Part shown: positions 1 through 64,000 of the stretch, piece after piece
Layout of the letters: each line of letters begins with the position of its first letter
Numbering within the stretch: position 1 is the stretch's first letter
Translations under genes and position numbers: made by a program
The notes under the pieces: generated by a model
What the model saw: only the letters and a program-made list of their open reading frames with translations
Databases searched by the model: none
Told to the model about the DNA's origin: nothing
Origin: a phage
Length of the DNA: 64,000 nt
Assembly: GCA_025829515.1 (NCBI GenBank)
Contig: GCA_025829515.1_4865.1
Reading direction: 5' to 3' (one strand)

Positions 1-25
1 CTATAAAGGCGCGCATCTGAACAAC

Positions 26-427
26 ATGGTGCTAACCCGCGGTGATGAAGTTATCGGTCTGTCTCGTTACGACACGCAAATCGAAAACATCTATCCGGTG
101 TTTGCAGTAGCGATGTTGCGTTTGTTCATGCAGGATAAAGCCGACCTTTGTGGTCAGCTTGCGGGTATGGCGGATCGTGTTGGTCATATTCTGCCGACGC
201 TGGTGAAACTGTACCCAGTTACGATTGACGTGGCGTTTACTACTGTAGACAACAACCACGGTTATATCGTGCTGACCAAAGACGGTAAAGTTATCGCTGG
301 TAATCTGACTGATAACGAAGTGCAGAAGCATATGGACAAATTTGCGTTCATGGTGAATCGCTTGGCGCACGTCAGTGTCAAACATTCTGAAACTTGGACG
401 ACGCTTGTCTCCAAACCTGAACTGTAA
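26..427 (+). CDS. hypothetical protein; frame is open upstream to the window edge, so may be 5'-partial
   Basis: 133-aa ORF ending immediately before a hairpin plus T-run terminator; no stop in frame between position 2 and the ATG. Confidence 0.5.
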   Translation: MVLTRGDEVIGLSRYDTQIENIYPVFAVAMLRLFMQDKADLCGQLAGMADRVGHILPTLVKLYPVTIDVAFTTVDNNHGYIVLTKDGKVIAGNLTDNEVQKHMDKFAFMVNRLAHVSVKHSETWTTLVSKPEL

Positions 428-430
428 TCA

Positions 431-466
431 TTAAGGGGTCTTCGGACCCCTTAATTTTTTGTCTTT
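431..466 (+). terminator. intrinsic terminator
   Basis: aaggggtc-ttcg-gacccctt hairpin followed by a T-run. Confidence 0.75.
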
Positions 467-516
467 TTACGCGTTATCCTCATGTTGTGACAGCATTACC
501 TTTTGAGGGCATTACA

Positions 517-1518
517 ATGAAAACTGTGGCTAAATTGTTCCGCAGCAGCATTCGCTCTGCCGAGTTCCAAAATAACGTCGGTACCGATACTGTACGAGCA
601 CGCCGCCTAAAAGAGTTTCTAAAGGACGAGACTTATTCTGTTTACGTGGTCCGGAATAAAGAAACCTGGGAGGGTTATTTAGTGGCCACCTATCGACACG
701 GTGACCCTACACTAACCTGTCACTATTTTGAGGAGTTTGTACCTGGGGCGTTCGATAAAGTTGGTTTGGCCCTTGTGCTCGACCATACCGGATTCGAATA
801 TATGTCGTGCCCAGCACCTACTGACGATGTTGAACAAAAACTGGTCGAAAAAGGGTTTGTTCTTTCAGATATCGTTTGGGCATGTCATTCTAAACTGTTT
901 GACAAAGTAATCACCGCATCAGAAATCAAGATTATTTCTGGTGATGCATACGCAGAACTTACCAAGGAAGATAAAGACGTTATCCTGAATTTGATTAGCG
1001 GTGCAATTTGCGAAGAGTTAGAGTACGATGTGCGCGGCTACTATACACACATTGGTCCGTTAGCAGAAACAGTAATAGCAAGAATTCAGCACGCTAATGT
1101 GGAGACTGCAATTTGGCGAGACGGTCATGATATCGTCGGTATTGCCCAGATGCGCTTGGTTACACCAGGCGTCGTTGAACTTTCTGGTTTAACCGTTGCA
1201 CCTACGCACCGTAAACGTGGCATTGGTCGCCGGCTAATGGGCGCGCTATTCGATTTCGCACAACGTCATTCCGACCAAGTCTATATTGAAACAGCTGCTG
1301 ATAATAATCCAGCAAATCACCTGTACGGCAACATCTTACGTTGCAAGCAGGTACTGCGTACACTAACGTTGAAACGCGATCCTGAACTTATTAGCTGGAA
1401 ACGGGTGAATGGGAACCGCGCCGATCGAGTGCTGAAAGAAGAACCTAGCATTCCGGTGGAGACTACAACCAGGCTGACTATCAGTGATATGTTTCAATCT
1501 GGCATGAGAGGATGTTAA
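517..1518 (+). CDS. GNAT-family acetyltransferase-like protein
   Basis: start moved to ATG at 517 (gagg SD upstream); C-terminal region has an acetyl-CoA-binding-type motif R-K-R-G-I-G-R-R-L (R/Q-x-x-G-x-G/A). Confidence 0.55.
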   Translation: MKTVAKLFRSSIRSAEFQNNVGTDTVRARRLKEFLKDETYSVYVVRNKETWEGYLVATYRHGDPTLTCHYFEEFVPGAFDKVGLALVLDHTGFEYMSCPAPTDDVEQKLVEKGFVLSDIVWACHSKLFDKVITASEIKIISGDAYAELTKEDKDVILNLISGAICEELEYDVRGYYTHIGPLAETVIARIQHANVETAIWRDGHDIVGIAQMRLVTPGVVELSGLTVAPTHRKRGIGRRLMGALFDFAQRHSDQVYIETAADNNPANHLYGNILRCKQVLRTLTLKRDPELISWKRVNGNRADRVLKEEPSIPVETTTRLTISDMFQSGMRGC

Positions 1519-1521
1519 CGG

Positions 1522-2340
1522 GTGATAAAACCAATTTTAAAATGGATGGGTGGTAAGAGTCGTGTACTGCCCGAGCTGCTACAGGTGTTTCCGGATGCTG
1601 AGTATTTCGTTGAACCTTTTGTGGGCGCAGGGTCAGTGTTTTTAAACACTAAATACCCGAACTATATTCTCGGCGACACGAACCCGGACTTAATCGAGTT
1701 ACTGACCATGGCGCGCGATCGTCCGGAAGCGCTGATTCTGGAAGCAAAGGCGCTCTTTGCAAATGGGACGGACCGCGGTCTCTACATGGAACGGCGCGAG
1801 GGATTTAACAGCGAAGCAACCACGGGGAAACCTAATCTCCAGCGCGCCGCGATGTTCCTGTATCTTACACGTCATGGTTACAATGGTTTGTGCAGATACA
1901 ATCAGTCGGGTGGGTTTAACGTGCCCTATGGTCAACACCCGAACGGTGTCTATTTCCCTGAAGAGGAAATTCTGGCGTGGGCAAAACGTTGTTCGGAAAC
2001 CAACGTCGAGCTGCTCTGCGCGGACTTCCGCGACATCCTAAATAAGTGCCCATCTAACGCTGTGATATACGCCGACCCGCCCTACATCCCACTTTCGGAT
2101 ACGGCTAAACATGCGCAGTATCACAGCAAAGAATTTTCACAAGCTGACCACCGCGAGTTAGCGAAACTTTTAAAACAACAAGCTGCCGATGGCAATAAGG
2201 TCGTTCTGTCAAACGCAGATACGTTACTCACACGTGACATCTACTACGGTTTTACCTGGCGTGAAGTTCAGGTGGGCCGATATATGTCCGCCGATGCGAA
2301 TAAACGTAAAGCGGTGACAGAGCTAATCGGCACCTTATAA
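1522..2340 (+). CDS. dam: DNA adenine methyltransferase, Dam family (GATC-type)
   Basis: GTG start; motifs VEPFVGAGSVFLNT (AdoMet binding), LYLTRHGYNGLCRYN and catalytic DPPY, near-collinear with E. coli Dam. Confidence 0.9.
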   Translation: MIKPILKWMGGKSRVLPELLQVFPDAEYFVEPFVGAGSVFLNTKYPNYILGDTNPDLIELLTMARDRPEALILEAKALFANGTDRGLYMERREGFNSEATTGKPNLQRAAMFLYLTRHGYNGLCRYNQSGGFNVPYGQHPNGVYFPEEEILAWAKRCSETNVELLCADFRDILNKCPSNAVIYADPPYIPLSDTAKHAQYHSKEFSQADHRELAKLLKQQAADGNKVVLSNADTLLTRDIYYGFTWREVQVGRYMSADANKRKAVTELIGTL

Positions 2341-2349
2341 GGTACCAAC

Positions 2350-3153
2350 ATGCAACTATTTAATCTATACGGTATGGACAAAAATGACCTGACCGTAGAG
2401 TTTAGTGGTCGATTGACCACCTTGGGGCAACTCCGTGAACGGATTCAAGATTTGCGACCCGTCGCAGACCAAGAAGACGATCATTGGTTAGTGTTGAGCA
2501 ATAGCGGTCGTGCGCAAATGTATTTTCGTGGATGTCGTTCAGGTATTGTTTACTACATCTACGAGTTGCACGTGCTTTCCGAGCCCCTGTTCCACGAGTG
2601 GAAGCGTTTAACGCGACTCCTGGAAGTGCAGATGCTTGATATCACCTGTTTTCCGCATGACACCGAACATGCGGCATTGTACCAACGTCTGGGGTTCGAA
2701 GCTGTAACGAAGCGTGTGGAGATTACTGTCAGTCCGAAATACGGTTTTACGTCAGACCCATCGGTTGTCCCGTTGGAGACATTGTCATTAGAACAAACCC
2801 AAGATGTTTGCTATCTAATGCGACCTACGCTAAAAGACGCAGGAACGCGTGAGATGTTGGGTGAATTAGCAAATGGTTTTGTCTCTGCGTTCGTGGGGCT
2901 GCACGGCCAGAAACCGTTTTCATTAATGCTTTATAAGGAGTTCCCGAAGAGCATCATTACTGAGCAATTCTGCTGCCAAACTTTTGACCCGGTTGCTTAC
3001 TCGGTAGAGTTTCTAAAACACTACCACGCCATTTTGCATTTGGCGGGACAGAAAGGTAAGAAGGTCAACATGGGCGTTGCGATAGAGCACGAGTTTCCTT
3101 CTATCGAAGGGTTAGAGTATCGTGTAATCACGCATCACTACACCCTTGCGTAA
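2350..3153 (+). CDS. hypothetical protein, possibly GNAT-like fold
   Basis: 267-aa ORF; ALYQRLGFEAV segment resembles a GNAT C-terminal motif; weak. Confidence 0.45.
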   Translation: MQLFNLYGMDKNDLTVEFSGRLTTLGQLRERIQDLRPVADQEDDHWLVLSNSGRAQMYFRGCRSGIVYYIYELHVLSEPLFHEWKRLTRLLEVQMLDITCFPHDTEHAALYQRLGFEAVTKRVEITVSPKYGFTSDPSVVPLETLSLEQTQDVCYLMRPTLKDAGTREMLGELANGFVSAFVGLHGQKPFSLMLYKEFPKSIITEQFCCQTFDPVAYSVEFLKHYHAILHLAGQKGKKVNMGVAIEHEFPSIEGLEYRVITHHYTLA

Positions 3154-3162
3154 GGAGAGAAT

Positions 3163-3975
3163 ATGCTGAGAGTTATCGAACGCACGGAGAGGATTCTGGA
3201 CCGAACGTGGTTGGAAGACCGTAAAGCGTTATCGTTGTTAAACGATATCGATCCTTCCACGTTACAAGATGAACGTCGTCTTTACTACCGAATCTTTGAA
3301 GTTTTCAGTCGGGACACAGTTGCGCCCGACGCGATCGTGCTCTGTCTGGACCACGGATACATGTTAGAAGTTATCAACATGGTTCGTGCTTTAGACGCCC
3401 AGTTAACCTCGCTTGCGGATGCTTTACTCCGCTCAGCGGGGTGTAACTACGCGATGCATTTTACTCGTTCGGAAGGGGACGAATATGCTCGCATGGGCTT
3501 TTGTTGCGAAACGATAAACTACCGCAAAATTAATACATCGGTGCCAAGTCACGATGAGGATTTCTGTGGGGATGTCAGTTCGCTGTTCGATAGTAAGAAA
3601 GCGTTCTTGGATTGGGTTAGAATGCTTTACGGTACAAGCTCTATCTACTCAACGCTCGTCATGGGCGGGAGGATGATGTCATGGCGGAGCAGCGATAGTT
3701 ACAAACTGACAGTGCTCTCACATCGTGGACAACGCTGGGTTATTGGTGGATGGTTTACCGCAGAAGGGGTGGTTACCCTAAGCCGTGAGGAGTTCGGACT
3801 GTTGATGCACTGTATCCAGTCTGAATTACCGGTGGGGGATGAATTAGTTTACACTTACCACCAATATACTGGGGGACCAGCCGCAATGTGGTTATTAGAA
3901 AACGGTTGGCTACCCGAAAGTTATGTGTACGGACGTGCCCTGAAAACTACTAATGGAGAAAATAATGCAAATTAA
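3163..3975 (+). CDS. hypothetical protein
   Basis: 270-aa ORF with aaggagag SD. Confidence 0.55.
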   Translation: MLRVIERTERILDRTWLEDRKALSLLNDIDPSTLQDERRLYYRIFEVFSRDTVAPDAIVLCLDHGYMLEVINMVRALDAQLTSLADALLRSAGCNYAMHFTRSEGDEYARMGFCCETINYRKINTSVPSHDEDFCGDVSSLFDSKKAFLDWVRMLYGTSSIYSTLVMGGRMMSWRSSDSYKLTVLSHRGQRWVIGGWFTAEGVVTLSREEFGLLMHCIQSELPVGDELVYTYHQYTGGPAAMWLLENGWLPESYVYGRALKTTNGENNAN

Positions 3976-4243
3976 TCGTACAGTGTCGAAGTCTAAAGAA
4001 GTCGTTTACAACGTTGAGGACGGCGACGTAATGCAGTTCCGTGCCGTTATTGACGAACAGCACGTACTCCAAGTTGTTTATTCGAAAGAAGAGATGACTC
4101 GTGCACATAGTCGCGTGTTGGAAAAGCTCGTCGCGAAAGCCAAACAACGCGACGGCATTAAATCCTACAACGTTATGTACGGTTATCAGTTACGTGAGGT
4201 GGAAGGGGAGCTGTTAATCACCCCTGTTCCGGTAACGGCGTAA
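3965..4243 (+). CDS. hypothetical protein
   Basis: start moved to ATG at 3965 (ggag SD 7 nt upstream); 92 aa. Confidence 0.45.
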   Translation: MQINRTVSKSKEVVYNVEDGDVMQFRAVIDEQHVLQVVYSKEEMTRAHSRVLEKLVAKAKQRDGIKSYNVMYGYQLREVEGELLITPVPVTA

Positions 4244-4283
4244 TTCGCCATTGTATGACCCTTAAACACCGTTGAGGTTAACT

Positions 4284-4766
4284 ATGGATATGATCGAATT
4301 AGGTCAGCTCCCTCAGCACGATTTCGATTTAGGCGTGCGCCATGAGGAAGGGGCCGACGCGAACACACTAATGGCCCGCTACTACGAGCTACTGACCGGT
4401 CAACCGTTGGACGATGAACACATCAACCGTTTTGAAAAACTGTTGGCACAACTCATCACCTCTAACGCAGAACGCATTGGCATGTTGAACGAAATGAACT
4501 TTGCCGATGTAGAGCCGTCTGACGCTCAGAAGATTCTTATCGATGGCCCTGTGCCAAGCGATGAAGTACAAGACCTTCTGGCAGGTATCCGTGCAGGCTT
4601 CGATGAAGCTGCTGAGAAATACGCGGAAGAGCTGGCAGATGTCGATTTGGCTGCGCCGGTTGACCCGAATCCATCTGCAGAGGAGACTGCAGCTGCGAAA
4701 TTGAAACTCGCACGCTTTATCTGTGCTGCTGTCTTGACAGACGACCGTGAAGAAAACCAACTGTAA
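4284..4766 (+). CDS. hypothetical acidic protein
   Basis: track start is TTG; ATG at 4284 has a gagg SD; followed by a terminator. Confidence 0.5.
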   Translation: MDMIELGQLPQHDFDLGVRHEEGADANTLMARYYELLTGQPLDDEHINRFEKLLAQLITSNAERIGMLNEMNFADVEPSDAQKILIDGPVPSDEVQDLLAGIRAGFDEAAEKYAEELADVDLAAPVDPNPSAEETAAAKLKLARFICAAVLTDDREENQL

Positions 4767-4810
4767 GGCCCGCCTCCTTGCCCACGGGTGAGGAGGTCCC
4801 TTTTTATTTA
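4767..4810 (+). terminator. intrinsic terminator
   Basis: cctcc...ggagg hairpin followed by tcccttttta ttt. Confidence 0.6.
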
Positions 4811-4862
4811 CATCAGTCCACTAACTTATGTGAAACAACCCACGTAATGAGGAATTAAGAGA

Positions 4863-5180
4863 ATGTGGTTAAGTGCTATTCATCGTGACCTGCCAAAACG
4901 TGAAGTGACTCTTTCTGTCGATGCGGAACCGATTACCGTTGGTGTCGCTAACTTCGACCGTATGGAAGAAGGGCAGTATGTCGTGGTGGACAACGATGAA
5001 AACGAATTCATGTTATTCCATCCCGAAGTTGATGCGTCTGAAATCCGCGAGGGTTCTATCTTGTTTTCTTGGCAAGACAAAGAAACTAAACAGTGGATGT
5101 GGTGCGTTGCTAACACAACCAATGAAAAAGGTACCGCGTATGCCCCAGGACAGCTTCATGTCGAACCTAAACCCCATTGA
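4863..5180 (+). CDS. hypothetical protein
   Basis: 105-aa ORF with gagg SD. Confidence 0.45.
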   Translation: MWLSAIHRDLPKREVTLSVDAEPITVGVANFDRMEEGQYVVVDNDENEFMLFHPEVDASEIREGSILFSWQDKETKQWMWCVANTTNEKGTAYAPGQLHVEPKPH

Positions 5181-5472
5181 GCCCACACTGACGCACCAGG
5201 AACTGCACGTCCGTTTTATTCGGGCGTTCACACCCCCGTTAGGTGGTGAGGTACACGATCGTTCCGTGGTTGCAGAAGTTAAAGGTATCGGCGAAGAACT
5301 AATGACACTGTCTAATATTGTGACGGGTGTTGAGTTCACGTTACCGTTAAACGTATTTCGGTTTATTCCGCGCGTAAACGAAACGCTGCTCATCGACCGT
5401 GTACATCATCGGATTATGGCGCAGGTACATCCTAGCCGTAAAGAGTATGTGCGCTTAGAGATGATGGTCTAA
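5140..5472 (+). CDS. hypothetical protein
   Basis: trimmed from the 183-aa track ORF to an internal ATG with aaaagg SD; overlaps the upstream gene by about 40 nt. Confidence 0.35.
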   Translation: MPQDSFMSNLNPIEPTLTHQELHVRFIRAFTPPLGGEVHDRSVVAEVKGIGEELMTLSNIVTGVEFTLPLNVFRFIPRVNETLLIDRVHHRIMAQVHPSRKEYVRLEMMV

Positions 5473-5480
5473 CGCACGAC

Positions 5481-5510
5481 TTTTCAGATAGATGTTATTT
5501 TACTGAACCT
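5481..5510 (+). promoter_or_regulatory. conserved intergenic motif copy 1 (TTTCAGATAGATGTTAT-n3-ACTGAACCT)
   Basis: near-identical copies at 13885-13914 and 17652-17682, each just upstream of a gene. Confidence 0.5.
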
Positions 5511-5534
5511 AACTGTAAAGAAAGGAAAAAGTAG

Positions 5535-5840
5535 ATGGCTAAACAATACACAATTGTTAAACGCGCAGGTACGACTCTGCTGTACGTGGAGAAAGGTTGT
5601 GAGAACACTGCAACCGCCAAGAAACTGAACCTGCAAGGGTTTCTGTATCAAGGTCTCCGCGCGGGTTTGACCATCACTTTCAAAGGCTTACCACAGGCGA
5701 AGAATCTGCGCGTCGTGCGTGCAGACGGTGTAGAGCGTGCCTTGGTAGCCGACACCCCGGTTGATACTATCCCTGCCACTAAGAAGGCAGCGAAAGCAAC
5801 CAAGAAAGTCGTCGATAAACGCAAACGCGCTGTCGCTTAA
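5535..5840 (+). CDS. small basic protein with Lys/Ala-rich C-terminal tail; possible nucleic-acid-binding protein
   Basis: 101 aa; aaagaaaggaaaaag SD; C-terminus ATKKAAKATKKVVDKRKRAVA; flanked by the conserved motif and a strong terminator. Confidence 0.6.
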   Translation: MAKQYTIVKRAGTTLLYVEKGCENTATAKKLNLQGFLYQGLRAGLTITFKGLPQAKNLRVVRADGVERALVADTPVDTIPATKKAAKATKKVVDKRKRAVA

Positions 5841-5842
5841 GT

Positions 5843-5888
5843 AGTCCCCTACCTAACTTCGGTTAGGTAGGGCTCTTTTTATTTTTAA
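5843..5888 (+). terminator. intrinsic terminator
   Basis: cccctacctaac-ttcg-gttaggtaggg perfect hairpin followed by ctctttttattttt. Confidence 0.85.
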
Positions 5889-5906
5889 CCCTCTGGGGGA
5901 TATACC

Positions 5907-6359
5907 ATGTTTCAATGTTCAGTCGTCAATGATGCGGAATTGGCCGTGTACAAGCAGCGCACAATCCGGGCGCTGGATGCTGAAAAACCAGTCGATGTTA
6001 AAACGCGTGCAATCATTAGGGCATTTAGCGAATGGCCGAATATCGCAACCGTTTGGGCATTCACGGGAGAAGTTCGCAAAGACGGAGACAAGCTTCGTAC
6101 ACGTAGACACCACAGCTTAACATTTGTGGCAACCGAGGCGGGTCTTAAAGACATTAATCATTTATTAGAAGGATGGCAGCCGCACGAATACGGGAAACGT
6201 TTTCAGTTAAACTTTACTTGGCTGCGTCAAGAAGGCAACGCGAATCTCTGTTATCCAAGCTGGACGTTTAGACTCAACTATCGACCTGACCCAGATGTGA
6301 TGGAAAGAGTGATGGAGCACTGGCTCGCACTCGCAATTTTTACAGAACACAACCATTAA
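5907..6359 (+). CDS. hypothetical protein
   Basis: 150-aa ORF with ggggga SD. Confidence 0.5.
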   Translation: MFQCSVVNDAELAVYKQRTIRALDAEKPVDVKTRAIIRAFSEWPNIATVWAFTGEVRKDGDKLRTRRHHSLTFVATEAGLKDINHLLEGWQPHEYGKRFQLNFTWLRQEGNANLCYPSWTFRLNYRPDPDVMERVMEHWLALAIFTEHNH

Positions 6360-6387
6360 ATGAAGACACCCTTAAGGAGAATTAAAG

Positions 6388-6858
6388 ATGCCAGTTTTAT
6401 ACGGTGGTGTGGATCTGAAAGTTTTGGATCGGTTTAAACTACGGGCATCCGAAGCGCTCGTAAACGGTTGGGTCGAGCGTGGGGTACGGGATGCGTGTGA
6501 AGTTATTTGCCGTTACCCCGGCGCGACGACAATGTGGTCATGTCATGGACACGGACCATATTCTAAAAAGAACTCGCCAGGGGAGTTCCATGTAGTGTTT
6601 GTTCTTGGTGTTGGCTTTGAGCACAAAGCGCATGAGCTAGTTGCTGAGTTAATGAAAGCGGATATTCCACCGTTGTGGGATTTATCCATGGCGAGACTCA
6701 TGTACCCTGATGATGATTTCGTTTATGACCTCAGCGAAATCACCCTGAAAAACACGTATAACGCGTGGAAGATAACGTATCGTTATCTGCACACCGAACA
6801 ATCCCTTCGTGAAATTCGTAAAGTATTCCACACAGTTTGCAAAAAGGTTTTTAACTAA
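6388..6858 (+). CDS. hypothetical protein
   Basis: 156-aa ORF with taaggaga SD. Confidence 0.55.
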   Translation: MPVLYGGVDLKVLDRFKLRASEALVNGWVERGVRDACEVICRYPGATTMWSCHGHGPYSKKNSPGEFHVVFVLGVGFEHKAHELVAELMKADIPPLWDLSMARLMYPDDDFVYDLSEITLKNTYNAWKITYRYLHTEQSLREIRKVFHTVCKKVFN

Positions 6859-7556
6859 TGGCTAAGCAAAAGAAACCCCGTAACAAAAAGTATAACCCGA
6901 AAGTTGCCACAGAACGTACGGCACACACCGTCGCTGAAAACGCTCTGAATCGTATCACGTTTATCGGCAGTTCGATTCGTCGCCTCGGGCCGTACGCGGG
7001 CCGTGGTTTTCACTTTACGGCAAGTCCTCGTATTCGTGCTATCGCCACAGATATGTTAGTCGGTGGGCTGTTCGACCAACCGCGACCATGGCATCTTTGG
7101 GTGATGCACCTCACTGAACTCGACACCGGTGAAATTGTAACAGAAACCGCAGTTGCCACACTCGACGATTATACTTTGGCGGACTTCTGTGAACACGCTG
7201 AGAAGTTAGTTAAATCGTTACGCCCTGAACAGGAAGAGGGGAAGTATTTCGGTTATGCATTTGTGGCCGCCCCGAACGAGCGGTACGACTTCAAAGCGGA
7301 AGAAGACCAACTCATTGAAAACTTCATGCATTCTGGACTACTTGATACGTCGTTACATCTGTCGGAAGAGCAACAGTTCGTTAGTCGTGCAGAAATGGCC
7401 AACCTGCTCGTTGGTTATACTCGGAAGTTTGACGTGACCGTTGAACATGTCAAAGAAGTACCAGAGATTGTGAGCAAGAAAGACGAGGTGGTGCTTCCGG
7501 TTGACGAGGTTGTCAGTAAAGTAGCGACTGCGATAGGGGCAACGGGGGATTACTGA
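6858..7556 (+). CDS. hypothetical protein
   Basis: 232-aa ORF; start overlaps the upstream stop (coupled). Confidence 0.5.
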   Translation: MAKQKKPRNKKYNPKVATERTAHTVAENALNRITFIGSSIRRLGPYAGRGFHFTASPRIRAIATDMLVGGLFDQPRPWHLWVMHLTELDTGEIVTETAVATLDDYTLADFCEHAEKLVKSLRPEQEEGKYFGYAFVAAPNERYDFKAEEDQLIENFMHSGLLDTSLHLSEEQQFVSRAEMANLLVGYTRKFDVTVEHVKEVPEIVSKKDEVVLPVDEVVSKVATAIGATGDY

Positions 7557-7765
7557 TGAATCTACGTTGGCCGATCGTGGCTGCTGTGTTGTTTTGTATT
7601 TATATCGCCATCAGCACCAGTACCCGCACTGCAGAACGTCGCGAGACCGCAACCAGTACGTTCAGAATGTGCATTGACCGCATAGACCCGAACAGCACCA
7701 CTTATCCTGACGCGGTGAATGCGTGCCGTAAAGCAGTTGCTGAGATATTGAAAGAGGAAAATTAA
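7556..7765 (+). CDS. small putative membrane protein
   Basis: 69 aa; hydrophobic N-terminal segment WPIVAAVLFCIYIAIST; start overlaps upstream stop. Confidence 0.4.
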   Translation: MNLRWPIVAAVLFCIYIAISTSTRTAERRETATSTFRMCIDRIDPNSTTYPDAVNACRKAVAEILKEEN

Positions 7766-7992
7766 TGGAAAACCTCACACCGATTGAGATAGTGTCGCCA
7801 TTCGACCGTTACGTATATGGACAAACGCAAGCAAAGAAAATGCTGGCGATTGCGCTACGTAATCGATATCGTGCCAACAAACTCAACGTAGTGGACCGTA
7901 TGTCGGTCCACAAACAGAACCTTTTAATAGAAGGTCCAACAGGCACGGGTAAAATGGCGCTGATGCGTGAAGAAAAACAGAAACAAAAGTGA
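7765..7992 (+). CDS. HslU (ClpY)-like AAA+ ATPase N-terminal fragment, 75 aa
   Basis: TPIEIVSPFDRYVYGQTQAKKMLAIALRNRYRANKL...NLLIEGPTGTGK is collinear with the E. coli HslU N-terminus through Walker A; own aagagga SD; ends in a Lys-rich tail. Confidence 0.7.
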   Translation: MENLTPIEIVSPFDRYVYGQTQAKKMLAIALRNRYRANKLNVVDRMSVHKQNLLIEGPTGTGKMALMREEKQKQK

Positions 7993-8000
7993 GGTAAAGG

Positions 8001-9008
8001 ATGGCGAAGCTCGTTTCGTTTTCAGCAGGGTTGGATTCCACCTGGATAATGTATCAGCTGCTATGCAAAGCACCGGCCAATGAAGCACGACATGTCCGTC
8101 CTGCGTATTTCTCCATGTGGAATGGAGGTAACGCGAACTTCATGGAAATTCTTTGTAGCGTGGCCATTGTTGAACGGTTGATGGATAGACACCATGCACA
8201 AACCGATCATGTTACATGGGCGGTGCTCGGGGAAGAGAACTTCCCGCCTGTCGTTAGCGCTGGATATGCTAACGGCTGGTCGCCTCTGGTTCAGCAGGGC
8301 AATGTTGTTAACGGTCTCGCTAAACTGATGTGTGGTATTACGCGCAAACAGCACCACGCCTATGCAGTTGTTGGTTGGAATAAGCTAGATGCGTTGGAGA
8401 ATAGTCTAGAGCTGGGAGATTGGACATTAGACGAGTACGCTCGCTTAAAGAACCTCTATAGCGAATTGATGTATTTCCAAGATCATGCCGGTCGCGTTCC
8501 ACCGCTTCTAACACCTGCGTGGGATAAAGAGAAACTGGAAATGTGGCAGGAGTTGCCGGAAGATATTCGTAGGTTGGTACAGGTCAGTAACTACAACAAC
8601 TACGAATTCGCGATAGACCGTGAGAATAACGTGCTCATCGTTTATGCCAATCCGTCAGCAAAGTCGCAGAATTATCGTAGTCTTGGTATTACACCGTCAG
8701 TGGGATGGGAGATTAAAATCAACGATGCTTACAGACGGGTATGGTGTTCTGCTCTTGGTAGTGCTATTTCTGCTATGGGTTTGGACGTGCCGGCTTTTGC
8801 TAACTTTAAGGACACGGAAAGAAACCACACGACCTTTACGGTAAGTGAAGATACTGACCGGTTATGTATCACATCGTTTACCGCGGAAGAGTGGTGCGAG
8901 TATGCGCCACATTTTAAAGCGCTTCAGGAGAAAGAAAAAGAGATAGCGAAAAATGCCAAAGCAAGTAAAGCTGTGGACGCTCCAACTGGCGAAGTGGCGG
9001 ATAGCTGA
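8001..9008 (+). CDS. PP-loop-like (adenine nucleotide alpha-hydrolase superfamily) protein, function unknown
   Basis: N-terminal VSFSAGLDST resembles the SGGxDS PP-loop ATP-pyrophosphatase motif; gaggtaaagg SD. Confidence 0.45.
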   Translation: MAKLVSFSAGLDSTWIMYQLLCKAPANEARHVRPAYFSMWNGGNANFMEILCSVAIVERLMDRHHAQTDHVTWAVLGEENFPPVVSAGYANGWSPLVQQGNVVNGLAKLMCGITRKQHHAYAVVGWNKLDALENSLELGDWTLDEYARLKNLYSELMYFQDHAGRVPPLLTPAWDKEKLEMWQELPEDIRRLVQVSNYNNYEFAIDRENNVLIVYANPSAKSQNYRSLGITPSVGWEIKINDAYRRVWCSALGSAISAMGLDVPAFANFKDTERNHTTFTVSEDTDRLCITSFTAEEWCEYAPHFKALQEKEKEIAKNAKASKAVDAPTGEVADS

Positions 9009-9336
9009 AAAACGGAATTTGCCAAAGCTGGATATAACGGTTAAGTCGGGGCTGAAATATTTGGCACCCGACTGGGACTTTCTGATGGACTACAAGAAGT
9101 CTGACAAAGGCCCCGACGCAGAAGCTGCGTATACCAAACGCTACCTGCAGAAACTTAGTCGGTTGTTTGATGAAGACACTGATAAGTTGATAGAGATTCT
9201 CCGCCAGGGCGAGGTCGTACTAATGTGCTATTGCCCACCGGGGAAATTCTGTCATCGCCACTTGCTAGTTTCTTACCTTATTGAAATCGGTGAGTGGTTC
9301 GGTTATGAAGTAATTTACATGGGCGAATTATCGTAA
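8953..9336 (+). CDS. hypothetical protein with CYC...CHR motif (DUF488-like?)
   Basis: 127-aa ORF; motif LMCYCPPGKFCHRHLL; family assignment is from memory and uncertain. Confidence 0.4.
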   Translation: MPKQVKLWTLQLAKWRIAEKRNLPKLDITVKSGLKYLAPDWDFLMDYKKSDKGPDAEAAYTKRYLQKLSRLFDEDTDKLIEILRQGEVVLMCYCPPGKFCHRHLLVSYLIEIGEWFGYEVIYMGELS

Positions 9337-9347
9337 GGAGAGTCCTC

Positions 9348-9743
9348 GTGAAATTGATTATGCCTAAAACAGTTCCTAATCAGGATATGGTTACGACTAC
9401 ACTGTTTTCTGAATCATTACGTAACTCTGTACGTCAGACCGCTTCACGTCTAGACGTAGCAGTTGAAGAACTCGACCCAGAAATCTTCATGAAGTATGCG
9501 TTTATTGCAGAAGGTTACGCGATCGCCCTGAGTTATGCGCGGTATGTCGATGACGTGACAGAAGCTAAACGTTATTTAGAAGGCTGTTGTCAAGTTTTCC
9601 GTGAAGAAATCACCGAGATGGAGATGGTTGACCGCGGCTTACCTGAATTTGTAAAGGTGGGTTACGATAAGCTGTTGCAATCCATCGCGGATGAAATCGG
9701 ACGTCGCGGGTTAACTGTAGTGCACAGCGCTACACTGCACTAA
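9348..9743 (+). CDS. hypothetical protein
   Basis: GTG start with taaggagag SD. Confidence 0.5.
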   Translation: MKLIMPKTVPNQDMVTTTLFSESLRNSVRQTASRLDVAVEELDPEIFMKYAFIAEGYAIALSYARYVDDVTEAKRYLEGCCQVFREEITEMEMVDRGLPEFVKVGYDKLLQSIADEIGRRGLTVVHSATLH

Positions 9744-9755
9744 CACCGTACGAGT

Positions 9756-9800
9756 AGGCTACCACACGATCATATGTGTGGTAGCTTATTTTTTTTGTTT
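9756..9800 (+). terminator. intrinsic terminator
   Basis: gctaccacac...gtgtggtagc hairpin followed by ttattttttttg. Confidence 0.75.
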
Positions 9801-9812
9801 CTGGAGGCGTTA

Positions 9813-10346
9813 ATGGCAGACCGCTATCAGCCCGACCTAACACTCTCGTCGAAAGCGCTTGTCGTGGCGTTGATTAATCACGATAACGGCTTGTCATTAT
9901 CGCCTGACGAGATTGTGATAAGCGGGGTAGGGCCTATCGACTTAGGTGTTGAAAGTGCCCGTACCACGCAAGCGTACATTGCAAAAGCACGTAAACCTAA
10001 CGGTAAGAAGATTACCGTCTATTACGACCGTCTAGCTGCTAATAAGATTATCGACCCGCAAGGACCGATACTGGTTACTGTAGCTCCCGGCGACACCTAT
10101 GCTGATTTAGCGACAGTTGTAAACCAGTTGTGCGGTTTAAACTTGTCACGTGAGGACATCTCGACAGGGGTTATTACACCAACAAACGAGCCGTTGATTG
10201 CACCGATGAGTGACGATTCGCCGGCTTGGACGGCTACCTTTACATTCACGGCGTTTAATGAAAAAGAAGCTGTGGCAAGTCTGGATGAAGAAACTGTTTT
10301 ATGCATCGGTGATGATGCAGTGTTAACCTACGGAGACGATGCATAA
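9813..10346 (+). CDS. distant member of the paralogous anchor-domain family (see 19063-39074)
   Basis: start moved to ATG at 9813 (ggagg SD, downstream of terminator); shares the ITVYYDRL and LCGLNLSREDI motifs with the array genes. Confidence 0.5.
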   Translation: MADRYQPDLTLSSKALVVALINHDNGLSLSPDEIVISGVGPIDLGVESARTTQAYIAKARKPNGKKITVYYDRLAANKIIDPQGPILVTVAPGDTYADLATVVNQLCGLNLSREDISTGVITPTNEPLIAPMSDDSPAWTATFTFTAFNEKEAVASLDEETVLCIGDDAVLTYGDDA

Positions 10347-10819
10347 TGGCAACTGTAGTCAAAAAGAAACGTTTGCATGAACTCGATTCTTACAACGGTG
10401 ATAAGTCGAGCGCAGTAGCGCTTATCAGCGTTGATGAAAAGGAGTACAAACTTCCTCTCAGTGAAATCGGCGGTGGTGGGGCAGATGCAAACCCTATCCA
10501 AAACTTATCCGGTGCTGACGGTGTCGTTGAAATAGATCCCAATATTGCGGACGACTTCATTATCCGTTTAGGTGACCCCACCACTGCGCTTTCTATCACA
10601 CCTATTACCGACCCGGTTCCGGGTACGCGATATGAGTTATTACTGACGCTACGTCAGGGTACCGGTGCAAACAAAATCACCTGGCCGGCTTCGGTTAAAT
10701 GGCCTAACGGTGCAGAACCTCCGTTATCGTACACGCTGGACGCCGAGGATGTGTTGTCTTTGTCATCTACGGATGGCGGCACAACCTGGAAAGGGGCCAT
10801 TTGCGGAACAGGATACTAA
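10346..10819 (+). CDS. hypothetical protein
   Basis: 157-aa ORF; start overlaps upstream stop (ATAATG). Confidence 0.5.
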   Translation: MATVVKKKRLHELDSYNGDKSSAVALISVDEKEYKLPLSEIGGGGADANPIQNLSGADGVVEIDPNIADDFIIRLGDPTTALSITPITDPVPGTRYELLLTLRQGTGANKITWPASVKWPNGAEPPLSYTLDAEDVLSLSSTDGGTTWKGAICGTGY

Positions 10820-10822
10820 GCC

Positions 10823-13800
10823 ATGCGCAAATTTAAAATCTCTGCTAAACGACATGCGCTGAACTACGCACTGTCGCTGGCTTACGGACATCAGGACTTT
10901 GTTCGTCGAAACACCGGCTTAACTAACGACGCCCACAATGACCATTATCTGATTAACCCAGAAGGGGTGCTATCTAATAACCGGCATTTCATTGCTGACT
11001 CCATGGCAGTGTATCAACCTAATGGTGACGCCACCACAGAAGGTCAATCGTTGCTGATTATTGGCTACTGTCACATGTACATTGCTACCAAAAACCAGAT
11101 GTGGTTAGATGCGGCGATTCGTGCATGGGAAGCGTACGCTACCTACTATTACGCAGGTCAGGCCATTCCCGATTCACCACAACGTTGGATTTGTAACTGG
11201 CTAGTTAACGGTAAAGAGCCAGTGCTGGCAGACTATCCGGTGCATCCGACCGAGCCAACCCACGGTGGTTATAAGTGTGTACCGGTAACGTTTACGAACG
11301 GGCGTTGCCAGATACCCCAAGGCGCACCATTCTTTGGTGAATATCTGAACAATTTCTTTTCTGCGCATCGTGGCCATCCTACTTGGGGTGCGGTTAATGC
11401 CGACGTACAGAAAATTAAGGAATCGGAAGACGGGTTAATTGACTGGTCTAAAGTCCCTGATTACTTAATCGTCAATCCAGAGAAACCTTACGATGTAAAA
11501 GCGTGGGTGGACTGGAACACGATGCTAAACGACCCAACCGGATATACACCAATGTGGGGCGGTTCTACCTCGAAAGGTCCGCGGTACGAACCTGACTGGT
11601 TTGTTGTGTGGACGGGTGAGAAGGTTCAAGACGGCGATGTCATCGAATCCGGTTTACCTGATGCCCAGAAAGGAACCGTACAATTAAAGGACACTAGTAT
11701 TAACGGTGTATATTTGATTAACTACGCTTCCCAGGTACCTGTAGAGCACGGCGGATATTTGTTTGACCGCAATGAGCCGTGGCACAACCGTCCGGTTCAT
11801 ACCCCGTTAAAAGGGTCTGTTAACCAGATGGGTAACGCGGCAGATGCGGAAGTGTGGTTTATTGATGCCTGTTATCTGCTCTGGCGTATCACGGGTGAAC
11901 CGCGCTATAAAGCCGCATTAGACTCTGTGTTCTATACAGCGCACGAGTACACGTATATCGATGCGAAGGACAAGTTTTTCCGTCGTTCTAAGCTAGCCGA
12001 AACGCCATTTACAGATGGTATCTCGTACGACTATAAATACCCCAGCACTGTTGAGGTCGCTTACAGTCGTGATGAAAATGGTGATATTGTGTTCCGTTCT
12101 GAGGAAGCTGTGCAGAACTTTATGGAACAGCAAGCCGTGCGTTTCAGGATAAACAGTCAATCGAAGTTACGTGTGACATATGGCGGTGTTTGCGACAACG
12201 GTGATGCACTGGCGTGTAAAGTGATGGTGGATATTAACCCCGTCAAAGCGGATACTGAAGAAGTAAACTGGTACGGCTGTACGCTTCCGGGATCAACATC
12301 GATGGAAGTAGAACAGCATGACATCGATTTAGGGCATCTGGCCAGAATGACCAATCCGGCCAACGGCGAAGATTACATCATTGCCGATGCGCGAGCATGT
12401 TCGGACTACGGTGGGTGTACGTGGCAGGAGAAGTTTGAGAACAACATTTACGATGGTCGTTCAGGCACAATCGTAGAAGCGTTATTCCCGAACGACGATG
12501 CGGGTTTCATTATCGGTTTCTGGTTAACCGATGCCGGCGTTGCACCCCCGCAGTCAATTGTCTATCGTGCCGATGCTGATTTCAACTTCCGTTTCGAAGA
12601 TACCGACAAGTGGCGTTGGTGGTGGATGTTGCCCGCGACTAACGGGGAATGGAAACAGGTTATTATTCGCCCTGAAGACGCAACACTCTCGGGCTATCAA
12701 CCTGACCACGATACTGATGTCGAAACAAAACCGGCTGCGCCAAACTACACAACTATCGATCAGGTAACCATACTGCCCGATTCGGCTGTGGAGAATGCGC
12801 ACTTTAGCTGGTATTGCGTAAACGATGTTCCGCCACTGTTTAATGCAGATGATGGTTGGACGTTAACGTTCCGTATTGTAATTCGGGGAGGTTCTGCATT
12901 TACGGGTAAAGTGGGCGATTGTACGATAAAAGATTACCGTCTTGACTCGCTCGCGTATTGTCCAGGTACGATACCGTTCTCGAACATTTATTCGGAAGGA
13001 ACGTATCAGCTAGGTGCATGGCACGGGATGCCGTATCCCGGCTATCAGTATCCGTTTATGTACACCATACACACCGATGATCGCTACAAAGACTGGCTCT
13101 TAAATCAGATTCGGTTTATGCACGATTCACAAACCAACTACCAAACGCAGATAGGTGAGTTAGGTCCAGGTTGTGCGGCGTATATTTGGAACCGTTGGGA
13201 TAACTACTCTTACGGCCCGGCAGATACGTGGACAACGTTCCATTGGGGCGATGGACATCCGTGGGCAGGTTATCAGCCGCGCGCGTATAACGCCGCTGCG
13301 CGTTGTTGGTACGAATTAGTTGTGCGTGGTAAAGAGGTTCCACCTGAGCTAGTAGTGTACGTTGAAAATTGGGCTAAGTGGCTCGTAGGGTTCTTAGACC
13401 GCTTTGACAACCACACCCCGAATGAATTCCCTACGGCACCAAATAAACCGGTATGGGTAGAGAATGATTTCACAGCACATATGTGTGCGCTCTGGATAGC
13501 AGGCAGTGCTTACGCAGCAATGGCCGGCTGTACAGTGGAAGGGTTGAGCCGTATTATGGATATGGGGATGAAGGAGATGGGTGATAACTTCACCGTCACC
13601 GACATTCCAGGAAAAGCCATTAACGGTGCCTGGTCTCCGTGGGCAAATCCTACCACGGATAACGGTCAGGCTTTTGGGTTTTATACTGGAGAAGCGATGC
13701 GCGCCATCGGATTGTATCTCCTCTATAAAGAACACGGCCCAGGGCATGATATTTATCGTGACTTGGCAATCCCCGACCACACAACAGCCTCGCTCGATAT

Positions 13801-13840
13801 AACGTTTACTATCCCAGACGATCCGCTCGAAACTAATTAA
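10823..13840 (+). CDS. large hypothetical protein (1005 aa), Trp/Tyr-rich; possibly structural or a carbohydrate-active enzyme
   Basis: long uninterrupted ORF followed by a terminator; no motif I can name. Confidence 0.6.
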   Translation: MRKFKISAKRHALNYALSLAYGHQDFVRRNTGLTNDAHNDHYLINPEGVLSNNRHFIADSMAVYQPNGDATTEGQSLLIIGYCHMYIATKNQMWLDAAIRAWEAYATYYYAGQAIPDSPQRWICNWLVNGKEPVLADYPVHPTEPTHGGYKCVPVTFTNGRCQIPQGAPFFGEYLNNFFSAHRGHPTWGAVNADVQKIKESEDGLIDWSKVPDYLIVNPEKPYDVKAWVDWNTMLNDPTGYTPMWGGSTSKGPRYEPDWFVVWTGEKVQDGDVIESGLPDAQKGTVQLKDTSINGVYLINYASQVPVEHGGYLFDRNEPWHNRPVHTPLKGSVNQMGNAADAEVWFIDACYLLWRITGEPRYKAALDSVFYTAHEYTYIDAKDKFFRRSKLAETPFTDGISYDYKYPSTVEVAYSRDENGDIVFRSEEAVQNFMEQQAVRFRINSQSKLRVTYGGVCDNGDALACKVMVDINPVKADTEEVNWYGCTLPGSTSMEVEQHDIDLGHLARMTNPANGEDYIIADARACSDYGGCTWQEKFENNIYDGRSGTIVEALFPNDDAGFIIGFWLTDAGVAPPQSIVYRADADFNFRFEDTDKWRWWWMLPATNGEWKQVIIRPEDATLSGYQPDHDTDVETKPAAPNYTTIDQVTILPDSAVENAHFSWYCVNDVPPLFNADDGWTLTFRIVIRGGSAFTGKVGDCTIKDYRLDSLAYCPGTIPFSNIYSEGTYQLGAWHGMPYPGYQYPFMYTIHTDDRYKDWLLNQIRFMHDSQTNYQTQIGELGPGCAAYIWNRWDNYSYGPADTWTTFHWGDGHPWAGYQPRAYNAAARCWYELVVRGKEVPPELVVYVENWAKWLVGFLDRFDNHTPNEFPTAPNKPVWVENDFTAHMCALWIAGSAYAAMAGCTVEGLSRIMDMGMKEMGDNFTVTDIPGKAINGAWSPWANPTTDNGQAFGFYTGEAMRAIGLYLLYKEHGPGHDIYRDLAIPDHTTASLDITFTIPDDPLETN

Positions 13841-13841
13841 G

Positions 13842-13885
13842 TGTATACCAGCTATCCTTCGGGGTGGCTGGTACGCTTTATTTTA
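13842..13885 (+). terminator. intrinsic terminator
   Basis: imperfect accagc...gctggt hairpin followed by gctttattttattt. Confidence 0.55.
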
Positions 13886-13914
13886 TTTCAGATAGATGTT
13901 ATCTCAGTGAACCT
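13885..13914 (+). promoter_or_regulatory. conserved intergenic motif copy 2 (TTTCAGATAGATGTTAT-n3-AGTGAACCT)
   Basis: 17/17 identity to copy 1 in the core; lies between a terminator and the next gene. Confidence 0.5.
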
Positions 13915-13967
13915 CTGAAATTTACGTTTCAATCAGAGCTTATGTCATGTATTAAGGAGCACTTAAA

Positions 13968-14300
13968 ATGTCTAAAGTCTATCACATTGCGGTATTGCGT
14001 CAGGCAACTGACCTTGAAAGCGACGGTGAACTTCGAATGCAGGAAGCCATTCTGAGCACTGTTAAAGAACTTAACCAAGCAAACAATTTCGATGCACGCT
14101 TCGAAGCGCTGCCTGTAAGCCGTGGTGCTTTCTACGGCAGTCAAATACTGGCAACCCAGTATGCGATGGCGTTAAGTGAATTGCGTAATAACCCTAGCCC
14201 AGAGACCGCAGCGAAGATGAACAAGCTGTCGTTATGGATGAATAACCTGGATGTCCCCGCAGCATCCACTGTAAGTGGTTTGGGGGTGGTTAATGGGTAG
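13968..14300 (+). CDS. hypothetical protein
   Basis: 110 aa; ttaaggagc SD. Confidence 0.55.
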   Translation: MSKVYHIAVLRQATDLESDGELRMQEAILSTVKELNQANNFDARFEALPVSRGAFYGSQILATQYAMALSELRNNPSPETAAKMNKLSLWMNNLDVPAASTVSGLGVVNG

Positions 14301-14628
14301 AGTAATCGGTGTTGCCAGACCAATGCGTCTCAATAGGACACCGATGATAAAACGTGATATCGGTGAAGCTGTAAAACAGTTGTCGAATATCGACGGTTAC
14401 ACCTTTAAAGTGATAACACTGTACGACTACCCAGAAGGTAAAGTTCCGCAAGAGGCGCTGGATATATTCGTTAATGTATTAGACGATTGCCTTAAGAGTC
14501 CAACGGACGTAAATCTTATCAAACTAAACACCATGTCCCTTGAACTGTACCGGCTGCGTAAAATGGGCATTCATGCTCGCATCGGTAAAGGTGACCAAAC
14601 GTTAGCCGAATACTGGGCTAAACAGTAA
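14293..14628 (+). CDS. hypothetical protein
   Basis: start moved to ATG at 14293 (ggggg SD). Confidence 0.45.
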   Translation: MGRVIGVARPMRLNRTPMIKRDIGEAVKQLSNIDGYTFKVITLYDYPEGKVPQEALDIFVNVLDDCLKSPTDVNLIKLNTMSLELYRLRKMGIHARIGKGDQTLAEYWAKQ

Positions 14629-14655
14629 GCTATTTTAAATCCTAAGGAGCATTAA

Positions 14656-15174
14656 GTGAATATTATCATGAACCTGTATACCAAACGGGAACGTAACGTT
14701 TTAGAATCGGGCGTTGCCCCGGAAGTATTGGCTGCGGGGGATATTAGTATCGACCCATTGAAAGTGAAAGTCGCGGAACTGTTCCCTCGTGATGAATGGG
14801 ACATCTGGTATTTCCGTTGTTCGTCGGTATTAAATGCAATCAAGCAACTGTCTGATTATCAGCCTGGTCCGTATATCGGTACTTGGCACTGGTACGTTCC
14901 ACGCACACCAAACTTCCTTTACCTGCACGACGATGATAAACGTACTCATATTCGCACTGTAGCGACGCCTGCGCGTTTGGAGCGTTATCTGGAGCTAATC
15001 CACGACCGGCCTCGTAACGAGCTGCAGAGCATCGTAGAGGTGCTCAGACAGGTACCTTTAGACGGTATACTGGAACTGGACATGAAAATCGCCGATCGTC
15101 CGAGACATTACTGGGAATTTTCCTGGGTAGACGCGAAGTACGAAAACCATAACGTTATCTATCTGAAACGTTAA
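14656..15174 (+). CDS. hypothetical protein
   Basis: GTG start with taaggagc SD; 172 aa. Confidence 0.5.
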   Translation: MNIIMNLYTKRERNVLESGVAPEVLAAGDISIDPLKVKVAELFPRDEWDIWYFRCSSVLNAIKQLSDYQPGPYIGTWHWYVPRTPNFLYLHDDDKRTHIRTVATPARLERYLELIHDRPRNELQSIVEVLRQVPLDGILELDMKIADRPRHYWEFSWVDAKYENHNVIYLKR

Positions 15175-15184
15175 GGGGGACAGG

Positions 15185-15505
15185 ATGTTGAACTGGTTAC
15201 TTGCGCTGATTAACAAGCGACAAAAACAACTGTACGAAGAAAACCGAGAATTAGCTGCCGCTAACCGTCGTGTACAGGCCGATAACTTGCAGTTAAGACA
15301 CGACCTCGCGAAACTGGACGTTAATGCGAGTAGGCTCTGCACGCACATAAGTCGCTGTCACGACATTATCGAACGTATTGGGCACTACCATCTTACGTCC
15401 CCTGCGCGTCGTGCCTATGACGCGGCCGTTCAGGGATTAAAAGATACCAGGAGTGCGTACGACGAGATGTTAGAAGAATTTAGTAAACGTGAGGATAAAA
15501 ACTAA
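15185..15505 (+). CDS. hypothetical coiled-coil protein
   Basis: 106 aa; aaggggga SD; heptad-like N-terminus. Confidence 0.5.
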   Translation: MLNWLLALINKRQKQLYEENRELAAANRRVQADNLQLRHDLAKLDVNASRLCTHISRCHDIIERIGHYHLTSPARRAYDAAVQGLKDTRSAYDEMLEEFSKREDKN

Positions 15506-15888
15506 TGGAAATGCCAATGAACACCGACTTAGCACTGGCAATCGAACACATGAAAAACCATCAGCTGACGTTACTGAATGCAAGCACAGACGGACAACGT
15601 CAAGGGTATGCACTCGTTGCAAAAGCAGCGTTAGAACTTAACAAAATCCTGCTCGCTAAACTCTACAGCCTGGAGAACAGCGTGCTTCACGCAACGCATC
15701 TGGGTGAGGCCAGCGAGCTGGTTACAGACGTGCGCCTATATGCATCGCGCGAAATGGAGCGCTTAGTCAACGAGTGGAACCTTCAGTGTAACAGTGAGCG
15801 TGCTGATAACGATCCACGTAAAGTTGCACTGACGCCAGGCGTGTATATCAAGGACGGTAGCATCAACGAATATACCGGATTTAACTGA
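15505..15888 (+). CDS. hypothetical protein
   Basis: 127 aa; start overlaps upstream stop. Confidence 0.5.
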   Translation: MEMPMNTDLALAIEHMKNHQLTLLNASTDGQRQGYALVAKAALELNKILLAKLYSLENSVLHATHLGEASELVTDVRLYASREMERLVNEWNLQCNSERADNDPRKVALTPGVYIKDGSINEYTGFN

Positions 15889-15911
15889 TCGGTAGATAAG
15901 GGTGATTGTGA

Positions 15912-16337
15912 ATGGTAACCATAGACGTAGCTATCTCTATCGAGCTTCAACGCATCGGTGTAGGTACACTAAAACTTCGTTATCGCGATTTACCGCATTA
16001 CAACAAGATGTTTGATGTTGGGGTGATAAAGTTTTATAACCGGTACGGGCCAAGAGAACTATGTCTATGGTTTGTTGAGTTAGCGATAACCTACGGCGAG
16101 TTCTATCATCCTAACATACCACATGTCAGACATGTGTCAAGAGGGCACCTGGAAACTTCCAGAGAGTTCTGTCAGCGATTGTATAGCGCGATGGAGGAGT
16201 CCGCACCCATCGACTATGACGTGCCACCTGAACTGTTATTAATCGACCACGAAGGAGAAGCTGGTGTCTATTTCATTACGGGGACTGACTATTCACGAGA
16301 TTCAGAAATATTTACTCGAGGGCGGGAAACTGACTGA
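15912..16337 (+). CDS. hypothetical protein
   Basis: 141 aa; aagggtga SD. Confidence 0.45.
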   Translation: MVTIDVAISIELQRIGVGTLKLRYRDLPHYNKMFDVGVIKFYNRYGPRELCLWFVELAITYGEFYHPNIPHVRHVSRGHLETSREFCQRLYSAMEESAPIDYDVPPELLLIDHEGEAGVYFITGTDYSRDSEIFTRGRETD

Positions 16338-16569
16338 CGACTATCAAACCGCAGATATGTTGCTACAGTCATTTGTACCGTTACGTGCTGAGTATTACGA
16401 AATCGCGTTCCTGGGCGATGAATATTGTGTCCGTACACAAGGTCGCGAGTACGAAGCAGTTCGCGTACCACGAACACTCGGCGGGGTGATGATACTTATC
16501 GCTAATATCGAAGCACTCAATGCGAAATGTGCGTTATACATCGCACATGGAGGTCGCAATGGATTTTAA
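16264..16569 (+). CDS. hypothetical protein
   Basis: GTG start with gaaggagaa SD; overlaps the upstream gene in another frame. Confidence 0.4.
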   Translation: MSISLRGLTIHEIQKYLLEGGKLTDDYQTADMLLQSFVPLRAEYYEIAFLGDEYCVRTQGREYEAVRVPRTLGGVMILIANIEALNAKCALYIAHGGRNGF

Positions 16570-16634
16570 GTGGGAACCGTTAACGTTAGCAGAAATTCGT
16601 AACAGAATCGATAGAGCTATTGCAAGGAGAAAAC

Positions 16635-17036
16635 ATGTTCGGCCTGTTTCAGGAGAAAAAACAGTTGCGTCGCCAATTAGAAATACTGGAATTGGAACTC
16701 AGCCTATCAAAGACTGAGTTGGAAATTTCGAAAGAAGCGTGGAAAAGAAATCTTGATGAATCTTTCGAAGAACGCCGTAAGCTTACACGACTACTTTCTG
16801 AGGAACAGTCTAAGAACCGGAAACTCGAAGATGAGCTACGGGATGCCCGACGAGATGCGGATCTGCGTGACAAGATGTTAGGACGGAACCTGGGTGCCCT
16901 AATCTATTTCATAGAGCAACGTTGGGAACCAAAAACACTCCTTGAGTTGCTCTATGAAAAACTCTCCTGTGTAGGTAAACGTTCTGCGGCCATCGAGTAT
17001 TTCCGTAGTCACGGTTTCGAGGTAAAAGATGAGTAA
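16635..17036 (+). CDS. hypothetical coiled-coil protein
   Basis: start moved to ATG at 16635 (caaggaga SD); charged heptad repeats. Confidence 0.5.
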   Translation: MFGLFQEKKQLRRQLEILELELSLSKTELEISKEAWKRNLDESFEERRKLTRLLSEEQSKNRKLEDELRDARRDADLRDKMLGRNLGALIYFIEQRWEPKTLLELLYEKLSCVGKRSAAIEYFRSHGFEVKDE

Positions 17037-17113
17037 ATTAGAGGTTGGCAGGCTGTTCGTTAATCCTTAAAAGCAACAGTTTCAAATTAGTTACGACCAT
17101 AAGGAGTATTAAA

Positions 17114-17554
17114 ATGTTAAAGCCACGCAAACAGAAAAGATTACAGTTTGTCAAAATAGTACATCCGGAGTCCCGTCGTGTTACAGGTGGACGTCTCTAC
17201 GTGGGTAAACACCGTAGTCGTCTTATCAGCTGGTCGGCAATGGCCAACGTAGCCACCCAACTCCAGGCAATGGTTGAAGACCGTTGTCAGTTAAAAGGTG
17301 ATTTCTTTCAAGAGAAGAAACCCTATCGTGATATCTTCCGTACACTAAAAGCGTGCTGGGTACTCAGCTGGGTGCCTGGCCGCGAACAACTTTATTTTCT
17401 GCGTAAGTTCCCACGCCCTATGCCGAAGGAAAACATTAGCGTTTTCTTAGACAAACTAAAACGCTTTAATGACATCGGCATTAACGCTAATAAAGAGCAA
17501 GTTTCTGCTACAGTAGCAGCCCGGAAACTCTTACGCGATTACGTGGCCGATTGA
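17114..17554 (+). CDS. hypothetical protein
   Basis: start moved to ATG at 17114 (taaggagt SD); followed by a strong terminator. Confidence 0.5.
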   Translation: MLKPRKQKRLQFVKIVHPESRRVTGGRLYVGKHRSRLISWSAMANVATQLQAMVEDRCQLKGDFFQEKKPYRDIFRTLKACWVLSWVPGREQLYFLRKFPRPMPKENISVFLDKLKRFNDIGINANKEQVSATVAARKLLRDYVAD

Positions 17555-17591
17555 CTTGAGAGGCACTTATCCCAAAAGAGGTCAATAAAGC

Positions 17592-17633
17592 AGCACCCTA
17601 CTCCTTCGGGAGTAGGGTTTCTTCTTTTTTTGT
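17592..17633 (+). terminator. intrinsic terminator
   Basis: caccctactcc-ttcg-ggagtagggtt hairpin followed by tcttcttttttt. Confidence 0.85.
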
Positions 17634-17651
17634 CTAGTCCGATTACAATTA

Positions 17652-17682
17652 TTTTCAGATATATATTACTTAGGTGAGAGTT
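17652..17682 (+). promoter_or_regulatory. conserved intergenic motif copy 3 (TTTTCAGATATATATTAC-n3-GGTGAGAG, diverged)
   Basis: same architecture as copies 1 and 2; downstream of a terminator, 48 nt upstream of the next start. Confidence 0.4.
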
Positions 17683-17729
17683 AACCATTAACTCTTATCT
17701 AATCGACCATTATCTTAAGGAGTTTTAAC

Positions 17730-18176
17730 ATGTACATTCTGAATAACGAACTTACTAAGTACGCTAGCAAAAACCCGATTATGATTTCTTTCCTAATCGT
17801 GATGGCGGCCAACAAACAAGACCCTAGCGAATTCACTACTGAGGACTTCGAAGAGATTATCGCTAACGCCAAAGAAGCCACGTTCCAGACCACAGAGCCT
17901 ACTCGCGACGAGTTCCCCCTAGGTGAAGCCGGCGATGTAATGTTTAACGACATGGTTGCTTCGTACTACATCAATAGACGTGGTATGGAAATCGAATACG
18001 ATGAACTTCCTACTAGCAGCTTTGCTGAAATGATTCGTGATTATCGTCGTCAAGTTGTCTCTGACGATATCGTAAAGAAATACATGGCACAAATCAGCCC
18101 ATTCAGTCTTGAATTCGAAAACCGCGCGGTTGCCTTAGCAACACATCGCCTGCGTTTAGAAAAAGAAGTACACTAA
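17730..18176 (+). CDS. hypothetical protein
   Basis: 148 aa; taaggagt SD. Confidence 0.55.
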   Translation: MYILNNELTKYASKNPIMISFLIVMAANKQDPSEFTTEDFEEIIANAKEATFQTTEPTRDEFPLGEAGDVMFNDMVASYYINRRGMEIEYDELPTSSFAEMIRDYRRQVVSDDIVKKYMAQISPFSLEFENRAVALATHRLRLEKEVH

Positions 18177-18237
18177 TAATAACCCGGCGGGCAAAGTCCC
18201 GCCAATCAACCTGCAATCTACAAAAAAGGAATATCCC

Positions 18238-18456
18238 ATGCGCAACCTCTTCTCCAAATCTGAAATCAAACCTGTTGTTGAAACCACCGCCAAACGTAAG
18301 CCTGACATGATTGACCTGCTGCTGAAAATGTCTGCAGCAGAAGCCAAAGCTTTCATGAAAACAATGAAAGACGGCGATAAAATGATTGACAATGTTGAAG
18401 TAACCTACGGTGTTAAAGACCGCCCAAAGAATAACGGCCTCGTGTGGGTCTGTTAA
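18238..18456 (+). CDS. hypothetical small protein
   Basis: 72 aa; aaaaagga SD. Confidence 0.5.
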   Translation: MRNLFSKSEIKPVVETTAKRKPDMIDLLLKMSAAEAKAFMKTMKDGDKMIDNVEVTYGVKDRPKNNGLVWVC

Positions 18457-18477
18457 TCGACGATTGAGGATAAAGTC

Positions 18478-18909
18478 GTGAACGTAATCAAAAAGCTGAA
18501 CGGCGATACTTTCCATGCTCTGATGCCGAAGGGTGCACGTATTCGGATAAACAACAAAAACAAACCCTATAAGACGGACTACACGTTCGACACCACTGAC
18601 CACGCATTCGGTATCTGCGACGAAGGGACGAACGATGTCAAATGGATTATCGTGGTATACGAAACGTCTAGTGGGTATAAGTTCTGGGATGCCTATGAAC
18701 TGCAGAAGGGCTATTGGTGGTATGTCAGTTGGGAAGCTTTCAATGACAAGGTATCTTATTCGTGGAACGACTTCCCGCACTTTTGCTGGGATAGTTGGTT
18801 TCATGATTGCGGGGATAAGATTTCTGATCTTGTCCAGGAACTCTACAAACACTACAAAGAACACAATGGAAACTTCGTCTATCCTGAATGGGAACTGCCG
18901 AAGTCGTGA
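18478..18909 (+). CDS. hypothetical protein
   Basis: GTG start with gagga SD; 143 aa; followed by terminator. Confidence 0.55.
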   Translation: MNVIKKLNGDTFHALMPKGARIRINNKNKPYKTDYTFDTTDHAFGICDEGTNDVKWIIVVYETSSGYKFWDAYELQKGYWWYVSWEAFNDKVSYSWNDFPHFCWDSWFHDCGDKISDLVQELYKHYKEHNGNFVYPEWELPKS

Positions 18910-18962
18910 AGAAAAGGGAGCTTCGGCTCCCCTTCTTTTTTGTTTCCTTTTCTTTTTTTGTT
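18910..18962 (+). terminator. intrinsic terminator
   Basis: gggagc-ttcg-gctccc hairpin followed by a long T-rich tract. Confidence 0.8.
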
Positions 18963-19062
18963 TGCTCTTGTTCGGATTCTGGTACGCACTACGCTTTTAA
19001 TATGCTGGCAGGGGGTCTAAAAATCTTACGACCTCAATAATCCCTTAACTCGAGTTAACGCG

Positions 19063-19860
19063 ATGTCTTTTACTTCAAAACAGAATCTGCTAAAACTCAT
19101 CAACGAAGAGAATAAGATAAGCCCACCGCTTACCTTTGACGATGTTGATATCGGACTGCCGGAGGTTGTGTCAGTAGACGGTCGTGATTCGGAGGTAGTC
19201 CTTACCTCGAAGATGCGCGGTGATGAAGGTACGCAAGTGATTGTGGACTACCATCGTCGCCCATTAGAGGACTACCTTACAGGCGATGTTGCCTTTGGAG
19301 ACGAGGACGTGCAAACCACGCACGACTTACTCGCGGCGATTAACGAGCGTTTTAATCTGTCTATCTTACCTGAGGATATCGAAGATAACCCCATTGATGG
19401 ACAGACGCACACAGTCGTTGCTGTTGAAACTTCCCACGAGTGGCGAAGTCAAGCGGTCATCGAGCTGAAACCTGCTACACCTCTGGCAGAAGTAGTAACC
19501 AATACAGAGTTGAGCGGTCTTCTGTACCCGGATCACCAGGACATCCAGTTGGGTCAGGCGTATATCTATTCGCGTGACATCGATTGTAGCCACATCTCTC
19601 GTTTCCTGAGCCTCTTAGCGGTCGGTATCGAGGTAGATGACACGGCGTTGGCAATCGAACTCAACAAATGTGTTCCTGAGATTTGGGTAGCTGAAGATAC
19701 CCCATCCCCGTATAACCTGCGTGGTGCCACTGTCGTATTCGACGGCGTACCTGCAGACTTGCCGGGAGCAAATACGGCGTTCGCGAATGTCGTGTCAGTG
19801 CAACTGACCGATAAATGTACGAACTTCCAGGGCAGCCTCAACCTACACTTTAACAACTAG
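19063..19860 (+). CDS. paralog-family protein, short type (anchor N-domain plus variable C-domain), member 1
   Basis: shares N-terminal block, internal motifs and C-terminal LHFNN with six downstream genes. Confidence 0.7.
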   Translation: MSFTSKQNLLKLINEENKISPPLTFDDVDIGLPEVVSVDGRDSEVVLTSKMRGDEGTQVIVDYHRRPLEDYLTGDVAFGDEDVQTTHDLLAAINERFNLSILPEDIEDNPIDGQTHTVVAVETSHEWRSQAVIELKPATPLAEVVTNTELSGLLYPDHQDIQLGQAYIYSRDIDCSHISRFLSLLAVGIEVDDTALAIELNKCVPEIWVAEDTPSPYNLRGATVVFDGVPADLPGANTAFANVVSVQLTDKCTNFQGSLNLHFNN

Positions 19861-19870
19861 GAGGGTATAG

Positions 19871-20713
19871 GTGTCTATTTACGATAAGCCCTCGAAAGAG
19901 ATGTTGTTAGATGCTATTAACCGACAGAACGGATTAACGGCCAATCCACTCACATGGGAGCAGGTTGCAACTGGCTTCCCTGAGTCTGTCCAAACGCCTG
20001 GCGCTGACCGGAATACGCGTGTGCTCTTATACGGGTTGAACGGCAAGGGCTACAAAGGCAACGTTACGCTCGAATACGACCGTATCGAAATGGAAATTCT
20101 GTTCAGGAACGTAATACCGGTAGTCGTTGCCGACCCGGTAAATAAACTCTCTGAGTTGTTGCCGTTTCTGAATGCGAAATACGGCTTGTCTTTAGTTGCC
20201 GATGATATCGTTGACCAGTCAGTAAAAGATTTGGGAGAAAGCTGGTTAATCGATGTGACTATTAAGCCCGGTTGCTTGGCCTGGCAAGGTGGTTTCCGTT
20301 TACGCTTTGCGAAGTTCTTCCCGAACTTGGCGGATGTGGTGACGGATGTTGACCTCAGCGCAATAATCGCACCGTTCGTGGTTGCTAGTAAACCACAGGC
20401 CGAGTATGTGGCGTATGGTTACGATTGGACTGAACTGCAAAAACAGTTCACCACCGATTGGGTTTACAACCGTGCAATCACTGCAGCGGATGTTGAGTTG
20501 TTGAATGAAGTGGTGCCATTAAAGTTTGCATATGTGACGGGGGCGAATGCGCAACCTGAACAAATTGCACTCCAAGGTGCACGATTTATGGGGATAACTT
20601 CAGTCACACCGAACGATAGTTACAACCCCGATTATCAGCGTGTGGCGATTATCAAGCTAGCTGCGGACAGCAACTACGCCGGTAATCTCATCCTTCATTA
20701 TCTCCCGATATAA
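19871..20713 (+). CDS. paralog-family protein, short type, member 2
   Basis: GTG start with aggaggg SD; GADRNT motif, YGLSLVADDI, C-terminal LHYLPI. Confidence 0.7.
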   Translation: MSIYDKPSKEMLLDAINRQNGLTANPLTWEQVATGFPESVQTPGADRNTRVLLYGLNGKGYKGNVTLEYDRIEMEILFRNVIPVVVADPVNKLSELLPFLNAKYGLSLVADDIVDQSVKDLGESWLIDVTIKPGCLAWQGGFRLRFAKFFPNLADVVTDVDLSAIIAPFVVASKPQAEYVAYGYDWTELQKQFTTDWVYNRAITAADVELLNEVVPLKFAYVTGANAQPEQIALQGARFMGITSVTPNDSYNPDYQRVAIIKLAADSNYAGNLILHYLPI

Positions 20714-20723
20714 GGATTTTGAC

Positions 20724-21569
20724 ATGCCACTTTTAGCCACAGCTGAAAAGATTATTATCGCGGAAGTTAACGTCGAAAACAATCTCGATTTAAAAGTCGA
20801 GGATGTTGTTTTTGGTGTCCCTGCGATTCCAACGTCTGACGAAGACTTGGCAAAAGCTAACGGTCACAACGCGATGGTGCGCATTCAGGCATTGGCCACG
20901 GCTAATGCTATCGGTGCCACTACCGTGTATTACGATCGTGTTGACTTCGCAGACATGTTTACCGATCCGGACGGGATTCAACCTTTACGTGTTCCTGCGC
21001 GTCTCGATGCTGTTTACCAGATGCATGACGTGGTCGGGTTAATTAACCAGTATTACGGTCTCAGCCTTAAACCTGCAGATGTGGTGAATACCGAAATCGA
21101 CAGGAAGACATGGCGTGTGGATCTGGTTGCCACGCCCACTTCTTTAGGTTGGATAGGGCAACAACAGGTACAGCTGTTACCAGGCGATGCCTTGCTTCCT
21201 GCAAACTTCGAACCGTTAACAGTGACACCTTACGAGTACCCGTATTTCAACATCAAGGTCGGTCAAGGTGCAGTTTATTCGTATCCCTGGCGCTTTGATA
21301 ATTTCGCGGAGGAATTTCAACGACTAGGTGCTGCGATAACCACAGAACGTCTGGCACAGATTCTCAAAACGGTCACCGGGGATAACTGGACAACGTACCG
21401 TAACCCTATCGACTTTAACCTTCGTGAAGCCGTCGTCGTCTATAACGGGCGTAACAAAGCGGAATTACCAACCAACCCAGCAGTCGACAACGTGCTGATT
21501 GTGGAGCTGTCGTTGTACTGTCTGAATTTTGGCGGGCGTTTGTATTTGCATTACAACGACCCTGATTAA
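20724..21569 (+). CDS. paralog-family protein, short type, member 3
   Basis: YYDRVDF, YYGLSLKPADV, C-terminal LHYNDPD. Confidence 0.7.
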   Translation: MPLLATAEKIIIAEVNVENNLDLKVEDVVFGVPAIPTSDEDLAKANGHNAMVRIQALATANAIGATTVYYDRVDFADMFTDPDGIQPLRVPARLDAVYQMHDVVGLINQYYGLSLKPADVVNTEIDRKTWRVDLVATPTSLGWIGQQQVQLLPGDALLPANFEPLTVTPYEYPYFNIKVGQGAVYSYPWRFDNFAEEFQRLGAAITTERLAQILKTVTGDNWTTYRNPIDFNLREAVVVYNGRNKAELPTNPAVDNVLIVELSLYCLNFGGRLYLHYNDPD

Positions 21570-21590
21570 TCCTGAGTAAAGGAAGTAAGA

Positions 21591-22502
21591 ATGAAACCTT
21601 TAAACAAAACGTCCGATCAGCTGGTTCTGGATTTTATTAATGAGAAAAACCCAGACGCAGAACTGGAACTTTCTAAAATAACGCTCGGCACACCGACCCC
21701 TATTGTCGATGAAGGTGCCGATCGCAATACCAGCATGACCCTGACTGCGAAAAAGAACTCCGGGTACATCGGTACTCAGGACGTGACTTATAATCGCCTG
21801 GAAGGCGGTGCGCTGTTCCGTAATGTAACCGCATACCTCGACGTTAAACTGCCGAAAACCACCACCGACCTGCTGACGACCCTGAACACCCAATACGGAT
21901 TGAAGCTGACCGAAGACGATATCGTTCCGGCGGCTATTCCGGAAAATACCAACCCGCCGCTGACTAACCCGAACGATCCGGACCCAGCACCGGTTGACCA
22001 TGTCATTACCTTCAAAGAAGACTGCTACGCTTATCTGGGCAGCATCCCGGTTAAAATCGGTGCTAAGCCTCAGGTTGGTGAACGTCTGAGTCTGGTGGTA
22101 ACACAAACCAAGCTCGACGGCCTGGTTTACCCAGATGGTCCAAGCGAAGCGAAGGGTCAGGGCTACATCTACTCTTACGGTGTAGACTGCACAGCAATCG
22201 CAGCATTCCTGAAAGTACAGACGAAAGGTGTTATCGCTGGCGACTCTGCATTCCCGGTTGAGCTGAATAAAGTTGTGCCGGAACTGTGGGTTGCATCTGA
22301 TGAGCCTGCGGATTATAACCTGAAAGGTGCTAACGTGTTGTACGTTGGTTCTACTACTGACGATGGCACTGCTTCAGGCGACGATCCTAAGAAACCGGTT
22401 GAAGGTGCAAACACTGCTTACAACCAGGTTCTGCTGCTGCAGCTGGATGACACTCTGTGCACCAACTTCCAGGGCGTCATGTACCTGCACTTTAATGCCT
22501 AA
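21591..22502 (+). CDS. paralog-family protein, short type, member 4
   Basis: close paralog of member 1 (GQGYIYSYGVDC, ELNKVVPELWVASDEP, TNFQGVMYLHFNA). Confidence 0.7.
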   Translation: MKPLNKTSDQLVLDFINEKNPDAELELSKITLGTPTPIVDEGADRNTSMTLTAKKNSGYIGTQDVTYNRLEGGALFRNVTAYLDVKLPKTTTDLLTTLNTQYGLKLTEDDIVPAAIPENTNPPLTNPNDPDPAPVDHVITFKEDCYAYLGSIPVKIGAKPQVGERLSLVVTQTKLDGLVYPDGPSEAKGQGYIYSYGVDCTAIAAFLKVQTKGVIAGDSAFPVELNKVVPELWVASDEPADYNLKGANVLYVGSTTDDGTASGDDPKKPVEGANTAYNQVLLLQLDDTLCTNFQGVMYLHFNA

Positions 22503-22509
22503 TTAGGCC

Positions 22510-22556
22510 TCGCTGGGAGGAGGAAATCCTCCTCCTGGCTACTCCTTTCTTTTTTG
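22510..22556 (+). terminator. intrinsic terminator
   Basis: gggaggagg-aaat-cctcctcc hairpin followed by T-run. Confidence 0.7.
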
Positions 22557-22571
22557 GCCGAGGAGGCTATT

Positions 22572-23411
22572 ATGGCTTTATATAGTCTGTCTCAGCGACA
22601 ATATCTGTACGATGCGATTAATGCCGAAAACCCGGATGCTGTTCTACCGATGGGTTTAGACAATGCTATCATCGGTACGCCGAAAGCAATCACACCGACA
22701 GCAAGCGGTGCCAATACTGAGATTATCATTCGTGGTCGTCAAGGTCGTGGCTATATCGGTCCTCAGACGTTCCGTTATAAGCGCTTGTCGCTGAACGACT
22801 TATTTAAGAACATGACACCTCAGGTAACTGCACCGAATGCCTACGGTTGGTTGAACGTGGAGTCGAAACGTACTGCGTTTGCGCAGAACCTGAACGGTCG
22901 TTATGGATTAAACCTGGTTGCAGACGATATCCCAGAACAATACGTTTATCTGAACGTAAACAACACGATGCGCATTAACGCTAGCTGTATCCAATACACT
23001 GGCAGCATCACCTTTATGTCTATCCGGGGTAAGAATAGTCTCGAAGACCTCGTGGTAAACGACATCTTGTTGGCTTTGAACCACCCTGCAGCAGCAAGCA
23101 CTGGTAAGAAATACATGGGCTTCTTGACGTACGGGGAAGACTTTACCGATGAAGTGCAGGTTATGGCCTCGTTTAAGAACGGGCGAATGGATGTAGGAAG
23201 TAACTTTGATTTGGGTTACACGTCCAATCTGATGGCCACATTGGTCGCACGTGGGGTACCGTCGTTTGATCCGACGAACTGCACAATTACCCGCTACAAA
23301 ACGAGTGAGTTGGCGACCGCCAATAAAGCGTACGATAACGTATTGCTGATTACCGGCATTCAGAACGACCCGAAAGTAATCGGCGAGTGTATGTTGCACT
23401 ACAACAACTAG
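22572..23411 (+). CDS. paralog-family protein, short type, member 5
   Basis: start moved to ATG at 22572 (gaggagg SD); C-terminal LHYNN. Confidence 0.7.
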   Translation: MALYSLSQRQYLYDAINAENPDAVLPMGLDNAIIGTPKAITPTASGANTEIIIRGRQGRGYIGPQTFRYKRLSLNDLFKNMTPQVTAPNAYGWLNVESKRTAFAQNLNGRYGLNLVADDIPEQYVYLNVNNTMRINASCIQYTGSITFMSIRGKNSLEDLVVNDILLALNHPAAASTGKKYMGFLTYGEDFTDEVQVMASFKNGRMDVGSNFDLGYTSNLMATLVARGVPSFDPTNCTITRYKTSELATANKAYDNVLLITGIQNDPKVIGECMLHYNN

Positions 23412-23421
23412 GAATTAGCGA

Positions 23422-24309
23422 ATGGCTATTTATCAACCTTCTAAAGACGTCCTGTTGGCAGCAGTGAACGCACAGAACTCGCTTGCTGTTAAGATGACTG
23501 ACATCATCTGGTCCTCGCCAAAGGACATCCGTGGTACGGAGAAGGAAACGCTGACTAACCGTAACACGCAAATTAAAATTACGGCAGATGGGGTAACGGG
23601 CTCTACCTGGTCGGGTAAGAAAAATGTCTTCTACAACCGCATGAAAGTCGAAGACTTGTTAGTGCTGATTGGTGACACGTTGGCGATCGGCCCATCCAAC
23701 GAAACCTTGTATGCGGCCATTCCTGGACTGAACCAACGTTACGGTTTTGTTCTGGAAGAAGCTGACCTGCAGGACGCAGATATCGAATGGAACGGTGATA
23801 AGACCGAAGGTACTGTGCGCGTTGTTGCACATCCGGAGTCTATCGGCTGGGTTGGACAGGCGACATTTAAAGTCGTGAAAGGCGATGAGTCGTTAGTCTC
23901 TGCGGTCACTACTAACGTCCTGACCGGTCTGAAATACCCGAACGGTCAGATGGGTTCCGAAACCGTTACTGCGGTCATTGCAGAGGTTTATTCCTACCCG
24001 TACAACTTCACCAAATACCGTGATGAGTTGCTGGCATACGTGCCGGGTATTCTGTCCGGGCAGCCGTTAACGGATATGGTTAACCTGCTGAAAGATATCA
24101 CGGGTACTGCATGGGTAGCGACCACCTCCGCTTCCTACGGTTTGGCGGGCGCGGAGGTTATCAGCGTTGGTCTGAATGACCCTGTTGCAATGCCGACAAA
24201 CGCGAAGTACAAGTATGCGCTGGTGTTGAAACTGCCTGTTACCTGTACCACCATCGTCGGAACGTTGTATCTCCAGTTCAACGATCTGGACGATCCAAGC
24301 GAGGTATAA
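23422..24309 (+). CDS. paralog-family protein, short type, member 6
   Basis: TNRNT, YGFVLEEADL, C-terminal LYLQFNDLDDPSEV. Confidence 0.7.
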   Translation: MAIYQPSKDVLLAAVNAQNSLAVKMTDIIWSSPKDIRGTEKETLTNRNTQIKITADGVTGSTWSGKKNVFYNRMKVEDLLVLIGDTLAIGPSNETLYAAIPGLNQRYGFVLEEADLQDADIEWNGDKTEGTVRVVAHPESIGWVGQATFKVVKGDESLVSAVTTNVLTGLKYPNGQMGSETVTAVIAEVYSYPYNFTKYRDELLAYVPGILSGQPLTDMVNLLKDITGTAWVATTSASYGLAGAEVISVGLNDPVAMPTNAKYKYALVLKLPVTCTTIVGTLYLQFNDLDDPSEV

Positions 24310-24312
24310 TTG

Positions 24313-25140
24313 ATGATCAACTATGCTAAGCCGTCAAACGAGTTGGTCTTTGACCTCATTAACCGGGATAACCCAAACCTACCTATTAAAGCGTCGCCGG
24401 CAAACTGCTACGTGGAGAAAGTGACACAGGTTCCCGTTAATGCAGCTTCCAACAACCGCAATACGTCGGCACGCTTGCGCGGTATTCAGGGTTCTGGATT
24501 TCGAGACGCAATCACCGTTTACTACGACCGTGTGAACTTAGCGCGGTTATTGCCGTGGGGGCCTTCCGTCCAGGCGCAGTTCGTCACGTTTGACGCACCC
24601 AACCTCCACTCAGCCTTTTCGGTGCTCTTGGATACCTACGGAGTAAACTTCTCCGCAATCGATATCCAAAACTACTCACTGTTTGGTGCCAATACCCCAA
24701 ATTACACCAATACACAGACCATTGCAGCGCTATCGACATCTCCGGCTTATATCGGTTCTGCGACGTTGCGTTATAACCGTGGTTTACCGGTACTAGACAC
24801 TTCGGTGAAATCGGATGTCTTGAATGCGATTCAAGAGCCTATTTCACCGTCTCTCGGTAAGAAGTGTATTGATTTGTTGACGTACGGTATTGACTTTACC
24901 GCGTATAAAAACCTACTGACAGTAGATGCTTCTGGCCTACCGCAGTGGGCTGGTTTGCGTAAGGTGTTGGATGACCTGGGTATTCCGAACTACGCGGGGC
25001 CACTGAACAGCAACACCGTTCAGGATGTGCCGACTTCCACCGCTCAGTTCGCTAACAAATCGTACGACCGCGTGGTTATCCAAACGGGTATCGATGAGGA
25101 AGGCGTGAAAGGCGTGGCGTACTACCACTATAACAGCTAA
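24313..25140 (+). CDS. paralog-family protein, short type, member 7
   Basis: start moved to ATG at 24313; NNRNT, ITVYYDRVNL, C-terminal YYHYNS. Confidence 0.7.
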   Translation: MINYAKPSNELVFDLINRDNPNLPIKASPANCYVEKVTQVPVNAASNNRNTSARLRGIQGSGFRDAITVYYDRVNLARLLPWGPSVQAQFVTFDAPNLHSAFSVLLDTYGVNFSAIDIQNYSLFGANTPNYTNTQTIAALSTSPAYIGSATLRYNRGLPVLDTSVKSDVLNAIQEPISPSLGKKCIDLLTYGIDFTAYKNLLTVDASGLPQWAGLRKVLDDLGIPNYAGPLNSNTVQDVPTSTAQFANKSYDRVVIQTGIDEEGVKGVAYYHYNS

Positions 25141-25143
25141 GTG

Positions 25144-25171
25144 TAGGGGCTCTTCGGAGCCCCATCTTTTG
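25144..25171 (+). terminator. intrinsic terminator
   Basis: ggggctc-ttcg-gagcccc hairpin followed by atctttt. Confidence 0.7.
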
Positions 25172-25187
25172 GCGATGCGGAGTCCCT

Positions 25188-26600
25188 ATGCTATTTTACT
25201 CGAAGGAGTCGGCACTGCTTGTATACGACCAAGTCAATCGGGATAACCCTGATTTAGTTATTAAGCTGACGCCGGCTATCGCTGCTTTAACCAGTGGCCC
25301 AACCTCAGTTACGTTAAACCAACGTAACACCAAAGCTGTTTTCACCGGGTATCCAGGGACAGGTGTACAAGGTAATGTTACCGTGTACTACGACCGGATT
25401 AACCTGGCCACCTTATTTAATTTTGTGCCGACTGTGGCTATCAAAGACACAGTCTTAACGGTACGAGACGCGTTACCTGCAATAAACGACGCATTAGGAC
25501 TTACATTAGTTGCTTCTGATTTGCAGTCACCTGACGCAAGTTTACCTAAACCGAGCGTTTCGCCGCAGACGTTGAAATTAAATATCTCAGGCAATTGCCC
25601 TGCGTTTACAGGCAGCTTAACGATACGTTATACCGTCCCGAGTGGTGCAATTTACCCCGATTCTGGACCTGGCCCTAAAACGTTGCTGCAAGGTAACACT
25701 ATCGCGGGTTATTTCGGAACAACCAGAACTGCAGAGTTGTTTACACACTCTCAACTTCTTAATGCCACTATATCGGCCGGTGCGTTACCACCGGTACATT
25801 CTGGTGCCGAAGGTTGGTACAAGTTCTTTTACCAGGGTAGGGTTATTTACCTCCCGATCAGTCCTGTCGCTGGCTCCATCTCCTGGAATACGTTATATAC
25901 AAACGGACTCGTTTACGGAACAGACGATAACGGTAAATACCCTGCAGCGACGCCCGTTAACCAGGGACGCATCATTAGCTTTACAGGCGCAGACAACAAA
26001 AGGTTTTACTTCCGTGTTCGTCTACCTAGTGCCGGGAAAGACCCATACGTCAGCGGCACCCCAACTGCCGCTGAGTTAGCAGGTAGTGAGTTTGAGATGT
26101 TCAACTTTCTGTATAATGGAACGTGGGACAAACCGATTAACAGTTACTGGACGCTGTTCTGTTTATTGAAAGATACACTGAAGACCAACGTCGCCCATCA
26201 TCGCATGGCGACGTTGTCTGGAGCAAGTTGGACAAACTTAGAAAAATCATCGAGTGCGGGCAACTACTACTGGTTCCCGGTGCTGGAGTTGGTGGATAAG
26301 TCCACAGTTACCTTGGGTTTAGAAGATATCCACGGTACGGCAGATTACAGTCTCCAACCGTGCAGCGTGTCCGCAGAAAACACATTTAGTCTCAAGCCGT
26401 TAGTGCTCGGTAATCCGGATACTACCGATTTCGAACCGGTAGTTGTTACTTCAGAAAACAGTTTCGCACTGCATCCGCCTGCTTTAATGCTGCCGAAGAC
26501 AGTCGACTTCCAACCTATTGCGGCTACCGCTGAAATGTATACGCCCCCTGACAAGACAACGTTAACGTCTCTTAACGGTGAACTGGACGGCTTTAAGTAG
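25188..26600 (+). CDS. paralog-family protein, long type (anchor N-domain, GPGP core domain, linker, C-terminal NGELDGF tag), module 1
   Basis: NQRNT, VTVYYDRINL, DSGPGPKTLL...GYFG...ELF, YWFPVLELVD, ends SLNGELDGFK. Confidence 0.7.
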   Translation: MLFYSKESALLVYDQVNRDNPDLVIKLTPAIAALTSGPTSVTLNQRNTKAVFTGYPGTGVQGNVTVYYDRINLATLFNFVPTVAIKDTVLTVRDALPAINDALGLTLVASDLQSPDASLPKPSVSPQTLKLNISGNCPAFTGSLTIRYTVPSGAIYPDSGPGPKTLLQGNTIAGYFGTTRTAELFTHSQLLNATISAGALPPVHSGAEGWYKFFYQGRVIYLPISPVAGSISWNTLYTNGLVYGTDDNGKYPAATPVNQGRIISFTGADNKRFYFRVRLPSAGKDPYVSGTPTAAELAGSEFEMFNFLYNGTWDKPINSYWTLFCLLKDTLKTNVAHHRMATLSGASWTNLEKSSSAGNYYWFPVLELVDKSTVTLGLEDIHGTADYSLQPCSVSAENTFSLKPLVLGNPDTTDFEPVVVTSENSFALHPPALMLPKTVDFQPIAATAEMYTPPDKTTLTSLNGELDGFK

Positions 26601-26611
26601 AGGTATCATCT

Positions 26612-27610
26612 ATGTCTTTTACTTTGCGTTGGAAAAATCCAAACGTAATCTCTACGGTAGTAAAAATCTACCGTGATGTTAAAGATATCACACCAAGCGC
26701 TTTGCCTGAACCGATTGCAACGCTCTCAAACGGCGAGACAGAATGGCGTGATACCACCGCCACACCAGGCGCAACCTATTATTACCTTCTGACGGTAACC
26801 GCCAACGGTAAAACAGTGGCATCGTCTAGCCAGAAATATACCATTGAACTGAAGCGGGGAATCGGTCCAATGACTATTCTAAACGGTGACGACCGTTTAG
26901 GGTTTATGGGTGCGGTTCCTTACGACGAACAGTGGCTTCCGTCGCAAATGCCACCTGCATTTTTGGCGATGTTCCCTAACCTACTAACCGATCGTGTGGC
27001 GTTGTATAAATTTACCCGAAACGGGAAGATCTATTACATGCTATCTAGCACGTCGCAGTTCCCGAATACGCCTGTGGACTGGGCTTCCCTCTATCAAGCT
27101 GGTTTAGTCTACGGTACAGGCGATGCTGGCCCAGAGAACGGCCATGGAACGCTACCGGCCACTCCACAAGACGCTAAGATAGTCCACAGAGGGGATACGT
27201 ACATTATGCGTCTTCCTCGCGGCCTGACGACGTCTAGCGAGTCTCCTGCGTATCCTTTCGTGGCTGACTACAATGGGAAAACCCACGATGAAATCGCTTC
27301 TCTAACCAACCCGTGCGAGTATAACGATTTACTTTACACGATGGTTAACGAGGTGCCGAAGAAACAACGTTGGGCTAACTGGGCAACAATCGGTTATACT
27401 TATCTGGGACAGGGTACTTTGGGAACCTTGGCACAGTATTTCGGCGGTGGTGTTCTCTGTATGGAACACGACACCGCGGAAGACCGTGTGCTCCATCGTG
27501 GTATTTTTAACAATGCCGGTGGAACACCCGTATCCACGATTCAGCGTATAAACTATTTATCACCCACCACGAAAGGGCGCTACTACCCTATCTTTGAACT
27601 GGTCGAGTAA
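26612..27610 (+). CDS. module 1 B-type protein (fibronectin-III-like N-domain plus core domain)
   Basis: N-terminus RWKNP...IYRD...TYYYLLTVTANG (FN3-like pattern, inferred); core ends YYPIFELVE. Confidence 0.7.
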   Translation: MSFTLRWKNPNVISTVVKIYRDVKDITPSALPEPIATLSNGETEWRDTTATPGATYYYLLTVTANGKTVASSSQKYTIELKRGIGPMTILNGDDRLGFMGAVPYDEQWLPSQMPPAFLAMFPNLLTDRVALYKFTRNGKIYYMLSSTSQFPNTPVDWASLYQAGLVYGTGDAGPENGHGTLPATPQDAKIVHRGDTYIMRLPRGLTTSSESPAYPFVADYNGKTHDEIASLTNPCEYNDLLYTMVNEVPKKQRWANWATIGYTYLGQGTLGTLAQYFGGGVLCMEHDTAEDRVLHRGIFNNAGGTPVSTIQRINYLSPTTKGRYYPIFELVE

Positions 27611-27619
27611 GGGGCAGTC

Positions 27620-28543
27620 ATGACTATACGGTTAAGCTGGCCGTCCCAAGCCAGCAAAGGTCTTACCGCGATTGAAATCTACCGCAAGGAAGGATGGAAC
27701 GCAACAATCGACGTTTACAACCCAGGCACACCCCACGCCACCTTATCCGGTAGCGCGGTAGAGTTCGTAGATAATATCGATACCCTGACGAAGAATACAA
27801 CTTATCGTTACTGGGTAGCTGCTGTGAAAGATAATGAACGACTTATCGGCAATCCGATTACGCAAGGGTTCTATCCGGACACTGGACCGGGGCCACAAAC
27901 TATTTTGCGTGGCGATTGGGCGTCAGGCTATTTCGGTACGGTATCTAATACCGAGTTCTTTAATACTGCCGAGTTAAAACTCATGTTAACCGCGCAGCAG
28001 GGAAACATGTTTACTTACGACCCTCAGGAATGGCACAAGTTTATTTTCCGTGGGCGAATTGTCTTCTTCCCAGCGACGATGCATTCGAAAAGCAACTCGG
28101 TACAAATGGCGTATCAGTACGGCATGATGTACGGGACCGATGATGTCGGAAGTATTGTTCCGCAGGGAGCCACGGCGACTAAACAAGATTGTAAGGTCAC
28201 GAAGGATGGTCGTACGTACCGTATCCGATTACCTTACGCAGTCCCGTACGACGCGGCACTCTCAGGACAGGATTACAACAACGGTGAATGGCGAAACACA
28301 ATGGGCCGTTTGTATCCTGTCGGTGCACAGTACGCAGCCCTCGGTCTTGGTGCGATTGACTCACTTGAAAGACAAGGCGCGACTGCGCAGCCGAATGAGT
28401 CAGGTGCCGCTGTATTAGCTCCTTTGTGGAGCAACAACATATTCGCTTATGCGTATGGCACCGTGCCTATGGGGATTAGTAACACCGCAGGTGTCGGGAA
28501 CTCGGCCACGATATTCTTTGCTTTTGAATTAGTCTTACCGTAA
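27620..28543 (+). CDS. module 1 C-type protein (FN3-like N-domain plus GPGP core domain)
   Basis: IEIYRK...TTYRYWVAAV, DTGPGPQTILRGDWASGYFG, ends FAFELVLP. Confidence 0.7.
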   Translation: MTIRLSWPSQASKGLTAIEIYRKEGWNATIDVYNPGTPHATLSGSAVEFVDNIDTLTKNTTYRYWVAAVKDNERLIGNPITQGFYPDTGPGPQTILRGDWASGYFGTVSNTEFFNTAELKLMLTAQQGNMFTYDPQEWHKFIFRGRIVFFPATMHSKSNSVQMAYQYGMMYGTDDVGSIVPQGATATKQDCKVTKDGRTYRIRLPYAVPYDAALSGQDYNNGEWRNTMGRLYPVGAQYAALGLGAIDSLERQGATAQPNESGAAVLAPLWSNNIFAYAYGTVPMGISNTAGVGNSATIFFAFELVLP

Positions 28544-28556
28544 TGGAGTAAATACC

Positions 28557-29975
28557 ATGGGGTTGTATACAGAACCTTCAATGGAACTGCTCTGCCAACA
28601 AATTGTGCGTGACAATCCCGGTTTAGCAGGAAAAATCACCCCTGACTCCATTGGGGTCAGGGGTGTTCCTGTTGCGAAAAACGTTAACGGACGAAACACT
28701 CAGATTACGTTGGTAGGAAAACCCGGTAAAGGATTTGCTGGGGAAATAACGGTATATTACGACCGGTTGAATCTGGCCAGTCTATTTAAGTCTGGCCCGA
28801 ATATGGTGAGTATTCCACGTAGCGCACAAACCCATGCGGAAGCGTTACCGGCGTTCAATGAATTGAACGGGTTGAACTTAACCGCGAGTGACATCACCAG
28901 TCCAAACGTTGCATTAATGAAATACGCTACGCCGGAAACTGTAACTCTGACGGCGCACGCTAACTCCTTGTGTTATACCGGGTCATGCAAGATGACCTAT
29001 GTTTACGAACCGATTGCGATGTATCCGAAGTCGGGTCCTGGGCCAAAAGGATTAATGGCCGGTAATGAGTTATACGGATTCTTTGGGCTGGTAAGCGCGG
29101 AAGAGTTATTCACATCTGATGAAATGGTGTATGCCCTCTATAACGGCACCAACTGGCCTAACCGCTACGCTATCAAGTGGCTCAAATTCTTTCTGAATGG
29201 GGCGGTAGTGTTTGTTCCGACCCGTGCGATTTGCAACGTTACCTGGGCAGACCTGTACAACAAGGGTGCAATATTTGATTCCGGAGACGCAGGACCTCGC
29301 CCGAAGTCGACTTACACACCTGTCGATGTTGAACAGTTGAAATACATGGTAAAACGGGATGATGAAGGAACGCATTATTTCAGAATGTCTATCCCGTATT
29401 ACACCGAGAACGCCGCCGCGCCTGATTGGAGTAAACCGCCGTCAATCACCTCTATCCTGTCACTGACCAGCAAATTGGGGTCGGTGAACGTATATGGGGA
29501 GTGGGGAACTCTTAGCACGACTGATGCTAACTTCCTGGATTACGTGTGGTTACGACATCAGTTCGGTGCCGACCAAGCGTATTACCAGTCTATCAGTGGG
29601 AGCTATCGTTCATACACCTACATCTACACCTCTTCTGGCTTTTGGCCAATCCTGGAGATGTTTGATGTTGCCAATGAACCTGTGCCGTTGATTGACGAAG
29701 GTGCAGAGCTAACATGGGCACCGTCCGTGGTTACTCTGACGGACATCGACCAAAATGAATCGCTTCGTGTGGTGCCTATTACGGAAACCTCCGCTGCAGC
29801 GAATCCACGTCCTCTGCTTGCCGCGACGGACAATGATGAACGTGCATATTCCGTCGCGGTAACAGGCATGGCTAGCGTTAAGATTAGACCGATTATTCTC
29901 ACGACTGACCAAATCGCCCAACCTTCAAAAATTACTCTGGGCGATACTAACGGTGAGTTGGATGGATTCCAATAA
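28557..29975 (+). CDS. paralog-family protein, long type with NGELDGF tag, module 2
   Basis: ITVYYDRLNLASLF, KSGPGPKGLMAGNELYGFFG, ends TNGELDGFQ. Confidence 0.7.
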   Translation: MGLYTEPSMELLCQQIVRDNPGLAGKITPDSIGVRGVPVAKNVNGRNTQITLVGKPGKGFAGEITVYYDRLNLASLFKSGPNMVSIPRSAQTHAEALPAFNELNGLNLTASDITSPNVALMKYATPETVTLTAHANSLCYTGSCKMTYVYEPIAMYPKSGPGPKGLMAGNELYGFFGLVSAEELFTSDEMVYALYNGTNWPNRYAIKWLKFFLNGAVVFVPTRAICNVTWADLYNKGAIFDSGDAGPRPKSTYTPVDVEQLKYMVKRDDEGTHYFRMSIPYYTENAAAPDWSKPPSITSILSLTSKLGSVNVYGEWGTLSTTDANFLDYVWLRHQFGADQAYYQSISGSYRSYTYIYTSSGFWPILEMFDVANEPVPLIDEGAELTWAPSVVTLTDIDQNESLRVVPITETSAAANPRPLLAATDNDERAYSVAVTGMASVKIRPIILTTDQIAQPSKITLGDTNGELDGFQ

Positions 29976-29987
29976 GAGGTAACGACA

Positions 29988-30974
29988 ATGGCTTTTACAA
30001 TTCGTTGGACGAACAATAACCCTGGGGCTTCGACCGTGAAGCTGTACCGCGACACCAAACCTCTGGTGCGTACGGCATTACCTGAACCTCTGGCAACGTT
30101 CACTGACGGGGAAACTGAGTATACTGACCGAACGGCGATACTGGGGACAACGTATTACTACATGACCACCGTGACAGTGGGAAGCCGGACACTGTTCAGT
30201 CCGCAGAAATCAATTCTGATTCAGAACCGTCGCGGTATCGGCATCGTGGCTCCACAGTACGGTGATGACCGCTTTGCGTATTACGGGTATGTGGCGTACG
30301 GTGAATTACCTAGCGCGGGTGATTATCCGCCAGGGTTTGTGGCCCTTTCTGGATACGACCCAACTGTTAAGCCGGGCTTGATGAAGTTCCAGCTAGACGG
30401 TAAAATTCTGTATCTGTTTAGTGGTCTTCGTGTGAACGGCAACACGCTGTATAGCCGTGATGCGATTTATAACGCGGGTTTGCTGTACGGTGTGGCGGGA
30501 CCTGGTCCGGAAGGCGGTCATGGCGATTTACCTGACGTTGACCAGGCTGGGGAGTTTACGTGGTTGGGTGACCGCTATCGGATGCGCCTGCTGCGCGGTT
30601 TAACACTCGACAGTGAAAGCCCGGTCATGACACTCGATGCACAGTGGAACGGTAAACTCCATGACGCGTCACCGTATACTGCCGATAGCGAATACAACCG
30701 ACTCATCTATGGGATAAGTAGCTGGTTCCCAGAAAAGAAAAAAGTGATGTCCCTGATAAAGTGGTCGAACTCCAGCATATTCGGAAGTGGATCGCTGGTG
30801 GCAGGCCGTGGGGCGCATTGTCAGGAGTTTGACCCAGACCGTAAGTTGGGGCTGACGCGCGGATGGGCGGCGGCGGATTCCACTGATACCGTGGATAACC
30901 TCCAGCGTATACAACATGTCCCTGGTGCGACCGGCGGTATTTGGATTCCAGTAATCGAGCTTATCGAGGATTAA
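29988..30974 (+). CDS. module 2 B-type protein
   Basis: paralog of 26612-27610; ends IWIPVIELIED. Confidence 0.7.
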   Translation: MAFTIRWTNNNPGASTVKLYRDTKPLVRTALPEPLATFTDGETEYTDRTAILGTTYYYMTTVTVGSRTLFSPQKSILIQNRRGIGIVAPQYGDDRFAYYGYVAYGELPSAGDYPPGFVALSGYDPTVKPGLMKFQLDGKILYLFSGLRVNGNTLYSRDAIYNAGLLYGVAGPGPEGGHGDLPDVDQAGEFTWLGDRYRMRLLRGLTLDSESPVMTLDAQWNGKLHDASPYTADSEYNRLIYGISSWFPEKKKVMSLIKWSNSSIFGSGSLVAGRGAHCQEFDPDRKLGLTRGWAAADSTDTVDNLQRIQHVPGATGGIWIPVIELIED

Positions 30975-30976
30975 TC

Positions 30977-31876
30977 ATGCCTATTACATTAAACTTTGCA
31001 CAACGGAAGCCACAGGCGCTCGATAACATTGAAATCTATCGCAAGACGCCGGGCAACGCCACCATTGATGTTAATGCACCGGGAACGCCTCTGGCAACCC
31101 TTCCGGGTGACGCTACATCGTACGAAGACAACGCTGTGGAAAACAACACCACTTACCGTTATTGGATTGCTGCGGTTAAAGACGGTGAGCGTGTCTTCAA
31201 CACCCCTACCGCCCAAGGGTTCTTTTTAGACACCGGGCCTGGCCCCCAGAAACTGTTATACGGCGACTGGCACGCTGGATACTTTGGAACAGTAACGCCA
31301 GCAGAGTTATTCACTAACGCGGAACTGAACAGCCTCGTGGTGAATATGTTCAGTTCCGCCGTTGGTGCCTGGCATAAGTTCATTTACAAAAACCGTATTC
31401 TGTTTATGTCCGATAACTCGATAATATACGCTAGCCCGCAGTTCATTTATAACCAGGGGCTGATGTACGGCCAGGATGGCAACGGATATGTGCCGAGCTG
31501 GGCTAGTGCACGTAACCAACGCCGCACGGTGACGAAAAACGGTTACGAATACGTGGTGCGCTTGCCGTATTTGTTCGACTACAAATACTGGACGTCTTTC
31601 GTTGGAGGCGGTAACACCGAGTTGTATCTCGACGGTGAGTGGTTTAACACCTTCGCGCGCCTGTACAACTACAGTGGGCAGTTTCCGCGCTTTGACGACC
31701 TTCCGGTCGGTTCAATCGATTCGGTTACTGCCCAACAATCTGCATTCTTTGCGGCTATGAATAACTCGTTCAGTCAGTGGTACAACCGTCCACCTTACCC
31801 AGAGTCGCCGACATGGAGTAACTACGGTACCACTACAGTGCGTTCTATTGCGGTACTTGAACTCGTTCTGCCTTAA
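30977..31876 (+). CDS. module 2 C-type protein
   Basis: start moved to ATG at 30977 (gagga SD); paralog of 27620-28543; ends AVLELVLP. Confidence 0.7.
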   Translation: MPITLNFAQRKPQALDNIEIYRKTPGNATIDVNAPGTPLATLPGDATSYEDNAVENNTTYRYWIAAVKDGERVFNTPTAQGFFLDTGPGPQKLLYGDWHAGYFGTVTPAELFTNAELNSLVVNMFSSAVGAWHKFIYKNRILFMSDNSIIYASPQFIYNQGLMYGQDGNGYVPSWASARNQRRTVTKNGYEYVVRLPYLFDYKYWTSFVGGGNTELYLDGEWFNTFARLYNYSGQFPRFDDLPVGSIDSVTAQQSAFFAAMNNSFSQWYNRPPYPESPTWSNYGTTTVRSIAVLELVLP

Positions 31877-31887
31877 CAGGAGACTTC

Positions 31888-33330
31888 ATGGGATTGTATA
31901 GCGCACCCGAACTGGAATTACTCTGCCAACAAGTCGTAAGGGATAACCCTGAACTCGCAGGAAGAATCAGCGCTGATTCGATTGGGGTGAGGGGTGTTCC
32001 TGCCGAGACCACTAAGAATGGTCGTAACACGGTAATTACGTTGGTAGGTAAACCCGGTAAAGGTTTCTCTGGGGAGTGCACGGTTTATTACGACCGTTTA
32101 ACATTATCAGATCTATTTAAAATAGCTCCGCGCGTCTACGTACCACAAACGGCCAAGACCGTGCGGGATCTTCTCCCAGCTCTACGTGATTTATACGGTG
32201 TTTGGTTATCTGATAGCAGTGTACAGTCGGTAGACGCGCCTATCAAATCGCTGGCAACGCCAACACGTATTAATTTAACCGCGTATAATAGCGTATGCTA
32301 TCGCGGCTATATCCCGGTCGATTATTTGAATGAAGCCGTAGGGTACTATCCAGATTCTGGGCCAGGCAATAAATATTTGTTGGCAGGGGACAGCACAAAC
32401 GGATACTTCGGTCACGTTTCTCAGCAAGAGTTATTTACCTTTGCTGAACTAAACAACCTAATTCGTCCTGATGTTTCCCCAACGAAAATGACTTTCGAGT
32501 GGTTGAAATTTTTCAAGGACGGTAAGATTGTTTATCTACCGACTACCGGAACGTTAACAGCAACCTGGACGGCCCTTTATCAAGCGGGTGCCATTTTCGG
32601 TACAGGTGACGCTGGTCCGTATCCAGACGGTATCGAACCTGTTGACCAGGCTTTGATTGTCACGAAAACTGAGAATAACAAGACGCATTATTACCGTGTC
32701 TCCGTTCCGGTTAGCCCTGATTTATCAAAGGCCACGCCGTTGTGGCTTATTTCACAACTCGGTGACGGTTCTACGGGTGGCGACTGGGCAAATGACACCA
32801 CGTTAACCAGAACCACCGTCTTCTTCACGCAACAACTGTTAACCGGGGGTAACCCTGTTAAAGTACAACGTTGCAATATGCGCGGTGGCTCAGTTGAATG
32901 GGTAACCCTTGCAGATACCACTTACTGGTGGCCTGTTTTAGAGGAAATCAATAAGGACGACATCGTCTTACCTTTAGCTGATGTGGAAGGGGATGTTGTG
33001 TGGCGCGTTAGGGTTATTCCTAATGTACCATCACCACAACCTGATAGCATTCGCCCTCTTGCAGTCGAGGTTGCGACAACAGATGCGCCGAGACCTCTAG
33101 CAACAACTGCGGAACAGGTGGAAGAACCTATCAGCCCGATTGTGGTGGGTGAACCAAACGTCGATACTGCGCTGCCGTTATCGACAGTGTCGAAGAGCGT
33201 AGGTACAGTTAGGCCGATGGTTGTACTTGAACCACACGTCGACGCACCGCGTCCACTACCGCCTACTCAGGCAGAACCTCCACTTAAAACAGATTTAGCA
33301 ACCGCGAACGGTGAGTTGAACGGCTTCTAA
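31888..33330 (+). CDS. paralog-family protein, long type with NGELNGF tag, module 3
   Basis: CTVYYDRLTLSDLF, DSGPGNKYLLAGDSTNGYFG, Pro-rich DAPRPL repeats, ends ATANGELNGF. Confidence 0.7.
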   Translation: MGLYSAPELELLCQQVVRDNPELAGRISADSIGVRGVPAETTKNGRNTVITLVGKPGKGFSGECTVYYDRLTLSDLFKIAPRVYVPQTAKTVRDLLPALRDLYGVWLSDSSVQSVDAPIKSLATPTRINLTAYNSVCYRGYIPVDYLNEAVGYYPDSGPGNKYLLAGDSTNGYFGHVSQQELFTFAELNNLIRPDVSPTKMTFEWLKFFKDGKIVYLPTTGTLTATWTALYQAGAIFGTGDAGPYPDGIEPVDQALIVTKTENNKTHYYRVSVPVSPDLSKATPLWLISQLGDGSTGGDWANDTTLTRTTVFFTQQLLTGGNPVKVQRCNMRGGSVEWVTLADTTYWWPVLEEINKDDIVLPLADVEGDVVWRVRVIPNVPSPQPDSIRPLAVEVATTDAPRPLATTAEQVEEPISPIVVGEPNVDTALPLSTVSKSVGTVRPMVVLEPHVDAPRPLPPTQAEPPLKTDLATANGELNGF

Positions 33331-33340
33331 GGAGTAACAG

Positions 33341-34339
33341 ATGGCTTTCACACTACGCTGGAAAAATGAAAATCCGGCAGGTTCAATTGTTAACATTTAT
33401 CGGGGCACGGCTAAAATAAATACAGCCGCATTACCAGCCCCTATTGCAACTTTAAGTAATGGCGAAACGGAATGGACGGACGAAACCGTTATTCTTAACA
33501 CCCGTTACTGGTATCTTTTAACAGTAACTGTTAACGGTCGTACCGTAGGTAGTCCACAAAAATCCATTGTCATTAAAAACCGTCGTGGTGTGGGTGGCGT
33601 CGACCAGATTAACTATTCCGATACTGACGACTTGGCGTTTCTGGGGCAGTTGCCGTTCGAAGAACAGATGACCTATGACGCGTTGCCTGCAGGCTTTCGT
33701 GCATTAACAGGGATATCGGGCACGGGCACGCTAATCATGAACAAGTTTTATCGTCATGGTAAAGTTTACTACATGATGAACAGCGGCGGACGATTTAACT
33801 CTACACTTTACTCGTGGAATGACATTTATAACGCGGGGCTTGTGTACGGTGTTGATGGATTTGGTCCTGATAACGGACGTGGGGATTTGGCAGGTGTTGA
33901 CCAGAGTGGGTTGTTTGAATGGCAAGGCGACACCTATCGGATGCGATTGCTGCGCGGTTTAACCGACGGGGACGAACCGACAGTAATGACATTGGATGAA
34001 TCGTTGCGAAACGCAGACCATGATGACTTGGAATATGGTCGCTGCGAATATAACGATTTTGTTTATCCGTTCGGAGAATGTATCCCTAACAAACAAATGC
34101 TCCCTAACTGGACTAATATTAGTCCAGCGTCCATTTATGGGAGCGGTAGCGCTTACCAAGGCAAAGGTTTCTTGTGCCAAGAACGTGATCCTGAATCGGG
34201 ATTAGTTCTGGTTCGCGGGTCTGCGCCTATCGATTCAAGCATAACCAATACGTCGAAACGTAACCTCTCCCAAGTTACGTTAGTTGATAGTGCTGAGAAG
34301 GTCGGTTTGTACGCATTCGTTATCGAGTTAGTGGAGTAA
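33341..34339 (+). CDS. module 3 B-type protein
   Basis: paralog of 26612-27610 and 29988-30974; ends YAFVIELVE. Confidence 0.7.
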   Translation: MAFTLRWKNENPAGSIVNIYRGTAKINTAALPAPIATLSNGETEWTDETVILNTRYWYLLTVTVNGRTVGSPQKSIVIKNRRGVGGVDQINYSDTDDLAFLGQLPFEEQMTYDALPAGFRALTGISGTGTLIMNKFYRHGKVYYMMNSGGRFNSTLYSWNDIYNAGLVYGVDGFGPDNGRGDLAGVDQSGLFEWQGDTYRMRLLRGLTDGDEPTVMTLDESLRNADHDDLEYGRCEYNDFVYPFGECIPNKQMLPNWTNISPASIYGSGSAYQGKGFLCQERDPESGLVLVRGSAPIDSSITNTSKRNLSQVTLVDSAEKVGLYAFVIELVE

Positions 34340-34342
34340 AAC

Positions 34343-35245
34343 ATGTCGATTATCTTAAACTGGAAACAACAGTCAGGTCAGACTTTAGATTCCATTGAAA
34401 TCTATCGTTACGACAACCCTAGACAAAGTGTTAACCCAGTAGCACCGGGGGAACCCATTGTAACACTACCAGGTAACACAACGACGTACGAGGACAAGAC
34501 CACCGAAGCGTATAAAACGTATCAATATCGCATCGTGGCGGTAAAGGGCACTGAAAAGGTTATGGGGCTGCCGATTGTACAGGGCGACTTTCCAATGACA
34601 GGGCCCGGCCCACAGGAACTTATTCGTGGCGATTGGCATCGTGGCTACTTTGGCACACTGACAAACAAAGAATTTATTCTTAACCATGCCGAGCTGAATG
34701 GTTTAATTGGCTTTAATGCCTGGAACCAAGCTCCAACATTGTTCCATAAATTCGTTTTCAAAGGACGCATTCTGTTCATTCCTGACACGGTGACCCGTTT
34801 AGGGACGTCGTGGGAAGAACAATACCGGCAAGGTCTGGCCTGGGGAACAGATGACTACGGTTTCCCGCCAGGGGGCGTCACTACCACTAACCAGCGTCGG
34901 ACATTTAATAAAGACGGTTACGAGTATGTGGTACGCTTGCCTCGACTCGGAGACTACAGTTATGGGCACAGCACCTACCTAAGCAGCGGTGGTTATTTTC
35001 AAGACGGCGAGTGGCACAACACGTTCGCAAGCTTGTTCCGGTACGCGGGCGTCGTAAGACGTTTTGGCGACTTACCGATGCGCTCCGGCGGTAGTCCAAC
35101 CGATTCAAGCGCAACATTGTTTGCCAACGGTCGTGACATCTACAACGCCTGGTACTATCGCAGCAACTCACCAGACTCACCATCGTATACCTATTCGACC
35201 GATAGCGCGTCGGTAGTCCACGTTATCGAATTGGTTCTTAGCTAA
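34343..35245 (+). CDS. module 3 C-type protein
   Basis: paralog of 27620-28543; MTGPGPQELIRGDWHRGYFG; ends HVIELVLS. Confidence 0.7.
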   Translation: MSIILNWKQQSGQTLDSIEIYRYDNPRQSVNPVAPGEPIVTLPGNTTTYEDKTTEAYKTYQYRIVAVKGTEKVMGLPIVQGDFPMTGPGPQELIRGDWHRGYFGTLTNKEFILNHAELNGLIGFNAWNQAPTLFHKFVFKGRILFIPDTVTRLGTSWEEQYRQGLAWGTDDYGFPPGGVTTTNQRRTFNKDGYEYVVRLPRLGDYSYGHSTYLSSGGYFQDGEWHNTFASLFRYAGVVRRFGDLPMRSGGSPTDSSATLFANGRDIYNAWYYRSNSPDSPSYTYSTDSASVVHVIELVLS

Positions 35246-35256
35246 CAGGAGCTAAT

Positions 35257-35553
35257 ATGGGGTTTTACTCATCCACTGCACTTGAGCTGTTGTGTCGGCT
35301 CATTCAGCGGGATAATCCCCAACACGCAGGTCGAATCAGCGCAGATTCAATTGGGGAGTGTACGATCTATTACGATAAGTCGTTAAGCAGTAACACAGTG
35401 GCCGATGTTACCACCGCATCCAACTCGTTCGCTAATAAAGCGTACGGCCGCGCGGTTATCCAAACTGACGTCGAAGCAGCTGGAGTTAAAGGGATAGCGT
35501 ACTTCACCATAACAGCTAAAAATAGGCCCCGAAGGGCCTATTTTCTTTTTTAG
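35257..35553 (+). pseudogene. chimeric, frameshifted remnant of the paralog family
   Basis: first ~33 codons match long-type N-termini, then jumps to a short-type C-terminus; a 1-nt difference relative to the YYHYNS-stop ending removes the stop and the frame runs into the terminator hairpin. Confidence 0.6.
35521..35553 (+). terminator. intrinsic terminator
   Basis: aataggcccc-gaag-gggcctatt hairpin followed by ttcttttttt. Confidence 0.8.
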
Positions 35554-35562
35554 GACGTTGCA

Positions 35563-36882
35563 ATGATCAACTATAACAAACCTGTCATGCAGCTGGTTTG
35601 GGATCAGATTAATCGTGATAACCCGCAGCTCAAGAAACCACTCAACGCAACCAACGTGGCGTTATTACAAGGTCCTTTAACCAATGCCTTGCGCGATGGC
35701 CGCAACAGCCGTATAGTGGTAAACGGATTACAGGGTGGCGGTTACAGCGGTAAGATGGACATCTACTACGACCGCTTAAACCTTTCGCAGTATTTTAAAG
35801 GCGTCAGCGTACCGGTTAAAGTACCTTATCGGGCGACGTCCTACCGCGACATCATCGACCGGATTTCCGCAGCTTGTGGGCTGGTGCTTACTGCTGACGA
35901 TTTAACGTATCCTGACAGCCAGTTTGCAATGATCACTGTGGCAACGGGCGATCGGACGGTGGCGATTAAATCGGATAACCCCGCATTCACGGGTCACATT
36001 CCTATTAGCTTTATTCGTGAAGAGCCCAGCTTTGCCGACTTGTACCACACCACCGAAACCGGAGCTTGGGAACCCATGGATGTTTACAGCACGGTCTATC
36101 GACTCGACTGGAGCATGTACACCCAACAGATAATCAATATTCCAATGGGTACCCCGCTGCGACTAAACAGTAACTCGTACATGACCCAGTTCATCGCGGC
36201 GCTGTCGGCATGGTCGGGCATCCCGTTCACTATCGGTAATGCTGCTACCGATAACCCGTATGACCTCTATGGGTATGTCGCTACACGCAATAACAACCCA
36301 GGCTTAGACCCTGATATGCGTGGGGAGTACAATTACTGCGTGAAGTTGACGCCACCTGAGGATATGGGTAATCTCCGTCGTCCGTTCTTCTTGCACTTTG
36401 GTCCGAAAAATAACGTGGCCTATTTGGCGCAGGAAAAGGACGTCGAACGTTATGCGCGTTACATGAGGTTCCGGGAAACCAGCTCAAATTCGATGAGCGT
36501 CACGTTGTATCAAAACGAGTACGTGTTGACTCGGGCAGAATCGCCTGAAACTGCGGATGATTTAACGGGTTCCCCGTATGGCACTCGATACTGTACCGGG
36601 AGTATTCGACGGCTGATGCAACACGCGTTTCCGACCGAAGAGATGTTCCAAGAAAGTATTGCTAACCGACGTCGGGTACTGTACCACACTGCTTACACCA
36701 CCACGACATCAGCTATTACTTACCAGGGACTATACCGTAACGGATACCAATCCAAACAAATGACGAGCCTCTACTCGAATTACTGTAACTATTTCATCTA
36801 TTACGACCCAAGCAAAGGCGGCTATATGGTCTACAGTCCATATAGCAAAACCGCCCCGGTCCCTTGGTATCCAGCGCTATAG
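35563..36882 (+). CDS. paralog-family protein with a distinct C-terminal domain
   Basis: N-terminus MINYNKP...INRDNP...DIYYDRLNLS is family-like; C-terminus YYD..G.M...PY.K.AP.PW shared with the next gene. Confidence 0.65.
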   Translation: MINYNKPVMQLVWDQINRDNPQLKKPLNATNVALLQGPLTNALRDGRNSRIVVNGLQGGGYSGKMDIYYDRLNLSQYFKGVSVPVKVPYRATSYRDIIDRISAACGLVLTADDLTYPDSQFAMITVATGDRTVAIKSDNPAFTGHIPISFIREEPSFADLYHTTETGAWEPMDVYSTVYRLDWSMYTQQIINIPMGTPLRLNSNSYMTQFIAALSAWSGIPFTIGNAATDNPYDLYGYVATRNNNPGLDPDMRGEYNYCVKLTPPEDMGNLRRPFFLHFGPKNNVAYLAQEKDVERYARYMRFRETSSNSMSVTLYQNEYVLTRAESPETADDLTGSPYGTRYCTGSIRRLMQHAFPTEEMFQESIANRRRVLYHTAYTTTTSAITYQGLYRNGYQSKQMTSLYSNYCNYFIYYDPSKGGYMVYSPYSKTAPVPWYPAL

Positions 36883-36896
36883 ACTAAGGTGTCACC

Positions 36897-39074
36897 ATGT
36901 CCTACACTCCTGATTTAGTGGCGACCGTGATTCGGTCGCTCAACCGTAAAAACGCGGTCGCCAAAGCAGTAGACCCCGCTAACGTACGCCTGGTGTCCGT
37001 GGCGCATCGTGACGAAAAAACCCTAGACGTCACACTGACAGGGGGTCCGGGGTATTCAAGTTACGGTCAAATTACGGCCCAAGTCACGAAGCAAAATATT
37101 GCTGATTATTTCGCCAAGGTTAAGTTGGATGCCATTCCCACTTGTGCGTCCATCCACGAACTGTTGCCGCATTTAGACACTCTACTAGGGATTACCTTTT
37201 TAACTGACGACTTTGAAGACCTGCCTATCACTTGGACAAACAATGCTGCGTGTATCACGTTCCAGGCGAAACAGACAAGTCTTATCTGGTACGGCAGCCA
37301 AACGCTAGATGTGATAAACGGTGACGTGGATATCAACACCGTCTACACTGTTACCAACATCATTCTCACGCTAAAGGCTGCGAATAAACAGCAGTGGATT
37401 AACTTCTACTCTAATGCAACCAAACGGATCGTGGATCTTGATAAAGTCGATGTCAGCTCCCCGATGTCCCCGGAGGATATAGGCCAAACCTCTGCGTATA
37501 ACAGCGTCGTAGCTTTGACCGCTAGACCGGGGAGCGGGATGTTTGGAACGAAGTATGTGTTCTTTTCACGTAACAAACTCGAGACATATGCAGGCAAAAC
37601 CACATACGTCCCGGATGATTTCACCGGTAGCCTGCACGATGCTCTGGCCATCGAGACACTCGGCATTCGGAGTGTTTTTGATGTAAACGAAATTGCTCCT
37701 GTAGAGAACCTGGCAGGCGAGTGGCCGAGACAAGTGCAATTGGCACCCGTAGAGGGTTCGTACAAAGTCATGGGCAGTGCCACGTTGAATGTGGCACGCT
37801 ATCAAGATAACGAGCAAACCCTTAACCTGAACTACACAACTACGTCGCAACTTTCGGACAGCTACTGGGCCACAACGTTGACCAACCATGCGGCGTGCGG
37901 GCGTTTGTTTGTTAACGTGACCGTAGATGCGGGGGCTTTCGTTTATCGCGACAGCAACCTGAAACCGACGTTCGTTATCGACGAATTGCCGCAAATTGGC
38001 GAGGTGGTTTGGAACTTCGTTAACCGGGGAACCATTCTTGGTCGTGGTGGTTCGGGTATGGTCTACTCTATGCCTGCGAACACATCAGCGGACGGAGCTG
38101 ACGCAATCCACATTACCGATGCCTTCCGCGGCAAAGTCACCATCGAAAACTACGGCACCATCGCCGGAGGTGGGGGCGGGGGCGACTACTATGCGTTTAG
38201 CACCACCAAGATCGGTGGAGCTGGTGGTGCGCCACTCGGGACAGGCGCGGTGGTGCCCAGCGGCACCAATAACCGTAACGGCTTAGCTGGGTCCCGTGAC
38301 AAAGGCGGTGCTACTCAGTTAGTCGTCGCACAATTTACCGGCTACCAGAGTCGCTACTATGGCGGTCCGGGTGGGGATTGGGGCCAGCCGGGACGATATA
38401 CAGCGTTCGAGCAATGGAACACCCCGGCTACCGGCTCGCCGATCTATGTCTACGGTCGTGAAGACGGGATGTCATGGACTCGCCCTGGGATGGCAGGCGA
38501 AGCCGTCGGTGGGAATAAAAGTATCGTCAACTGGGTATCCGTCGGAACGGTGAAACCGAATGTCACCAACGAGTACCAAGAGTTCCTCGACTACCTCGCA
38601 GATTTAGATGCCAACCGATTGGCCAGTGCGGATGGGATAGATAAAGTCACCGACCCAACCAAGCCTGTAGTTGTGGAGTTCTTAGGTACGATTATTTCAG
38701 GTACGCTGTTCCAAAAGCAAAACATACCCGGCGGTTTGGTGGGAACACCATACGGCGATGCTGTAGCCAACTTACCAGCCACCACATTGTTTGGTATCAT
38801 GGCACACTGTGTATCGGAGTTTGATATTGTGCACGACACTTGGCGTTACAACCGCGCGGTGATGTTCACGCTAAAACCCGCACCTACCGGGGCGATTAGC
38901 CTCGCTGTGGAACGCAACCGGGTGAAATCGGCTACCAGTAGTGCACCGGTGGAGAAGTTCTACGTCGATCGCTTCGTGTATTACGATGCGTATCTCGGTA
39001 AAATGATGGAATGTAATCCGTATACCAAATCTGCCCCTAAACCGTGGGTGCGGCCAACGATACCGTTATCGTAA
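36897..39074 (+). CDS. paralog-family protein with Gly-rich region (725 aa); candidate receptor-binding protein
   Basis: Gly-rich tract IAGGGGGGDYYAFSTTKIGGAGGAPLGTG; C-terminal domain shared with 35563-36882; stop is followed in frame by FNEELDGFKA-stop. Confidence 0.65.
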   Translation: MSYTPDLVATVIRSLNRKNAVAKAVDPANVRLVSVAHRDEKTLDVTLTGGPGYSSYGQITAQVTKQNIADYFAKVKLDAIPTCASIHELLPHLDTLLGITFLTDDFEDLPITWTNNAACITFQAKQTSLIWYGSQTLDVINGDVDINTVYTVTNIILTLKAANKQQWINFYSNATKRIVDLDKVDVSSPMSPEDIGQTSAYNSVVALTARPGSGMFGTKYVFFSRNKLETYAGKTTYVPDDFTGSLHDALAIETLGIRSVFDVNEIAPVENLAGEWPRQVQLAPVEGSYKVMGSATLNVARYQDNEQTLNLNYTTTSQLSDSYWATTLTNHAACGRLFVNVTVDAGAFVYRDSNLKPTFVIDELPQIGEVVWNFVNRGTILGRGGSGMVYSMPANTSADGADAIHITDAFRGKVTIENYGTIAGGGGGGDYYAFSTTKIGGAGGAPLGTGAVVPSGTNNRNGLAGSRDKGGATQLVVAQFTGYQSRYYGGPGGDWGQPGRYTAFEQWNTPATGSPIYVYGREDGMSWTRPGMAGEAVGGNKSIVNWVSVGTVKPNVTNEYQEFLDYLADLDANRLASADGIDKVTDPTKPVVVEFLGTIISGTLFQKQNIPGGLVGTPYGDAVANLPATTLFGIMAHCVSEFDIVHDTWRYNRAVMFTLKPAPTGAISLAVERNRVKSATSSAPVEKFYVDRFVYYDAYLGKMMECNPYTKSAPKPWVRPTIPLS

Positions 39075-39114
39075 TTTAACGAGGAACTTGACGGGTTTAA
39101 AGCCTGAAGATAAT

Positions 39115-39152
39115 CCATGCCCTCTTCCCCACGGGGAAGAGGCTTTCTTTTT
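39115..39152 (+). terminator. intrinsic terminator
   Basis: cctcttcccc-acgg-ggaagagg hairpin followed by ctttcttttt. Confidence 0.75.
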
Positions 39153-39179
39153 ATGACCCTATCAACTCAGGAGGTTATC

Positions 39180-39770
39180 GTGGTCGATCGTTGGAGTAAA
39201 GAGGGCATTATTCGTGCCAAAGTAAACATCGAAGCCGGTTACGTTAATAACCCGAAAGATTTGGGCAAAGCAACGAACCGCGGTGTCACCGAACTCACTG
39301 CGCGCGAATATGGCTATAAAGGGGATATGCGTGACCTGAGCTTAGAAATCGCGTTAGACATTTACAACAAGCTCTGGTGGCAGCGGATGCGTTTAGACCA
39401 GATTATGAAAATGAATGTCCTGCTAGCTGACCGAATGTTTGATTTCGGCATTAACGCAGGACGCGGTAACTGTATCAAGTCCCTGCAACGTATTCTGAAC
39501 GTATTAAACCGTCAGGGTAAACTATACGATGATATCGATGCCGATGGTGGTATCGGGCCACGTACGTTAACAGCGTTAGAAGGCTTCATCAAAGCCCGTG
39601 GGGAAGAGGGCCTGAATCGACTGATGTTCGCTTTAACCTGTCATCAGGTTGCGTACTACACGGAAATCAGTGAAGGGCGTGAGGATAACGAAGAGTTTAC
39701 TTACGGCTGGTATGGCCGCGTCTATCAGGAAATGCCAGACTACGTGGCTAAGTTGGGGATGTGCAAATGA
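39180..39770 (+). CDS. endolysin, glycoside hydrolase family 108-like with PG_binding_3-like C-terminus
   Basis: EAGYVNNPKDLGKATNRGVTELTAREYGYKGDMRDL and DGGIGPRTLTALEGF, NEEFTYGWYGRV match the GH108-type phage lysin pattern; start placed at GTG after AGGAGG (in-frame ATG at 39153 lacks an SD). Confidence 0.8.
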   Translation: MVDRWSKEGIIRAKVNIEAGYVNNPKDLGKATNRGVTELTAREYGYKGDMRDLSLEIALDIYNKLWWQRMRLDQIMKMNVLLADRMFDFGINAGRGNCIKSLQRILNVLNRQGKLYDDIDADGGIGPRTLTALEGFIKARGEEGLNRLMFALTCHQVAYYTEISEGREDNEEFTYGWYGRVYQEMPDYVAKLGMCK

Positions 39771-39868
39771 AACAGAATTGGTTTGCTGCCTTAATGAAAG
39801 CTATCTGGCGCGCCCTTGTTTTTGCCGCAAGGAGAAAACGTAATGACCCACCGTCCAACTCCGCCTAA
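39767..39868 (+). CDS. small hydrophobic ORF (33 aa); candidate lysis-cassette membrane protein
   Basis: ATGA overlap with endolysin stop; WFAALMKAIWRALVFAA then basic tail; below the ORF-track size cutoff. Confidence 0.3.
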   Translation: MKQNWFAALMKAIWRALVFAARRKRNDPPSNSA

Positions 39869-39995
39869 GTTCCCCGAAGTACAAACCGTTCCGGAAACGT
39901 ATTACGATTCTGGGTTCTTCAAACTATTACGCGCGATCTTCTGTCGGAGGGTAAAGCCATGCAATACGACAACGACGACTGGCCGAAAGGCTTAA
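39843..39995 (+). CDS. small ORF (50 aa)
   Basis: ATG preceded by aaggagaaaacg SD. Confidence 0.25.
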   Translation: MTHRPTPPKFPEVQTVPETYYDSGFFKLLRAIFCRRVKPCNTTTTTGRKA

Positions 39996-40051
39996 TGCCC
40001 ATTTTACTGGGATTAATGGTCCTCACGATGCTCGTGCGTTATATGACGTGA
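39959..40051 (+). CDS. small single-TM ORF (30 aa); candidate holin or spanin-like component
   Basis: ggagg SD; PILLGLMVLTMLV transmembrane-like segment. Confidence 0.3.
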   Translation: MQYDNDDWPKGLMPILLGLMVLTMLVRYMT

Positions 40052-40058
40052 GGTCAGT

Positions 40059-40700
40059 ATGGAAGCACTTAAGTATAAGTTGTTAGAGAAGCCGTGGTTT
40101 ATCCTCACGGATGATTTCCATTTCGAGTTTACGTTGCGCAGCCTCTATCGTGAACACGCCGGAATGGATGCGATGGTAGCATTAGCAGGTCTGCATCCGG
40201 ATACCCCGTTATGGGTAACGGTACCGAAAGGATTTGTGACGGACCTGGCAAGCATTCCAGAAGCGTTACGTCCTATCCTGCATCCGGATGGGCCTTGGGC
40301 TGCTGCCGCTTGTGTGCATGATTTGTTTTACCAGAAACGTTCATCGGTAGGCTTTTACCCTGACACTGTCGAAGGTAATCTATCTCGTGCATGTGACAAA
40401 ACATTCGCTGACCTGATGTTCTTACGTATCATGGAGGCATTAGGCGTTGACACCTTTATTCGTAAGTCCTTCTACCATGCCGTTCACGAGTTTGGTTGGC
40501 CGTCCTATGTAGACGATAACTCTAAGGTGGTTTATAGCCGGCCGGTAGAAAAGACGTTGTCCTATAATCGCAACTACCTGTTCTTTAGAACGTCGCGTAC
40601 GTTAGCGATTCCTGAACACGAACGTGTTGACATTACTAATGGGCAACCGGTAAACGTGCAGTATTTGAATATCAAACGTGCGTTCCTGACTACCCCTTAA
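40059..40700 (+). CDS. DUF1353-like protein
   Basis: KGFVTDLASIP resembles the DUF1353 F-x-T-D-G-A-S-I-P signature. Confidence 0.5.
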   Translation: MEALKYKLLEKPWFILTDDFHFEFTLRSLYREHAGMDAMVALAGLHPDTPLWVTVPKGFVTDLASIPEALRPILHPDGPWAAAACVHDLFYQKRSSVGFYPDTVEGNLSRACDKTFADLMFLRIMEALGVDTFIRKSFYHAVHEFGWPSYVDDNSKVVYSRPVEKTLSYNRNYLFFRTSRTLAIPEHERVDITNGQPVNVQYLNIKRAFLTTP

Positions 40701-40709
40701 GGAGAGAAA

Positions 40710-41225
40710 ATGTTTCATCCGAATCCTGCCAACTTCGCGTTAAAAGAGTTGATGCCGCAGGAGTACATCGCGAAATACGGTGAAGGTGCTATTCGTTTCC
40801 TTAATCCGTTACTGCTAATCTCGCTCCAACAGATTCGTAATCGTTTTGGGCGGATGGTGATTTTAACCAGTTCCCAGCAACAGCGTAGTCTGCGTACCCT
40901 GCAGTTCTTTATTAATCAAGAGAAACCAAAGGGTGGAGATTGGCAAACTCGTGCAAACAAACTGTACGCCGAATCAGGCAGTATGCATAAATTCGGTAAT
41001 GCGTTTGATGCAACAATGCTTGATACTCCGTTGCAGAAAGTACACGACTATATTGCCGCGAACCCTAACGAGTTTCCGTTTATTCACTTTATCGAGTGCG
41101 ATATTACCTGGCTGCATGTTGACGTACGCAACCAGCCTGATATCACCTTCTGGTCACCGACACGTGGTACCGTTAAAGTGGTTAAGCAACAACCCATCGA
41201 TTGGAGCAAGCTAGTTAAAATCTAA
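40710..41225 (+). CDS. peptidase M15 (VanY/L-Ala-D-Glu peptidase)-like protein
   Basis: SMHKFGNAFD fits the SxHxxGxAxD zinc-binding motif of M15 peptidoglycan peptidases. Confidence 0.45.
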   Translation: MFHPNPANFALKELMPQEYIAKYGEGAIRFLNPLLLISLQQIRNRFGRMVILTSSQQQRSLRTLQFFINQEKPKGGDWQTRANKLYAESGSMHKFGNAFDATMLDTPLQKVHDYIAANPNEFPFIHFIECDITWLHVDVRNQPDITFWSPTRGTVKVVKQQPIDWSKLVKI

Positions 41226-41304
41226 GCCACTTTAATCAAAAGTAATATCATTTATCATTTGATACGTTTAATGCGCTTAGAGAGCGTTACAGAGCGTTTT
41301 AGAG

Positions 41305-41362
41305 GGTAAATAAAGCCCTTACCCACTCCCCTTACGGGAGTGGGTAAGCATTATTTATTTTC
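41305..41362. terminator. bidirectional intrinsic terminator between convergent genes
   Basis: cttacccactcc...ggagtgggtaag hairpin flanked by an A-tract on one side and a T-tract on the other. Confidence 0.7.
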
Positions 41363-41842
41363 TTCTAACGGAACAATCGTAATCGGAGTAGGAACTTCAC
41401 CGATAAACCCGCTGCTGCAGCGAAAGAATGTCATCCCTTTACCTTCGCCGGTATACGGGTTCACATCCGAAAAAGAGTAAGTGGGGCTATCGTTTACGGT
41501 TTTATTAATACGGTAATAACGCTCACCTGTGGTGGTGTTAACATTCCCGTCGATTTTGCCAATTGTATCTTTAAACATCATCGGTGACTCTAGTTTGCCA
41601 CCGTCCCACGTTGCTACCCAGTTTGCACCCACATCCATTACTGTTACTGACCGCGGCATCATCTGTAGATTGTCCAGAACCGGACGGTAGTCTATAAACT
41701 TCTCCTGCGTCCCTGTGCATGTATAAATCACCAAGTCGTGATTCTTTACTGGTGTGGCGCTAAATTGTCCTATGTTGCTTGGCGACTGAACACAACCGGC
41801 CAACAGGTTTATAATCGCGAGTACGATAAATAGACGTTTCAT
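41351..41842 (-). CDS. lipoprotein (signal peptide plus lipobox LLAGC)
   Basis: MKRLFIVLAIINLLAGC; lone minus-strand gene between two bidirectional terminators. Confidence 0.7.
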   Translation of the reverse strand: MKRLFIVLAIINLLAGCVQSPSNIGQFSATPVKNHDLVIYTCTGTQEKFIDYRPVLDNLQMMPRSVTVMDVGANWVATWDGGKLESPMMFKDTIGKIDGNVNTTTGERYYRINKTVNDSPTYSFSDVNPYTGEGKGMTFFRCSSGFIGEVPTPITIVPLEENK

Positions 41843-41966
41843 AGAGTACCTTTCAGTGGTAAAAAAATTTCTCGTTTAACAGCCAACTTTACTGTCATAT
41901 TAAGCCCACTATGTTGTTTTTAGAACGATTTAGTATGCACCACAAACCTACTATAAGGAAACAACC

Positions 41967-42494
41967 ATGGCAGTCATCTCTGCAAAAGACCAACTCGTCG
42001 CGCTGTTTAATGCTGCAAACAGCGGACTGTCTAGTCCGTTAACTTCTGCTGACGTTACATTCGGCGCTGTTGCTGACTATTCACCAGCAGATTCTGGAGA
42101 CACCCGCAACTCCAAACTCACCATCACTGCCACCGCGGAATCCGCTAACTTTACTGGCGAGAAAGAGCTGCATTATACCCGCCTCGATTCATTGAACATC
42201 ATCGGTGCGAAAGCAGTTACCGCTGACCAGGCAGAATGGGATACCGATGAAGAAGTGCTTGCTTTTGTCAACGCAGATCTAATTGCCGCCGGTAAAACGG
42301 AAGATGCGTTTGCATTGTCTGAACTCACCATTTCACGCGAGGACGGCGACAGTGGTGAGAAAATCATCACTGTTATGGTGAAAGAAGGCCACATTAAATA
42401 CCAGCCTGCCAGCCTTGCAGTTTATACTGTAACGCAGCCAATCGTTAAAACTGACCTGAGCACCACCAACGGTGAACTGGACGGATTCGTTTAA
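41967..42494 (+). CDS. short paralog-family member carrying the C-terminal NGELDGF tag
   Basis: DTRNSKLTITA, HYTRLDSLNIIG, ends LSTTNGELDGFV. Confidence 0.65.
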   Translation: MAVISAKDQLVALFNAANSGLSSPLTSADVTFGAVADYSPADSGDTRNSKLTITATAESANFTGEKELHYTRLDSLNIIGAKAVTADQAEWDTDEEVLAFVNADLIAAGKTEDAFALSELTISREDGDSGEKIITVMVKEGHIKYQPASLAVYTVTQPIVKTDLSTTNGELDGFV

Positions 42495-42518
42495 CAAAAC
42501 AACTTAGTAGTTTCTAAG

Positions 42519-42574
42519 AAATAAATAAAAGGTACCTACCTCCCTTCGGGGAGGTAGGGCCTTTATTTTCTTTG
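42519..42574. terminator. bidirectional intrinsic terminator
   Basis: cctacctccc-ttcg-gggaggtagg hairpin with A-run upstream and T-run downstream. Confidence 0.8.
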
Positions 42575-42575
42575 C

Positions 42576-43247
42576 TTACATGCCGAGTGACTCGGACAAT
42601 GTTTTTAATCCAGTGTAATCGCGCTTTTCAGCTAACTCACGGATTTGGCGTTTGTTATCTGCCATTGCTGAGTGCAACACCTGGTCACGTGCAACAATAG
42701 CGGCCAGCAACGCTTTACATTGGGCTACTGTAAACGGACTGTGCTTAGTATTCAGCGTATCGAGCCAGTATTCTGGTGCGGTATCTGCCTGAATGTATTG
42801 ACCGAGGATGGTACGCGACGATTCATCGGCTTGAAAGTGGCTACCTTCAAACTCGATATAACCATGGCGCTCATCTTCGTAGCGGTGGTCGAGTTCCAAC
42901 AGCATCTTCTGCACGTCTTCGTAAATGTAACGCGCGGTAGATTTCAGATTCCCGCGAATTTCGTCGAGGTCAATCTCCAGCACATTAGCAATAAACTCTT
43001 TCGTGCGTTTCAATGTGAAGTTAGCTTCAATCTCCGACATCTCATACAGCTTCATGCGTGCCAGGGCTTCTTTATCAGACATCCCTTCGATGAGATGGTA
43101 ATGGAGTAATGCACAAAATCCGGTACGGCCCTGATCCTGCGCACCGATTCGTTCCATGAAATTACCGTGACGATCAATCGGCAAATCACGCTGGAAATAA
43201 CGGGCGCGGATCTCTTCGTTCGTTAAGCTTTTGTCAGTAACAGACAT
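42576..43247 (-). CDS. hypothetical protein; last gene of the Cys-peptide/radical-SAM operon
   Basis: 223 aa; GAGGAGG SD; start overlaps upstream stop by 25 nt. Confidence 0.55.
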   Translation of the reverse strand: MSVTDKSLTNEEIRARYFQRDLPIDRHGNFMERIGAQDQGRTGFCALLHYHLIEGMSDKEALARMKLYEMSEIEANFTLKRTKEFIANVLEIDLDEIRGNLKSTARYIYEDVQKMLLELDHRYEDERHGYIEFEGSHFQADESSRTILGQYIQADTAPEYWLDTLNTKHSPFTVAQCKALLAAIVARDQVLHSAMADNKRQIRELAEKRDYTGLKTLSESLGM

Positions 43248-43789
43248 TCGTCCTCCTCAATCAGGCCAAGTTCTAACAACAAACCGAAGTCCAGCATCTG
43301 GAAGTCCTGATCGAGGTTACCGGCCCACAACAGAGAAATGTTGTGTTGCTCTTCTTCTTCCAACTGCGGGAGCAGGTGTTCTTCGAAGATTTGACGCTCT
43401 GTGTAATAAGCGTCAACCGGGTTATTGGAGCGTAAGTTACGAATACGCATCCGCGGGAAAGACAAGCCCAAAGCCACTAAACTTTCAGGACTGGCTTCAT
43501 CAATAGAGTGACGTAGCAGTTCGATTTTGTGGCGTGGGTATGCAAGCAGTCGCTTCTCAAAGCCAGGGTTGCGCTTTTCGATTTCCGCGACAGACTCGTG
43601 TCCTTTCTCAACGCAGTAGACCGGGATCATCACGTTCAGCCCGTATTTAATCAACAGGCTTTGGATTTCATCAGTGAAGTCTTCCCCTGCCACAATTGCG
43701 TGCACATTGTACAGCTTGCTTTTGCGCAGGAAGCGATCGACCAAGTGCAGTTTACGCTTCGTAAAATTGTGAATCAGTATTGACTTCAT
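43223..43789 (-). CDS. hypothetical protein
   Basis: start trimmed to ATG at 43789 (GGAG SD); overlaps the upstream radical SAM gene by 38 nt. Confidence 0.5.
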   Translation of the reverse strand: MKSILIHNFTKRKLHLVDRFLRKSKLYNVHAIVAGEDFTDEIQSLLIKYGLNVMIPVYCVEKGHESVAEIEKRNPGFEKRLLAYPRHKIELLRHSIDEASPESLVALGLSFPRMRIRNLRSNNPVDAYYTERQIFEEHLLPQLEEEEQHNISLLWAGNLDQDFQMLDFGLLLELGLIEEDECLLLTKA

Positions 43790-45080
43790 TCTGGGCTCCG
43801 TTTTGTAATTTTTCTGCTTCGGCACGTTGGCGTACACAACGTGAACAATAGCACATGGATTTATCATGCAAATCTGATGCGCGAGTCGTACCAGTTTTCT
43901 GATACCAATATTCCGCCGCCATCAGCTTCGCAGTAGTCCAACCACACTGACGACGCTCGGCGTGATACGCTTTACGGTCTTCCAGTGTACCTTCACCGTT
44001 TTCGTACGATGCTGCTGCGCAGCTACCGCAGCTGTGTTTCATCGGACACCCTAAACAGGTTTCTGGGTAGTTGGTGTACTGCGTTTGAATCTCTTCTAAC
44101 AGCTTACCGCCGTCCAGGCTCACAAACTCACGACCAACCAGTTCCGCTACAGCAGAGCGGGAAGTTACCGTGGACATGAAACGGTTACAACCGTAAATCT
44201 TGCGATCAAAGCCGAGACAGGTCATGTGCGTCAACGTACCGCAGTACGGTTTCAGGCGTTCTGGGTCGAGACGAACAGAGTCGTCATGTAAGAGTTTGTC
44301 ACGCCAATCCGGGTCCCAAGTTGCCATAAAGTTCAGGCCATCCGGGATGATGTGTGTAATCGTGTTACGCGGGTTGGTGTGCAGACCCTTCTCAATCCAG
44401 TAGTCCATCACGTCCATCATCTGGTTCGCGATATCCAACGCCATATGGCGCGGCAGGATATCTTCGTACGTTACGTTACCAGAGATGGTACCACCGCCGG
44501 ACATGTCAATTAACGATTTCATGCTGGCGGCATAGTGCGGCAATGTATCGATCGTAAACGTCGCCTTTACGCCCAGCTCAGCGATGCCAACACTCTTCAG
44601 ATAATTGTAACCGCGTACCGCAGCTTCGTACGACCCTTCACGCGTCGTGGTAAAGATACGATATTTGTCATGGACTTCAGGTAAACCATCGATGGAGACC
44701 CCAATAGACAGTTTGTCTTTCCAGCGCTCGATAATTTCTTTGTTCAGCGGACGGTCCAGAAGCGTACCGTTCGTGGAGATACTGAACATATACGGGCGAT
44801 TGTGTTCTGCGCATAACTTCTCTGCGGTTTCAAAGGCCGCCAAAAGAAGTTTAGGCTGCATGAACGGCTCACCACCGATGATATCGATGATGACTTCAAC
44901 GTTCGGGATATCTTTATCACGCTCGAAACAAGCGTGGATAAAATCAATCACGTCTGCTACTTTGTTGTTACGCGGATATTTACGCTCGTAGCAGTATTCG
45001 CAGTCCAGGTTACATGACAGGTTAGTCACAACCTGATACGTGCGTGGTGTGTACTGGATTTGCTGTTCGCTATTACTCAT
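43752..45080 (-). CDS. radical SAM enzyme with SPASM/twitch-type Cys-rich C-terminal domain
   Basis: CNLDCEYC (CX3CX2C), IIGGEPFM, TNGTLL, C-terminal cysteines CGTLTHMTC...CNRF...CLGCPMKHSCGSCAA; ATG overlaps upstream stop. Confidence 0.8.
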   Translation of the reverse strand: MSNSEQQIQYTPRTYQVVTNLSCNLDCEYCYERKYPRNNKVADVIDFIHACFERDKDIPNVEVIIDIIGGEPFMQPKLLLAAFETAEKLCAEHNRPYMFSISTNGTLLDRPLNKEIIERWKDKLSIGVSIDGLPEVHDKYRIFTTTREGSYEAAVRGYNYLKSVGIAELGVKATFTIDTLPHYAASMKSLIDMSGGGTISGNVTYEDILPRHMALDIANQMMDVMDYWIEKGLHTNPRNTITHIIPDGLNFMATWDPDWRDKLLHDDSVRLDPERLKPYCGTLTHMTCLGFDRKIYGCNRFMSTVTSRSAVAELVGREFVSLDGGKLLEEIQTQYTNYPETCLGCPMKHSCGSCAAASYENGEGTLEDRKAYHAERRQCGWTTAKLMAAEYWYQKTGTTRASDLHDKSMCYCSRCVRQRAEAEKLQNGAQNEVNTDSQFYEA

Positions 45081-45987
45081 TGTTCGCCGCCCGTTTACGC
45101 TTAGCAGAAATTACACGGTTGATGTAGTTATACGCATCAACGCCGATAGAACGCGCCAGGCGATTACAGCCGACTTCCAATATCTCTGGGGCGTTCTGAA
45201 TTTGCTCCTGCGTACCGTCGGCGTTAAGCCACAGCACTTCACTGCACGTGTTGCACTCGGTATCGAACATTTTACTGATCGCAAGCCCACATTCAGAATC
45301 GTTCTGCATGTTAAGGCGTTCGATATTGTCGAGTATTTTCCAATACCCGTACATGAAGTTCATGACGTGGTCTGGCGATAACGGTTTCGGCATCATCGCA
45401 TCAAACAACAACGACACACCACCTGGACGGTAATGATAGATTGCTCGGTGCAGCTCGATGAAATCTTCGTACCAGCGTTTATCACCTAACTGGTCACGCG
45501 TCATCACACCCCAGGTGTAATAGTTGTCCAGCTCGTACAGCACTTCCAGCGCTTCGTGATTACCACCGTTTACAAAGTTCATAAACGGACGTTCCGACTT
45601 CTTGTAGCCGTCAATGGACACAAAGATAAGGTCGAACTGTTTCAGCAACGGCAGATGTGACTTACGCATCTTTAAACCGTTGGTGTACATGTGATGACGG
45701 AGGTTCGGATGAGACTCCTTCAACTCGTTCACGAAGTCTTCAATCTTACGCTGCGCTAACAGCGGCTCACCGCCCGTCCAATGAATCTCACCGATATCCG
45801 GATTCTTCTCTAAAATAGAGAGAATCTCTTCACGTTGAAACTCACGAGAAGTATCTTCTCTATCCATGTAATAAGCCCCTCCACAGAAGCTACAGTCTAA
45901 GTTACACTTAGAAGTTGCGACAACCGACAGAATTGACGGTTTGTCGTACAGTTCAGACGAGATCCTGGATTCTACTTGATCTGTCAT
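45073..45987 (-). CDS. radical SAM enzyme
   Basis: CNLDCSFCGG (CX3CX2C), IHWTGGEPLL; start trimmed to ATG at 45987 (GGAG SD). Confidence 0.75.
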   Translation of the reverse strand: MTDQVESRISSELYDKPSILSVVATSKCNLDCSFCGGAYYMDREDTSREFQREEILSILEKNPDIGEIHWTGGEPLLAQRKIEDFVNELKESHPNLRHHMYTNGLKMRKSHLPLLKQFDLIFVSIDGYKKSERPFMNFVNGGNHEALEVLYELDNYYTWGVMTRDQLGDKRWYEDFIELHRAIYHYRPGGVSLLFDAMMPKPLSPDHVMNFMYGYWKILDNIERLNMQNDSECGLAISKMFDTECNTCSEVLWLNADGTQEQIQNAPEILEVGCNRLARSIGVDAYNYINRVISAKRKRAANNE

Positions 45988-46009
45988 TGCAGGTTGCTCC
46001 AGTATATTT

Positions 46010-46897
46010 TTAAATATAATCAATGGCGAATAAAGGATCTTCGTCTACATTAGCGCCGGGCACCAGTAACATCGGGTCGTGATAGGCAGCTAAAATTTTG
46101 TTCAGGTCGGCGTGTCTTTCGTTCAGGCGTTTCAAATCGGCCAACGTTACCGAACGACCACGAATCTCAGAAACAGCTTCTGCTTCTTCTTTCGTTAAAT
46201 CCACCTTCGTTAAGAGGAAACTTACCAGCTTACTCAAATCCGCTTCCGTCGCCGGATAATCCCCATATCGGGTTTGAACCAGATGTTGCATCCACGGTTT
46301 ACGAATACGTTTGGTGATTTCAAAATCGTCAGTCAACGCATACCAGACAGAACGCTTTTTATCCCACACGAACTTATAGCTATACGCCATCATGTCCGCT
46401 AAACGGGTGATGCCAAGTTCTTTATACCCCTCGATATCGATGTATGGTTCGGTGTCGAAATACGTTTCCGTATCGGCAGGTACCAGTACAAAGTAGTAAG
46501 GGAACGAGCCCAGATAGTCCGGACTCCACCAACGGCGCGCCATCGGTTTTGCTTCAAGTTCGTCAAACGGTGTAAACATCAGTTCTAAATCGACGCTGTT
46601 GTTCAAAATCCCTTCACTGAAGAAATACTTACCGTCGACTAACACGCCACGAGAGTTACCATCGCCGTTAAAGATAACGATGGCCTCTGCAACCATATCA
46701 CGGATCTTAAACGTATTTTCTACGGTGTAGTTCTTCTTGTCGGTCAAGAAGCGACCACGAACCTTTGGCCACTCACCAGGAATCTGTGCAATCAGTCTGA
46801 CTTTGTCAGCAAGGTGCGCACGCACTGAATCTGGGGAAGATAGATGCAGCGGGTGGTTGAATGTGGTTTTATACGCAAGATGCAAATCGTTTTTCAT
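46010..46897 (-). CDS. hypothetical protein (295 aa) between the peptides and the radical SAM genes
   Basis: GGAG SD; no recognisable motif. Confidence 0.55.
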   Translation of the reverse strand: MKNDLHLAYKTTFNHPLHLSSPDSVRAHLADKVRLIAQIPGEWPKVRGRFLTDKKNYTVENTFKIRDMVAEAIVIFNGDGNSRGVLVDGKYFFSEGILNNSVDLELMFTPFDELEAKPMARRWWSPDYLGSFPYYFVLVPADTETYFDTEPYIDIEGYKELGITRLADMMAYSYKFVWDKKRSVWYALTDDFEITKRIRKPWMQHLVQTRYGDYPATEADLSKLVSFLLTKVDLTKEEAEAVSEIRGRSVTLADLKRLNERHADLNKILAAYHDPMLLVPGANVDEDPLFAIDYI

Positions 46898-46919
46898 TTA
46901 ATACTCCGAACGTTTTCTG

Positions 46920-47126
46920 TTATCGATTCCCCGCTCCACGGCTACAGCTTCCGCTGCAGGACCAGCTACACCCACCATTACAGTTATAGTGAGAAAGCGG
47001 TAAGCCAGCCAGGTTATTTGTGGTCGACACGGTGCCCTGGTTAGCGATATAGTTGTTTGCCTGTGCGGTTGTAATGTAACCTTCTGCCGTAACGAGACGG
47101 TTTCGAATAGTCTTGAGACTGATCAC
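46920..47126 (-). CDS. Cys-rich peptide 3 (68 aa): shared leader plus one C-X3-C cluster
   Basis: GTG start after GGAGG; leader MISLKTIRNRL...NN.AG; core CNGGCSWSCSGSCS. Confidence 0.6.
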   Translation of the reverse strand: MISLKTIRNRLVTAEGYITTAQANNYIANQGTVSTTNNLAGLPLSHYNCNGGCSWSCSGSCSRGAGNR

Positions 47127-47141
47127 ATAAGCCTCCGTCAG

Positions 47142-47546
47142 TTAGGAGTTAGGACCTGAACAACCACCAGAGCACGCACCTGAGCAGTTTGCGGAGCAGG
47201 ATTTACCACAACCCCCAGAACAGCTGCCTGTGCACGTGCCGCTACAACCACCAGAGCACGAAGAGCTACAGCCCGTGCAGCTGCTGCTACAGCCTGATAC
47301 ACAGTTTGCCGAGCAAGTCGACCCACAACCACCTGTCGCGGACCCTGTGCAGCCGCCAGAGCAACTTGAGCAGCTAAAAGAGCATGTCCCACCACAGTCA
47401 TAGTGCGAACGGCCTTGACCTGCGAACAAGTCGGCGTTATTCGTAGCTTTATTGCGAATGTAGTTTTGCACATTCGTGGTGTTCTTTAAAGCGTTTGCAT
47501 CGATCGTGTTTAATCGGTTATTCAGTTCTTTTAATCCAATTGCCAT
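47142..47546 (-). CDS. Cys-rich peptide 2 (134 aa): leader plus about 80-aa (C-X3)n Cys/Ser/Gly core
   Basis: AAGGGGGA SD; leader MAIGLKELNNRL...NNADLFAGQGRSHYDCGGTCS; core of CSGG/CSSS/CTGS repeats. Confidence 0.65.
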   Translation of the reverse strand: MAIGLKELNNRLNTIDANALKNTTNVQNYIRNKATNNADLFAGQGRSHYDCGGTCSFSCSSCSGGCTGSATGGCGSTCSANCVSGCSSSCTGCSSSCSGGCSGTCTGSCSGGCGKSCSANCSGACSGGCSGPNS

Positions 47547-47556
47547 TTAATCCCCC

Positions 47557-47949
47557 TTAGCGACCTGAACAGCCGCCGGAGCAGGCCCCGGAACAACTGG
47601 AAGAACATGAGCCACCGCAACCACCAGTGCAGTTACCGGTACAGCTACTACTGCAACCACCAGAACAACCAGAGCAACCAGAACAGTTACCGCCACACGT
47701 CGAAGAACAGCTACCGATGCAAGAAGCAGAACAGCTTCCTGAACAGCTCGAACAACCGTGAGAACAGCCATTCGAACACGTCCAAGAACATGTCCCGCCG
47801 CAATCTAGCTGTGCTTTCGTCCAACCCCCAAATCGGTCTGCCGCATTATGGGCTTTAGAGGCCACTTGCGCGTCGATGCGGGGGCCTGTCGCCATGTTAG
47901 CTTCGACTATCTGGACGCGGTTTCTGACGTCTTTAATAGATATCGCCAT
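47557..47949 (-). CDS. Cys-rich peptide 1 (130 aa): leader plus (C-X3)n core with 21 Cys
   Basis: AAGGAA SD; leader MAISIKDVRNRV...HNAADRFGGWTKAQLDCGGTCS; core CSWTCSNGCSHGCSSCSGSCSASC... Confidence 0.65.
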   Translation of the reverse strand: MAISIKDVRNRVQIVEANMATGPRIDAQVASKAHNAADRFGGWTKAQLDCGGTCSWTCSNGCSHGCSSCSGSCSASCIGSCSSTCGGNCSGCSGCSGGCSSSCTGNCTGGCGGSCSSSCSGACSGGCSGR

Positions 47950-47969
47950 TACGCTTCCTTAAAAAGTAG

Positions 47970-48005
47970 AACGAGCGGACTATGTCCATAAACATAGTCC
48001 GGCTC
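47970..48005 (-). promoter_or_regulatory. intercistronic stem-loop between the fibre-like gene and the first Cys-rich peptide gene
   Basis: about 12-bp near-perfect stem GAGCCGGACTATG...CATAGTCCGCTC followed by a short T-rich stretch, then SD and ATG. Confidence 0.5.
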
Positions 48006-48014
48006 GTAAACAAA

Positions 48015-49217
48015 TTACTTAGTACCCGCTTCAGCTTGAACATCGTCGCGCGTGGTGAGGTTGTTGTTGACGTGAACAGCAGCCTGCACAACACCTCCAT
48101 ACTGTTTATGGAGGTAATTCGGGTGTGGGTTATCCGCAGCCGCATGGTTCGCCAGATTCTGGTTTGCCTGCGAAATTGCGTTGGTGTTGTTTATAACCTG
48201 AGTTTTAAGACTGTTGATTTGTCCTTGCAGGTTATCAATTTGCTGTTGGAAGTCCTTGCCCTGATTCTCAAGATCCGTGACGCGCTGATTTGTTTCATTC
48301 AGTGCAGACTGCAGATCGTTAACCATCTTCTGTAATTGCAACACCAGAGAATTAAGGTTAGCTAATGCTAACGACATTTTCTGGTAATTTTGAGCAACCA
48401 CATTAAGCTGGTCGTTCCACGCGGCTAACGAAGCCACAATTGCATCGATGCGTTTCCCCAACGCCGTGTCTGCTGCTCTTAAGTCGCCGATATCGTTGAT
48501 AGTGGCGTCAATGGCAGTCTGTACACTTTGAATCAGGGCACGAATCTCCGTCTCCGTCAGGCCATTAACCTGATGAATGTCGAGATTGTGTACGTTACCT
48601 TCGGCGTTGATGTGTGTATTTAAGGCGTCGAGGAAGTCGTTTCTCAGACCGTCCAGAATACCTTTAATTTCTTCCAGCTGTACTGCAGAGCCGGAGTTAA
48701 TCGCATCTTTAATCCCCGCGAGTACGGTAATGATATACTCAAAACCGTAGATATCGCCAAGGTCTTTATACGTCGGGGCGGACGGGAACGTATCGGGTAC
48801 GTTTCGAAGATCCTTGAAGTCCACCACACGGTCTTCAATTTTCAACGACGCAATCGCTTGTCGGATACCTTCGACGTTCGCGGACTGAAAACCACCAACG
48901 ACTTGCGCAGAGACTTCGATATCAGTAGGAATGGCCGAGTTAGTTACCACCACACCCATGACCACTTCGCGGTTCTTGGTCATTTTCTGATATGCAGTAT
49001 GTGCAAAAATCAGTTCGTAGTCTGTGCCGCGTTTGTACGGGTAGACACCTGGTTTATTCGCAGCTGCCAAGCGGAAGGTATCCGCGTAGAAAGCTCCGTC
49101 AGGAAAAGCAAAAGCCCGGTTAACTTTACCAGAACCTAACGTAATACGCCGTGTAACGGCGTTCGACGTTAATGTCCCGGTAAGGTCGAGCGGGTACTGA
49201 TGAATGATTTCGGCCAT
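48015..49217 (-). CDS. tail-fibre-associated coiled-coil protein
   Basis: start trimmed to ATG at 49217 (AGGAG SD); N-terminal domain shared with the three large fibre proteins; long heptad-rich C-terminal half. Confidence 0.6.
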   Translation of the reverse strand: MAEIIHQYPLDLTGTLTSNAVTRRITLGSGKVNRAFAFPDGAFYADTFRLAAANKPGVYPYKRGTDYELIFAHTAYQKMTKNREVVMGVVVTNSAIPTDIEVSAQVVGGFQSANVEGIRQAIASLKIEDRVVDFKDLRNVPDTFPSAPTYKDLGDIYGFEYIITVLAGIKDAINSGSAVQLEEIKGILDGLRNDFLDALNTHINAEGNVHNLDIHQVNGLTETEIRALIQSVQTAIDATINDIGDLRAADTALGKRIDAIVASLAAWNDQLNVVAQNYQKMSLALANLNSLVLQLQKMVNDLQSALNETNQRVTDLENQGKDFQQQIDNLQGQINSLKTQVINNTNAISQANQNLANHAAADNPHPNYLHKQYGGVVQAAVHVNNNLTTRDDVQAEAGTK

Positions 49218-49264
49218 TGCCAAACTCCTTTGATTGGGGCTTCCTTGCCCCATAGCGCTATCTG

Positions 49265-52200
49265 TTAGGTACGGAACATAAGATTGACCTGGATAATATC
49301 AGGCTGTTGACGTCCTCTCTCGTTCACCCAATCGTGCGCAATCGTTAACGTAAGATCATCGCCATCCCACGCCACGATCGGTGGTGGGAATAAACCCTGA
49401 GCGCCCGTGGTAACAACCGGGATTGCACCCGTCACATTCGTAAACGTGTAGCTACGACTGTTCAGAACAACTGGTGTGCCGTTGGTCTCTCCCGGCTGTG
49501 GTAAGATTTGAATCTTACTATCCGAAAGATCGGTGGTGATTGGTAGACCCCCAGCGTCCGTGAAAAGCCAAGAGCAAATATGCTGGTTAGCTGTTTCGAG
49601 CGCTGAAGAACTTACCGCCGCGACAAATGTAAAGGTGCACGGCACGCCTGCTGGCAGAGAGTGCTGTTTGTGGTGCACGGTATGTGGTGACGGCAATAAC
49701 ACTTCTGGATTTTCATCAATGTTAACATCCGTACCTTCCGCCTCGACGTTGTAGAAAAAGCCATCCACCGCCTCCCATGGGGCAACGTGAACATTAAAGG
49801 TCGTTTCTACTCCCGGTGTACCTGGGACGACGAATTTACTTTGCACCACCACCATCAAGTTCGTTGAGGTCGGTGAGAAAGCGGGCGTTGGAATACCTAC
49901 CCACTCCATGCCCAACGATGTCGCTTCACTGTTCTCATCGGCCGTTACCGTCGCAATTGTTGTAGGATGTTTCCAAAACGCCCCCGACTTGTTTGCCTGA
50001 GTAAACGCCGGCAAAGTTTTCAAGCCTTCGAAACGTTTGGACACCATCGCTTTACCGCGACGCTGTGCGTCAGATACGGTATAAAGCAACTGACTATCCA
50101 GATAGCCTTTCGTAGCATCGATCGACAAAGGACCCATCGCTTCTTTACGCAATGGTGCCAGTCTGCCCGTTGCTGCATCCCTTCCCACCTCCACATCATG
50201 CTTATTCTCAACCGCCGCATGTTCCAACAGTTGTTTCACCGCCCCTAATCGCTTAGCATGTTCGACGTTAGTCTCGACGACTCGCGACGAGCCCGTTTTA
50301 ACATACCCGATATAGAGTTCCGTTTCAGTGTCTGGATGTTGAATCACGTCCATTACGTACTTCGGTGTACCATTTTCTACCTTGGCGTGCAGGTAGAATG
50401 TCCGGTTCTGATGGTTTGTTGGAAATGCTGCGCTGAGGTCAATATACCACGTAGGCAGTTTATAAGTGCTCGAGCCGAAACGCAGGTTAACTTCCTCAGT
50501 CACATATACCAGCCAACCTTCGGCTGTTTCCACACCAGCAATGACAACCGATTCAGTCGGGCCACTAAAATTAGGAGCCGCGACAAAATCACTCGACGAC
50601 ATTGCGATACCACCACAATAGACGTAGTCGAGAGATGAGTTGTGTAGCATCACCTGATCACGATGAGCCAGATAAGCTGGGCTGACTGGGGTGTGGGATG
50701 GTGCCATACGTCCAATGCCGTGTGGAGCAGAAGAACGCGTCCAGGTACCGTTAGACAGCGTAAGACCAACACCGTAGTTAAGCGCACCCAAGTCGCCAAT
50801 TTGGCGCAAGGTTAACGTGTGTGGAAGATACAACCCGAACTGAGTACCATCTACTGACACCAGTGTAGGTTGTCCCGGCCGGCGTGTTTTTCCTCCCGTT
50901 ATCTCGCCCAACGTAGCATAACTCAAGCCATAGTCGAGGTTGTTATAGAAGTCAAACAGTGCCAATATCGCTGCGGGGAATGTTACCTGCCCGTTGCTGA
51001 TCGTTGGTTTCAGTGTAAAGTAGTAGATATCCAACACATTAACATTGTTCACAGTACGCATACATGCTACTTGTGCTAACGTGAGCGGTGTGGCCGTACC
51101 AATGCCGATGAACCAAATGGAGAACAGTGCCTTTCCGGCGTTATTTGCGGCAAGGATAAATTCCGAAGCATAACCATTCGCAGCGCCAGCCGGTGCACCG
51201 TCGATGATCATCTGCTTCATCTTATCCCATTCGGCTTGTGACAGCGTCAACCGATCGGCATGAATCGTGAAAGTGCCAGAAACGTTGTGGTAAGGGAATG
51301 TTTCTGGTCCTGTGCAATACCAGCCGTTTAACTCTGTACCAGGCGACGCCGGTGTAACAATGTGGCACATCTGCGACAGATTCTCGTACGTGGTAGAATC
51401 TACTACACGACGATTGTTAGTTGGGCCATACCCCGCCTTACCTGAGTAAGTGGTGTTCGGATCAAACTCAACTTCAATTGCCAAACGGGTACGCGGCTGT
51501 GACAACCAGATAAGTCTGGAATTCGCTCCCAGAGTCAGCGGATACGCCATACCTAGCTCGTAGATAGAACCACGACCTTGGTTTAACATTACCGCACTAA
51601 AACTTCTGGCAGTGAAGTTGTAGTCGCACGACAGGTACTCGTACCAACTCACACCGTCGTCTAACGTTGTAATCGTGACATAAGGCATTAGGTCGCGATC
51701 GTTTGCATGTCCTTGCGAAACGATATACTTGTCTTGCGATGTTGCAAAGGTTCGGTTATTAGCTTGACCTTCGCCCCACTTCCGGCTCGGAATCCCAATC
51801 TCAGCGCCACCGTTATAACGAACCGTGGTAAGATCGGCCACGATAGGGAATCGATCGGCACCTTCCAGCGTTACCGTCATTGAACCGCAATCAACAACAA
51901 AGCTTGACACCCATTGTTTAAAGTTAATAGTTTGCCCTGTAGTAGAAGCAAACCAGACTGTTGGCGTTAAACCAACACGAAAGTTCAGCCCATCCACAGC
52001 AATCGCGTGATTACATTCCGGACCATGGACGAAATTTCGCGCACTATTCCACTTCGCCGATGCGTCTGCGTAGATTTGTGTTACTGGCGCTACCAACACA
52101 TCTGTATCAGAACGTTTCTGACCCTGACGCAAGTAGATATTATCTCCCGACGTTAACATCCCACCTGTTAACACATCCGCCACAAACGTGTTGCTACCAC

Positions 52201-54448
52201 CCAGATTAAGTTCGTTGAGTGCGATGCTACGCATACTCACGAAATAGTCACCGGAGGTAAGCACAGTACGGAGCAGATAAACCCGCTCGTTGCAAACGAT
52301 CAAATCGTTTGTTGATGGATCAGCAACCCATGGAGCGGTTGTAATCACACCGGCCGCGTTACCATTTCGGTAATCGCCCAACTGAACTTTAACAACACGA
52401 TGATGTTTTGCATGGTCAATGGTTCCGTCAAAGATGACCAGGTAGTACGCACCGTCACTGCCTAAGCAGATCATTGCATCTGTACCGGTAATCACAATAG
52501 CAACCAGATTCACCCCAGGATACGCCGACATTCCAGCGGGGTGATAACGTACGGACGTCTGCTGCATATTTTCCAGCGTATTGCTTGGCGACACATCAGC
52601 ATAGGCGTAATAGATAGCCCAGTCACCTGGTGGATTCCCGTTAGAACCGTTACGGAGCGAGTAAACCTTACCAGACTCGTAACGCGCCAAACCTTTCTGC
52701 CAGGTTTGGTTTTTGGTATACCCTTCGTAGTTCCCCTGGACAGGTATAGGCAAGAAGTTATTGTTGCCGTACGATGATCCGCCGACAGTCCATGCGGGCA
52801 ACAGCGTAGCAATCTTGTCATTCAGTGTGTCAATCTTTTGTTCAAGCAAGAAGCCCTGACGCGAAGTGACCATCTTATCCGAGGTAGTGTCGATTGCATC
52901 CCACAGTTTAGCCAAACCTGTAACAGACGTGGATGCGTACGGCACGTTATCGAGATCTGCAATGGTGTGGGTGTGCGTTGTAAGCGCTTTGCCTGATAGC
53001 ACGGTGCGCAACGCATTAGTAACCGGTTTCTCCAGCGGCCCGGTATTGTTCATCTTCTCAATACCGAAATCTGCCGCGGTTAAGGTCAGATGCATCTGCC
53101 CGTTTGAATCTAATACAAACCCTTTACCATTGACTGTATACGTGTCGTCCACATATCCGTCGAGTTTGTTCTTCAAGTCAGTAACAGCTTTTTGGGAAAT
53201 CGCTGTGGACGCCGCAGCGGACGCCGAAAGGTTAGTAATCGCAAACAAACCCTGCACAGTTGTGGTTGCTGCAGGCAGCTCCGCATTCATGTAAACTTTG
53301 TTTGTTTCTTTACCAGAGCCGTAAATCTTCAACGTGTCGCTGGACTTGAAGTAGGCGTTTGCTGGAAGTATCTTCACCGAGGTCAAGTACATCTTAACCA
53401 TATCCGGTGTAACGAGATACACGCTGTTATACACAGGTGCAAGCACACCTGCATCATAAGCGCCCCACTTGTCACCTGCTTTACCCGAGTGAACCCAAAG
53501 CGTGTTCAGACCAGCACTGAACTCCGTAGCGATACCCGGTTCGTTGTTATCCTGGTCAGCTTTTAATACCAGCGGTTTTGTCGAGGTGATAATGAACTTC
53601 TCACCCTTCATGCTGATAACGTGACCAGACGTTGTTTGGAACGTAATCGCGTCGTTATTCAGAACACGCATACGGCCCAGTAAATCGCCCAGGGTATTAT
53701 CCAGAAGCATGTCAACGTGTTTCTGTTGGATGCCACTGGTAGACATTAACGTCACTAACTCTGCCAGTGTACGTCCAAACGCTTTAGTCGCATCCACGGC
53801 CTTACCGAGCACAGGGAGTGCGCCAATGTCACCGCAGGTGTAACCATGTGCATTTTTAATCAGGTGGTGTTGATACATTTCGTCATCAAACACCTGTTTA
53901 CCGTTCTGATAAATCAAATCGGTAACTTCGGCAAATGCCTCATCCAGTTCGTGGGCGCGCTCTAAAATGCCCAGACGGATATCTTCCAACGCCTTTACGA
54001 TTTCATCGCGAAGAATCGCTTCTTCGAGATCTTTTGGCGGGTCGATTGGCGAGATAATCGGTGGATATTTCATCAGCTCAGACCAATCGCAGTTGCGCGG
54101 GTCTTTCATATCCGTCTTAACCAGATACTTGCCGATTTCAGAAGCAGGGATGCGATACTGTCGACCAACCGACAACAACTCGTATTCTACCTCTGTGGCG
54201 TTCAGCAGCATTATGCTGCCGTATATTGCATCGTTCTCAGCCTCGGCTAATTCCTGGAAGTAATGTCCTAAGAAATAATCAAGACCTTCTATTAACTTGC
54301 GTTTGGTTCCGGTTGTTTTATCGGTAACGGTTAACGTTAACCCGATGCGATAGAACGGTGCTTCGACGGGAATGACCGTCGAATAACGGTTCGGGTAAGT
54401 AGCGGTACTGAGGGTACCGTTAAACTGCGCCGCATCTTCTCTCGGCAT
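49265..54448 (-). CDS. tail fibre protein (about 1727 aa)
   Basis: start trimmed to ATG at 54448 (AGGAG SD); T4-like fibre shaft repeats such as TTVQGLFAITNL...AISQKAVTDL. Confidence 0.7.
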   Translation of the reverse strand: MPREDAAQFNGTLSTATYPNRYSTVIPVEAPFYRIGLTLTVTDKTTGTKRKLIEGLDYFLGHYFQELAEAENDAIYGSIMLLNATEVEYELLSVGRQYRIPASEIGKYLVKTDMKDPRNCDWSELMKYPPIISPIDPPKDLEEAILRDEIVKALEDIRLGILERAHELDEAFAEVTDLIYQNGKQVFDDEMYQHHLIKNAHGYTCGDIGALPVLGKAVDATKAFGRTLAELVTLMSTSGIQQKHVDMLLDNTLGDLLGRMRVLNNDAITFQTTSGHVISMKGEKFIITSTKPLVLKADQDNNEPGIATEFSAGLNTLWVHSGKAGDKWGAYDAGVLAPVYNSVYLVTPDMVKMYLTSVKILPANAYFKSSDTLKIYGSGKETNKVYMNAELPAATTTVQGLFAITNLSASAAASTAISQKAVTDLKNKLDGYVDDTYTVNGKGFVLDSNGQMHLTLTAADFGIEKMNNTGPLEKPVTNALRTVLSGKALTTHTHTIADLDNVPYASTSVTGLAKLWDAIDTTSDKMVTSRQGFLLEQKIDTLNDKIATLLPAWTVGGSSYGNNNFLPIPVQGNYEGYTKNQTWQKGLARYESGKVYSLRNGSNGNPPGDWAIYYAYADVSPSNTLENMQQTSVRYHPAGMSAYPGVNLVAIVITGTDAMICLGSDGAYYLVIFDGTIDHAKHHRVVKVQLGDYRNGNAAGVITTAPWVADPSTNDLIVCNERVYLLRTVLTSGDYFVSMRSIALNELNLGGSNTFVADVLTGGMLTSGDNIYLRQGQKRSDTDVLVAPVTQIYADASAKWNSARNFVHGPECNHAIAVDGLNFRVGLTPTVWFASTTGQTINFKQWVSSFVVDCGSMTVTLEGADRFPIVADLTTVRYNGGAEIGIPSRKWGEGQANNRTFATSQDKYIVSQGHANDRDLMPYVTITTLDDGVSWYEYLSCDYNFTARSFSAVMLNQGRGSIYELGMAYPLTLGANSRLIWLSQPRTRLAIEVEFDPNTTYSGKAGYGPTNNRRVVDSTTYENLSQMCHIVTPASPGTELNGWYCTGPETFPYHNVSGTFTIHADRLTLSQAEWDKMKQMIIDGAPAGAANGYASEFILAANNAGKALFSIWFIGIGTATPLTLAQVACMRTVNNVNVLDIYYFTLKPTISNGQVTFPAAILALFDFYNNLDYGLSYATLGEITGGKTRRPGQPTLVSVDGTQFGLYLPHTLTLRQIGDLGALNYGVGLTLSNGTWTRSSAPHGIGRMAPSHTPVSPAYLAHRDQVMLHNSSLDYVYCGGIAMSSSDFVAAPNFSGPTESVVIAGVETAEGWLVYVTEEVNLRFGSSTYKLPTWYIDLSAAFPTNHQNRTFYLHAKVENGTPKYVMDVIQHPDTETELYIGYVKTGSSRVVETNVEHAKRLGAVKQLLEHAAVENKHDVEVGRDAATGRLAPLRKEAMGPLSIDATKGYLDSQLLYTVSDAQRRGKAMVSKRFEGLKTLPAFTQANKSGAFWKHPTTIATVTADENSEATSLGMEWVGIPTPAFSPTSTNLMVVVQSKFVVPGTPGVETTFNVHVAPWEAVDGFFYNVEAEGTDVNIDENPEVLLPSPHTVHHKQHSLPAGVPCTFTFVAAVSSSALETANQHICSWLFTDAGGLPITTDLSDSKIQILPQPGETNGTPVVLNSRSYTFTNVTGAIPVVTTGAQGLFPPPIVAWDGDDLTLTIAHDWVNERGRQQPDIIQVNLMFRT

Positions 54449-54493
54449 TGCAAACACTCCTAATCTGTAATAAAACGGAGACCGCCCTCCCAA

Positions 54494-54543
54494 TAACGGA
54501 AGGGCGGTTTACCTACGGACTACCCGCCCGTAGGCAGTCCGTC
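54494..54543 (-). promoter_or_regulatory. structured intergenic region between fibre genes
   Basis: two adjacent GC-rich hairpins (ccgccctcc...ggaagggcgg; cctacgg...ccgtagg). Confidence 0.4.
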
Positions 54544-57500
54544 CTAAGAGGCCCACTCACCCGAGTTGTTGCCTTCGTTTCTACGTTCAGTATCCAACGT
54601 TTGTAAAATCCAATCCCATGTCCTGGTGGGGATGTGGAATGGATTACGCTTCTCAATGAGAATCGTCTCGCCACCCGTGCGAAGTTCCACCGGTGTCGTT
54701 TCAGTAATCACGAACATCGGATTACCACTACTGCCCACGCCATTAATAGTGAACTTCGCTTGCAGCGGCGGCACAGAACCTTCCGGAGGCACGAACACGA
54801 TGTGAATTGGCTGCATCGGTTTCGTGCGGGCAAGTGTCCCAGATATCTGAACAGCTGTTGTCGATGCACTGAAAGGTATAACATTACCCGGAATTTTCTC
54901 ACTACCCACGATGATATATCCAGGGTAGTTAGAGAGCATTGTCCCATTTACCGACACAAAACGCTCATTTTGAGTTGGGCGATAAGCCCGCATAAAGCCG
55001 TACTTCCATTCACCACCGTTAGACGTATAGTCTGCAGGAGCCGACTCAAGTAGCGGAGCACCACGTTTCTGCAGCCCTTTGTAAAACGGCGCTGGGAGTT
55101 TACCGTTCGGTGCAAGTTCCGGATAACCCTCACTTGCAGCAGACATCGTGATGTATTCCGTAACCGGGTTATCGACGTTATCTCCAAAGTTCGCGAACGC
55201 GACGGTTGATATCGACATCTCCTCATGCCCAGAAGACTGGCTGTCCGGAGAACGCTCAATATACGACTCAAATAGCGAGCGTAGATAATGGAAACGATTT
55301 AAATCTACTTCTGTTGTGGAAGGGTCCATCAAACCGTGGTTGATAGTGACACCTTCACCAGTTTCGAGGCCAGTAACACTAATCGATAAAGCGCCGCCTT
55401 TAAAATAATCAATCGCGTCAAACGGAATGTCGTATTCTATCTCACGAACAGTCGCCGAAGCCTGCCCACCTATCTTACTAATCGACGATATTCGCAGTAT
55501 CTGCGTATCAACAATATAGCGATAACGAATAAGCCAGCGCGAACCAATGGCTGCGAACTCGCTAGCGATTGAAACCGGGAGATAGTCTAAACAGTCAGGC
55601 GACTGAACATCCACGCTCTTGATTACACGAGGAGCATCAACCAGCGTATTAGTAACGCTGGATTGTGTGCTGGCAATTCTTCCGGTTGGTTTATCGTACG
55701 GCGCGGCAATAAAGCCACAATTTAAACTGGTCTTGGAGTTACTCCACCGCAGGACTCTGGTTTTACCTTTCTCATCAGCAGAAGGGGCCATGAAGTTTAA
55801 TGAAACTTCGACGTCCGAGGTTTTTGGGACTTCAGGATAATCAGTGTCGATTACCACCGAACCCTCGAATGTCGCCATTCCGTTTTCTTTCGGGTTGCTT
55901 GGTGTAAACCAGCAATACGGGGACGCGTTTTCAGTAGAAACAACCGCCGCAAGAAGAATCCTGAGCGAGGTGGCACTTACGAATTTATAATCAAATAACC
56001 CACGGTCTAAACGAACGAGGTTATCCCCAGAAACAGACGGGTTAGTTGGATACGCGTACAGCCATTGTTTAGGTAACGGATCAACCTTATTCAACGGCAG
56101 CATTTTCGGGTTATCCGTCAATGACCAGTCGGTGTTACTCACCCCGTGTGCCAGACGTGTTTCGAAGTGCCGTTTAAGTTCGGACGCCATGCCAAAATCA
56201 AACGTCGTTTCAAACTCGTAAGTCGTGCCTGCAACCAATCCCGCGTCAGGGACATCGATGTGTCCGATATAGCCGCGTTCCAAGTTAATACCTTCCGTGT
56301 CCACAATAGGTTCGGCGCGCGAATATAACGCATCGGTTATCATGTTCACATAGAGGTAATGCCTTAAACCGTTCGGCGTCTTAACAAACTCCTGCAGGCG
56401 GGCAACTTTAGTGTTTTTATCCGAGGCCCCAACCGCAAAGTCACCGTCGTAAACTGTGAAACGAATTGCGGCTGCTTTAGCGCTATCGTTACACTCGGCA
56501 CGGAATGCTAAGCAATGTTGCTTCCACCCCTTCTTGACAGTCGCCTCCAGATACCCCGCTTCTGTAATACCCGCACCGATAATTTCACCGTCCAGATAAA
56601 CAGAAACAGCACCACCGCCACGAACCCAAATCCGCAGCTTACCAGAGTCGCAACGAACCCATGTTTTCGCCAAGAGGTTAACGACCGACAAATCACCCAT
56701 TCCGGTTGTCGTTAAACCAATCTGCGCACCGTAGTTCGTTTCCGGGACGGCAACCTCAAACCCACTAAAATCAATACCGGCACCGGTATTGATTACCGCG
56801 TTCTGCCACGTTCTTTCCATACGGTTATCTGGAGAGAACCACTGGAACATCGGCGTGGTTTGCAGGTCTATCGAACCAGATACCGTCCCCTCTTTACGTG
56901 CACCATTTAACAGATAGAAATAATTCAAATCCGTTACGGCGAGTGTGGTACGTGTAGATCCCACAGTCCAAGTCTTGCCGCGCACCGCGGCAAAATCGGT
57001 CACGGAGTCCTCTTTCGCGTTTGCTAGCGCAGCTGCAACTACGTCTAAACGTTTTGACAAATCGTTCAGAACGTTTGGGGTAACGCCGCGATTATCCGAC
57101 AAGCCATTTAGGTTGGTAGAATATCGAGCGATACCGGGCACTGTTTGAGAAGCCGTTGGGATCTGTAAATCGGCGAAGTTGTGATGGTGGCCTTTATCAC
57201 TAAGACCAGTAACTGCTTCTGCCAACGCATCAGAAAGTGGTTTATCGACGTCAGCTGTGTTATCAGCCAAGTCCAGACCCAAATCCTTTTTCGTTAGCGT
57301 TCGGCTACCAGTGTCCATCGGCTGGTTATTCAGCAGCGTTGTCTTCCTGACGTACGAAGACAGATCACCCTCGTACGGTAAGAGCGAAGCTGGGGTGGCT
57401 GCTTGTCCCTTGACTACATCGCTCGGCTTATCAGTCAGCGTCACAACGCCGGGTTCAGAGGTCGTCGCGGGTTTGGCTGTGACCTTCCCGGTGACGGGAT

Positions 57501-58674
57501 CGGCTTTTGACCCTTTACCCGTGAAAGTAATGCCGTTCACCCCGCTAATGTACAGTTTGTTGTCATCCGGGTCAACGGTACCACCGCCGGTACCAGGGTC
57601 TTGTTGATAGCCCATGAGAGCAGTTGTGGTCAGTAACGTCGTACCATTAAGCGTCAGCTTATCCATCCCCAAGGCACTGCCAGTCGACTCAATACGTAAT
57701 GTATTGATGCCTGCTTTCCACTCCATAAACCGGACGGTTCCAGTAGTGTCGGCATACCCACACGCCAACACAACAGAGCCATTAGATTTAAGAGTGAATG
57801 CCTCAGCAGAGAACACAATTTCGGATTCACCAGCAGGAGAACGGAACAGGGCACGAGTACCGGATATCGTCGCATTAAACACCCCTCTGGATTCTTTCGA
57901 TACCCATTTAGAAATGTACTTGTCGATATCCGATTGTTGCAGACCCAGTGCACGGACCTCGCTGGTTAACTGACGCAACGTCTTTCCATACGCCAGGAAA
58001 GTATCTGGCGTTTTCAGGTTGACAGGATGCGCACCGGCCTGCGCCGCGGTAGTCCCATGAGGGTTAGTCGACGCAATGTGTCCGGGGTAGTTAAATGTGG
58101 CGATTTCAGTTCCTAAGCCCAAAACCGCATCTTTCAGCTCAGTAAGCTTTTCACGAATCTGCTCGTTGGCCGCCCCGGCATCTAACTCCACATCATGCAC
58201 TGCAGAGGCAACATACTTTTTATTCAGCATGTCTGACCAAGCTACCGCTGCAGGGGTGGCTGGGTACAGGGAAGGTCGATTACCTAAAAGCAGCCAATCT
58301 GCAGCCGTTGGATTGTTGAGTGCCTTAATTAGCTCATCCAACATCTCAATCAAACCACTGTAAAACGTACCCCCGAGCATCTGGCCTTCAAAGACCACCG
58401 CACCACGCAGTTTAGGGTTAATAAGATGCACCCCGCAAAACACCGGGGTCGTCACCGAGTCGTCCAACGGTGTTAAAGCATACTCCAGCTCATAGTCCGT
58501 CCCGCGGGTAAGCGGTATGGACGAGCCGGCGAGCCTTACCACCAATCCTTCGAAAAACGGGCGATGATCTAGCATCACCACCCGATCGTTAGGATTGTCG
58601 GAGTCGATGATACGTTCCTCGATGAAGTGACACTCGGGATTCACACCCCGAGGATCGTAAGGATACGTTTTCAT
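54544..58674 (-). CDS. tail fibre protein (1376 aa)
   Basis: AAGGAG SD; shaft repeats QTVPGIARYST, GVTPNVLNDL, ATPASLLPYEG resemble the T4 gp34/gp12 repeat. Confidence 0.75.
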   Translation of the reverse strand: MKTYPYDPRGVNPECHFIEERIIDSDNPNDRVVMLDHRPFFEGLVVRLAGSSIPLTRGTDYELEYALTPLDDSVTTPVFCGVHLINPKLRGAVVFEGQMLGGTFYSGLIEMLDELIKALNNPTAADWLLLGNRPSLYPATPAAVAWSDMLNKKYVASAVHDVELDAGAANEQIREKLTELKDAVLGLGTEIATFNYPGHIASTNPHGTTAAQAGAHPVNLKTPDTFLAYGKTLRQLTSEVRALGLQQSDIDKYISKWVSKESRGVFNATISGTRALFRSPAGESEIVFSAEAFTLKSNGSVVLACGYADTTGTVRFMEWKAGINTLRIESTGSALGMDKLTLNGTTLLTTTALMGYQQDPGTGGGTVDPDDNKLYISGVNGITFTGKGSKADPVTGKVTAKPATTSEPGVVTLTDKPSDVVKGQAATPASLLPYEGDLSSYVRKTTLLNNQPMDTGSRTLTKKDLGLDLADNTADVDKPLSDALAEAVTGLSDKGHHHNFADLQIPTASQTVPGIARYSTNLNGLSDNRGVTPNVLNDLSKRLDVVAAALANAKEDSVTDFAAVRGKTWTVGSTRTTLAVTDLNYFYLLNGARKEGTVSGSIDLQTTPMFQWFSPDNRMERTWQNAVINTGAGIDFSGFEVAVPETNYGAQIGLTTTGMGDLSVVNLLAKTWVRCDSGKLRIWVRGGGAVSVYLDGEIIGAGITEAGYLEATVKKGWKQHCLAFRAECNDSAKAAAIRFTVYDGDFAVGASDKNTKVARLQEFVKTPNGLRHYLYVNMITDALYSRAEPIVDTEGINLERGYIGHIDVPDAGLVAGTTYEFETTFDFGMASELKRHFETRLAHGVSNTDWSLTDNPKMLPLNKVDPLPKQWLYAYPTNPSVSGDNLVRLDRGLFDYKFVSATSLRILLAAVVSTENASPYCWFTPSNPKENGMATFEGSVVIDTDYPEVPKTSDVEVSLNFMAPSADEKGKTRVLRWSNSKTSLNCGFIAAPYDKPTGRIASTQSSVTNTLVDAPRVIKSVDVQSPDCLDYLPVSIASEFAAIGSRWLIRYRYIVDTQILRISSISKIGGQASATVREIEYDIPFDAIDYFKGGALSISVTGLETGEGVTINHGLMDPSTTEVDLNRFHYLRSLFESYIERSPDSQSSGHEEMSISTVAFANFGDNVDNPVTEYITMSAASEGYPELAPNGKLPAPFYKGLQKRGAPLLESAPADYTSNGGEWKYGFMRAYRPTQNERFVSVNGTMLSNYPGYIIVGSEKIPGNVIPFSASTTAVQISGTLARTKPMQPIHIVFVPPEGSVPPLQAKFTINGVGSSGNPMFVITETTPVELRTGGETILIEKRNPFHIPTRTWDWILQTLDTERRNEGNNSGEWAS

Positions 58675-58686
58675 TCAAAAATCTCC

Positions 58687-61600
58687 TTAATCACGAATAA
58701 TAAGTGTTCGAGCTGACGTGTTTTTCGGATTGAACGTCATCATCTTGGATGGGTGTGCCGCCAGTGGAATTTTACCTGCATCCACTGGTCGGAACGAACT
58801 GTATGAATAGTTGCACATCGCGCTGTTCATCTCATTAATCGTTGAACCTGCATCCACCACGCCAGTAAAGAATCTTGCGCGGTTTAAGCCGGAATAGTTA
58901 ATCGCATAGTCAAGGAACGTGGCGTAATAACGATTCTTTGTCGGCATCGTGTTCAGGTTAGCGTAAGTCAAACGCGCTTCTGTGTCGGAACTAAACAAAC
59001 CACCCACGCCGTGATAAATCGGCGTACTCGGATCGGTAATCAGTTTCGTCAAGTCGATATAGTCAGGACGGAGACGGGTAGACAAATCCTCAGTCCACGA
59101 CTCGCCGGTCGACTGCAAGGTGTATTTCAGCGTCTTTGTTGTCGCGGTTAGCGTCAGCTCAAAGTTGATCGTTTTAGAATCGATGTTAATCGTTCCCACG
59201 AACGAAATACCGTCCGCTGTTCGCGCGTGGCTGAAACGCACCGATGGATTAAGTGCCGTCCAGTCATGGCCGGAACCAGTAACGCCGTTCAAGCCAATAA
59301 CAACCTGTGCAGCACGTCCGTAGTTAACCGCGATTCCCGCATACGTGCTCACGCCGCCTGGAGTGGTAATACGCCCTGCGGTGCGTGCGACGAGTACAGA
59401 AATACGGTGCATGAACGTGGCCGAGTGATGGCAACACCCAATTACCGTTTCTAGCACACTGTCCGCTGTTGCGGTTAAAGGTGTCCACGTTGCGGTAATG
59501 CCGTTATTCTGGAACATCGGGAATGTGTTGTGGACAAAACGATAGTCGGTTACAGATAAACTGGTTGTTTTAAACGTCCATTTATCAGCAGCCGGATCGT
59601 AGTCCGCTTTCAACATAGGCGTATAGCTGCTAGCCTGCGCGTAACGCCAATCGGCATCTATACGTTTTGTACCTGGTGCACCCGTGGACCACACAGGCCC
59701 GCCCGTACCGTAAGTAAATCCGAAATCAGCTTGCGTCATACCCCGACGAATATGGGCGTTATCATCCTCGATATGCTCGCCTAATTCACGGAACTCACCT
59801 AAACGCGTCACGTTGCGGATTTCTACAAAAACCACACCGGTTTCACTGGTGATGATGGAACCTATTTTGGTCATCGTCTCAGTTTCTGCCGTGTTTGGAT
59901 TTTCGTAGATAATGTACTTGCCGTCATCGCCCGCCGCGTCAACATACACGCCAAACTCAGCATCTTCGTGCGTCGCTGGGAATAGCTCCGCCAAGTTAAA
60001 TGTGGAGAGAGGTACTTTGTACTCGCGACCAACGAAATAATCGTTCGCTTTAATAGTAACCATCCAGTCGGTGTAAGTGATGCCGTTTTCAATGGTATCC
60101 GTGCCGGGTAAACCGTAACGAATAATGTTGATTGAAGCACCAGAGTCGACTGTCTTCGCAACCTTCTCTATCTCTGTGATAGCGTCCGCCTGTCGGATGA
60201 CCTCACCGCCGTCTAATGCCAGCGTGGCATCGTCAACCGCGGTGCCGAACTGTACTAAACCGAACTCCGTCGTTGTTGCACGCTTAATCCCGAGCGCAGC
60301 AGGAGCGTGTGTGTGACCGACGACTGCATACTTGTCCAGCTCAGCTCGTTGGAGCGGGGAAATCGGCAATTGCACGTCTGGGATGTTCTGTACGTTCGAT
60401 AAGCCGAAGTTAGTTTTATCGATGTAAATAGAACTCGTCAGTGGCATGTCGTTGATGTACGATTTAACGGCAACCAACTTGCCCGTAAACTGCTGATCCA
60501 ATTTCTTGATGAGTGCCGGCGTTGCGGCCAAGTCCTCACGATCACCGAATTCAGTAGCCAACAAACGGACAGCCATCAGGCCAAGGTCGTCGGACTCCGG
60601 TGGAACAAAAGTACAAATGAACGGAACAGACTGAATACCGTTGCCGTTAATGGTTACAGTAGCTGTGGATGTTCCGTAAAACAGTCCATCACCACCTGAC
60701 TCGTTACCCGGCAGGTACGGTCCGACCGTAGTAGGGTCCAATAGTTTCTTACCGTTGAACTCCAATCCACGGGAATCCGGATAAAGGATGAGTTGGTTAG
60801 CCCCACCTTGCCATGTAATCGGGTTATTCCCGGCGTTAACGGTTTGCGAATCGCGGCCAATAAAACGGATAACCCTCGGGTCAACCGTGAATTGTGCACC
60901 CACGCCTTCAGACTCATCGGTACCCACTGCTGACGTTATCGAAGTCAGGCCAGGCTTCATACCGAAAGTGCCGTTGATAGACTGTGCAGCCGCCGGTAAA
61001 CGTAAAAGCTTATTCGCCAGCGTTGACAGTTTCGGCAACAGATTGTTAACGTAATCTGTCAGCTGCGGTTGCGTTTTTCCGTATACCAGTGTCGCGTCCG
61101 AAGCAATACCGTTATTCTCCAAAGCACGGATTGCGCCCCACGAATCGCGATGTGGGTTATCCTTGCGCGGCACGTGCGTATGTGCTGGTGCATCACGGTA
61201 CAGCTTATCGACAATCTGGTGATATTTTACCAGCAGCTGGTACACGTCGTTGTTAACGTCAGGTGCCGGTGCGCCTGGTAATGAACGAATCTGGACGTAA
61301 TCGTTCTCACCTGCCCACCAGTTTAGGTTGACGCCCGATTTAAACTTCAACCATTTTGCGACATCAGTTTTCTGATACCCTGGTGCAAATTCGCTCGGTG
61401 GGTTGTCAACGTTAAAGCTGTAGTTAACGGTTTGCTTGCTTGTTTTAACGGTAATGTCGTAAACGCCGTTACCTTCGCGTCTGACCACGCTAAGCTCAAT
61501 ATCACCCGCCAACTCGGTATCGGTCAGGCCAGTCGTCAACGTATAGCTGTAATTAGACGAACCAGAACCAATCGCCGTCGTTAAGGTAAGATAAATCGCG

Positions 61601-62400
61601 CGTTGCTTCAACTGAAGACGCAGGATACTTGTCCCACCGTTTGCGTAACAGAGCATCCAATCGATCAACTCGCCTGGGTTCAACGTTGTTTCCGGTGGAA
61701 TGCTCGGTAAACGGTATTTTGCCGCTAACGAATACGCACCGAACGTCGTGTTCTGGTAAGATAACGAATAACGACGACGCGACGCGTTATACGTGTAGCC
61801 GCCAGTACCGTCGTACGTCGCATACTGCTCGGATGTGATAAGCGTGACACCGGCGCGATATTGAAGGTCTAACGTGTTACGAGCAATCGGGTCAACGCGA
61901 CTGATCGCTTCACCGAGCTTAGCACCAACCGCAACAATGGCTTCCATCAACTCGGATTCGCCACGCCAGTTTTCCCAGTCGAACTTAATATCGACCGGTG
62001 GGAAATATAAATCCCCAATGACGTTATCCCATTGGCAGTCTACGGGATAGCGATCTTTATTCGCTTCTCGTTCTGCGGCGATCATTTCTGCAGTGGCTTC
62101 ACCGATGCCAATTGCGTGGTAATCGAGTGTAAAGCCACTCTGATATTTCGGGTTGGTAATCCACACACCGCCGTGACAAACATGGCCAGTGCGTGCCATG
62201 CCCGTAACGTATGCATGGGTGATGACGTAATCATCACCTAATGTTAATTTCTTGCCGCCACTCTTGACCACCAGGGATGTGGTATAAAAGGGGGCGTGTG
62301 CGGGGAACAGCATCCGGTACTTAGTACCGATCGGCGTTACCGCTTCACCGGTCTGCATATTCCCCGGTTCTTGATAGTGCGGGTCAGGGACGACAGCCAT
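58687..62400 (-). CDS. large virion structural protein, tail fibre or baseplate-associated (1237 aa)
   Basis: AAAGGAG SD; first gene of the minus-strand block; shares the N-terminal APFY...G.DY motif with the other fibre proteins. Confidence 0.65.
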   Translation of the reverse strand: MAVVPDPHYQEPGNMQTGEAVTPIGTKYRMLFPAHAPFYTTSLVVKSGGKKLTLGDDYVITHAYVTGMARTGHVCHGGVWITNPKYQSGFTLDYHAIGIGEATAEMIAAEREANKDRYPVDCQWDNVIGDLYFPPVDIKFDWENWRGESELMEAIVAVGAKLGEAISRVDPIARNTLDLQYRAGVTLITSEQYATYDGTGGYTYNASRRRYSLSYQNTTFGAYSLAAKYRLPSIPPETTLNPGELIDWMLCYANGGTSILRLQLKQRAIYLTLTTAIGSGSSNYSYTLTTGLTDTELAGDIELSVVRREGNGVYDITVKTSKQTVNYSFNVDNPPSEFAPGYQKTDVAKWLKFKSGVNLNWWAGENDYVQIRSLPGAPAPDVNNDVYQLLVKYHQIVDKLYRDAPAHTHVPRKDNPHRDSWGAIRALENNGIASDATLVYGKTQPQLTDYVNNLLPKLSTLANKLLRLPAAAQSINGTFGMKPGLTSITSAVGTDESEGVGAQFTVDPRVIRFIGRDSQTVNAGNNPITWQGGANQLILYPDSRGLEFNGKKLLDPTTVGPYLPGNESGGDGLFYGTSTATVTINGNGIQSVPFICTFVPPESDDLGLMAVRLLATEFGDREDLAATPALIKKLDQQFTGKLVAVKSYINDMPLTSSIYIDKTNFGLSNVQNIPDVQLPISPLQRAELDKYAVVGHTHAPAALGIKRATTTEFGLVQFGTAVDDATLALDGGEVIRQADAITEIEKVAKTVDSGASINIIRYGLPGTDTIENGITYTDWMVTIKANDYFVGREYKVPLSTFNLAELFPATHEDAEFGVYVDAAGDDGKYIIYENPNTAETETMTKIGSIITSETGVVFVEIRNVTRLGEFRELGEHIEDDNAHIRRGMTQADFGFTYGTGGPVWSTGAPGTKRIDADWRYAQASSYTPMLKADYDPAADKWTFKTTSLSVTDYRFVHNTFPMFQNNGITATWTPLTATADSVLETVIGCCHHSATFMHRISVLVARTAGRITTPGGVSTYAGIAVNYGRAAQVVIGLNGVTGSGHDWTALNPSVRFSHARTADGISFVGTINIDSKTINFELTLTATTKTLKYTLQSTGESWTEDLSTRLRPDYIDLTKLITDPSTPIYHGVGGLFSSDTEARLTYANLNTMPTKNRYYATFLDYAINYSGLNRARFFTGVVDAGSTINEMNSAMCNYSYSSFRPVDAGKIPLAAHPSKMMTFNPKNTSARTLIIRD

Positions 62401-62467
62401 TTTACACTCCTTTTCTCTGAGGGCGTCGAGTTCATACTATGACCCGAATCCTTAGAGGAAACAGCCA

Positions 62468-63730
62468 GTGACTACTGCTTATCAAGTGCGGGCCGACAGC
62501 GCTTTTGGCTTCTCTCGAGACACCCGAACTTGGGGAACCATCGATGTCACGCAGCCCTTAAATACCCTTTGTGCTAACTACCACTTTTTCGAAGTAGGAC
62601 TAGAAGCACTAGGTGCTGAATATACCTTCTATAGCCAGTATCACCTGGCTGATTTACAAAACCGTACGGACACGTTGCAAGATTGGTTAAACACCAAGTC
62701 AGGAATCGCGATTCCAACGCTTGGGAAGGGCCTACCGAAGCTCGAATTCGTTGAGGCACATTACCAGTCTATTAATGCAGATGTGCCCGTAGAAACGCAC
62801 CTGTGCCCTCCTGGGTACCACTACACCCAGGACTTCAATCCTGATGATGCACACGACGTTGTTGTAGTCTGCGACGATGAGTGGAAAGAGAAATACCGTA
62901 CTGGAGTGCTGTACAACATCAACGGCCAGTGGGTACCTCACCAATCTGACCCAGTGGGCGTTCGCTTAACCGGCGCTGGTAATATCGTGCGGCGTGCCAA
63001 TACGCCAGACATTGGCTGTCTGGTGATGGCAAATATCGGTAAAGTAAAGACCTACCCCATATCCGGTTTAACGATGAACAAACTCGATACTACGCGAGAT
63101 TACTATTCTTCGTTAATGCTGACCTTACCCGATTCCATTACAGGGAAAACCGTTGGGTTCGTCATCGGAGGTATTCTGCATTGGTTGCCGCCGCAGGGCT
63201 ATTTCAGCGACCGTGCGATTATGCTGAGTCTGCCAAACCTTAGCGTGGCGAAGATTGTATTGGAAACCCGTCGCTATTACGATTGGGACGCCATCGGTGT
63301 AGGTGATTTAAGTACGCCTACGTCCGTTCAACGTATTCGTAACTCAGAAACGTTAAAAGCGTTGCTGACGCACGAATCCTCGTTTATCTTTACGATAGAC
63401 AACCCGTATCTCGAAAAAGAGATTCACGGAATAAGCCACAACGCTATCTGGGGCCGGTTCTATTTAAAAGACCCGACTGACCCAGATGGGAAGAAGACGC
63501 TAGGTCCTATCTTTAACCGTATTGGTAAATGTGTAGGGTACTGGCCGACCTGGGAAGAAGGGGAGTGGGTCTTTAATACCACATTCTTCGACCGGGAAAA
63601 CTTTTTGTTGGGGAACGCGCGTTGGTATAACCAGAATTTGGTAAACGACGCGCAGGCAATCGTCGGGCCTTTCGGGGCTTGGGGTAAGCCGTTTGTTGAA
63701 ATGCATCGCTACAAAGCAAGAAAAAAATAA
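62468..63730 (+). CDS. hypothetical protein (420 aa)
   Basis: GTG start; divergent from the fibre block; followed by terminator. Confidence 0.55.
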   Translation: MTTAYQVRADSAFGFSRDTRTWGTIDVTQPLNTLCANYHFFEVGLEALGAEYTFYSQYHLADLQNRTDTLQDWLNTKSGIAIPTLGKGLPKLEFVEAHYQSINADVPVETHLCPPGYHYTQDFNPDDAHDVVVVCDDEWKEKYRTGVLYNINGQWVPHQSDPVGVRLTGAGNIVRRANTPDIGCLVMANIGKVKTYPISGLTMNKLDTTRDYYSSLMLTLPDSITGKTVGFVIGGILHWLPPQGYFSDRAIMLSLPNLSVAKIVLETRRYYDWDAIGVGDLSTPTSVQRIRNSETLKALLTHESSFIFTIDNPYLEKEIHGISHNAIWGRFYLKDPTDPDGKKTLGPIFNRIGKCVGYWPTWEEGEWVFNTTFFDRENFLLGNARWYNQNLVNDAQAIVGPFGAWGKPFVEMHRYKARKK

Positions 63731-63780
63731 AAGGTAAACCCTACTCCCATTGGGAGTAGGGTACCTATATCTTTTTTGCC
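63731..63780. terminator. bidirectional intrinsic terminator
   Basis: ccctactccc-attg-ggagtaggg hairpin with T-runs on both strands. Confidence 0.8.
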
Positions 63781-63790
63781 CGCAGGCCGA

Positions 63791-64000
63791 TTACGCGTTT
63801 ACGTAATAGATGGCGTTGCCGAACATTTTGTTGTTGCCGCCACAAGCGGTAACTTTGAATGCTACGCCGCCTTCAGCTTCAGCTTTTTTAGCCAGCGCTT
63901 CGGTAACTTCGGTAACGGTGCTCAGTCCAGAAACCTGAACAGTGCCTGCTTCTACCAGACCAGAAACGTCGCTGCCTGCGGTGATTTCACGAATGCTCAT
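63791..64000 (-). CDS. DUF1471 (YdgH/BhsA/YjfY)-like small protein, probably 5'-partial at window edge
   Basis: GTVQVSGLSTVTEVTEALAKKAEAEGGVAFKVTA...GNAIYY matches the DUF1471 pattern; no signal peptide in window. Confidence 0.45.
   Translation of the reverse strand: MSIREITAGSDVSGLVEAGTVQVSGLSTVTEVTEALAKKAEAEGGVAFKVTACGGNNKMFGNAIYYVNA

Follow-up and report, generated by a model that had tools for sequence, protein, structure and literature searches.

In the predicted structure, the glycine-rich stretch of the 725-aa protein forms the folded core of a gp38-type receptor-binding domain, which makes the protein probably an accessory adhesin. The reading we favour, with a probability of about 60% given the sequence comparisons and structure models, is that of a low-copy monomeric accessory gp38-type adhesin carried on a virion assembly of DUF7941 ("paralog family B") proteins. 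The protein would combine a DUF7941 module, an inserted gp38-type cassette and a C-terminal domain common to the neighbouring paralog. It would join the assembly through its N-terminal module and, as a putative monomeric accessory adhesin, present its inter-glycine loops to a structure on the host surface. The coordinates of the features are presented in the table.

The window (i.e., the whole 64,000-nucleotide stretch of DNA analysed) comes from a Seoulvirus, an SPN3US-like jumbo phage. The 725-aa protein is 97-98% identical to its counterparts in Seoulvirus phages by tblastn, and 97% identical to the SPN3US ortholog, gp155. One GenBank record (SPFM19) bears "Phage tail fiber adhesin Gp38" as an automatically assigned label. 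The earlier note had described the open reading frame, its glycine tract and its rank as the largest protein of a paralog family, all of which were recovered: the tract, IAGGGGGGDYYAFSTTKIGGAGGAPLGTGAVVPSG, occupies aa 422-456 (nt 38160-38264), and the other DUF7941-bearing products of the window measure 175-480 aa. Glycine accounts for 22% of residues in aa 373-553 versus 5.5% elsewhere, and a GGGGGG run arose in 8 cases when the whole protein was shuffled 20,000 times.

Features of the 725-aa protein and of related genes in the window (aa, residues of the 725-aa protein unless a gene is named)
Feature	Coordinates	Strand	Basis and remarks
725-aa ORF	36897..39074	+	ATG start; ORF list; ortholog SPN3US gp155 (SPN3US_0155 / AEP83988)
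N-terminal DUF7941 module, aa 1-160, presumed docking/anchoring domain	36897..37376	+	Pfam PF25613, Foldseek, profile
Adhesin cassette, aa ~242-556: beta-rich subdomain (aa 246-372) and gp38-like domain	37620..38564	+	Cassette-free relative; AF2
gp38-type domain, aa 373-553, predicted beta-helix rungs and polyglycine-II sandwich	38013..38555	+	Pfam, PHROG, phmmer, Foldseek
Glycine-rich motif 1, GRGGSG, aa 382-387	38040..38057	+	Aligns with S16 gp38 GRGGTG; G382, G384 invariant (family alignment)
Glycine-rich motif 2, GTIAGGGGGGD, aa 420-430	38154..38186	+	Start of reported tract; G420, G424-429 invariant in 13 family members
Glycine-rich motif 3, GGAGGAPLGTG, aa 440-450	38214..38246	+	Second half of reported tract; S16 gp38 GGGGGRPLGAG; G444, G448 invariant
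Glycine-rich motif 4, GGPGGDWGQPG, aa 489-499	38361..38393	+	G492, G493, G496, G499 invariant; S16 gp38 GNGGDVGNPG
Glycine-rich motif 5, PGMAGEAVGG, aa 530-539	38484..38513	+	G534 invariant; pLDDT 91
C-terminal domain, aa 556-725	38562..39071	+	phrog_6409; BLASTP to 35563-36882
Decaying in-frame remnant of the family "NGELDGF" tag, after the TAA stop	39075..39107	+	Translation reads FNEELDGFKA*
Neighbouring paralog, 439 aa, gp154 ortholog	35563..36882	+	DUF7941 N-terminal domain and same C-terminal domain; lacks gp38 cassette
175-aa DUF7941 subunit, ends ...NGELDGFV	41967..42494	+	Pfam, PHROG, tag scan; ortholog of highly abundant SPN3US gp160, counterpart of Goslar gp23

The suggestion that the tract belongs to a gp38-type glycine-rich adhesin domain held in sequence and structure searches alike. 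The Pfam GP38 model (PF05268) matches aa 373-553 over profile positions 61-214 of 218, with 66 bits (cut-off 25) and E = 5.8e-18, and the domain matches phrog_2056, "tail fiber; host specificity", with E = 3e-19. A phmmer search of the PDB aligned the region with S16 gp38 (6F45_D) and PP01 gp38 (9V85_A), and these alignments extend to non-glycine positions. The region also presents 58% identity over 84 aa to P0025, a canonical gp38 whose N-terminus resembles that of T6 gp38 and matches Gp38_N with E = 2e-13. When the domain was searched by phmmer against 1.84 billion cluster representatives, only 13 proteins were retrieved at E <= 0.001, and T-even gp38 proteins fell below significance in this single-sequence search. 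With the Gly-rich domain as the sole query, a word-indexed search for homologs yielded nothing beyond fragments. The link of the 725-aa protein to gp38 hence comes from the Pfam HMM, the phmmer search of the PDB and Foldseek. The domain spans about ten clusters at 50% identity, from Seoulvirus, Derbicusvirus (CR5) and Erwinia phages.

The AlphaFold2 model of the 725-aa protein has a mean pLDDT of 84.7, with values of 79-95 over aa 401-470, which include the Gly tract. The tract is thus predicted to be folded, and the alternative of a disordered linker, raised in the earlier note, finds no counterpart in the model. In this predicted structure the gp38-type domain has a beta-helix plus three-layer polyglycine-II sandwich fold. 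Its best Foldseek matches in the PDB are PP01 gp38 (9v85_C, E = 1.4e-10, TM 0.68) and S16 gp38 (6f45_D, E = 5e-8, TM 0.60), both with a probability of 1.00, and the BFVD structures matched are canonical gp38 proteins. Given that the chain enters and exits the domain at its base, the loop end is predicted to point away.

Gp38 is defined by five conserved glycine-rich motifs with four variable segments between them (PMC12032242), and the same pattern was found in the gp38-type domain. The reported tract corresponds to motifs 2 and 3, inside the folded core; motif 2 has an entropy of 0.49 and a pLDDT of 93. The five invariant motifs would build the polyglycine-II sandwich capping the beta-helix rungs, with four loops of variable length between them. 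Across the family, entropy is 0.5-1.5 in the glycine motifs versus 1.9-2.35 in the loops, whose lengths range over 8-13, 24-38 and 19-30 residues. Among close relatives the picture is different from the hypervariable loops that had been proposed. Across the three loops that separate motifs 2 to 5, eight Seoulvirus orthologs, from phages of Salmonella, E. coli and Proteus, differ by just three genuine substitutions, and their gp38-type domain presents 16 variable versus 20 synonymous-only sites, a ratio of 0.8 that is not above the neighbouring domains. Hence these eight orthologs lack the hypervariable segments that are usual in gp38.

The gp38-like cassette sits between the DUF7941 N-terminal module and the C-terminal domain. 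Its boundaries are set by a relative, P0005, in which exactly this stretch is absent and ...VPDD is joined straight to ITDEYQEF...; the P0005 contig has the same synteny and was found in four samples. The beta strands of the AF2 model in the cassette span aa 278-376. Pfam and NCBIfam gave no match for aa 244-372 or for the C-terminal domain. The latter is shared with the 35563-36882 product, as the earlier note had stated, over about 110-170 aa: BLASTP aligns aa 614-717 with aa 334-435 of the neighbour (E = 8e-8, 28% identity), and phrog_6409 matches aa 556-719 and 308-436 of the two proteins, respectively. The same two products also have the N-terminal DUF7941 domain in common, on which that note had not remarked. 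It had proposed binding assays of the C-terminal region. Since the gp38 domain is internal and the protein actually ends in another domain, unrelated to it, such a check would be aimed at the wrong part.

The DUF7941 module is what defines SPN3US paralog family B. Pfam PF25613 matches aa 11-154 with 82 bits (cut-off 27), and the C-terminal half of the DUF7941 profile is unmatched in the 725-aa protein. Foldseek relates the module to phiKZ gp127 (9xqd_0, E = 5.6e-5). A profile whose members are the N-terminal domains of the larger window paralogs, of CR5 homologs and of Goslar gp22 likewise matches PHIKZ127 (E = 3.1e-5). The link to gp127 covers the 725-aa N-terminal domain and this larger-paralog profile and does not extend to the 175-aa subunit, for whose model a Foldseek search of the PDB gave no significant match to phiKZ gp127. 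The 175-aa protein is probably the main subunit of the adhesin-carrying assembly. The NGELDGF tag ends four window paralogs (tag scan) and shows at least 90% conservation across the 175-aa family; in the AF2 model of the 175-aa subunit the tag tail is placed at pLDDT 80-88. The C-terminal tail of gp160 reads …KTDLSTTNGELDGFV, and Goslar gp23 carries a similar ...ADGFV.

As judged from monomer predictions and sequence conservation alone, the N-terminal DUF7941 module of the 725-aa protein may accept the C-terminal "...NGELDGF" tail of another subunit, and docking by this means would replace the canonical Gp38_N/gp37 route. The protein's own tag appears to have been lost in its lineage by a CAA-to-TAA mutation: in orthologs P0002, P0003 and P0018 the frame stays open as far as ...NGELDGF. 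Having lost the tag, the protein could accept a subunit yet could not recruit the next one, which suggests a position at the chain end. Programmed readthrough of the TAA to add the tag was also considered, and was rejected because the post-stop codons are mutated in relatives (GF-to-GV in SPN3US, Proteus phage 7 and SEGD1) or frameshifted (SaP7).

Wild-type SPN3US virions yielded 626 PSMs of gp155, corresponding by scaling to about 8-44 copies each. Two proteomic studies assigned gp155 to the "Head" class, and the tailless particles made by the 255(am107) mutant contain it. In CsCl-purified tailless heads its head/WT ratio is 0.89; the major capsid protein stands at 1.39 and tail proteins at 0.004-0.07. 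Its per-capsid level there is about 64% of wild type, against a loss of more than 10-fold for true tail proteins and of more than 75-fold for the tail-fibre candidates gp168-170. Almost all paralog-B proteins are likewise retained by these heads. The abundant DUF7941 proteins were considered as the Hoc-like density at hexamer centres of the SPN3US capsid (about 260 copies), an assignment that was dropped because the Goslar maps give other proteins there and no DUF7941 density.

This head retention allows an internal head site, at which an adhesin would be pointless. The protein would then be an internal, possibly ejected, head component whose gp38-like fold is structural or intracellular, a reading we consider unlikely. 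It agrees with the two "Head" assignments and the tailless particles, with the "Head ejection?" label that the SPN3US authors gave to abundant paralog-B members, with the Goslar capsid maps, whose exterior has no ordered DUF7941 density, and with the conserved loops of close relatives. [quoted passage not shown] Moreover, all characterised gp38-type domains are extracellular adhesins.

The earlier note's idea of a T2/S16-like receptor-binding tip stands as regards the domain and fails as regards the fibre-tip protein. In its full form, with a canonical adhesin capping a long tail fibre as primary host-range determinant, it would account for the GP38 domain and fold and for the SPFM19 label, but it is already contradicted by the architecture and is very improbable. 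In canonical gp38, Gp38_N is the N-terminal attachment domain that binds the gp37 fibre tip; in the 725-aa protein, as opposed to P0025, this domain (PF21721) was not found at E <= 1. The gp38 domain is internal to a 725-aa DUF7941 fusion, the flanking genes encode DUF7941 paralogs and an endolysin with no gp37-like fibre gene, gp155 is kept in tailless heads that lose gp168-170, loop hypervariability is absent, and one relative lacks the cassette entirely. This last fact, together with the conserved loops and the small size of the family (the 13 proteins mentioned above), would also suit a horizontally acquired cassette that is now neutral or purely structural, e.g., a rigid spacer in the DUF7941 assembly. 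We find this improbable, as the domain is kept in some ten clusters over three groups of phages, its glycine motifs are invariant, its variable-to-synonymous site ratio is no higher than that of the neighbouring domains, and the SPN3US ortholog is made and built into virions.

The virion site of that assembly is contested: SPN3US proteomics put DUF7941 proteins with the head fraction, whereas phiKZ cryo-EM and the Goslar preprint place them at the peripheral baseplate, in the latter as a host-recognition "fibre cloud". The receptor of SPN3US is the flagellum (PMC11428620). A rather speculative arrangement, which we hold as doubtful, is that SPN3US-type phages anchor DUF7941 filaments at the head or neck instead of, or besides, the baseplate, with the gp38-type protein as chain-terminating tip adhesin for head-borne capture of flagella or of the cell surface. 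If true, this would reconcile the tailless-head proteomics with the "fibre cloud" model, through a device built from a T-even adhesin domain. Given its low copy number, its adhesin domain and the existing amber-mutant genetics of its phage, gp155 is a good test protein for the conflict over location. It is also a candidate module for host-range study or engineering in Salmonella jumbo phages considered for biocontrol.

Polyglycine adhesins of the gp38 type are regarded as a speciality of Straboviridae long tail fibres. A swappable gp38 cassette in a chimallivirus DUF7941 protein widens the known reach of the domain, and suggests that T-even-like and jumbo phages with enterobacterial hosts in common have exchanged domains. 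In comparison with the gp38 adhesins of T2, T6, S16 and PP01 (PF05268; 6F45, 9V85), the domain scores above the HMM gathering threshold, has five glycine-rich motifs alternating with variable loops, and has a predicted fold that matches the solved structures. The differences lie in its setting: Gp38_N and a gp37 partner are lacking, the loops are not hypervariable in close relatives, and the free gp38 monomer of about 260 aa is replaced by an internal cassette followed by an unrelated 170-aa C-terminal domain. Furthermore, the phage is a nucleus-forming jumbo phage, and the ortholog co-purifies with heads, not tails.

Head-borne adhesive fibres are known in flagellotropic phages, namely the capsid fibres of 7-7-1 (7-1-1 in the Goslar preprint) and the head filament of Caulobacter phiCbK. 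SPN3US is likewise flagellotropic, and its adhesin-bearing family co-purifies with heads. This is a functional analogy only, and no fibre is seen on SPN3US or Goslar capsids. The closest known systems also include the Chimalliviridae DUF7941 proteins (SPN3US paralog family B, Goslar gp22/gp23, phiKZ gp126/gp127), with which the 725-aa protein shares a module homologous to the phiKZ gp127 N-terminal domain, a place in a tandem DUF7941 array and, through its ortholog gp155 only, association with the virion. In the SPN3US tables consulted, gp155 carries no paralog family B mark, and unlike tagged DUF7941 proteins its lineage has lost the C-terminal NGELDGF tail. As in Goslar gp86, gp92 and gp161, a host-recognition-type domain has been added to the DUF7941 module; here, however, that domain is a polyglycine sandwich of the gp38 type, a kind unreported in the Goslar preprint.

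The glycine-rich tract that the earlier note had singled out as a candidate receptor-binding tip is indeed present in the 725-aa protein, and the C-terminal domain said to be shared with the neighbouring 439-aa paralog is real (BLASTP E = 8e-8, with phrog_6409 matched by both). Both proteins also carry DUF7941 at the N-terminus. Coordinates are presented in the table below.

Coordinates of the features discussed, in window positions
Feature	Position	Strand	Source or remark
725-aa ORF	36897-39074	+	ORF list
Glycine-rich tract	38160-38264 (from aa 422)	+	
Tag remnant FNEELDGFKA* (PLS*FNEELDGFKA* with the end of the ORF)	39072-39107	+	in frame directly after the TAA stop
Three-gene unit, three copies in tandem	25188-35245	+	
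98-aa ORF	35257-35553	+	
439-aa paralog	35563-36882	+	
DUF1353 protein	40059-40700	+	
163-aa ORF	41351-41842	-	
Short (175-aa) DUF7941 subunit	41967-42494	+	
DUF4376 protein	42576-43247	-	

Glycine accounts for 22% of aa 373-553 and for 5.5% of the rest of the protein, and a run of six glycines arose by chance in 8 of 20,000 shuffles. Residues 373-553 match Pfam GP38 (PF05268; 66 bits, gathering score 25, E = 5.8e-18) and PHROG 2056 (“tail fiber protein; host specificity”). Among PDB sequences, phmmer found only S16 gp38 (6F45_D) and PP01 gp38 (9V85_A), with which the motifs GRGG-G, D-IH, I-N-G-I-GGGGGG, GG-PLG-G and GG-G-PG are aligned, non-glycine positions included. A search of 1.84 billion cluster representatives gave, as its top non-orthologous match, P0025, a 282-aa protein (58% identity over 84 aa) in which Gp38_N and GP38 domains are both present, making it a canonical gp38; T6 gp38 and relatives match its N-terminus.

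The AlphaFold2 model, obtained from a 13-sequence family alignment, presents a mean pLDDT of 84.7, with values of 79-95 for aa 401-470; within the gp38-type domain, confidence is weak only at aa 393-395 and 509-526. In the PDB, the predicted structure is closest by Foldseek to PP01 gp38 (receptor-binding domain; E = 1.4e-10, TM 0.68) and S16 gp38 (E = 5.2e-8, TM 0.60), and searching BFVD returned canonical gp38 proteins of ~250-280 aa. Given that the model, the structural searches and the sequence matches all lead to gp38, the tract is not the disordered linker that the earlier note had offered as the contrary outcome. As judged from sequence and predicted structure, it belongs to a gp38-type adhesin domain.

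In the 13-member alignment, G382, G384, G420, G424-429, G444, G448, G492, G493, G496, G499 and G534 are invariant. Column entropy is 0.5-1.5 in the five glycine-rich motifs and 1.9-2.35 in the segments between them, whose lengths vary across the family (8-13, 24-38 and 19-30 residues). This is the arrangement described for gp38, in which conserved glycine-rich motifs alternate with variable segments (PMC12032242). Across eight Seoulvirus orthologs, just three genuine substitutions (aa 435, 452 and 516) fall in the loops that separate motifs 2 to 5, and the gp38-type domain has 16 amino-acid-variable and 20 synonymous-only sites, not above its flanks; against relatives with 79-82% identity, divergence is evenly spread over the domains. 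Hence, neither set presents a hypervariable-segment signal at short range.

When the product was compared with phage genomes by tblastn, 22 Seoulvirus records, including SPN3US, the SPFM and SPLA series, SEGD1, Proteus phage 7 and Escherichia phages EC001 and Lh1B, presented 94-98% identity over its full length, and Cronobacter phage CR5 and Erwinia phage Phobos ~39%. Its SPN3US ortholog is gp155 (SPN3US_0155), annotated as “hypothetical protein”. The automatic annotation of a single record, SPFM19, reads “Phage tail fiber adhesin Gp38”, and precomputed Pfam annotations already assign PF05268 to gp155-type proteins.

Unlike gp38, which has a Gp38_N domain, the 725-aa protein yielded no Gp38_N in the Pfam search, and its gp38-like part is an internal cassette. 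In the relative P0005, ...YVPDD is joined straight to ITDEYQEFLDYL..., with aa ~242-556 missing exactly; this leaves the N-terminal DUF7941 portion followed by the C-terminal domain, as in the 439-aa paralog. Its contig, found in four samples, has an unchanged gene order. The 423-aa gp155 homolog of a related phage, at 6001-7272 of L011, a Logan SRR25820360 contig, lacks the entire cassette but has its C-terminal NGELDGF tag intact, which shows that gain or loss affects the cassette as one unit.

DUF7941 covers aa 11-154 (82 bits, Pfam). The protein's model matches chain 9xqd_0 (Foldseek, E = 5.6e-5), which is PHIKZ127 according to an N-terminal-domain profile built from five window paralogs, three CR5 homologs and Goslar gp22 (E = 3.1e-5). 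phiKZ gp127 was modelled in the outer peripheral baseplate, with one copy per star-lobe complex (PMC13250141). In Goslar, DUF7941 proteins are highly abundant in virions (~2140 copies of gp23, ~580 of gp22), purified gp22 formed filaments, AlphaFold3 predicted head-to-tail docking of a subunit's linker on the next N-terminal domain, and some members bear carbohydrate-binding, glycoside-hydrolase or LRR domains; a “DUF7941 fibre cloud” anchored on the baseplate was proposed (10.64898/2026.04.21.720040). Neither SPN3US nor any gp38-like member is named in the text of that preprint.

The ortholog gp155 is incorporated in the virion: together with paralog family B (gp83, gp138-154, gp160), it occurs both in virions of wild-type SPN3US and in tailless particles purified on CsCl. 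Normalised head/WT ratios are 1.39 for the major capsid protein, 1.40 for the portal, 1.06-1.67 for paralog-B proteins, 0.89 for gp155, 0.027 for the tail sheath and 0.004-0.013 for the tail-fibre candidates gp168-170 (PMC10052503 Table S2). The gp155 ratio is the lowest among well-sampled “head” proteins and means that, per capsid, heads retain ~64% of the wild-type amount of gp155. Estimated from PSMs per kDa, with portal, sheath or capsid protein as the reference, a virion contains ~8-44 gp155 copies, while gp160 and gp141 number in the hundreds. The SPN3US orthologs of all DUF7941 array proteins in window 19063-42494 are found with tailless heads (PMC10052503 Table S2).

These data, which the 2026 preprint does not cite, conflict with its baseplate-anchored cloud. 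No ordered DUF7941 density appears in Goslar capsid maps. The DUF7941 family could be head-attached, internal, or present as filaments co-purifying with heads. A 2017 list placed gp237 in paralog B; its distribution is that of a tail protein (head/WT 0.06; PMC10052503 Table S2), and it could be the counterpart of gp127. Although the gp38 domain and DUF7941 families are each already known, we found no description in the literature of their fusion, nor of its bearing on the head-versus-baseplate disagreement.

Four window DUF7941 ORFs, ending at 26600, 29975, 33330 and 42494, terminate in ...(T/S)L-x3-NGEL(D/N)GF(x), as do 9 of 12 aligned homologs of the 725-aa protein (P0002, P0003, P0012, P0013, P0018-20, P0023 and P0005). 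The stop of the 725-aa ORF corresponds to Q in P0002, and orthologs with 79-82% identity still translate the tail. The remnant has GF changed to GV in SPN3US and is frameshifted in SaP7; this decay indicates that the TAA stop is probably a fixed nonsense mutation and not a readthrough site. Within the 175-aa family, conservation of the tag residues is 90% or more and AF2 models the tail at pLDDT 80-88; Goslar gp23 has ...LADNVADGFV close to its end.

Each repeat of the three-gene unit encodes a tagged DUF7941 protein of ~470-480 aa, then proteins of ~330 and ~300-310 aa that have in common a GDW..GYFG domain (phrog_1062) and, N-terminally, an Ig/FN3-like stretch; CR5 has one copy, sited after its gp155 homolog. 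The 98-aa ORF has the appearance of a DUF7941 gene with an internal deletion: the N-terminal part of its product is similar to the paralog at 31888, and aa 39-83 align with positions 228-272, near the end of the 276-position DUF7941 Pfam profile. SPN3US has no annotation for it, and its intergenic gap there is ~140 bp shorter. The short DUF7941 subunit is flanked by the DUF1353 protein, which RefSeq names “tail assembly chaperone” and whose ortholog gp157 is close to the detection limit in SPN3US virions, and by the DUF4376 protein. The 163-aa ORF, on the opposite strand between lysis-related and structural genes, has a lipoprotein-type signal peptide (MKRLFIVLAIINLLAGC) and no Pfam match.

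The 725-aa protein combines a gp38-type fold and motifs with a cassette architecture and DUF7941 homology, and would be attached through its N-terminal DUF7941 module. The tag may be an inter-subunit peptide docking on the next subunit's N-terminal domain in DUF7941 filaments; if so, gp155, incorporated but tagless, would be an acceptor only, at a chain end. The inter-glycine loops would be displayed away from the scaffold, since a cassette flanked by scaffold domains on both sides has to begin and finish at its base, and would bind a host surface molecule, with flagellin, LPS or an outer-membrane protein as putative ligands. SPN3US uses flagella as its receptor (PMC11428620). In gp38, the N- and C-terminal segments build a beta-helix (PMC12032242), with entry and exit at the base, as reasoned here for the inserted cassette.

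Follow-up and report, generated by a model that had tools for sequence, protein, structure and literature searches.

A probable lysis operon with a predicted phospholipase A2 and three small genes in an SPN3US-type jumbo phage

The stretch of phage DNA analysed here (the window, 64,000 nucleotides) contains an operon of six tightly packed + strand genes between terminators at 39121-39152 and 41318-41348. On balance we take this operon to be an envelope-destruction (lysis) module of an SPN3US-type jumbo phage of Salmonella, one that includes a lipolytic component and works by a mechanism that we infer below. Because the operon encodes a muramidase, a peptidase and a predicted phospholipase A2, the phage probably targets not only the cell wall but also membrane lipids at burst. 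The phage belongs to Seoulvirus and has 99.8% identity to Salmonella phage SPLA1a. To our knowledge, lysis by giant phages of the nucleus-forming type is largely uncharacterised, and we found no lysis mechanism for SPN3US in the literature searched. The initial annotation of this DNA had described a lysis cassette with two types of peptidoglycan hydrolase, a GH108-type lysin and an M15-like peptidase. The features that it named do lie where it placed them, and the locus is indeed a compact cassette of lysis type that encodes both enzymes.

Operon layout and the peptidoglycan hydrolases

A terminator scan placed an intrinsic terminator with a 9-bp G+C-rich stem and a T run at 39121..39152 (+ strand). 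It closes the upstream gene, a homologue of SPN3US gp155, and marks the 5' boundary of the operon; a stem-loop followed by a T run occupies the same site in all relatives. At the far end the same scan gave a bidirectional intrinsic terminator with a 13-bp stem (41318..41348, assigned to neither strand), which ends both the operon and a convergent lipoprotein gene. All six genes have Shine-Dalgarno sequences, and their ends overlap or nearly abut; the locus is best read as one late transcription unit, running from terminator to terminator. A search upstream of the operon for sigma-70 promoters gave none that was convincing. Just past the first terminator is a TATGAC box (39152..39157, + strand) that contains the ATG at 39153, and either TATGAC or TATGAA is found 27-37 nt 5' of the start codon in Seoulvirus, Erskinevirus and Machinavirus, despite a DNA identity of only ~70%. 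A phage late promoter or a start-site signal is a possible function for this box. TATGAC was rejected as an over-represented promoter word, since the hexamer is depleted rather than enriched in the window (13 copies where 30.9 +/- 5.1 were expected), and any promoter claim is thereby limited to local conservation.

The endolysin gene (39180..39770, + strand; homologue of SPN3US gp156) encodes 196 aa from a GTG codon, with a GH108 N-acetylmuramidase domain (Glyco_hydro_108, PF05838; E 7e-18, 65.4 bits, cut-off 21.2) and PG_binding_3 (PF09374; E 4.8e-19, 68.7 bits, cut-off 24.6). Both Pfam matches exceed their curated cut-offs and bear out an earlier description of a GH108-type lysin with a PG_binding_3 C-terminus. 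The protein matches phrog_315 (endolysin, 5.6e-39) and, over both domains, PDB entries 6V3Z (E 1.7e-41) and 6V40 (E 5.5e-39), which are the solved muramidases Sen1395 and TtsA, the latter with a described catalytic triad (PMC6996933). Its E18 (in the motif EAGY) and T32 align with residues of TtsA and Sen1395, and the middle triad position is N23, an Asn as in active Sen1395. By these alignments the endolysin is a GH108 muramidase homologous to TtsA, with predicted activity. Neither a signal peptide nor a transmembrane domain was found in it (maximum KD18 0.62), in the DUF1353 protein or in the peptidase, and an export signal is thus absent from all three enzymes of the operon.

Comparison with relatives also upholds the initial choice of the GTG at 39180 over an upstream ATG. 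The endolysin start aligns at one position behind its Shine-Dalgarno sequence (AGGAGG, 39169-39174 in the window) in every relative, and pEa_SNUABM_29 has a stop codon in frame after the upstream ATG and before the GTG. GenBank records use the ATG at 39153 as the start. We rejected that codon, which has no Shine-Dalgarno sequence and whose counterpart in pEa_SNUABM_29 is cut off by the stop codon, as well as an ATG at 39117, which lies inside the terminator stem region.

The gene furthest downstream (40710..41225, + strand; 171 aa, homologue of SPN3US gp158) is predicted to encode a divergent zinc peptidase of the LAS / M15A type, with a Zn motif H93-x6-D100 ... H136-x-D138. These residues lie in the motifs S91-M-H93-K-F-G96-N-A-F-D100 and W134-L-H136-V-D138, and H93, G96, D100, H136 and D138 are invariant in 18 homologues. 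The case that had been made for an M15-like peptidase from SMHKFGNAFD stands in part: the motif is present and 11 of the 18 homologues match PF08291 (Peptidase_M15_3) at E <= 0.01 (best E 6.8e-8), but the likeness is weaker than was implied, as the window protein itself scores 16.8 bits, under the Pfam cut-off of 23.2, and does so over an N-terminal stretch only. It matches phrog_894 'endolysin' (2.8e-26). Sequence and profile searches against the PDB returned nothing meaningful for the peptidase; the top five PDB matches in Foldseek were all LAS enzymes, among them LdcB, VanXYc, a Streptomyces DD-peptidase and the RB49 peptidase, and were weak (E 0.036-0.6, probability 0.25-0.87, TM 0.31-0.42). 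The protein has the SxHxxGxAxD ... WxHxD metal site of LAS/M15 endolysins such as the L-alanoyl-D-glutamate peptidases of RB49 and T5 (PF08291), and differs from them in its strong divergence, its sub-gathering Pfam score and a long insertion, helical and covering residues ~60-90, that separates the first strand from the metal motif.

A DUF1353 protein as a predicted phospholipase A2

The initial annotation had also called a DUF1353-like protein, and the call is correct: the product of the gene at 40059..40700 (+ strand; 213 aa, homologue of SPN3US gp157) matches PF07087 over residues 52-142 far above the Pfam cut-off (E 1.3e-17; 63.7 bits against 22.5). Membership of the TtaP family had been overlooked. 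TtaP consists of a single DUF1353 domain with catalytic residues H70, D71 and D85; its phospholipase A2 activity has been shown by experiment and is lost in D85A, and its similarity to structures of group XIV phospholipases A2 is reported in the three-helix core only (PMC11525133). In the window protein, a predicted TtaP-type, group-XIV-like core (residues ~56-146) is flanked by N- and C-terminal extensions. Across 52 homologues, down to 25% identity, G58, T61, D62, A64, S65, G78, H87, D88, V142 and G146 are invariant, and D118 is conserved in at least 90%.

Catalytic residues were mapped through the Streptomyces phospholipase A2 (H64, D65, D85) and not through the TtaP sequence. With hhalign against 1FAZ/1LWB (pairwise E 2e-4, probability 47%), H87-D88 falls on H64-D65, D118 on D85 and YHAVHEFG on YQAVKIFG, and we propose H87, D88 and D118 as the catalytic residues of the DUF1353 protein. 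The invariant T61-D62-L63 parallels T42-D43-L44 of the Streptomyces enzyme at a similar spacing, but outside the block aligned by hhalign. We take D43 and L44 to be the Ca2+-binding residues of that enzyme, and propose T61-D62-L63 as a putative Ca site. When the AF2 model of the DUF1353 protein (pLDDT 94) was compared with the PDB in Foldseek, no match had E < 1, and the similarity of fold to a solved group XIV phospholipase A2 that might have been looked for did not appear; sequence and HMM/profile searches against the PDB likewise gave nothing meaningful. With no Foldseek neighbour and no PDB HMM match, the link to phospholipase A2 rests on family membership, on the conserved residues and on one moderate hhalign match, and on these grounds we predict that the protein is a TtaP-type phospholipase A2. 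Its genomic setting is that of lysis genes: the DUF1353 gene adjoins the GH108 gene in three jumbo genera, and in 6 of 7 unrelated phages sampled it adjoins, or lies within ~1 kb of, an annotated lysozyme, endolysin or holin.

Three small genes inside the operon

Between the endolysin and DUF1353 genes are three small ORFs of 33, 50 and 30 aa, present as first described. ORF A (39767..39868, + strand; 33 aa, MKQNWFAALMKAIWRALVFAARRKRNDPPSNSA) has a start that overlaps the endolysin stop (ATGA); ORF B (39843..39995, + strand; 50 aa) has its own AAGGAG Shine-Dalgarno sequence and a conserved core, DSGFFKLLRAIFxRRV; ORF C (39959..40051, + strand; 30 aa, MQYDNDDWPKGLMPILLGLMVLTMLVRYMT) has an acidic N-terminus, one predicted transmembrane helix and a basic residue near the C-terminus. 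All are kept at ~70% DNA identity, and ORF A is conserved in Seoulvirus and Erskinevirus. Among relatives in these two genera, overall pN/pS ranges from 0.16 to 0.25 when read in the ORF frames and from 0.55 to 3.2 in the two alternative frames (ORF A, 0.23 in frame, 0.92 and 1.85 out of frame; ORF B, 0.16 in frame, 1.23 and 3.19 out of frame; ORF C, 0.25 in frame), and all nucleotide differences from SPN3US in this stretch (5/5) fall on third codon positions of the ORF containing them. Since purifying selection is confined to their own frames, ORFs A, B and C are genuine genes under protein-level selection. The same frame-specific selection rejects chance ORFs. A single gene split by frameshifts is rejected as well, given that each ORF has its own conserved Shine-Dalgarno sequence and start, that the overlap has no slippery site and that the three-ORF layout is kept at 70% DNA identity.

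The description of these ORFs as unannotated holds for the SPN3US reference, where none is annotated, but not for all relatives. Homologues of ORF A are annotated in phiEaH2 and Asesino and form phrog_25143 (match 3.4e-12), ORF B is annotated in SPAsTU and EC001, and ORF C in SPLA1a, phage 1252, SPAsTU and pEa_SNUABM_29. Neither ORF A nor ORF B extends beyond this phage lineage: only 2 true matches to ORF A were found among 1.84 billion representatives, and ORF B occurs a single time (EC001 ACEC001_1555) in a collection of 5.8 billion proteins. The C-terminal 13 aa of ORF B, which overlap ORF C, are found in the SPN3US group only. The locus adds three conserved micro-protein genes that are almost never reported by gene callers and that are concrete candidates for complementation tests.

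Two of the three had been credited with hydrophobic helices, which is right in outline. ORF C reaches a KD18 of 1.93 over residues 12-29, the only small ORF with transmembrane hydrophobicity, and is predicted to be the only true single-pass membrane protein among them. The helix of ORF A is amphipathic (KD 1.16, hydrophobic moment 0.53, and 0.53-0.61 across relatives) and is followed by an RRKR cluster; with a net charge of +6 (+6 to +7 across all relatives) its predicted layout is melittin-like. ORF B has a short cationic amphipathic core (KD18 maximum 0.41) and a charge of +6 in the window against +2 to +3 in relatives, that is, a charge that is not conserved. ORFs A and B are accordingly described here as predicted cationic amphipathic peptides, not membrane-spanning proteins. 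A holin or antiholin function, one of the roles put forward initially, is conceivable for ORF C, with its one transmembrane domain, but not for the other two, and none of the three matched a holin, spanin or other lysis family in Pfam or PHROGs. The suggestion of spanin components fails: a lipobox is missing from all three peptides, and each is too short to cross the periplasm. In ORF B the two Cys (AIFCRR, KPCNT) come without a signal sequence, and as i-spanin candidates ORF C has 11 residues before and 1-2 after its transmembrane domain, and ORF A 12 residues after its helix.

In the window, ORFs A and B pass a screen for disruptin candidates that requires fewer than 80 aa and a net charge of at least +4 (bioRxiv 10.1101/515445). 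The disruptin gp28 of phiKT is a cationic amphipathic peptide, described as hydrophilic, that replaces spanins (bioRxiv 10.1101/515445). ORF A (33 aa, +6) resembles gp28, as does ORF B (50 aa, +6), in being a small, cationic, predicted helical peptide encoded beside an endolysin. ORF A is, however, far more hydrophobic than gp28, and the charge of ORF B is not conserved in relatives; the likeness drawn here is one of size and charge.

The small genes might be real without being lysis effectors, and instead regulate or restrain the phospholipase or the endolysin (as immunity-like or timing factors) or act as unrelated membrane factors, for example in superinfection exclusion. In Machinavirus, a 38-44 aa ORF of the ORF C design (..DDPP.. 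and a transmembrane segment) has a stop that overlaps the DUF1353 start, and this translational coupling by ATGA would fit a 1:1 partner or inhibitor. Derbicusvirus-type phages have no small ORF and yet keep DUF1353 and M15, which shows that these enzymes can do without the peptides, and the failure to match any known lysis family points the same way. We nevertheless regard such a role as unlikely for genes that sit inside the lysis operon and are coupled directly to the endolysin stop codon, with ORF A melittin-like in design and both A and B of disruptin size and charge.

A proposed lysis mechanism and its relation to known systems

We hypothesize that lysis would proceed as follows. All six products would build up in the cytoplasm until an inner-membrane lesion lets the enzymes exit; ORF C (single-pass) and/or ORF A (amphipathic, cationic) would make this lesion, or else a holin encoded elsewhere in the genome. 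The TtsA-like muramidase would then cleave the glycan strands and the LAS peptidase the stem peptides. The DUF1353 phospholipase A2, once out, would hydrolyse phospholipids of the inner leaflet of the outer membrane and of the inner membrane, yielding lysophospholipids that would destabilise the outer membrane; because its relatives need millimolar Ca2+, this enzyme should be nearly silent in the cytoplasm. Peptides A and B, both cationic, may bind anionic lipid or LPS and so assist. Such a lipolytic step would correspond, for a Gram-negative host, to mycobacteriophage LysB and serve as an alternative or supplement to spanins and disruptins and, if this is true, a phospholipase in a lysis cassette would be a third kind of outer-membrane solution. 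Around 15% of phages of Gram-negative hosts have no recognisable spanins (bioRxiv 10.1101/515445), and in the near-identical 240-kb genome of SPLA1a no holin or spanin is annotated anywhere. A gene pair for a transmembrane-domain protein and a lipoprotein, possibly a spanin, does lie ~43 kb away in the genome, which might make a lipolytic or peptide route through the outer membrane unnecessary. We considered the convergent lipoprotein gene (41351-41842) as a u- or o-spanin but did not adopt it: it has no C-terminal transmembrane domain, is on the opposite strand and has no partner.

Mass spectrometry of SPN3US, in which peptides of both gp157 and gp158 were seen as evidence of expression, also allows a different use for the same enzymes. 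Supplementary Table 1 of that work lists gp157 (24.5 kDa) as 'Head' in CsCl-purified wild-type virions (4 peptides, 9 spectra, 25% coverage, SC/M 0.37), and for gp158 two preparations of mutant particles gave 4 and 7 spectra. The trace of gp157 in virions means that one lysis cassette is not the sole reading: the DUF1353 phospholipase, perhaps together with the M15-like peptidase, might be carried by the virion, either as a head protein or as one ejected along with the DNA, and breach or remodel membranes at entry, its adjacency to the endolysin being incidental. The DUF1353 + M15 pair lies among genes for capsid products (gp155 and gp160, both head proteins), and in Derbicusvirus-type phages, which are more distant jumbo phages, it is conserved on its own, without GH108 or small ORFs. 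However, the spectral counts for gp157 and gp158 are near the detection floor, gp157 is missing from three mutant particle preparations, and gp158 is absent from wild type and was treated as non-specific by the SPN3US authors; a membrane-binding lipase could also co-purify with particles or vesicles. With the DUF1353 gene in the lysis region of six unrelated smaller phages, and within one terminator-bounded unit with the endolysin in the window, we consider a role at entry improbable and keep to lysis as the preferred reading. We give very little credence to the third possibility, that the DUF1353 protein is a tail assembly chaperone (its PHROGs and RefSeq label), the M15-like protein a second, redundant endolysin, and that there is no lipid-directed step: phrog_1158, which the protein matches, and several records do carry that name, and the gene upstream of the operon has a GP38-adhesin-like domain, but we found no experimental basis for the label, the invariant residues of the family are those of a His-Asp hydrolase site, TtaP as the only characterised DUF1353 member is a phospholipase A2, mass spectrometry puts the 'tail-fibre-like' neighbours gp155 and gp160 in the head, and DUF1353 genes adjoin lysis genes in unrelated phages.

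Read as a lysis module, the operon resembles the lambda-type holin-endolysin-spanin cassette in being a late operon with a cytoplasmic endolysin that needs a membrane lesion and with adjacent genes for small membrane proteins. It differs in having no recognisable holin family, lipoprotein o-spanin or i-spanin, and in its two extra enzymes, the predicted PLA2-type protein and the LAS peptidase. Mycobacteriophage LysA/LysB cassettes have a lipolytic enzyme as a third lysis function, LysB being an alpha/beta-hydrolase esterase that acts on mycolyl-arabinogalactan. There, as proposed here, a lipid-directed hydrolase encoded beside a peptidoglycan hydrolase would breach the outer lipid barrier after wall cleavage; unlike LysB, the DUF1353 protein is a small helical PLA2-type protein of a phage with a Gram-negative host, and its activity is predicted.

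The TtsA and TtaP proteins of the typhoid toxin islet of S. Typhi (TtaP, JBC 2024) are both homologous to partners in the phage GH108 + DUF1353 pair; neither enzyme has a signal peptide in either setting, and the His-Asp...Asp residues of the DUF1353 protein are kept. The phage pair, in contrast, belongs to a lytic phage and to one operon with three micro-proteins and a LAS peptidase, and its DUF1353 protein is longer, at 213 aa against 125 aa in TtaP: it is extended at both the N- and the C-terminus and carries an insertion of ~16 residues in the stretch from the HD motif to the distal Asp. In the islet the two genes function in toxin export rather than lysis, and no envelope phenotype was seen for TtaP in S. 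Typhi (PMC11525133). We offer, tentatively and with some doubt, the broader idea that DUF1353 (TtaP-type) phospholipases A2 form a class of phage lysis proteins that is widespread but has gone unrecognised and that opens a lipolytic way through the Gram-negative envelope, supplementing or replacing spanins and disruptins, that TtsA-TtaP is a domesticated phage lysis pair, and that in SPN3US-type phages the enzyme acts with two lineage-specific micro-proteins, a melittin-like cationic peptide and a 30-aa single-pass protein, supplying the membrane lesion. If true, this would give the unexplained TtaP gene of the islet an evolutionary origin, and would correct the 'tail assembly chaperone' label, which is carried by many of the phage records that match DUF1353 (162 in all). 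One of the records from the unrelated phages sampled already names its DUF1353 protein 'phospholipase'.

Gene order and the endolysin start codon

Over 39000-41400 the DNA shares 99.8% identity with Salmonella phage SPLA1a and 96% with SPN3US, the type phage of the genus Seoulvirus (240-kb jumbo myoviruses); 34 records are nearly identical. Roughly half of the records from SPFM phages (LR5359xx) align with the cassette region only in 36-40 short fragments, and their gp157 and gp158 entries in the protein database are truncated or frameshifted, which pollutes lists of homologues; this fragmentation looks like assembly or indel errors, not biology. A 725-aa gp155 homologue (SPN3US numbering; 36897-39074, + strand) ends at a G+C-rich stem-loop and T run (39121-39152), followed on the same strand by genes for a GH108 endolysin (gp156, 39180-39770), ORF A (39767-39868, its start overlapping the endolysin stop as ATGA), ORF B (39843-39995), ORF C (39959-40051), a DUF1353 protein (gp157, 40059-40700) and an M15-like protein (gp158, 40710-41225), each with a Shine-Dalgarno sequence. 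A bidirectional 13-bp hairpin (41318-41348) closes the unit; beyond it lie a convergent lipoprotein gene (gp159, 41351-41842, - strand, phrog_9559) and a homologue of gp160 (41967-42494), a 175-aa DUF7941 protein. Kyte-Doolittle profiles of the gp156, gp157 and gp158 homologues contained no hydrophobic segment fit for a signal or anchor (maximum 18-residue means 0.62, 1.19 and 0.92, respectively). The gene content and boundaries of the operon are established, as is the absence of export signals from its three enzymes.

The endolysin gene is ordinary. Its Glyco_hydro_108 and PG_binding_3 matches exceed the Pfam threshold, its relatives occur in 670 phage records, and both its catalytic Glu (EAGY, E18) and the triad Thr are retained; the closest solved relatives, in alignments spanning both domains, are 6V3Z (E 1.7e-41) and 6V40 (E 5.5e-39), identified as Sen1395 and TtsA (eLife 2020, PMC6996933). 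GenBank records start the gene at ATG 39153. The initial annotation had preferred GTG 39180, and a comparison of starts across Seoulvirus, Erskinevirus and Machinavirus bears it out: pEa_SNUABM_29 has an in-frame TGA between the two codons, Erskinevirus uses a GTG behind AAGGAGG with stops upstream, Machinavirus uses an ATG at the same aligned residue, and the N-termini of all relatives compared align from there, as (M)VDRWSKEG or equivalent. ATG 39153 falls within a TATGAC/TATGAA box (here 39152-39157, just after the terminator) that all three genera keep at 27-37 nt before the endolysin start. In the window as a whole the hexamer TATGAC is strongly depleted (13 copies vs 30.9 +/- 5.1 in shuffles), and further copies lie 17 nt ahead of the DUF1353 start (40042-40047, +) and ~52 nt upstream of the lipoprotein gene (41899-41894, -). 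Late promoters of phiKZ are said to centre on TATG, and TATGAC may be a late-promoter or start-site signal for a phage RNA polymerase.

Three small genes between the enzymes

We compared ORFs A, B and C (33, 50 and 30 aa) with relatives whose DNA is 67-73% identical, namely SPAsTU and pEa_SNUABM_29 (Seoulvirus), phiEaH2 and Asesino (Erskinevirus), and ChrisDB, Machina and pSal-SNUABM-04 (Machinavirus). Seoulvirus and Erskinevirus both have ORFs A and B, whose peptide cores are conserved as MKxNWFxxLMxAxxRALxxAxRxxRHxxP in A and D(S/A)GF(F/L)K(L/M)LRAI(F/L)xRRV in B. ORF C occurs in Seoulvirus. Machinavirus has one ORF of 38-44 aa built like ORF C, with an acidic DDPP stretch, a lone TM helix and a basic residue, and its stop overlaps the DUF1353 start. 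Nei-Gojobori counts over the ungapped cores gave pN/pS in the proper frame of 0.23 for ORF A (0.92 and 1.85 in the other two frames), 0.16 for ORF B (1.23 and 3.19) and 0.25 for ORF C (0.55 and 1.75), with synonymous sites near saturation (pS 0.72-0.80). All five differences from SPN3US in the 285-nt small-ORF stretch are silent, third-position changes, set against 13-26 differences in each flanking enzyme gene. Judged by these substitution patterns, the three micro-ORFs are conserved genes under selection.

Both ORF A and ORF B are specific to this lineage and hardly ever called as genes: among 1.84 billion representatives, an exhaustive HMMER search recovered just two true relatives of ORF A (phrog_25143, listed as function unknown), and ORF B occurs once in a collection of 5.8 billion proteins. 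A short motif, L-(M/L)-(K/R)-A-I-(W/F)-x-R with basic residues after it, is common to both (39785-39830 and 39910-39950), and they may be diverged duplicates.

ORF A carries a net charge of +6 to +7 in every relative, and its 18-residue helix, whose hydrophobic moment of 0.53-0.61 compares with 0.55 for melittin on that scale, is followed by RRKR, the melittin layout; its hydrophobicity of 1.16 is under the usual TM range. ORF B has a short cationic amphipathic core, with an overall charge of +6 in the window and only +2 to +3 in relatives, while ORF C combines an acidic N-terminus with a genuine single-pass segment (1.93-2.1). Of the roles first suggested for these ORFs, that of spanin fails because all three lack both a lipobox and a domain of periplasm length; searches of Pfam and PHROG gave no holin family match. 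That peptides A-C act in non-effector roles, which would be compatible with a lysis module, seems to us unlikely.

A predicted phospholipase A2 and its genomic company

The only characterisation of the DUF1353 family in the literature searched concerns TtaP, the fifth gene product of the Salmonella Typhi typhoid toxin islet, which consists of a single DUF1353 domain and is a phospholipase A2 (PLA2) distantly related to the group XIV secreted enzymes, with catalytic residues H70, D71 and D85 and activity lost in D85A; its authors considered other DUF1353 proteins likely PLA2s (JBC 2024, PMC11525133). Across 52 homologues, down to 25% identity, G58, T61, D62, A64, S65, G78, H87, D88, V142 and G146 of the phage protein are invariant and D118 is at least 90% conserved. 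When the profile of these homologues was compared with the PLA2 of Streptomyces violaceoruber (1FAZ/1LWB, sequence verified), residues 79-146 aligned with PLA2 56-122 (pairwise E 2e-4, probability 47%), matching H87-D88 to H64-D65, D118 to D85, and YHAVHEFG to the C-terminal YQAVKIFG. Outside the aligned block, the invariant VTDLASIP resembles STDLCTQAP of the Streptomyces enzyme, a segment that bears the Ca2+ ligands D43 and L44. The fold test failed: Foldseek found no PDB neighbour for the confident AF2 model (pLDDT 94), which fits the remark that TtaP and group XIV structures have only a three-helix core in common (PMC11525133). The catalytic residues are conserved, and we reassign this protein, labelled 'tail assembly chaperone', to the TtaP family as a predicted phospholipase, the key correction to an initial annotation that had seen two peptidoglycan hydrolases and three small membrane ORFs.

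The second of those hydrolases, the M15-like protein, is itself under the Pfam threshold; 11 of its 18 homologues match Peptidase_M15_3, and phrog_894 'endolysin' matches it at 2.8e-26. H93-x6-D100 and H136-x-D138 are invariant, and the five best PDB neighbours of its model (pLDDT 93.8), among them LdcB, VanXYc, a Streptomyces DD-peptidase and the RB49 L-alanoyl-D-glutamate peptidase, match weakly (E 0.036-0.6, TM 0.31-0.42). We file it as a putative, divergent LAS-fold metallopeptidase.

In favour of a lysis role, the DUF1353 gene comes after GH108 in three jumbo genera, a pairing that mirrors, partner by partner, the typhoid toxin islet's muramidase TtsA and TtaP. Among seven unrelated DUF1353 phages, a small and non-random sample, the gene lies beside annotated lysis genes in six: after a holin in Pseudomonas AH02, annotated there as 'phospholipase'; after an M15 endolysin and two small genes in Fusobacterium JD-Fnp3; overlapping a lysozyme gene in Pseudomonas Bjorn; before two small genes and a lysozyme in Nitratiruptor NrS-2; before two genes, a holin and a lytic transglycosylase in an Aquificae virus; and overlapping a putative endolysin gene in Pseudomonas Cygsa01. 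The seventh, Campylobacter CP81, has no annotated lysis neighbour beside it. Speaking against a lysis role, Derbicusvirus-type jumbo phages (Phobos and the metagenomic L011-L015) pair DUF1353 tightly with an M15-like gene, without GH108 or small ORFs. One way to reconcile these arrangements is that a wall hydrolase always accompanies DUF1353, whether GH108 (Erskine- and Machinavirus), the M15-like type (Derbicusvirus) or both (Seoulvirus).

On balance, and with modest confidence, we read the cassette as a lysis module with a lipolytic component. For such a module we infer both the order of events at lysis and the roles of ORFs A-C in the mechanism, and by analogy with group XIV enzymes the phospholipase would be gated by Ca2+. 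That gp157 is a virion or entry enzyme is improbable, and is kept alive by SPN3US mass spectrometry: purified virions of the wild type yielded it at low abundance, classed as 'Head' (4 peptides and 9 spectra; SC/M 0.37), three mutants lacked it, gp158 was detected only in two mutant preparations and deemed non-specific by the authors, and gp156 was never detected (PMC5694885). These mass-spectrometry data prove that gp157 and gp158 are expressed. We hold the 'tail assembly chaperone' label to be very improbable. Already known were the phage, its endolysin family and that gp157 and gp158 exist; new relative to the records and literature searched, which yielded no link of DUF1353 or any PLA2 to phage lysis, are the three micro-ORFs as conserved genes, the placement of the 'chaperone' in the TtaP family with intact catalytic residues, and the recurrent location of DUF1353 in lysis cassettes.

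Candidates elsewhere and flanking genes

PHROG-based annotation of SPLA1a (240 kb) names no holin or spanin, and one SLT transglycosylase (186027-186749). Our genome scan outside the window found a spanin-like adjacent pair (OR413578 190947-191456 and 191466-191945; L020:40947-41945; phrog_8719 and phrog_8165, listed as unknown function), encoding a 169-aa protein that has one N-proximal transmembrane domain (TMD) and a tail rich in proline, next to a 159-aa lipoprotein with an LLTGC lipobox. An unannotated 88-aa ORF ~640 nt downstream of the transglycosylase gene (187391-187657; L020:37391-37657) resembles a class II holin in design, with its two hydrophobic helices and basic C-terminus; it shows a positive codon-usage score and a weak, sub-threshold DUF4231 match. 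A 190-aa two-TMD protein is encoded at 97.5 kb. The membrane lesion and the outer-membrane step need not originate in this cassette.

The gp159 lipoprotein (41351-41842, -; 163 aa, MKRLFIVLAIINLLAGC...) is encoded convergently, shares the operon's terminator and adjoins the cassette in Seoulvirus, Erskinevirus, Machinavirus and one metagenomic relative; we rejected it as a unimolecular spanin, as it has no C-terminal TMD. On the other flank, the gp155 homologue (36897-39074) carries DUF7941 together with a glycine-rich domain resembling GP38 tail-fibre adhesin, and gp155 was assigned to the head by SPN3US mass spectrometry (SC/M 0.70); adhesin-like domains on or in the capsid are odd. Downstream, gp160 is a capsid protein of >300 copies (DUF7941), of which the window has one gene, and SPAsTU and pEa_SNUABM_29 carry three tandem gp160-type paralogues (L004:5354-7090 and L005:5348-7085).

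What the first reader, a model, noticed from the sequence alone, without database searches (positions are those of the whole stretch)
41351..41842. Isolated convergent lipoprotein gene bracketed by bidirectional terminators
Seen in sequence: the only minus-strand gene in the left 42 kb encodes a protein with a signal peptide and lipobox (LLAGC), sitting between two bidirectional terminators and immediately after the lysis genes. Established knowledge: phages encode lipoproteins such as T5 Llp or Cor that block their own receptor. Inference: a receptor-masking/superinfection-exclusion moron.
Basis: partly seen in the sequence, partly recalled or inferred. Interest (0 to 1): 0.5.

Follow-up and report, generated by a model that had tools for sequence, protein, structure and literature searches.

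The report
Conserved jumbo-phage outer-membrane lipoprotein gene
The gene is real and encodes an outer-membrane lipoprotein of unknown function that is conserved in SPN3US-like jumbo phages and probably made late in infection, so it is not a recently acquired add-on and shows no relation to the known receptor-blocking lipoproteins.

Summary
The window is an SPN3US-like nucleus-forming jumbo phage (99.4% identical to Salmonella phage 1252). ORF 41351-41842(-) is SPN3US gp159, annotated hypothetical. The lipoprotein call holds: MKR, a hydrophobic core, LAG|C17, and no Asp at +2. About 35 homologues, including distant ones, keep it. AlphaFold (pLDDT 80.5) gives a short tether, a disulfide-locked (C42-C142) beta-barrel and a variable tail.

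Only one bidirectional terminator (41318-41348) touches the gene. The 5' side is a 124-nt divergent promoter region shared with head-protein gene gp160. The second terminator lies beyond gp160.

"Moron" is not supported. The gene is syntenic across at least five genera, has normal GC and has dN/dS 0.15. A TATGAC motif upstream is conserved in 9 of 9 relatives and matches the phiKZ late-promoter type.

There is no sequence or fold link to T5 Llp or Cor. An o-spanin role is unlikely, because SPN3US has a separate candidate spanin pair.

Best guess, about 0.3: a late envelope-guarding binder. Function remains untested.

The parts
41351..41842 (-). CDS of the lipoprotein precursor (163 aa), equal to SPN3US_0159 (gp159; RefSeq ACQ60_gp107). 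The stop codon is 41351-41353.
   Evidence: homologues; dN/dS 0.15
41795..41842 (-). Signal peptide, residues 1-16 (MKRLFIVLAIINLLAG): positive n-region and an 11-residue hydrophobic core
   Evidence: read from the sequence; conserved
41792..41803 (-). Lipobox L14-A15-G16-C17. Cys17 would be the lipidated first residue of the mature protein. Residue +2 is Val, not Asp, which predicts Lol sorting to the outer membrane.
   Evidence: weak LPAM_1 match; UniProt names homologues 'Lipoprotein'
41411..41764 (-). Periplasmic all-beta barrel domain (residues 27-144), with invariant C42 and C142 (putative disulfide between the first long strand and the last strand)
41354..41410 (-). Low-confidence, Pro-rich C-terminal tail (residues 145-163), variable in length and sequence. 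It is not a transmembrane segment.
41849..41854 (-). Shine-Dalgarno GAAAGG, 6 nt upstream of the ATG
   Evidence: sequence
41894..41899 (-). TATGAC late-type promoter and start-site motif for gp159. The predicted start is the G at 41896, giving a 54-nt leader.
   Evidence: Conserved 38-57 nt upstream of the ATG in 9/9 non-Goslar relatives; same motif type before the tail sheath and other virion genes; phiKZ late promoter TATG (PMC4666361)
41934..41939 (+). TATGCA late-type motif for the divergent head-protein gene gp160
41318..41348 (.). Bidirectional intrinsic-terminator hairpin (13-bp stem, 5-nt loop) shared by the convergent genes gp158 and gp159
41967..42494 (+). gp160 (DUF7941), an abundant head protein. 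It is the invariant divergent partner of the lipoprotein gene in all SPN3US-like genera examined (Goslar and the metagenomic relatives differ).
   Evidence: virion mass spectrometry (PMC5105663, Table S4)
42535..42558 (.). Second bidirectional terminator. It lies after gp160 and does not adjoin gp159.
39153..39770 (+). Context: gp156 endolysin, GH108 + PG_binding_3, in the same family as TtsA and Brucella SagA
39959..40051 (+). Context: 30-aa single-transmembrane ORF. A similar small ORF is annotated between the endolysin and DUF1353 genes in the related genera, and it overlaps the DUF1353 start by 4 nt in Machinavirus.
40059..40700 (+). Context: gp157, a DUF1353 protein (family of the TtaP phospholipase A2)
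   Evidence: PMC11525133
40710..41225 (+). Context: gp158, M15-like peptidase (phrog_894 'endolysin'). The main text of PMC5105663 describes it as a virion, non-head component; it is not listed in the Table S4 text held here. The gene is convergent with gp159.

Best explanation
What it is (confidence about 0.9). This is the gp159 orthologue of an SPN3US-like nucleus-forming jumbo phage. It is a monocistronic gene with its own phage-type promoter and a shared bidirectional terminator.

The product would be exported by Sec and lipidated at Cys17. With no Asp at +2, the Lol system would deliver it to the inner leaflet of the outer membrane. A tether of about 10 residues would then hold a disulfide-locked (C42-C142) beta-barrel of about 118 residues in the periplasm. 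The protein is not listed in the virion mass-spectrometry table of PMC5105663.

When it is made (inferred, about 0.7). It is made late, together with virion and lysis proteins. The evidence is a TATG-type promoter of the kind used by the non-virion RNA polymerase.

What it does (my commitment, about 0.3). It is a late envelope-guarding binder built like MliC/PliC/PhiA: a lipid anchor, a short linker and a small barrel closed by one disulfide. I propose that it sits under the outer membrane and neutralises a cell-wall hydrolase acting from the periplasmic side. The target could be the tail-borne hydrolase of superinfecting sister virions, or prematurely released GH108 muramidase or M15 peptidase.

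On this reading it protects the infected cell from lysis-from-without or superinfection until programmed lysis. That would be exclusion in the manner of T4 Spackle rather than receptor masking.

Shown here: the gene, the lipobox, conservation, synteny, the fold model and the promoter motif. Inferred: lipidation, sorting, the disulfide, the timing and the target.
For: Gene and lipobox:
- ORF and lipobox.
- Only two annotated genes pass the rule-based lipobox scan of the SPN3US genome.
- Purifying selection.

Fold:
- The model is an all-beta barrel with pLDDT 80.5.
- PhiA is an MliC/PliC-fold 8-stranded barrel with a Cys76-Cys154 disulfide. It lacks the SGxxY motif and is genetically linked to the muramidase SagA (PMC8334348).
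- gp156, 1.6 kb away, belongs to the same TtsA/SagA family (6v3z E 2e-41; 7dnp E 9e-9).

Timing and location:
- Late-type TATGAC motif is conserved in 9/9 relatives, and similar motifs precede virion genes.
- The putative early motif AGATAGATRTTAT is absent upstream of gp159.
- gp159 is not in the virion mass-spectrometry table.
- In the four SPN3US-like genera examined (Seoul-, Erskine-, Wellington- and Machinavirus) the gene lies within 2 kb of the endolysin / small transmembrane ORF / DUF1353 module. In distant relatives it lies near M15 and DUF1353 genes.
Against: - There is no sequence-level link to MliC/PliC. Pfam gives no hit and hhalign gives probability 1.6%. The SGxxY motif is absent.
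- Foldseek against the PDB finds nothing significant; the best E-value is 0.028 with low TM-scores.
- Purified PhiA did not bind or inhibit SagA in vitro (PMC8334348).
- Co-occurrence is loose. Goslar keeps the lipoprotein, but its GH108 gene is 80 kb away and it has no gp157-like DUF1353.
- Derbicusvirus and Vibrio pVa-21 have DUF1353 (pVa-21 also GH108) but no lipoprotein within 5 kb.
- About 650 phage records carry GH108 endolysins, and nearly all lack this protein.
- An inhibitor of the phage's own lysin would work against lysis.
- The known exclusion genes that I recall (T4 sp and imm, T5 llp) are expressed early.
Confidence: 0.3

Rival explanations
1. Llp/Cor-like receptor blocker. The lipoprotein binds the periplasmic face of an outer-membrane protein that the phage needs for irreversible adsorption or DNA entry. 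This would block superinfection, or protect progeny from being inactivated on cell debris.
For: From my own knowledge, not checked here: apart from spanins, receptor blocking by T5 Llp and by Cor is the main characterised role of phage outer-membrane lipoproteins. The protein is predicted to sort to the outer membrane and is not in the virion table. In Goslar the homologue lies directly after the tail-fibre and Caudo_TAP assembly genes. As I recall, debris protection has been proposed for Llp, and late expression would fit that role. Among its neighbours the gene has the highest dN at longer evolutionary distances.
Against: There is no homology to Llp or Cor phages, only a PHROG of unknown function, and no Llp among the top fold matches. 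The mature protein is about 2.4 times the roughly 60 aa I recall for Llp. The promoter is of the late type. The protein is 45-62% identical across phages of four host genera. As I recall, Llp-type blockers change together with the receptor-binding protein; a reference title cited in PMC8273493 says the BF23 receptor-binding/lipoprotein region lacks homology to that of T5. The SPN3US receptor is reported to be the flagellum (PMC11428620). In SPN3US-like genomes the neighbours are head and lysis genes, not a receptor-binding protein.
Confidence: 0.2
2. Lipid-handling or lysis accessory. A lipocalin-like or YceI-like barrel at the outer membrane binds phospholipid or lysophospholipid. It would work with the neighbouring DUF1353 (TtaP-type phospholipase A2) and the wall hydrolases, either to destabilise the outer membrane at lysis or to buffer it until then.
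Against: Fold scores are weak and generic. Goslar has the lipoprotein without a gp157-like DUF1353. Derbicusvirus and pVa-21 have DUF1353 without the lipoprotein. gp157 has no signal peptide or other obvious route to the periplasm.
Confidence: 0.15
3. Outer-membrane spanin subunit (o-spanin), or a unimolecular spanin, of the lysis cassette.
For: It is an outer-membrane lipoprotein near an endolysin, with predicted late expression. The phiKZ o-spanin is also long, at 120 codons (PMC12894885).
Against: There is no i-spanin gene upstream on the same strand. The gene is monocistronic and convergent with gp158, whereas o-spanin genes are invariably the next gene after the i-spanin gene (PMC12894885). 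The periplasmic part is a well-folded barrel rather than a short Pro-rich chain. There is no C-terminal transmembrane segment, which rules out a unimolecular spanin. The C-terminal tails are not conserved. SPN3US has a separate adjacent pair with the right architecture at 180017-180487 (type II transmembrane protein) and 180497-180976 (lipobox LLLTGC).
Confidence: 0.05

Closest known systems
MliC / PliC / Brucella PhiA (periplasmic or outer-membrane-anchored lysozyme and muramidase inhibitors, Pfam MliC)
T5 Llp (and the BF23 lipoprotein): receptor-blocking outer-membrane lipoproteins of virulent phages
   Same: A small outer-membrane lipoprotein of a lytic phage, not part of the virion, encoded as a separate transcription unit on the opposite strand to its neighbours. 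A periplasmic disulfide is likely.
   Different: No sequence or fold similarity. The mature protein is about 146 aa, against roughly 60 aa for Llp as I recall. In SPN3US-like phages it is not next to a receptor-binding-protein gene. The promoter is predicted to be late rather than early. The protein is conserved across phages of different host genera.
Cor (phi80, N15, T1, HK022): FhuA-inactivating lipoprotein morons
   Same: A phage outer-membrane lipoprotein that would act in the envelope.
   Different: No homology. It is not a moron: it is clade-wide, syntenic and of native composition. It is encoded by virulent nucleus-forming phages, whose transcription (in phiKZ) does not depend on host RNA polymerase (PMC4666361).
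Rz1-type o-spanins, including phiKZ gp141.1
   Same: An outer-membrane lipoprotein with predicted late expression, near a cell-wall hydrolase gene.
   Different: No partner i-spanin gene and a globular barrel. A separate candidate spanin pair exists elsewhere in the genome.
T4 Spackle (periplasmic inhibitor of the tail lysozyme gp5)
   Same: This is the functional analogy of the best guess: a periplasmic phage protein that neutralises a virion-borne wall hydrolase and so excludes superinfection and lysis-from-without.
   Different: From my own knowledge, Spackle is a soluble helical protein expressed early. There is no structural or sequence relation to gp159, and the analogy is purely inferential.

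Membership tests
Bacterial lipoprotein (signal peptidase II substrate) | Positive n-region, hydrophobic h-region, and lipobox [LVI][ASTVI][GAS]C with Cys at +1 | tested here: met
   MKR / LFIVLAIINLL / LAG|C17. The lipobox is conserved in nearly all aligned homologues (C17 in at least 90% of the 30 rows) and in the distant homologues. Only two annotated genes in the SPN3US genome pass the same rule-based scan.
Bacterial lipoprotein (signal peptidase II substrate) | Actual diacylglyceryl modification and globomycin-sensitive processing | not testable with these tools
   Needs palmitate labelling or globomycin treatment.
Outer-membrane (Lol-sorted) lipoprotein | No Asp at position +2 (enterobacterial +2 rule) | tested here: met
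   Residue +2 is Val here, and Ala, Thr, Gln, Ser or Pro in homologues, never Asp.
T5 Llp / Cor receptor-blocking lipoproteins | Sequence homology to Llp or Cor | tested here: not met
   tblastn over 50,697 phage records hits only SPN3US-like, Erwinia jumbo and Goslar phages. PHROGs gives only phrog_9559, of unknown function. The PDB sequence search gives nothing below E = 0.1.
T5 Llp / Cor receptor-blocking lipoproteins | Fold similarity to solved Llp | tested here: not met
T5 Llp / Cor receptor-blocking lipoproteins | Gene next to the receptor-binding-protein or tail-fibre gene | tested here: inconclusive
   Not so in Seoul-, Erskine-, Machina- and Wellingtonvirus, where the neighbours are head-protein and lysis genes. 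It is so in Goslar.
T5 Llp / Cor receptor-blocking lipoproteins | Blocks adsorption or DNA entry through a specific outer-membrane receptor | not testable with these tools
   Needs expression with adsorption and plating-efficiency assays. The reported SPN3US receptor is the flagellum.
Moron | Sporadic presence among close relatives, atypical composition, and an own host-type promoter plus terminator | tested here: not met
   The gene is present and syntenic in all Seoulvirus records and in four further genera. GC is 0.44-0.47, like the flanks. Sigma-70-like sites are no more frequent than in shuffled sequence. The conserved upstream element is the phage late-type TATGAC. The gene does have its own terminator.
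Two-component spanin, o-subunit | Gene embedded in, overlapping or immediately downstream of an i-spanin gene on the same strand | tested here: not met
   The gene is monocistronic, and the upstream region is a divergent promoter. The criterion is taken from PMC12894885.
Two-component spanin, o-subunit | Short, Pro-rich, largely unstructured periplasmic domain | tested here: not met
   The periplasmic part is a confident beta-barrel with core pLDDT 85-94.
Unimolecular spanin (T1 gp11 type) | N-terminal lipobox plus a C-terminal transmembrane domain | tested here: not met
   The C-terminus is ...PTPITIVPLEENK. It is polar, variable and of low confidence.
MliC/PliC lysozyme inhibitors (PF09864) | Profile match to the family | tested here: not met
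   No Pfam hit for any of the 30 members at E <= 1. hhalign against an MliC alignment gives probability 1.6%.
MliC/PliC lysozyme inhibitors (PF09864) | Eight-stranded antiparallel barrel with a stabilising disulfide, periplasmic or lipid-anchored | tested here: inconclusive
MliC/PliC lysozyme inhibitors (PF09864) | SGxxY active-site-binding loop | tested here: not met
   I found no SGxxY among the conserved columns of the alignment. PhiA also lacks it.
MliC/PliC lysozyme inhibitors (PF09864) | Inhibits a lysozyme or muramidase | not testable with these tools
   Needs enzyme assays with gp156 or gp158.

The most novel reading that the evidence does not exclude
Enterobacterial nucleus-forming jumbo phages carry a late envelope-attack module made of a SagA/TtsA-type muramidase, a tiny transmembrane protein, a TtaP-type phospholipase A2 and, in some lineages, an M15 peptidase. 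gp159 would be its outer-membrane-anchored, PhiA-like gatekeeper. It would be a previously undescribed family of hydrolase- or lipid-binding barrel that either times outer-membrane breakdown or gives Spackle-like protection from superinfecting virions.
Probability: 0.2. Interest if true: 0.6.

Novelty: new variant of a known kind. Interest (0 to 1): 0.33.

Why it matters
Phage outer-membrane lipoproteins with known roles fall into very few classes, mainly spanins and the Llp/Cor receptor blockers. This family fits none of them by sequence, fold or gene context. Yet it is kept across at least five genera of nucleus-forming jumbo phages that are being developed against Salmonella and Erwinia.

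If it guards the envelope or tunes lysis, it would bear on superinfection, on lysis-from-without and on lysis timing in chimalliviruses. It would also give a phage counterpart to the debated PhiA-SagA pair.

If it is simply an Llp-like blocker, it would point to a conserved secondary receptor.

As it stands, this is a well-defined protein of unknown function, not a surprise.

Tried and rejected
Searches that found nothing for gp159:
- Pfam, NCBIfam and PADLOC.
- PHROGs gives only a family of unknown function.
- PDB sequence search with the family profile: nothing below E = 0.1.
- hhalign against an MliC alignment built from PDB sequences: no signal.
- An MliC profile did not retrieve PhiA either, so I could not obtain the PhiA sequence for a direct comparison.
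- Foldseek against the PDB: no significant match.
- Foldseek against BFVD returns only family members and a few weak matches to small jumbo-phage proteins of unknown function.

Resources that were unavailable:
- The afdb50 library was not installed.
- The Goslar RNA-seq table and the SPN3US infection-proteome paper are not held.
- The spanin census supplements do not list SPN3US.

Ideas tested and rejected:
- Strict co-occurrence with DUF1353 or GH108. Goslar, Derbicusvirus and pVa-21 break it.
- o-spanin. There is no i-spanin partner, the protein is globular, and a separate candidate pair lies at SPN3US 180.0-181.0 kb.
- A recently acquired gene. GC content and synteny argue against it.
- The 'gp38 adhesin' annotation of gp155 in one record, as a hint of a receptor-binding neighbour. 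Mass spectrometry places gp155 in the head.
- The DUF2846 label on one homologue. My Pfam scan did not reproduce it.

I did not attempt a fused-chain complex prediction. The tool returns no interface metrics and accepts only window or database sequences.

Full report
**Identity of the window and the gene**

The 5-kb stretch around the finding is 99.4% identical to Salmonella phage 1252 and 96.6% identical to SPN3US. SPN3US belongs to Seoulvirus and is related to phiKZ, the nucleus-forming jumbo phage.

ORF 41351-41842(-) is SPN3US_0159 (gp159; RefSeq ACQ60_gp107). Every record annotates it as a hypothetical protein.

The ORF is 163 aa, starts at ATG and has a GAAAGG Shine-Dalgarno 6 nt upstream. 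Against SPN3US it is 94.5% identical at the protein level, with dN/dS 0.15. It is therefore a real gene under purifying selection.

**Check of the observation**

The N-terminus, MKRLFIVLAIINLLAG|C17, is a textbook lipoprotein signal. Residue +2 is Val, which predicts outer-membrane sorting.

The lipobox is kept in nearly all of the roughly 35 homologues found, including the most distant ones. A rule-based scan of the whole SPN3US genome leaves only two annotated genes with such a signal.

In SPN3US every annotated CDS from 80.7 to 137.5 kb is on the + strand. So this is indeed the first and only minus-strand gene in the left 42 kb of the window.

A 13-bp hairpin at 41318-41348 lies 3 nt beyond the stop codon. 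It scores as a terminator on both strands and folds far better than shuffled sequence, with z = -5.1.

The claim of two bracketing terminators is wrong in detail:
- The 5' flank (41843-41966) has no hairpin. It is a divergent promoter region shared with gp160 (41967-42494).
- The second bidirectional terminator (42535-42558) lies after gp160.

**Surroundings**

Upstream on the + strand lie four genes:
- gp156, an endolysin with GH108 and PG_binding_3 domains.
- A 30-aa single-transmembrane ORF.
- gp157, a DUF1353 protein.
- gp158, M15-like, matching phrog_894 'endolysin'.

gp156 belongs to the TtsA/SagA muramidase family (6v3z E 2e-41; Brucella SagA 7dnp E 9e-9).

DUF1353 is the family of TtaP, a phospholipase A2 in the typhoid-toxin islet, which also encodes TtsA (PMC11525133).

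The virion mass-spectrometry table of Thomas et al. 2016 (PMC5105663, Table S4) lists gp155 and gp160, with counts retained in tailless particles. It does not list gp159. The main text of that paper treats gp158 as a virion, non-head protein, although gp158 is not in the Table S4 text held here.

**Distribution and synteny**

The family is small. An exhaustive HMM search of 1.8 billion representative proteins gives only 14 clusters. tblastn finds it in 66 phage records: Seoulvirus, Erskinevirus, Machinavirus, Wellingtonvirus and, at 32% identity, Goslar.

In all SPN3US-like genera the gene is divergently paired with one to three gp160-like DUF7941 genes. The endolysin / small transmembrane ORF / DUF1353 module lies within 2 kb, but on either side and in either orientation.

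Other contexts differ:
- In Goslar the gene follows the tail-fibre and Caudo_TAP genes.
- In one metagenomic relative it is the last gene of the head-paralogue operon, convergent with M15 and DUF1353 genes.
- In another it precedes three unknown genes of about 590 aa and a convergent gp158-like gene.
- Derbicusvirus (CR5, Phobos) and Vibrio pVa-21 have DUF1353 but no lipoprotein within 5 kb.
- Goslar has a GH108 gene 80 kb away and no gp157-like DUF1353.

GH108 endolysins occur in about 650 phage records. There is therefore no strict co-occurrence with any single neighbour.

GC content equals that of the flanks. Together these results reject the 'moron' label.

**Expression**

Across otherwise unalignable upstream regions, a TATGAC element lies 38-57 nt before the start codon in 9 of 9 non-Goslar relatives. 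Goslar has TATGGA.

The divergent gp160 gene has TATG(C/A)ACC. Similar TATGA(C/A)C elements precede the tail sheath and other virion genes of SPN3US.

In phiKZ, late promoters of the non-virion RNA polymerase are defined by TATG, with the G as the start site (PMC4666361).

A different, AT-rich motif, AGATAGAT(A/G)TTAT, occurs about 20 times in SPN3US. All copies are on the + strand, and the copies I checked lie just upstream of operons that include replication and transcription genes. It fits the published description of early promoters recognised by the virion RNA polymerase (PMC7598289). It is absent upstream of gp159.

I therefore infer late expression. I have not shown it.

**Structure**

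With a 30-sequence alignment, AlphaFold gives mean pLDDT 80.5, with the core at 85-94. The model has four parts:
- A signal helix.
- A flexible tether (residues 18-26).
- An all-beta barrel (residues 27-144).
- A disordered, Pro-rich tail that varies in length.

C42 and C142 are invariant. They lie in the first long strand and the last strand, which suggests a periplasmic disulfide.

Foldseek against the PDB finds nothing significant.

PhiA is an MliC/PliC-fold barrel with a Cys76-Cys154 disulfide. It lacks SGxxY and was genetically proposed to inhibit SagA, but it showed no binding in vitro (PMC8334348).

No sequence-level link to MliC/PliC exists.

**Interpretation**

The descriptive model is well supported: a late-made, outer-membrane-anchored, disulfide-locked periplasmic barrel that is not part of the virion.

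For the mechanism I commit, at about 0.3, to an MliC/PhiA-like guarding role. The protein would bind a cell-wall hydrolase at the inner face of the outer membrane. This would protect the infected cell from sister virions or from premature wall damage, giving exclusion in the manner of T4 Spackle. The grounds are the shared architecture, the PhiA and PliC matches, and the SagA-family muramidase nearby. All of this evidence is weak.

Rivals:
- Llp-like receptor blocking, 0.2.
- A lipid-binding or lysis accessory working with the DUF1353 protein, 0.15.
- o-spanin, 0.05.
- The remainder is 'something else'.

The o-spanin reading is weakened by four points:
- There is no i-spanin gene upstream.
- The protein is globular.
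- The tails are not conserved.
- SPN3US has an adjacent pair at 180017-180976, a type II transmembrane protein followed by a lipoprotein, with the expected spanin architecture. PHROGs does not name either protein.

**Novelty and score**

No paper held here assigns a function to gp159. The family is a distinct fold variant within the known kind 'phage outer-membrane lipoprotein'.

It is a reasonable target for a simple expression or knockout experiment, but nothing in the evidence is very surprising. Interest is 0.33.

Noticed in passing
window 47142-47546 (-), with 46010-46897, 45073-46023 and 43752-45080 (-): A 134-aa ORF has a leader-like N-terminus and a C-terminal run of Cys/Gly/Ser/Thr repeats (CSGGCTGS...CSGACSGGCSG). 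It lies just upstream, on the same strand, of two radical-SAM genes, which looks like a RiPP precursor with its maturases in a jumbo phage. RefSeq SPN3US instead annotates the overlapping frame (47138-47473), which translates to an odd Ala/Val-rich protein.
   Followed up: partly
window 5483-5498, 13887-13902, 17654-17669 (+): The motif TTCAGATAGATGTTAT (core AGATAGATRTTAT) gives 4 matches in the window, against 0.5 expected by chance. It occurs about 20 times in SPN3US, always on the + strand; the copies I checked lie just upstream of operons that include RNA-polymerase and other replication or transcription genes. It is probably the early promoter recognised by the virion RNA polymerase.
   Followed up: partly
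window 41894-41899 (-), 41934-41939 (+), 62438 (+), about 62431 (-), 4254 (+); SPN3US tail-sheath upstream region: TATG(A/C)(A/C)C elements sit 20-60 nt upstream of virion genes and of gp159. This matches the phiKZ late-promoter TATG rule. Four of the 13 TATGAC copies in the window fall in the small intergenic fraction.
   Followed up: partly
window 39153-40700 (+): gp156 (GH108 + PG_binding_3, TtsA/SagA family) and gp157 (DUF1353, TtaP phospholipase A2 family) form the same gene pair as ttsA-ttaP in the typhoid-toxin islet. Here a 30-aa transmembrane ORF (39959-40051) lies between them; a similar small ORF is annotated there in the related genera, and it overlaps the DUF1353 start in Machinavirus. 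This suggests that the islet pair derives from a phage lysis module.
   Followed up: partly
SPN3US NC_027402 180017-180976 and 175058-176688 (outside the window): A type II transmembrane protein (156 aa) is followed 10 nt later by a lipoprotein (LLLTGC, 159 aa), a candidate i-/o-spanin pair. About 4 kb upstream lie a transglycosylase with a signal-peptide-like N-terminus and an 86-aa ORF with two hydrophobic, transmembrane-like stretches, possibly a second lysis cluster. Both spanin candidates fall in PHROGs of unknown function.
   Followed up: partly
window 36897-39074 (+): gp155 has a Gly-rich central region, and one SPFM record lists a 'tail fiber adhesin Gp38' feature in this stretch. Published mass spectrometry, however, finds gp155 in tailless heads.
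   Followed up: no
GenBank records LR535901, LR535903-LR535908, LR535912, LR535913 and LR535917 (SPFM1, 5-10, 14, 15, 20): These genomes align to the window only in many short pieces (about 49% coverage where listed), and their gp159 homologues appear split into 7-8 pieces. This suggests sequencing or assembly errors rather than biology.
   Followed up: no
protein clusters P0012 and P0013: Lipoprotein homologues at 47-53% identity come from contigs of about 226 kb. P0012 is labelled as Salmonella enterica serovar Agona, and the clusters hold 308 and 119 member sequences. An uncharacterised jumbo phage seems to be common in Salmonella sequencing data.
   Followed up: no
window 41226-41317: The spacer between the gp158 stop codon and the terminator contains short direct repeats (AGAGCGTT ... 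AGAGCGTT). Their significance is unknown.
   Followed up: no
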